From positions 1 to 13,138 of the forward strand of contig JBGCEP010000074.1 of assembly GCA_045106415.1 (NCBI GenBank): a stretch of DNA of 13,138 bases, given 5' to 3'. Shown here one piece after another: positions 1 through 13,138 of the stretch; within the stretch, counting starts at the first letter, position 1, and each line of letters opens with the position of its first letter. The DNA is from Oligoflexales bacterium. Its GTDB lineage: Bacteria; Bdellovibrionota_B; Oligoflexia; Oligoflexales; Bog-1112. Under the pieces are notes generated by a model. That model worked only from the letters and a program-made list of their open reading frames with translations. It was not told where the DNA came from and did not search any database. The position numbers and the translations under genes are program-made.

Positions 1-526
1 TATGCTCAGGCCAAAAACATCCTTGAAAACCTCAGCTACCCGACCCTCCGGGATAAACTGTTGGTGATTTAAATACACGCACATAGCACGGATTCTTGGT
101 CCGTATTGTATTGGCGCTGGAACATGTTCTGGAAACGAAGCAGTTGTAGTTACCCCACAGCTGCAGGTTTTGTGTTCTGAGCGATGTTCGGTGACTTCAA
201 TCTGAGGTTTAGGAATATCGAAAACTTGCCGTTTTTCGATATGAAAAGGGTTGACCGCTGAAAGCGTCTCTACCGCAACTTTTACAGTCTGAAACAGAAT
301 GAGCTTGAACTTTGTCAGGCGCTTTGCTCATTTCAAGTCTCTTACCTGGGTGCCCCTTTTGCCCCCCAGAGTTTCTTTTGCCCTTTGGTCGTAAACTCTT
401 GGTTCGCGGCTTTTTCGATAACCCATCACTCGATGGTGGTTTGCTACTTGTTGTACTGTCAAGATTTAACCTGCGCTCCAACTCAACAATGCGGGCCGTC
501 AAAGCCTTAACTTGCTCTTGTAACAC
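1..526 (-). pseudogene. IS66-family transposase, N-terminal part, frameshifted near 265-271
   Basis: Frame 1: coiled coil, NLDSTTSSKPPSSD, GGQKGHPG, CKSCG. The +1 frame continues LSAVNPFHIEKRQVFDIPKPQIEVTEHRSEHKTCSCG...PIQYGPRIRAMCVYLNHQQFIP to base 1. These are typical IS66 N-terminal and zinc-finger motifs. Start uncertain (frame open from about 574). Confidence 0.9.
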
Positions 527-620
527 TTGGATTATGTAATCTTTTTCGTCCGCAAGGACGACTCTGCCACAAAATCAAAAATTTTTCTCTATAAGATTAG
601 TTGGCTACCTGGGTAGTCAC
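1..620 (-). mobile_element. IS66-family element (single-ORF, ISBst12-like group), left (5') part; continues beyond the window start
   Basis: Terminus GTGACTACCCAGGTAG read on the minus strand from 620 (IS66-type GT(A/G)ACT..CAG end), followed by a transposase N-terminus; 14/16 match to the terminus at 10843. Confidence 0.85.
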
Positions 621-652
621 CTTTTTCTTGCAAATAAATGGATGGAATCCAG

Positions 653-689
653 AAAAACTAAAAAAGGACTCGCTATATGCGAGCCCTTT
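653..689 (-). terminator. Rho-independent terminator of the flagellin gene
   Basis: Minus strand AAAGGGCTCGC-ATATA-GCGAGTCCTTT followed by TTTAGTTTTT, about 50 nt after the flagellin stop. Confidence 0.8.
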
Positions 690-738
690 GTCAGTACACA
701 ACAGGAGATCATACTCCTATTTGTTCTTATTATTTCAA

Positions 739-1659
739 TTAACCCAACAAACTCAATGCAATTTGAGGTTGCGTATTTGCACTCGACAACACCGAAGCAC
801 CAGCTTGTTGCATAATGTTCGACTGTGTCATCTTCGCTGTTTCAGCTGCGAAGTCTGTATCTTGAACTCGGCTCATCGAGTCCATTAAATTTTCATTTGT
901 TACACTCAAGTTTCTAATCGTAGATTGCAAACGATTTTGAACTGAACCAAGATACGCTCGGTGCTCGTTCACTTTATAAATTGCATTATCAATCACACCG
1001 ATACTTGTTTGAGCATCTTCTTTACGATGAACACGGGTCCCCTCGTCATTTTCACCTAACTCAAGTGAACCTTCACCATGTGTAAACCCGTTAATATTGC
1101 CAAAATCAATCTTCACAACATTGACAGCATTTCGTTTATCAACACTATCTGAATCCTGAAAATAATCTTTACTCACTTGAATCTCAAGCGGGAAAGGATT
1201 ACTGCTTCCTGAGGACATATCATCAGGAAGATCCGCTTGGCCTGACAACAACCGAGTTCCATTAAACTCTGTTGAACCAGCTATTCGATCAATTTCATCT
1301 TTGAGCTGCGTATATTCTTTATCCAAAAACTCTCGCTCACTATTCCCAATAGTGTCCGAAGCAGCCTGGATCGCAAGCTCCCTTAGACGAACAAGCATGT
1401 TTGACGTTTCAACCAAACCACCCTCTGCAGTTTGAATTAAAGAAACACCGTCGTTCGCATTTCGCTGTGCCATCGTTAACGAGCGTGTATCTGCTCGTAA
1501 ATTTTCCGATACGGCAAGCCCAGCTGCATCATCAGCTGCTTTATTAATTCTTTTACCTGACGACAATCGCCCCATTGATGATTGGAGAGACTTTGTCGAC
1601 TCTGCCAAATTTCTCTGCGCATTAAGCGACGAAACATTTGTTCTTATTCGTAAACCCAT
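739..1659 (-). CDS. fliC: Flagellin
   Basis: MGLRIRTNVSSLNAQRNL, RLSSGKRINKAADDAAGLAV, NANDGVSLIQTAEGGL, RAYLGSVQNRL, SRVQDTDFAAETAKMT, PQIALSLLG; AGGAGGT Shine-Dalgarno. Confidence 0.98.
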   Translation of the reverse strand: MGLRIRTNVSSLNAQRNLAESTKSLQSSMGRLSSGKRINKAADDAAGLAVSENLRADTRSLTMAQRNANDGVSLIQTAEGGLVETSNMLVRLRELAIQAASDTIGNSEREFLDKEYTQLKDEIDRIAGSTEFNGTRLLSGQADLPDDMSSGSSNPFPLEIQVSKDYFQDSDSVDKRNAVNVVKIDFGNINGFTHGEGSLELGENDEGTRVHRKEDAQTSIGVIDNAIYKVNEHRAYLGSVQNRLQSTIRNLSVTNENLMDSMSRVQDTDFAAETAKMTQSNIMQQAGASVLSSANTQPQIALSLLG

Positions 1660-1663
1660 ATGG

Positions 1664-1691
1664 ACCTCCTGGTTGGGCTAACACTCCTGTG
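1664..1691 (-). promoter_or_regulatory. Two AGGA-loop hairpins in the flagellin 5' UTR (candidate CsrA sites), the second overlapping the Shine-Dalgarno
   Basis: CAC-AGGA-GTG at 1691-1682 and ACC-AGGA-GGT at 1673-1664 on the minus strand. Confidence 0.55.
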
Positions 1692-1704
1692 ACTGACATA
1701 TATG

Positions 1705-1731
1705 ACTTCGGAGTTCGTTGGCGTTTATTTA
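1705..1731 (-). promoter_or_regulatory. sigma28 (FliA)-like promoter of flagellin
   Basis: TAAA (1731-1728)-N15-TCCGAAGT (1712-1705) versus consensus TAAA-N15-GCCGATAA, about 45 nt upstream of the start codon. Confidence 0.7.
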
Positions 1732-2007
1732 GAGAGGGTTAGATTAACAGTTTGTTTTTATTGGATTTTTAAGGTCGGAAATTTTTCCCCAGTATTTTTG
1801 CCGGACTTTTTTTGCTTACAACCTCACAGGATCTTTTTGAAATAAATCAATACTTTTTAAATTATTTTAAGAAGTTACAAAAAAAGACAAACCTAAAGAA
1901 AAAACAAGCCTCGTAATTGATCATGCTTGCGAGTTCTGAATAATATCGATACAACGGAAAAAAGTATCTATCCTTTTAAGAGCATACAGCAGCCACAAGG
2001 ACCTCAT

Positions 2008-2598
2008 ATGAAAAATATTGCACTCTCTGCTCTCCAACAAGGAGCTCAAGCCCTTGATGCTCTCATGAAAAACGAGCACACATTAGACACTCTCGTTGCA
2101 GCAGCCAAATCCCTAAGTCAATCCCTTGAGCTAGGACACAAAGTTTACTCATGTGGAAATGGTGGCTCTTTTTGCGATGCTGCTCATTTTGCAGAAGAAC
2201 TCTCAGGGCGTTTCCGACAAGATCGTAAAGCGCTGGCAGCTATGGCAATATCAGACGGCGCTCATATTTCTTGCGCTGCAAATGACTTCGGTTATGAGAA
2301 CGTCTACTCCCGGTTTCTTGAGGCTCACGCACAGCCCGGCGATCACTGTTTACTCATCAGCACGAGTGGTCGTAGCCCCAATATCATCAACGCAGCAAAA
2401 GCCGCAAAAGCCTCAGGTGCAACTGTTATCTCCCTCACAGGAAAAAAAGCCAGTCCTCTTTCCGAATTGAGTGATTTCGACATCTGTACCCCTGGGGGGC
2501 AATGGGCGGACCGTGTTCAAGAGCTTCACATCAAGTGCATCCATATTCTTATAGAAATGGTTGAAACAACATTAAACCTTCATCCAAACAATTCTTAA
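2008..2598 (+). CDS. gmhA: D-sedoheptulose 7-phosphate isomerase (SIS domain)
   Basis: CGNGGSFCDAAHFAEELSGRF, ANDFGYENVYSR, ISTSGRSPNI, ADRVQELHIKCIH. ATG at 2008 after AAGGA gives 196 aa, preferred over the track start at 1927. Confidence 0.95.
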   Translation: MKNIALSALQQGAQALDALMKNEHTLDTLVAAAKSLSQSLELGHKVYSCGNGGSFCDAAHFAEELSGRFRQDRKALAAMAISDGAHISCAANDFGYENVYSRFLEAHAQPGDHCLLISTSGRSPNIINAAKAAKASGATVISLTGKKASPLSELSDFDICTPGGQWADRVQELHIKCIHILIEMVETTLNLHPNNS

Positions 2599-2611
2599 TT
2601 TAGGATCAAAC

Positions 2612-2956
2612 ATGAGTCAAGAAACTATTTTCGACAAAATCATAAGAGATGAAATTCCTGTCAACATCGTCTATCAAGACGACTATGTCATCGCTTTTCA
2701 CGATATCAACCCACAAGCACCGGTCCATGTTTTAGTCATTCCTAAAAAAAAATATCAAGGCTTTTCAGATCTTGCTGATGCTGATGCTTTAAGCGCTGGA
2801 CAATATATGACAAGTATTTCAAAAGTCGCCAAGCACTTAAAACTTGACAATGGTTATCGCATTGTTTTCAACCAAGGCAATGATGGGCTTCAAACTGTAG
2901 AATATATTCATGCACATCTTCTTGCTGGAAGACAATTGCAATGGCCCCCTGGATAA
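2612..2956 (+). CDS. HIT-family (HinT-like) histidine triad nucleotide-binding protein
   Basis: TIFDKII, AFHDINPQAPVHVLVIPK, GYRIVFN, QTVEYIHAHLLAGRQLQWPPG. Confidence 0.93.
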   Translation: MSQETIFDKIIRDEIPVNIVYQDDYVIAFHDINPQAPVHVLVIPKKKYQGFSDLADADALSAGQYMTSISKVAKHLKLDNGYRIVFNQGNDGLQTVEYIHAHLLAGRQLQWPPG

Positions 2957-3010
2957 GTGAGGCTTACTTGACCAAGCTTTCACGACGATCATGATAGGAA
3001 TGAAACAACC

Positions 3011-4081
3011 ATGACCACCGAACCTAGCGCAACCACTCCAGTTCTTCTTGCCCCAGACAATTTCACTCCACTCACAAGAACCCCTTGGGCTGGAAAAGTC
3101 ATCACTCAAAATCTTAAAAAACAAATACTACCGCCCACAACACAGAAAAAAGTTGGAGAGTCATGGGAGTTTTCGTGTGATCCCGCTTTCCCTTCTAAAA
3201 TCCACCAACAAAATACCTCAATCGATTCTCAGATCCGTCAAAACCCTGAAGACTTTCTTTCTCCTGCACTCAAGTCTCATAAAACCTCTCAAATTCTCAT
3301 CAAACTTCTCAATGCAGCAGAGCCCCTCTCTTTACAGGTTCATCCACGAGATGATGACCCATGCCTCCTGGGTCATGAATGTGGAAAACCTGAATCATGG
3401 CTCATCCTTGAATGTGAACCCGGAGCTGGTCTCTACGTTGGTTTCCAACAAGCCTGGAGTAAAGAAGACATTAGAAAAGCAATCTCTGCCGGCAAAGCAA
3501 AAGAACTCTTTCAATTCATCCCAGTCAAACCTATGGATTATTTTGAAATTATGCCAGGAGTCCCTCACGCAATTGGCGCCGGTATTACACTCCTTGAACC
3601 TCAAAGAGTTCTCCCTGGAAAAACCGGAAAAACTTGCCGCTTTTGGGATTGGGACAGAACATACGACTCAACAGGTCACGTTTGCCCAAAAGGCTCTCCA
3701 CGAGAGCTTCACTTAGAAGACAGCTTAAGAATTGTAACTCCGGAACTGCACACAGGAAAAGATTTCCTTAACAGCATAATAAAACAACCAAAAAAAACTC
3801 ATTACGGGAATAACAAAGTTTTAAGTTGGCCAAGAAATGATCACTATCAAGTGCATAGAATCGAGGTCACAACACAAATTCAGTACAATCTCGACAACGG
3901 TTATGGCATTGTAACGGCGACGGATGGAGCGCTGACAATTAACAACGCTCAAAACCAAAGCTGCACACTCCCAAAAGGACAAACAGCGATGCTACCATGG
4001 GCGAGCTTCCCTCTTTGCTTTTCCGGCAAAGCTGAAGCTGTTATCGTGACTCCATCTCTTTCAAATAGCCAATGGCAATAA
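3011..4081 (+). CDS. Class I mannose-6-phosphate isomerase-like cupin protein
   Basis: TPWAG, VGESWE, LIKLLNAAEPLSLQVHP, GKPESW, PGVPHAIGAGITLLE, PRELHLE. Confidence 0.85.
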   Translation: MTTEPSATTPVLLAPDNFTPLTRTPWAGKVITQNLKKQILPPTTQKKVGESWEFSCDPAFPSKIHQQNTSIDSQIRQNPEDFLSPALKSHKTSQILIKLLNAAEPLSLQVHPRDDDPCLLGHECGKPESWLILECEPGAGLYVGFQQAWSKEDIRKAISAGKAKELFQFIPVKPMDYFEIMPGVPHAIGAGITLLEPQRVLPGKTGKTCRFWDWDRTYDSTGHVCPKGSPRELHLEDSLRIVTPELHTGKDFLNSIIKQPKKTHYGNNKVLSWPRNDHYQVHRIEVTTQIQYNLDNGYGIVTATDGALTINNAQNQSCTLPKGQTAMLPWASFPLCFSGKAEAVIVTPSLSNSQWQ

Positions 4082-4096
4082 ACACAGGAGCATCCA

Positions 4097-4285
4097 TTGA
4101 TTCCATTTCGCGTTTTCGACCCACACAAAAAGACAACTTGGATTATCTTAAATTTTCATCAGTCAACTGGGGAATATTTAGTGGCTAGAGAAGATGACAG
4201 TGATGAGGATGGAACCATCCTCACACTCACTGTCAACGACCTCAAAACATGTCAAATGATTGATTTCGTCGACAGTGAGGATTAA
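4097..4285 (+). CDS. Small acidic hypothetical protein (62 aa)
   Basis: TTG start 7 nt after AGGAG, 15 nt after the upstream stop; fills the gap up to the HU gene. Confidence 0.7.
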   Translation: MIPFRVFDPHKKTTWIILNFHQSTGEYLVAREDDSDEDGTILTLTVNDLKTCQMIDFVDSED

Positions 4286-4293
4286 CAGCTCGA

Positions 4294-4566
4294 TTACCGA
4301 GCTGCATCCTTCAATTCTTTTCCTGGACGGAACACAGGGACTCTGCGAGCAGGAATACGAATTTCTTCGCCTGTCTGTGGGTTGCGTCCACTACGCTCTT
4401 GGCGCATAGAGTTTGTAAATGTACCAAACCCTAAAAGACGAATACCTTCTTCGCCATTTATGTTATTCTTCACAACATCACAAAACGCTTGGAGAAACTT
4501 TTCAGTGTCTGCTTTTGTTTGTTTAGTCTCAGTTGCAATGGCTTCAATCAGTTCATTTTTTTTCAT
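4294..4566 (-). CDS. hup: HU-family DNA-binding protein
   Basis: MKKNELIEAIA, LLGFGTF, RSGRNPQTGEEIRIPARRVPVFRPGKELKDA; 90 aa. Confidence 0.96.
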   Translation of the reverse strand: MKKNELIEAIATETKQTKADTEKFLQAFCDVVKNNINGEEGIRLLGFGTFTNSMRQERSGRNPQTGEEIRIPARRVPVFRPGKELKDAAR

Positions 4567-4627
4567 GTTTTCAGTACTCCATCAAAAACGTAGCTACAGG
4601 CGTAAACCTTTACAAGGACGGGCCCTA

Positions 4628-5158
4628 TTGTCAAGAGAGAGTCTCATCTTAGTGTTTTTTTTAACAACAAACACTATATATAGCGCCCCTTTACTTGTGG
4701 ATCGGCTGATTTTAGAGATCAATGGGGAATCCTACACTCAAAAAGAGATGGAACTTACTCTCATGTTGTTAGCTATTTTTAAAGACAGACAGCCCATACC
4801 TCTCCAAGAGGCCTCTTGGGGAGCTGCTCTTCTCGAGTACAGGGAGTTTATGAAAAGTTTTCATGAGTCTCTCAAAAAGGGTCGAATTTACCCTCGAGAA
4901 GACTTGGTTGCACAAAAAACCTCAGAGGTTTATGTTGTGGCACGGAAAAACCCGATTCTACAACGGCAGCTAGAACGACTTGACGTCAACTCGCAAACAC
5001 TTTCTGTCGGCATAGCGATGGTTCTTCAAACCAAAACGTGGGAAAGTTTTCCCGCACAAAGAAAAAACGACTCTAAAGAACAAACGAGCATCATAAGATG
5101 GTACGAAAACGCACAGACATACAAAAAAATCCATCCCAGACCATCCACAGGTACCTAG
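4628..5158 (+). CDS. Exported hypothetical protein with a SurA N-terminal-like start
   Basis: TTG at 4628 after AAGGA avoids overlap with HU; hydrophobic signal-like stretch followed by VDRLILEINGESYTQKEM, resembling the SurA VDRIVAxVNGxxIT motif; no PPIase domain seen. Confidence 0.6.
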   Translation: MSRESLILVFFLTTNTIYSAPLLVDRLILEINGESYTQKEMELTLMLLAIFKDRQPIPLQEASWGAALLEYREFMKSFHESLKKGRIYPREDLVAQKTSEVYVVARKNPILQRQLERLDVNSQTLSVGIAMVLQTKTWESFPAQRKNDSKEQTSIIRWYENAQTYKKIHPRPSTGT

Positions 5159-5595
5159 GAGACAATCGAGAGCGTCACGACCTCCAGAACATGACTCAGC
5201 AGCCTGAGTGGGGTTTTTGGAAAGCTGAAGAGATTGAAAAAGTCTTTCAACAGCATCATGGAATCTTATTCTATATGCCAAACACACAGACTGATGCTTC
5301 GCCATGGGCTGGACTTGTTTTTGCGCAAAGCTCGGTCGACACCTCTGAATTGCTCTATATCTACACACCAAAATCACAACGAAGCCAAGGGTTTGCCCGC
5401 CAAGGACTCCTTCACCTCATTGAACATCTCAAAGCCACAGGTAACCAAGACGCTTTGTTTCTTGAGGTTCGTCCGTCAAACACACATGCAATTGCCCTCT
5501 ATGAATCTTTAGGGTGGCAAAAAACCCACAAACGCAACCGCTATTATCAGGATGGAGAGGATGCCCTCGTCTACAAACTTAAACTCACCAAGTGA
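5098..5595 (+). CDS. rimI: RimI-like GNAT N-acetyltransferase
   Basis: QRSQGFA acetyl-CoA motif, LFLEVRPSNTHAIALYESLGW, RNRYYQDGEDALV. Start uncertain (alternative ATG at 5191). Confidence 0.85.
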   Translation: MVRKRTDIQKNPSQTIHRYLGDNRERHDLQNMTQQPEWGFWKAEEIEKVFQQHHGILFYMPNTQTDASPWAGLVFAQSSVDTSELLYIYTPKSQRSQGFARQGLLHLIEHLKATGNQDALFLEVRPSNTHAIALYESLGWQKTHKRNRYYQDGEDALVYKLKLTK

Positions 5596-6649
5596 GGCCG
5601 TCACAGATGTTGTTTGGATACAAACAGCGTTTGCTGGAGATATTGTTCTATCAACCGGAGCTTTGAAGCTTCTACAAGAACGCCTCCCCCACATTCGGCA
5701 ACACGTCATCACAACCAGCATCGGCCTTGAAATTTTAAAGGGAGTGCCTTTTTTAACGTCAACTCAAGCTCTCCCAAAATCATTTTCTATAAAATCTCTG
5801 CAAGGTTTTTTAAATATAAAAAAAACACTGAAAAAAAAGATCCAAACCCCAAGCACAACACGTATTTTACAGCCACATCGATCATCACGATCATCACTTT
5901 TACGTTTGTTTTTAGGCTATCAATCCTACACATGGAAGACAGCCTCACTATCTTGGACTGCTCACGGCACCGTAGACCCTCTACCACACGAGCACGAAAC
6001 AATGAGAGTGGCAAAGCTGCTTAGTCACATTGGCATTGAGCCTTTATCAGAGCCTAAGATTTCCCCATACCTAGCGCCTTTACCTCTTCAGGTACAAATC
6101 CCTTGGCAAAGAAAAATCCAAGATCACACAGGGATATGGGTCGCGTTCGCACCAGGAAGCGTCTGGGGAACAAAACAATGGCAAATGACCAAATATCTGC
6201 AGCTTGCACATCTCCTTTTGGAAAAAACACCTGTTCATATTTTATGGATTGGTGGACCTCAAGAGAAAAAACTCAAAGCCTACATTCCACCAGATCACCC
6301 ACGCATGATCGATACCATTGGAGAAACAAGCTTTGATGATTTAAGACGTTTTTTCCCCCGACTTCAACTCCTAGTGAGCAATGACAGTTCACCTGTACAC
6401 TTCGCTTCAGCCTTCAATATTCCGACTGTCACTATTTGGGGAGCCACCGCACCAAGCCTTGGTTTTTCTTCCTTATCGACACGTCAGAAGAACATTGAAC
6501 AAAAGCTTCCTTGCCGGCCATGCCATAGTCATGGGCCTCAGGTATGCCCTAAAGTCCACTTTAAATGCATGAATGAAACCGCCGTAGAAACCGTCGCACA
6601 AGCGTGCCTCGAGCTTCTTAGCACTGAAGACACTCGACATAAAAATTGA
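5552..6649 (+). CDS. Glycosyltransferase family 9 (ADP-heptose:LPS heptosyltransferase, WaaF-like)
   Basis: IQTAFAGDIVLST, FAPGSVWGTKQW, LVSNDSSPVHFASAFNIPTVTIWGAT, LPCRPC...CPKVHFKCM. Confidence 0.92.
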   Translation: MERMPSSTNLNSPSEAVTDVVWIQTAFAGDIVLSTGALKLLQERLPHIRQHVITTSIGLEILKGVPFLTSTQALPKSFSIKSLQGFLNIKKTLKKKIQTPSTTRILQPHRSSRSSLLRLFLGYQSYTWKTASLSWTAHGTVDPLPHEHETMRVAKLLSHIGIEPLSEPKISPYLAPLPLQVQIPWQRKIQDHTGIWVAFAPGSVWGTKQWQMTKYLQLAHLLLEKTPVHILWIGGPQEKKLKAYIPPDHPRMIDTIGETSFDDLRRFFPRLQLLVSNDSSPVHFASAFNIPTVTIWGATAPSLGFSSLSTRQKNIEQKLPCRPCHSHGPQVCPKVHFKCMNETAVETVAQACLELLSTEDTRHKN

Positions 6650-6651
6650 TC

Positions 6652-7281
6652 CTACTGTGTCCCAAAAAGACGGTCTCCAGCATCACCAAGCCCTGGGACA
6701 ATGTAAGAGCGCTCGTTCAAACATTGATCCACAGATGCTGTAATCACCTCAACCTCTGGATGATGATCATGAAAAAACTCCAACCCCTCTGGGGAGGCCA
6801 GTAAACACACAAAGTCAATACGTTTAACTTTGGCTTGTTTCAACCGTGCCACCGCAGCAACAGCAGAATGACCTGTCGCAAGCATGGGATCAAGAACAAT
6901 CACATTACGTTCACTTATATCTTTTGGAAATTTTAGATAATACTCAACAACAGCTCCTGCTGTCTCATTTCGGTAAAGACCCACATGACCTATTTTTGCT
7001 GTCGGCATCAACTGAATCATTCCATCCAGCAGACCGTTTCCAGCTCTTAATATTGAGATCAAAGCTGAGTTTTTTTCGGCAAGCATAGGTGCTTGCATGG
7101 TTGCAACAGGAGTTTCTATTTCCACAGGACTTAACGGCAAATGACGTGTAGCTTCATAACCCAAAAGAAAGCTCACTTCTCGCATAAGCGCTCTAAATTT
7201 TGTCGTACTGGTATCTTTATTTCTCATCAAACTCAATTTATGTTGCACCAAAGGGTGATCAACAACGTGCACTATTCCCAT
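6652..7281 (-). CDS. upp: Uracil phosphoribosyltransferase
   Basis: [49 protein letters not shown]; 209 aa. Confidence 0.98.
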
Positions 7282-7290
7282 GTTTTCCTC

Positions 7291-8490
7291 CTAAAAAATC
7301 GTTCCATCACTTAATGTTTGTATAGGAGGAGGCCCTCCTCGTTTTTCATTTGCCAGCTGCCTTCCCAAGGCCCACGTCCCTCCCTCTAGCATGCAAGCCA
7401 AAGGAAGCTCGACCTGCAGTCGATCTTCGACAAGAGGTCGTAAAACATCAAGCAAAGCAACAGTCATTGAACGCCACTCTACAATCATCTCACTATCTGG
7501 TTGGTGAACAACCTGTAAGTCTTGTTTACTTTTTACTTCTAAAACACCTGAATCTACAAACAAACCACCGTTACGGTATTCAGCAAGACCGGTCATTTGG
7601 TCAAGACCATCGACACGAACTCCATACTCCATAAGGGTTTCGATTAAAGAGTAAGTCAACCATTGGCTCAATTTATGAAACGGCACAAGGTGATTTGTGA
7701 CTCCTGCCCCTTGAATCAAAGGATGAGACCAAACGTCTCCTAATTGAATCCCATCAATTTCCATTCGAGCAGGCCAAACATCTTTCAACCCTTTTAATAC
7801 TTGTTCCATCACACTTGTTGCATCAACAGGGCTATGAAAACGATCAGCCATACATCCCGGTCGAGCAAAACTACCCTGAAACACTGAGTTGGTTTTAGCT
7901 GCTTGTCCAAGCCTATTCAAAAGACCAACCCGCCCTTCTAAGCCTGTGAGAGGATTTCTTTCGCTCACACGCAGACCACGAGCTAAATGTTCCACAGTCA
8001 ATTGAGTAAGACCTTGCGCATCAACTCGGTAAGCCTCTCCTGTTGAAGAAAACACTCCTTGCCGAAACATTTGCCAACTTGCAACAGCGAGACCTTCTGA
8101 TCTTCTATAAATACGGCCGGCATCTCGAAAAGACCACTGTGGTCCTGCACCAGCATCTAAAAGCACTGAAATAAACATAAGGTCAAAAGAAACTCTTAAC
8201 TTTTCCTCCGAAGAGAGACCAGCCATTTCTTGCCGTAGTTCTTCTCCTCGGTCGATACCACCTGCACTGAGATGACGCCAACGACTGTGAAAAGGAATTT
8301 TCAGATTTGGATAATTTTTTTTGGTAATTTCTGCAACTTGATCTGCCAAAAATTCAAGCCGATCCTCTTGAAGAGTAAAGCACTTTAGTTTATTTTCTCG
8401 AGCGAGCTCAAGCATTTGTTGACTACGAGATCTTACCGCTGCTGTTGTTTGTAGCCATTTTAAATCTTCTTGCACCACATCAGTCTCCAT
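7291..8490 (-). CDS. urc4: URC4/urg3-family protein (DUF1688)
   Basis: IPFHSRWRH, SVLLDAGAGPQW, RSEGLAVAS, FHKLSQWLTYSL, TGLAEYRNGGLF, VEWRSMTVALLD, LEGGTW, SDGTIF. Start uncertain (8499 GTG, 8490 ATG or 8478 GTG). Confidence 0.92.
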   Translation of the reverse strand: METDVVQEDLKWLQTTAAVRSRSQQMLELARENKLKCFTLQEDRLEFLADQVAEITKKNYPNLKIPFHSRWRHLSAGGIDRGEELRQEMAGLSSEEKLRVSFDLMFISVLLDAGAGPQWSFRDAGRIYRRSEGLAVASWQMFRQGVFSSTGEAYRVDAQGLTQLTVEHLARGLRVSERNPLTGLEGRVGLLNRLGQAAKTNSVFQGSFARPGCMADRFHSPVDATSVMEQVLKGLKDVWPARMEIDGIQLGDVWSHPLIQGAGVTNHLVPFHKLSQWLTYSLIETLMEYGVRVDGLDQMTGLAEYRNGGLFVDSGVLEVKSKQDLQVVHQPDSEMIVEWRSMTVALLDVLRPLVEDRLQVELPLACMLEGGTWALGRQLANEKRGGPPPIQTLSDGTIF

Positions 8491-9739
8491 CAAAATCACG
8501 ACCTTTAGTCTCTTTTAAAGACTCTGGGTCCACGGGTTCTTCTGAATAGTATCCAGCGGCTTTTTTGGCTTGAATTTCTACGCTTGCATCATCAGGAATC
8601 AAATAATCAGGTATTGTTACGCGCTCTTCAATTTCAATTCCTGATTTTTCAAGAGCATCAAATTTCATATTCGACATCGAAGCAAATCGGTGAATTTTTT
8701 CAACTCCTAACCATAGCAAGACATCTGGCATTAACTCTTGAAATCGAACATCTTGCACACCAGCTACACACTCTGTTCTTTCAAAGTATGTTTCTGCGCG
8801 GTCTCCCCCTTCTTGTCTTTTCCGTGCGTTATAGACAAGAAATTTTGTCACCTCTCCTAAGGCTCTTCCTTCTTTTCTATTATAAGCAATAATTCCACAT
8901 CCACCTTGTTGTGCAGCTTCCACACAAATTTCAATTCCATGAACAAGATAAGGCCGACAAGTACATATGTCAGATCCAAACACATCCGACCCATTACACT
9001 CATCATGAACTCTTGCATGTAAAGGCTTACCTGGGTCAGTAATAGTGGATGGATCACCAACGAGATAAACCGTAATTCCACCCGTTGGAGGTAAGAAAAC
9101 TTTTAAATCAGGTCGTGTAATAAGCTCTGGATACATTCCTCCGGTTTCTTCAAATAAAACACGGCGAAACTCTCCTTCTGGGCATTGAAAACGTTCCGCA
9201 ATCCCGGGCAAATACCAAACAGGTTCAATAGCAGCTTTAATTACTGAAATATCCCCTGTCTCAAGAAGGTGCTTCCCATCTGGTTTTAAACGGCCCTGTG
9301 CAATAGCAGAATCTATTTCAGGAAGTTTCATCCGAGCTTTTGTAATTGCAATACTCGGACGAACATCGACACCCTCTGAGAGCTCTTTTTCAAACACTTG
9401 AGACACCATGTGTCCGTATGGATCTATAGAGACAATTTTTTTCGGATCAGACCATGCTTGTTGAGCAGGAAAGTCGACAACAGGCGTTGTGTTCGTCAAA
9501 TCGGGTTGGTGATCTGCTTTTAAAGCACCTGATGCAATTGCAAGCGCTCTGTAAATAGAGTAAGAACCAGAATGTGTTCCAATCACATTTCTATCTAAAG
9601 GGTTTGTTGTCGTTGCAATCACTGGCCCGCGTTGAGCAGGGCTTCCTGCCCCCCACTCAATAGGATGACTCGCATGACTCTGAGAATTAGGGTGAGATGT
9701 CAACACAATGTGTTGAAGTTTTCGGCGGGTTTTTGCCAT
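8480..9739 (-). CDS. urc1: GTP cyclohydrolase II-like protein with N-terminal extension (URC1/urg1 family)
   Basis: HIVLTSHP, RGPVIAT, RNVIGTHSGSYSIYRALAIA, RVHDECNGSDVFGSDICTCRPYL (Zn cysteines), RKEGRALGEVTKFLVYNARK, AKKAAGYY. Confidence 0.93.
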   Translation of the reverse strand: MAKTRRKLQHIVLTSHPNSQSHASHPIEWGAGSPAQRGPVIATTTNPLDRNVIGTHSGSYSIYRALAIASGALKADHQPDLTNTTPVVDFPAQQAWSDPKKIVSIDPYGHMVSQVFEKELSEGVDVRPSIAITKARMKLPEIDSAIAQGRLKPDGKHLLETGDISVIKAAIEPVWYLPGIAERFQCPEGEFRRVLFEETGGMYPELITRPDLKVFLPPTGGITVYLVGDPSTITDPGKPLHARVHDECNGSDVFGSDICTCRPYLVHGIEICVEAAQQGGCGIIAYNRKEGRALGEVTKFLVYNARKRQEGGDRAETYFERTECVAGVQDVRFQELMPDVLLWLGVEKIHRFASMSNMKFDALEKSGIEIEERVTIPDYLIPDDASVEIQAKKAAGYYSEEPVDPESLKETKGRDFDGD

Positions 9740-9877
9740 AAAACGCCTCCTGGCGACTAATCATTTCTTCGGTCCGATGAGGAATTCTACACATAAAATC
9801 TTCTCTGCTCCACATCAGATCATCGAAATCCTAAAAACAATGCTCTAGAATAGAAAAAAACTTTATAAGGAGAGTCT

Positions 9878-10501
9878 GTGTCAAAAACATTTTTAATTGC
9901 TTTAGCGGGTGGTTCTGGCTCTGGAAAAACGACCCTCGCCTCTTCTCTTCACGATTATTCATCTGATATCAACATGTTAAGCATGGATCACTATTACAAC
10001 GACTTATCACACTGGACGGCAGAGCAAAAAGAAAATCATAATTTTGACCACCCAGCTTCTATTGATTTTCCATTATTTATCTCAGATTTAAACAACCTTA
10101 AAAATAATAAGACCATTCAAAGACCGTCTTATAATTTCACAAACCATCACCGAGAACAGTCTGTTGAGATGAGACCATCAAAAGTTCTGATTGTTGATGG
10201 TTTATTTTCACTTTATCACCCTGAAACCTTGGGGCTTTATGATCTCAAAATTTACATCGACACTGATGACGACCTCCGTTTAAACCGCCGTATCCGAAGA
10301 GACATCAAAGAGCGCTCTCGATCTTTAGAAAGTATTCTTGATCAATATGAAAAGTCTGTCCATCCTATGTATCACTCTTATGTCAAACCCACTCGTATTC
10401 ATGCAGATTTTCAGATGTCTCTAAACACTCGCAACGAAAAAGCATTTCAAAGTCTAACCTCTATGATTCAGAGTCACTTGCAAAAGGAGAATCTGAAATG
10501 A
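9878..10501 (+). CDS. udk: Uridine kinase
   Basis: IALAGGSGSGKTT, DHYY, NFDHPASID, RLNRRIRRDIKERSR, VHPMYHSYVKPT; GTG start after AAGGAG. Confidence 0.93.
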   Translation: MSKTFLIALAGGSGSGKTTLASSLHDYSSDINMLSMDHYYNDLSHWTAEQKENHNFDHPASIDFPLFISDLNNLKNNKTIQRPSYNFTNHHREQSVEMRPSKVLIVDGLFSLYHPETLGLYDLKIYIDTDDDLRLNRRIRRDIKERSRSLESILDQYEKSVHPMYHSYVKPTRIHADFQMSLNTRNEKAFQSLTSMIQSHLQKENLK

Positions 10502-10627
10502 ACTATCAAAACCAGCAAAGCACCCTGACCTTACGAGAAGGTTTGGATGAATTTCATAGCTTACTTGAAAATCCTATGAACGGTGATTTATCTCCAAAAG
10601 TTGAAGAACTTTTTCATTGCTATGATA
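10498..10627 (+). pseudogene. 5' fragment of a gene translationally coupled to udk, truncated by an IS630 end
   Basis: ATGA overlap with the udk stop and AAAGGAG upstream; MNYQNQQSTLTLREGLDEFHSLLENPMNGDLSPKVEELFHCYD, then reads into IS sequence and stops at 10665. Confidence 0.6.
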
Positions 10628-10764
10628 TAGCATTGATCACGTTTATTTACTCAACATCTTCATAGCCGCACAAACAGCATCATAAATAGAGTCACATCCA
10701 TCTCTGAGAATTTTTCGTATTTTTGTTTTAACTTGATATAGCATTGGCTGGTTTTATTTACTCA
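10623..10764 (+). repeat. 31-bp imperfect direct repeat pair TGATATAGCATTG-N6-TTTATTTACTCA
   Basis: Copies at 10623-10653 (core ATCACG) and 10734-10764 (core GCTGGT), 111 bp apart. Confidence 0.9.
10626..10738 (-). mobile_element. IS630-family right-end remnant
   Basis: TA + TAGCATTGATCACGTTTATTTACTCA terminus; minus-strand 10735-10643 encodes QVKTKIRKILRDGCDSIYDAVCAAMKMLSK*, resembling the IS630 C-terminus after the NPIE motif, with the stop inside the inverted repeat. Confidence 0.65.
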
Positions 10765-10842
10765 CCCAGACTGAGTCTATTCCACTTATAAACTTGAATT
10801 CGAGAGATGTGATTTTATCTTATAAATTTAGTATGTTGTTCC
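10737..10842 (+). mobile_element. Second IS630-family terminus (probably a left end) inserted at a TA within the first
   Basis: TA + TAGCATTGGCTGGTTTTATTTACTCA, identical to the first terminus apart from a 6-nt core; followed by AT-rich sequence with no recognisable coding frame. Confidence 0.55.
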
Positions 10843-10954
10843 GTAACTACCCAGCTAGGGCTACGTCGGTGGTTCAGGCAAGCCTGGAGTTTGGCCCCAA
10901 AAAATTCCTTCGAGAGCTTCGATCACATTGTTTCCCTGTTTCCTACAGGTTGAA
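10843..10954 (-). mobile_element. IS66-family (ISBst12-like) right-end remnant
   Basis: Terminus GTAACTACCCAGCTAG at 10843; minus-strand 10953-10861 encodes STCRKQGNNVIEALEGIFWGQTPGLPEPPT* (IS66 C-terminal STxRKQG motif), cut by ISAs1. Confidence 0.85.
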
Positions 10955-12194
10955 CAGGGCTGTCTCATCTAAATTGAGGCTTTATTCCTGCTTTCTCTAG
11001 AATATCAGTAAGATACTTATGATCATAAGTTGCCTTTCGCTTCATCAAAGGGAGGCTAAAGTCGGTTTTGCTGAGCCTTAATATGTTCATGGCTAGCTTC
11101 CTGACAACAGCAAAGTTTCTAGGCGCATGGTCTTTGCGTACTCTAGAAGCATCTTCTTTAAAGGTTACATCCAGAGTCCAGTGTAAACGATTTTCAATGC
11201 CCCAATGGCCTCTAGCGAATTTAGCGAAGTGATGAACATCATGATAAATGAGTAAGTAATAGCGTGTTTCTTTTGTTTTTTGACCATCTTTTTCAGTCTG
11301 AGTGTTGTATTTACCAATAGCTTTGAGCCCCTTCCATTCCTGTACTTCATCCACGAGTAAATTTGCATTGACCGGTATAACCTCAAAAGTACGTTCAGTT
11401 ATTCTTCCATGCGTTTTTTCGACTTCGGTATGTGAATACACGTCTTCCACGTAATATTTCGTATCGAAAATGAAACCCACTTTCTCATTGAGATGTTTGT
11501 GATTACCTTTTAGAGCAAGGGTATAATCAGATTTTTCTTCGATAATCTTGGCAGCAGTGTTCTTCTGAGTGTTAAGAGCATCAACTGAAATTGTTGCACC
11601 ATTCACATCTAAAACATCCAACATCTCTGGCACAACTGCTATTTCATTGGATTTCTTATCCACAGGAATCTGACCTAAACAAATTCCGCTTTCGACGGCA
11701 CAGGCATTGAGAACATGCAACGATTTTTGACCTGATGCTTTGTCAAAAGACTTTCGAAGTGTCTTGCCATTCAACGCAATCAGTTTTGCATCTGCTTCCG
11801 GCATCATTTGTTTGGAGAATAGGCTAAAAAACAATTCAAATGCACGAGGTTTGAAGAGAGAAAAAACGCGGCTTATGGTTTGGTGAGAAGGAATACCATT
11901 AGTGAAATCAAAGTATTTCCGGAAAAATTCCAAATGATCTTTTCCATACACTTCGATACTGCGCCAACTATCAGTTCCGGTCAAAGCGCCTATTAGAACC
12001 AAGAACAAGATTTCCTATAATGGATATTTCTTAGTGCGATCCACTCGAGGGTCTTCAATACCCTCAAATGCTTCTTCAAGATCTTCTCTTGACCAAATCG
12101 ATGCCACGTTAGCTCTTAAAACAGGTTGAGCTAACATTCTATAATTATAAAGCAATTAACCGATTCTGTTTTTTATTTAGATGAAACAGCCCTG
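10955..12194 (-). mobile_element. ISAs1-family insertion sequence, 1240 bp
   Basis: 20-bp terminal inverted repeats CAGGGCTGTCTCATCTAAAT (10955-10974) and ATTTAGATGAAACAGCCCTG (12175-12194), 19/20 match; no target-site duplication. Confidence 0.95.
10965..12137 (-). pseudogene. ISAs1-family transposase with an in-frame TAG at codon 41 and a D-to-N change in the DGK motif
   Basis: ATG at 12137: MLAQPVL...FEGIEDPRVDRTKKYPL*EILFLV (TAG at 12017-12015); GIPSHQT, IALNGKTLR, KSNEI, ALKGN, HGRITER, RGHWGIENRLHWTLDVTFKED. Confidence 0.92.
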
Positions 12195-12319
12195 CATGTT
12201 CTGCAAGAAATGCCATTCCGGCCTGTTGGATCTGGCGTCGATGACCTTCTTCCACTCTCTGACTATAAAGCTACATCAAACTGATCGGGTCTGATAGGTA
12301 CCTTTGCTTCTGCGCTTAC
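12195..12319 (+). mobile_element. Classical IS66 (TnpC) right-end remnant
   Basis: 12195-12284 encodes HVLQEMPFRPVGSGVDDLLPLSDYKATSN* (TnpC C-terminal VL...D.LLP motif); ends in GCGCTTAC at 12319, the reverse complement of the GTAAGCG IS66 terminus. Confidence 0.75.
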
Positions 12320-12569
12320 GATACGACGTCGTCTTAGGTGATATGACTGGAAGCGCTGGAGTTTATAAATGCAGGAAAACGCAGCTATTAAAGCTCGGGT
12401 GTTTGCCTGATCAAGCTCAGACATCCGCTTGGAGTGTTCGTAACCAGAGAGGTTGATTGAACTGGGTTCGCTTCAGAAGATTCTCAAAATATACCCAATT
12501 GCACATTACGGTCTTAAGTACGACCACAAGAAATGGCGGACCTTAGCCATTGAGCAAACTAAAATTTGA
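12320..12569 (+). pseudogene. Decayed group II intron reverse transcriptase/maturase domain X fragments
   Basis: IRRRLR*YDWKRWS / YKCRKTQLLKLGCLPDQAQTSAWS then VRNQRG*LNWVR / QKILKIYPIAHYGLKYDHKKWRTLAIEQTKI*; two internal stops and two frameshifts; final TGA sits immediately before domain V. Confidence 0.7.
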
Positions 12570-12570
12570 A

Positions 12571-12643
12571 GAGCTTTGTGCGGAAAATCCGCATGCAGGG
12601 TTCTGTGAGGAGAGGGGTGAGTGACTCACCCCTTCAACTCGAC
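12571..12643 (+). ncRNA. Group II intron domains V and VI (3' end, IIB-like)
   Basis: DV: GAGCTTTG-TGCGG-AAAAT-CCGCA-TG-CAGGGTTC with AGC triad; DVI: GGGGTGAG-TGA-CTCACCCC hairpin with bulged A, ending in ACTCGAC. Confidence 0.9.
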
Positions 12644-12657
12644 ATCTCGATTCACTG

Positions 12658-13138
12658 TTATAAATCAGCACAAGCAATTCTTTTCCCGCCATTCTTTTCG
12701 TGAATAACTACGGACTTCACCATTGTGGGATTGCCTGTTTTGCTACTGTCTTGACGTTGATAAAACCCTGAGCTATCAAAGTCAATAGCTGCCAATTCAC
12801 TACCGTCTGGAAATTTATAGTGTCCTCCTCCCATTCCGTTCCCACATGACTGAATATGTAAATGTCCTGTATAGCTACCTTCTGGGAAATCTTTGTAGTT
12901 GATGCCAGCACCAGTATAAGAGTTGTCGAAAACAACTTCTACGTCTCCGTTGACAGCCTCATATCCAGCACTAAGAGATTTAATTTGTCCCTTTTTTACA
13001 GTTCTTTGAATTTGTTGGTTTGCTTGAGCTTCTGCCTCTGCTTGAGCTTCTGCCTCTGCTTGAGCTTCTGCCTCTGCTTGAGCTTCTGCCTCTGCTTGAG
13101 CTTCTGCCTCTGCTTGAGCTTCTGCCTCTGCTTGAGCT
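12658..13138 (-). CDS. 3' part of a repeat-containing protein with a C-terminal Cu,Zn-SOD-fold (Cu-only type) domain; 5' end lies outside the window
   Basis: Frame open from 13137 to TAA at 12660-12658: (EAEAQA)n-NQQIQRT...GSYTGHLHIQSCGNGMGGGHYKFPDGSELAAIDFD...KSVVIHEKNGGKRIACADL*. Missing from the ORF track because its start is outside the window. Confidence 0.85.
   Translation of the reverse strand, partial: AQAEAEAQAEAEAQAEAEAQAEAEAQAEAEAQAEAEAQANQQIQRTVKKGQIKSLSAGYEAVNGDVEVVFDNSYTGAGINYKDFPEGSYTGHLHIQSCGNGMGGGHYKFPDGSELAAIDFDSSGFYQRQDSSKTGNPTMVKSVVIHEKNGGKRIACADL
13021..13138. repeat. Perfect 18-bp coding tandem repeat TGCTTGAGCTTCTGCCTC, at least 6.5 copies
   Basis: Units start at 13021, 13039, 13057, 13075, 13093, 13111 and 13129 (partial); encodes EAEAQA on the minus strand. 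Confidence 0.98.

What the first reader, a model, noticed from the sequence alone, without database searches (positions are those of the whole stretch)
10498..12643. Gap-free stack of mobile-element termini with strikingly similar lengths (about 104-130 bp)
Seen, abutting without spacer DNA: host gene stub 130 bp, IS630 right end 111 bp, second IS630 end 104 bp, IS66 right end 112 bp, full ISAs1 1240 bp, classical IS66 right end 125 bp, IIC-like intron scrap about 116 bp, IIB intron 3' end about 208 bp. Each IS remnant keeps its outer terminus and is cut on the side facing the ISAs1, like the layers of an onion. Known: nested insertion followed by adjacent deletion or recombination produces such layers. 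Unexplained: why the layers are so uniform in length. Possible causes are insertion preference about 110 bp inside other elements' ends, selection to keep short ends as transposase decoys or antisense templates (a transposon-trap locus; speculative), or an assembly artefact related to read or k-mer length.
Basis: partly seen in the sequence, partly recalled or inferred. Interest (0 to 1): 0.7.

Follow-up and report, generated by a model that had tools for sequence, protein, structure and literature searches.

The report
Stack of broken jumping-gene ends
Downstream of a uridine kinase gene, an uncultured bacterium carries an ordinary pile-up of jumping genes inserted into one another and later cut down, and the similar size of the leftovers is probably due mostly to what a short-read assembler can stitch through, plus chance.

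Summary
The stack exists in the contig. Four IS end remnants sit around one full-length ISAs1 copy. They are an IS630-family right end (111 bp), the left end of the same family (104 bp), an IS66-family right end (112 bp) and a classical IS66 right end (125 bp). Each keeps its exact outer terminus and breaks at the intact terminus of the next element. The "IIC intron scrap" is unsupported: only a group II intron domain V-VI match (12569-12643) was found, and 12320-12568 is unassigned. The ISAs1 transposase gene has an in-frame TAG.

So the uniformity rests on four numbers. Elsewhere in this genome, 33 comparable remnants span 37-1150 bp, and 2 of 33 fall in 104-130 bp. No other IS630-like copy breaks near 110 bp.

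The assembly has 19 pairs of exact 141-bp contig-end overlaps, a k=141 signature. The IS630-family pieces match other copies exactly over 106 and 96 bp, so longer layers would have ended the contig. With that ceiling, four lengths within 21 bp occur 3-8% of the time.

Independent contigs bridge the first junction and all right-hand junctions. The three inner left junctions were not seen bridged.

Verdict: ordinary nested-IS decay. Low interest.

The parts
9878..10501 (+). udk (uridine kinase), the upstream host gene
   Evidence: Pfam PRK/uridine kinase family, E 9.5e-39
10498..10627 (+). Stub of an unidentified host ORF: 43 host codons, start overlapping the udk stop. It ends at the TA target (10626-27) of the first IS630-like insertion. 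The ORF runs on into IS sequence to a stop at 10665.
   Evidence: No homologue beside udk in 11 family relatives or elsewhere in the genome.
10628..10738 (+). Piece A: right end (transposase 3' side) of an IS630-family element, 111 bp. The outer terminus is at 10628. It is broken at the TA at 10737-38.
   Evidence: 87-96% identity to most of the 15 other hits, two diverged copies at 76 and 85%. Full 992-bp reference at C1:30198-31189. DDE_3 and NCBIfam IS630 transposase. Terminus alignment.
10739..10842 (+). Piece B: left end (5' UTR side) of the same IS630-like family, inverted, 104 bp. The outer terminus is at 10739, after the TA. It is broken at 10842.
   Evidence: 14 other hits. Matches reference positions 885-992 in reverse. 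10737-10842, which is the piece plus the TA, is 100% identical to the C37 copy.
10843..10954 (+). Piece C: right end of an IS66-family element, 112 bp, with the transposase C-terminus on the minus strand. The outer terminus (GTAAC) is at 10843. It is broken at 10954.
   Evidence: 96.7% identity to C27:153130-153249. The C27 ORF matches Pfam DDE_Tnp_IS66 and NCBIfam IS66. Three copies diverge upstream of GTAAC.
10955..12194 (-). ISAs1-family element, full length at 1240 bp, with 20-bp terminal inverted repeats and no flanking target duplication. The transposase frame is 12137-10965, with an in-frame TAG at 12015-12017. A 347-aa ORF restarts at 12008.
   Evidence: Inverted repeats. NCBIfam ISAs1 transposase E 4.4e-100. 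Pfam DDE_Tnp_1 and DDE_Tnp_1_assoc. TAG. Single copy in the genome.
12195..12319 (+). Piece D: right end of a classical IS66 element (tnpA/tnpB/tnpC type), 125 bp. It is broken at 12195, and its outer terminus (...GCGCTTAC) is at 12319.
   Evidence: 92.8% identity to C20:2176-2300. C20 carries TnpB_IS66 and IS66 transposase. Three copies diverge after TTAC.
12320..12568 (+). Unassigned non-coding DNA. It may be the upstream part of the same group II intron 3' fragment.
   Evidence: No other copy in the genome. No Rfam, Pfam or plasmid match. Contiguous in Logan contigs of X1 and X2.
12569..12643 (+). Group II intron domains V-VI (the intron 3' end). This is the only such match in the genome.
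   Evidence: Rfam RF00029, 39.7 bits against a gathering score of 40, E 5.3e-05 over the whole window.
12658..13137 (-). Downstream host ORF of unknown family. Its 5' part is an 18-bp tandem repeat in which the contig ends.
   Evidence: No convincing Pfam, NCBIfam or PDB match.

Best explanation
This is an insertion-sequence graveyard made by ordinary nested transposition and one later rearrangement.

Inferred order of events:
1. An IS630-like element landed at a TA in a small ORF behind udk.
2. A second copy of the same family landed at a TA 111 bp inside the first.
3. An IS66-family element landed 104 bp inside the second.
4. An ISAs1 element landed 112 bp inside the IS66-family element.
5. 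Separately, a classical IS66 had landed in or beside a group II intron remnant downstream of another host gene.
6. One ISAs1-associated event then joined the right end of ISAs1 to a point 125 bp from the right end of that IS66. The event was either an adjacent deletion or recombination between two ISAs1 copies. It removed the inner parts of all the left-hand elements at once.

The similar sizes have no function. The high-copy layers had to be shorter than the assembler's largest k-mer (141) for the contig to run through them. Pieces under about 40 bp would not be recognised. The rest is a modest coincidence among four numbers.
For: Shown:
- Each junction is an exact element terminus against a broken older element.
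- The IS630-in-IS630 junction lies at a TA, and 2 of 13 other copies carry a TA at that position.
- ISAs1 has perfect-length ends but no target duplication. Its two flanks come from different IS66-family elements.
- Family assignments come from Pfam and NCBIfam.
- Assembly signature: 25 of 114 contig-terminal repeat blocks are exactly 141 bp. There are 19 pairs of exact 141-bp end-to-end overlaps. 14 of 37 IS630-like HSPs end at a contig end.
- The longest exact matches between the stack and the rest of the genome are 106 bp (piece B plus its TA) and 96 bp (in piece A). Both are bounded by the junctions.
- Census: 33 clean terminus-bearing remnants elsewhere span 37-1150 bp, with 2 of 33 in 104-130 bp.
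- P(four draws within 21 bp) is 0.083 using the 15 remnants under 141 bp, 0.030 for uniform 37-140, and 0.004 with no ceiling.
- Independent Logan contigs bridge J1 and all junctions from 11465 to 12800 in X1, and 12272-12466 in X2.

Inferred: the order of events and the single ISAs1-linked deletion or recombination.
Against: - The ceiling is soft. IS630-like remnants of 148, 172, 215 and 298 bp are assembled inside contigs where they carry private differences. Without a ceiling, the clustering has P about 0.004.
- P that all four fall in 104-130 bp is 1.5e-5 to 4.5e-3, depending on the null.
- The lengths sit just below the limit and are not spread beneath it.
- The three inner left junctions (10737/38, 10842/43, 10954/55) were not seen bridged in the rows shown for X1-X3.
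- The only X1 contig covering 10954-11160 has 4 differences and a different left flank.
- Two metagenome scans with junction 24-mers found nothing, so no second assembly confirms the left half.
Confidence: 0.62

Rival explanations
1. The contig is partly a mis-join. The left half (udk, stub, three IS ends) and the right half (ISAs1 right part, IS66 end, intron remnant, downstream gene) are not adjacent in any one genome. They were joined through ISAs1 or through strain mixture in a low-coverage metagenome assembly. Each junction may exist somewhere, but the stack as a whole would not.
For: - In X1, the best holder (0.84 of sampled words), the only contig over 10954-11160 carries 4 differences and a different 233-letter left flank. 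Its depth (7.4) is like the single-copy flanks (6.6-8.0).
- That flank is absent from the binned genome.
- No row shown bridges the three inner left junctions.
- ISAs1 lacks a target duplication, which a chimera through ISAs1 would also produce.
Against: - A de Bruijn unitig needs every k-mer observed. The layers are 104-125 bp, so k=119/141 words from single reads can span two junctions at once.
- No contig of the genome ends in a 141-bp overlap with the inside of the stack.
- The X1 contig also diverges from the window at 11160, so it may be a different ISAs1 relative.
- Logan contigs drop low-depth links between high-depth repeats, so a missing bridge is not informative.
Confidence: 0.18
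2. There is a real biological preference or constraint. Transposases of several families would insert preferentially about 105-125 bp inside the ends of resident elements, for example next to a bound or bent end complex. The uniform layers would then record a target-site rule.
For: - Four of four remnants lie in 104-125 bp, although only 2 of 33 remnants elsewhere lie in 104-130.
- Three successive nested hits all fall on the same side of their hosts.
- Remnants of 113 bp (W family, C78) and 122 bp (X family, C85) also sit in stacks.
Against: - The inserting elements belong to three unrelated families with different chemistry and targets.
- The break points fall in different features: inside a transposase 3' coding region twice, in a 5' UTR once, and near a transposase C-terminus once.
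- Other IS630-like copies are broken at 46, 56, 148, 172, 215 and 298 bp, and none near 110.
Confidence: 0.1
3. The locus is a selected 'transposon trap'. It would keep short IS ends behind udk as transposase decoys or as templates for antisense RNA made by read-through.
For: The IS ends are tightly packed directly downstream of an expressed-looking operon, and all left-hand pieces keep their transposase-binding termini.
Against: - Relative to a + strand read-through transcript, piece A, piece C and ISAs1 are antisense, while pieces B and D are sense.
- Single ends cannot be mobilised, but they are also what plain decay leaves behind.
- There is no conservation to test. The organism is alone in its genus among the genomes held, and udk in family relatives is at most 47% identical.
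- No RNA data were found; the 4 runs listed are DNA and none is on record as RNA.
Confidence: 0.03

Closest known systems
Nested IS insertions and IS-decay regions ('IS graveyards') in IS-rich bacterial genomes
   Same: Elements are inserted into one another and then truncated, leaving solo ends that keep the outer inverted repeat. Junctions are terminus-to-broken-element. Insertions accumulate in DNA that is already dead (general knowledge, recalled; the anatomy here is).
   Different: Nothing essential. The only unusual point is that four layers fall within 21 bp of each other, which is weakly significant at best.
IS-mediated adjacent deletion, or homologous recombination between two IS copies
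   Same: A complete IS has intact ends and no target duplication, and its two flanks have different origins. Everything on one side of several nested elements was removed at once.
   Different: The event itself is inferred. The reciprocal product, or a second ISAs1 copy, is not in the binned genome.
IS630/Tc1-mariner-derived MITEs
   Same: The same genome carries a TA-flanked element of about 113 bp with IS630-like inverted ends, in at least 9 copies. Its size is close to the layers.
   Different: Pieces A and B are not a MITE. Both have their outer terminus on the left, so they are two single ends in tandem orientation. They are not a left-plus-right pair.
Eukaryotic piRNA clusters (transposon traps)
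   Same: A locus that collects fragments of many transposon families.
   Different: The orientation here is mixed. There is no evidence of transcription or processing, no conservation, and no known bacterial counterpart. This is a resemblance by analogy only (recalled).

Membership tests
IS630 family (pieces A and B) | DDE_3-type transposase of the IS630 family in full-length copies | tested here: met
   The C1 reference copy ORF matches Pfam DDE_3 (E 2e-34) and NCBIfam IS630 (111.1 bits, cut-off 100).
IS630 family (pieces A and B) | Terminal inverted repeats flanked by a duplicated TA | tested here: met
   TA followed by the conserved TAGCATTGG-type terminus at 16 right-end and 14 left-end copies. 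One left-end copy has CA in place of TA. The full C1 copy has TA on both sides.
IS66 family (pieces C and D) | IS66-type transposase, and for the classical form also TnpB, in the longer reference copies | tested here: met
   The C27 ORF matches DDE_Tnp_IS66 (E 2.2e-10). C20 has TnpB_IS66 (E 1.3e-31) and IS66 transposase domains, with the transposase split in two ORFs.
IS66 family (pieces C and D) | Termini beginning GTAA, and an 8-bp target duplication | tested here: inconclusive
   Both termini read GTAA(C/G) outward. That this is typical of IS66 is recalled. The duplication cannot be tested on single ends.
ISAs1 family | ISAs1-type DDE transposase and terminal inverted repeats | tested here: met
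   NCBIfam ISAs1 transposase E 4.4e-100, covering model positions 2-314 of 314. 20-bp inverted repeats, 95% complementary.
ISAs1 family | An intact, potentially active copy | tested here: not met
   There is an in-frame TAG at codon 41, inside the DDE_Tnp_1_assoc domain. No flanking target duplication.
Group II intron (right-hand block) | Domain V-VI structure at the 3' end | tested here: inconclusive
   RF00029 scores 39.7 bits, just under the gathering score of 40. E is 5.3e-05 over the window and 1.5e-06 over the 361 bases.
Group II intron (right-hand block) | Domains I-IV or a reverse-transcriptase/maturase remnant in 12320-12568, and a IIB versus IIC class assignment | tested here: not met
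   No D1-D4 Rfam family at E up to 10. No Pfam match for the two open stretches at E up to 10. In 94 other genomes of the order, only the domain V region matched, in 5 of them. The class was not determined.
MITE (considered for A+B) | Left and right ends facing outward on one short element | tested here: not met
   Both pieces have the outer terminus on the left.

The most novel reading that the evidence does not exclude
Resident IS ends in this bacterium are preferred landing pads. Unrelated transposases would insert at a set distance of about 105-125 bp inside an end, perhaps beside a protein-bound or bent end complex. Loci like this one would then grow as ordered stacks of single ends that could soak up transposase.
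Probability: 0.06. Interest if true: 0.6.

Novelty: already known. Interest (0 to 1): 0.14.

Why it matters
It matters mainly as a caution. In short-read metagenome assemblies, a contig can only run through stacked high-copy repeats if each layer is shorter than the largest k-mer. Uniformly short IS layers in such contigs are therefore expected from the method and should not be read as biology.

The locus also documents active or recently active IS630-, IS66- and ISAs1-family elements, and a MITE of about 113 bp, in an uncultured Oligoflexales lineage. If a distance rule for nested insertion did exist, it would be a new target-selection principle. The present data do not call for one.

Tried and rejected
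- Independent assemblies. Scans of metagenome contigs with a 24-mer across 10842/43 and a 24-mer across 12194/95 each gave 0 hits. The organism is probably not in that collection, so this says nothing either way.
- Logan contigs of X1-X3. The rows shown (21 of 51 laid pieces) did not bridge 10737/38, 10842/43 or 10954/55. Low-depth links between 100-400x repeats are easily dropped, so this is no evidence of absence.
- The ten loose-end strings were searched in the genome. The A, B and C interior continuations were found in other copies, as expected. The alternative ISAs1 flank and the other flanks were not found in the bin.
- Ancestral locus. Family relatives have udk at 39-47% identity, and none has a homologue of the stub or of the downstream ORF next to udk. 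The empty site could not be reconstructed.
- Identity of 12320-12568. No match in the own genome, the order (only domain V), plasmids, Pfam on two open stretches or Rfam at E up to 10. The MFE fold has z = -2.86, which does not identify it.
- I suspected the downstream ORF 12658-13137 was a Cu/Zn superoxide dismutase. That was from memory, and Pfam, NCBIfam and PDB searches did not support it. I dropped the idea.
- A+B as a MITE: rejected on orientation.
- C and D as the two ends of one IS66 copy split by ISAs1: rejected. Both are right ends of different IS66-family elements, and their termini share only GTAA.
- Literature. A search for nested insertion, IS fragments and truncated insertion sequences listed nothing about uniform remnant lengths (listing and abstract starts only).
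- Earlier scan notes: two word searches found nothing comparable.
- (exact-match script) timed out and was redone.
Full report
**Setting.** The window is a whole 13,138-bp contig (C74) of a 2.95-Mb, 89-contig draft genome rated 93.8% complete. Earlier notes of this scan call it an uncultured Oligoflexales bacterium. I did not test that. The smallest contigs are about 2.6 kb, and the runs that hold the sequence are labelled plant metagenome, so it is a metagenome-assembled genome. Upstream of the finding lie ordinary host genes, including flagellin, a heptosyltransferase, upp, a GTP cyclohydrolase and udk.

**What is there.** BLASTN of 10401-13138 against the whole genome gave 34 HSPs including the self-hit.
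- 10621-10738 matches 15 other places, most at 87-96% (two diverged copies at 76 and 85%).
- 10732-10842 matches 14 other places.
- 10836-10954 matches C27 (96.7% over 120 bp) and 45 bp of C58.
- 12195-12319 matches C20 (92.8%) and C1 (74.4%).
- 10955-12194 and 12320-12643 match only themselves.

**Pieces A and B.** Extending the other copies showed that the first two pieces are the two ends of one element family. A complete 992-bp copy lies at C1:30198-31189. Its first 113 bp align with window 10625-10737. Its last 109 bp align, reversed, with 10734-10842. That copy encodes a DDE_3 / NCBIfam IS630 transposase.

Alignment of 16 and 14 end copies with their flanks places the terminus right after a TA. 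So A is the transposase-3' (right) end, running from 10628 to the TA at 10737-38. B is the left end, inverted, at 10739-10842. At the A/B junction the native A sequence reads TTGAT(G/A)CC, and 2 of 13 other copies have the TA there. This is what a genuine TA-targeted IS630 insertion looks like.

**Pieces C and D.** Piece C (10843-10954) starts at a GTAAC terminus where three copies diverge upstream. In C27 it continues into the C-terminal part of an IS66-family transposase on the minus strand.

Piece D (12195-12319) ends at ...GCGCTTAC, where three copies diverge. In C20 it is the right end of a classical IS66 with TnpB and a split transposase. C and D are right ends of two different IS66-family elements.

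**ISAs1.** Between C and D lies a 1240-bp ISAs1-family element with 20-bp inverted repeats. Its transposase matches the NCBIfam ISAs1 model at E 4.4e-100. The reading frame has an in-frame TAG at codon 41, with a 347-aa ORF restarting just after it. The element has no target duplication.

**Right-hand block.** To the right, only 12569-12643 is recognisable, as group II intron domain V-VI. It scores 39.7 bits against a gathering score of 40, and it is the only such match in the genome. I found no support for a separate "IIC-like scrap", nor for any junction near 12435. The stub at 10498-10626 is 43 codons of an ORF with no detectable relatives.

**Observation verdict.** The uniform series, however, consists of four IS remnants: 111, 104, 112 and 125 bp.

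**How it arose (inferred).** Every junction is an intact terminus of a younger element against a broken older one. On the left that gives the order host ORF, then A, B, C, ISAs1. All the complementary right-hand parts of A, B and C are missing together. ISAs1 has flanks of different origin and no duplication.

The most economical history is therefore three nested insertions followed by one ISAs1-linked event. That event could be an adjacent deletion, or recombination with a second ISAs1 copy that sat 125 bp inside the IS66 element. This mechanism is standard for insertion sequences (established knowledge, recalled).

**Are the lengths more uniform than chance?** I took four multi-copy families and the two IS66 types as references. 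I listed every HSP that starts at an element terminus and ends inside a contig. That gave 49 rows. I removed the 4 window rows and 10 rows that continue after an internal deletion. I also dropped a spurious 27-bp hit and one near-full-length copy. This left 33 remnants of 37-1150 bp.
- Only 2 of 33 (113 and 122 bp) lie in 104-130 bp.
- 15 of 33 are under 141 bp.
- IS630-like copies elsewhere break at 46, 56, 148, 172, 215 and 298 bp, so there is no hotspot near 110.

Taken at face value, though, four of four in 104-125 is unlikely. Resampling gives the following.

| Null model | P(range ≤ 21 bp) | P(all four in 104-130) |
|---|---|---|
| All 33 remnants | 0.004 | 1.5e-5 |
| The 15 remnants under 141 bp | 0.083 | 3.0e-4 |
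| Uniform 37-140 bp | 0.030 | 4.5e-3 |

**The assembly filter.**
- 25 of 114 contig-terminal repeat blocks are exactly 141 bp.
- There are 19 pairs of exact, end-to-end 141-bp overlaps. This is the mark of a de Bruijn assembly finished at k=141.
- That k=141 is a usual MEGAHIT setting is recalled. 73 papers in the library mention MEGAHIT with k-max 141 (listing only).
- 14 of 37 IS630-like HSPs stop at a contig end.
- The longest exact matches between the stack and the rest of the genome are 106 bp (10737-10842, piece B plus its TA, identical to the C37 copy) and 96 bp (10642-10737, in piece A). Both end at the junctions.

Had these layers been longer than about 140 bp, the contig would have ended inside them, as C37, C86, C4, C70, C84 and C22 do. 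A contig that shows several stacked layers of consensus-identical IS ends can therefore only show short ones.

The ceiling is soft. Remnants of 148-298 bp are assembled where they carry private differences. It also explains the upper bound only. The residual coincidence is roughly a 0.4-8% event before allowing for the fact that the pattern was picked out after seeing it.

**Junction support.** Logan contigs of three runs from one study were laid on 10300-12800.
- In X1 (0.84 of the sampled words, depth about 7), a 5810-bp contig bridges the stub/A junction, reaching 10670.
- Also in X1, a 1586-bp contig covers 11465-12800 with one difference. It bridges ISAs1/D, D/12320, the supposed 12435 boundary and the intron end.
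- A 195-bp contig of X2 covers 12272-12466.
- None of the rows shown bridges A/B, B/C or C/ISAs1.
- The one X1 contig covering 10954-11160 has 4 differences, a different 233-letter left flank that is absent from the bin, and diverges again at 11160.

That X1 contig may be another ISAs1 relative. It could also be a sign that the left and right halves are not adjacent in that sample. I therefore keep a mis-join as the main rival, at 0.18.

**Biological alternatives.** A distance rule for nested insertion would have to hold for three unrelated transposase families. It would also have to hold at break points in different features: coding 3' ends, a 5' UTR and a transposase C-terminus. No other locus supports it.

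A decoy or antisense "trap" is not supported either. Relative to udk read-through, A, C and ISAs1 are antisense while B and D are sense. No RNA run is on record among the 4 runs listed, and no related genome is close enough to test conservation.

**Verdict.** This is a real-looking but ordinary nested-IS decay locus in a short-read metagenome bin. The size uniformity is best explained by the k=141 assembly filter, a detection floor and chance. The left-hand junctions still need read-level confirmation. Interest is low.

Noticed in passing
Own genome, e.g. C51:52906-53023, C13:15872-15985, C80:6461-6578, C85:2467-2581 (9 copies listed): A discrete element of about 113 bp, flanked by TA, with terminal inverted repeats resembling those of the IS630-like family. 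It looks like an IS630-derived MITE and is present in at least 9 copies with the same boundaries.
   Followed up: partly
window 12015-12017 (minus strand): In-frame TAG at codon 41 of the ISAs1 transposase, inside the DDE_Tnp_1_assoc domain. A 347-aa ORF restarts at TTG 12008 and still covers the whole NCBIfam ISAs1 model. No difference from the window is listed there in the X1 Logan contig that covers it.
   Followed up: partly
window 13021-13138: The contig ends in a perfect 18-bp tandem repeat (6.6 copies). It encodes an (AQAEAE)n run in the minus-strand ORF 12658-13137, which has no recognisable family.
   Followed up: partly
Run X1, contig laid on window 10954-11160: An ISAs1 left end 98% identical to the window's copy but with a different 233-letter left flank, at single-copy-like depth. 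The flank is not in the binned genome.
   Followed up: partly
Own genome C40:13818-14067: An internally deleted IS630-like derivative. About 80 bp of the right end overlaps by about 12-14 bp with 183 bp of the left end, and it sits next to a 1.4-kb element.
   Followed up: no
Own genome C85:2061-2754 and C51:52906-53525: Other gap-free stacks of repeat pieces. C85 has layers of about 122, 115 and 171 bp; C51 has 118, 94, 172 and 233 bp. Stacking is common in this genome, and the layer sizes vary.
   Followed up: partly
window 488-620: A 133-bp stretch downstream of the flagellin gene is 97% identical to C42:6295-6427. Its nature was not examined.
   Followed up: no
Own genome C20:728-2300: The IS66 reference copy has its transposase split into two ORFs (728-1783 and 1846-2169). 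The usual C-terminal motif reads in a third frame, so this copy looks defective too.
   Followed up: no
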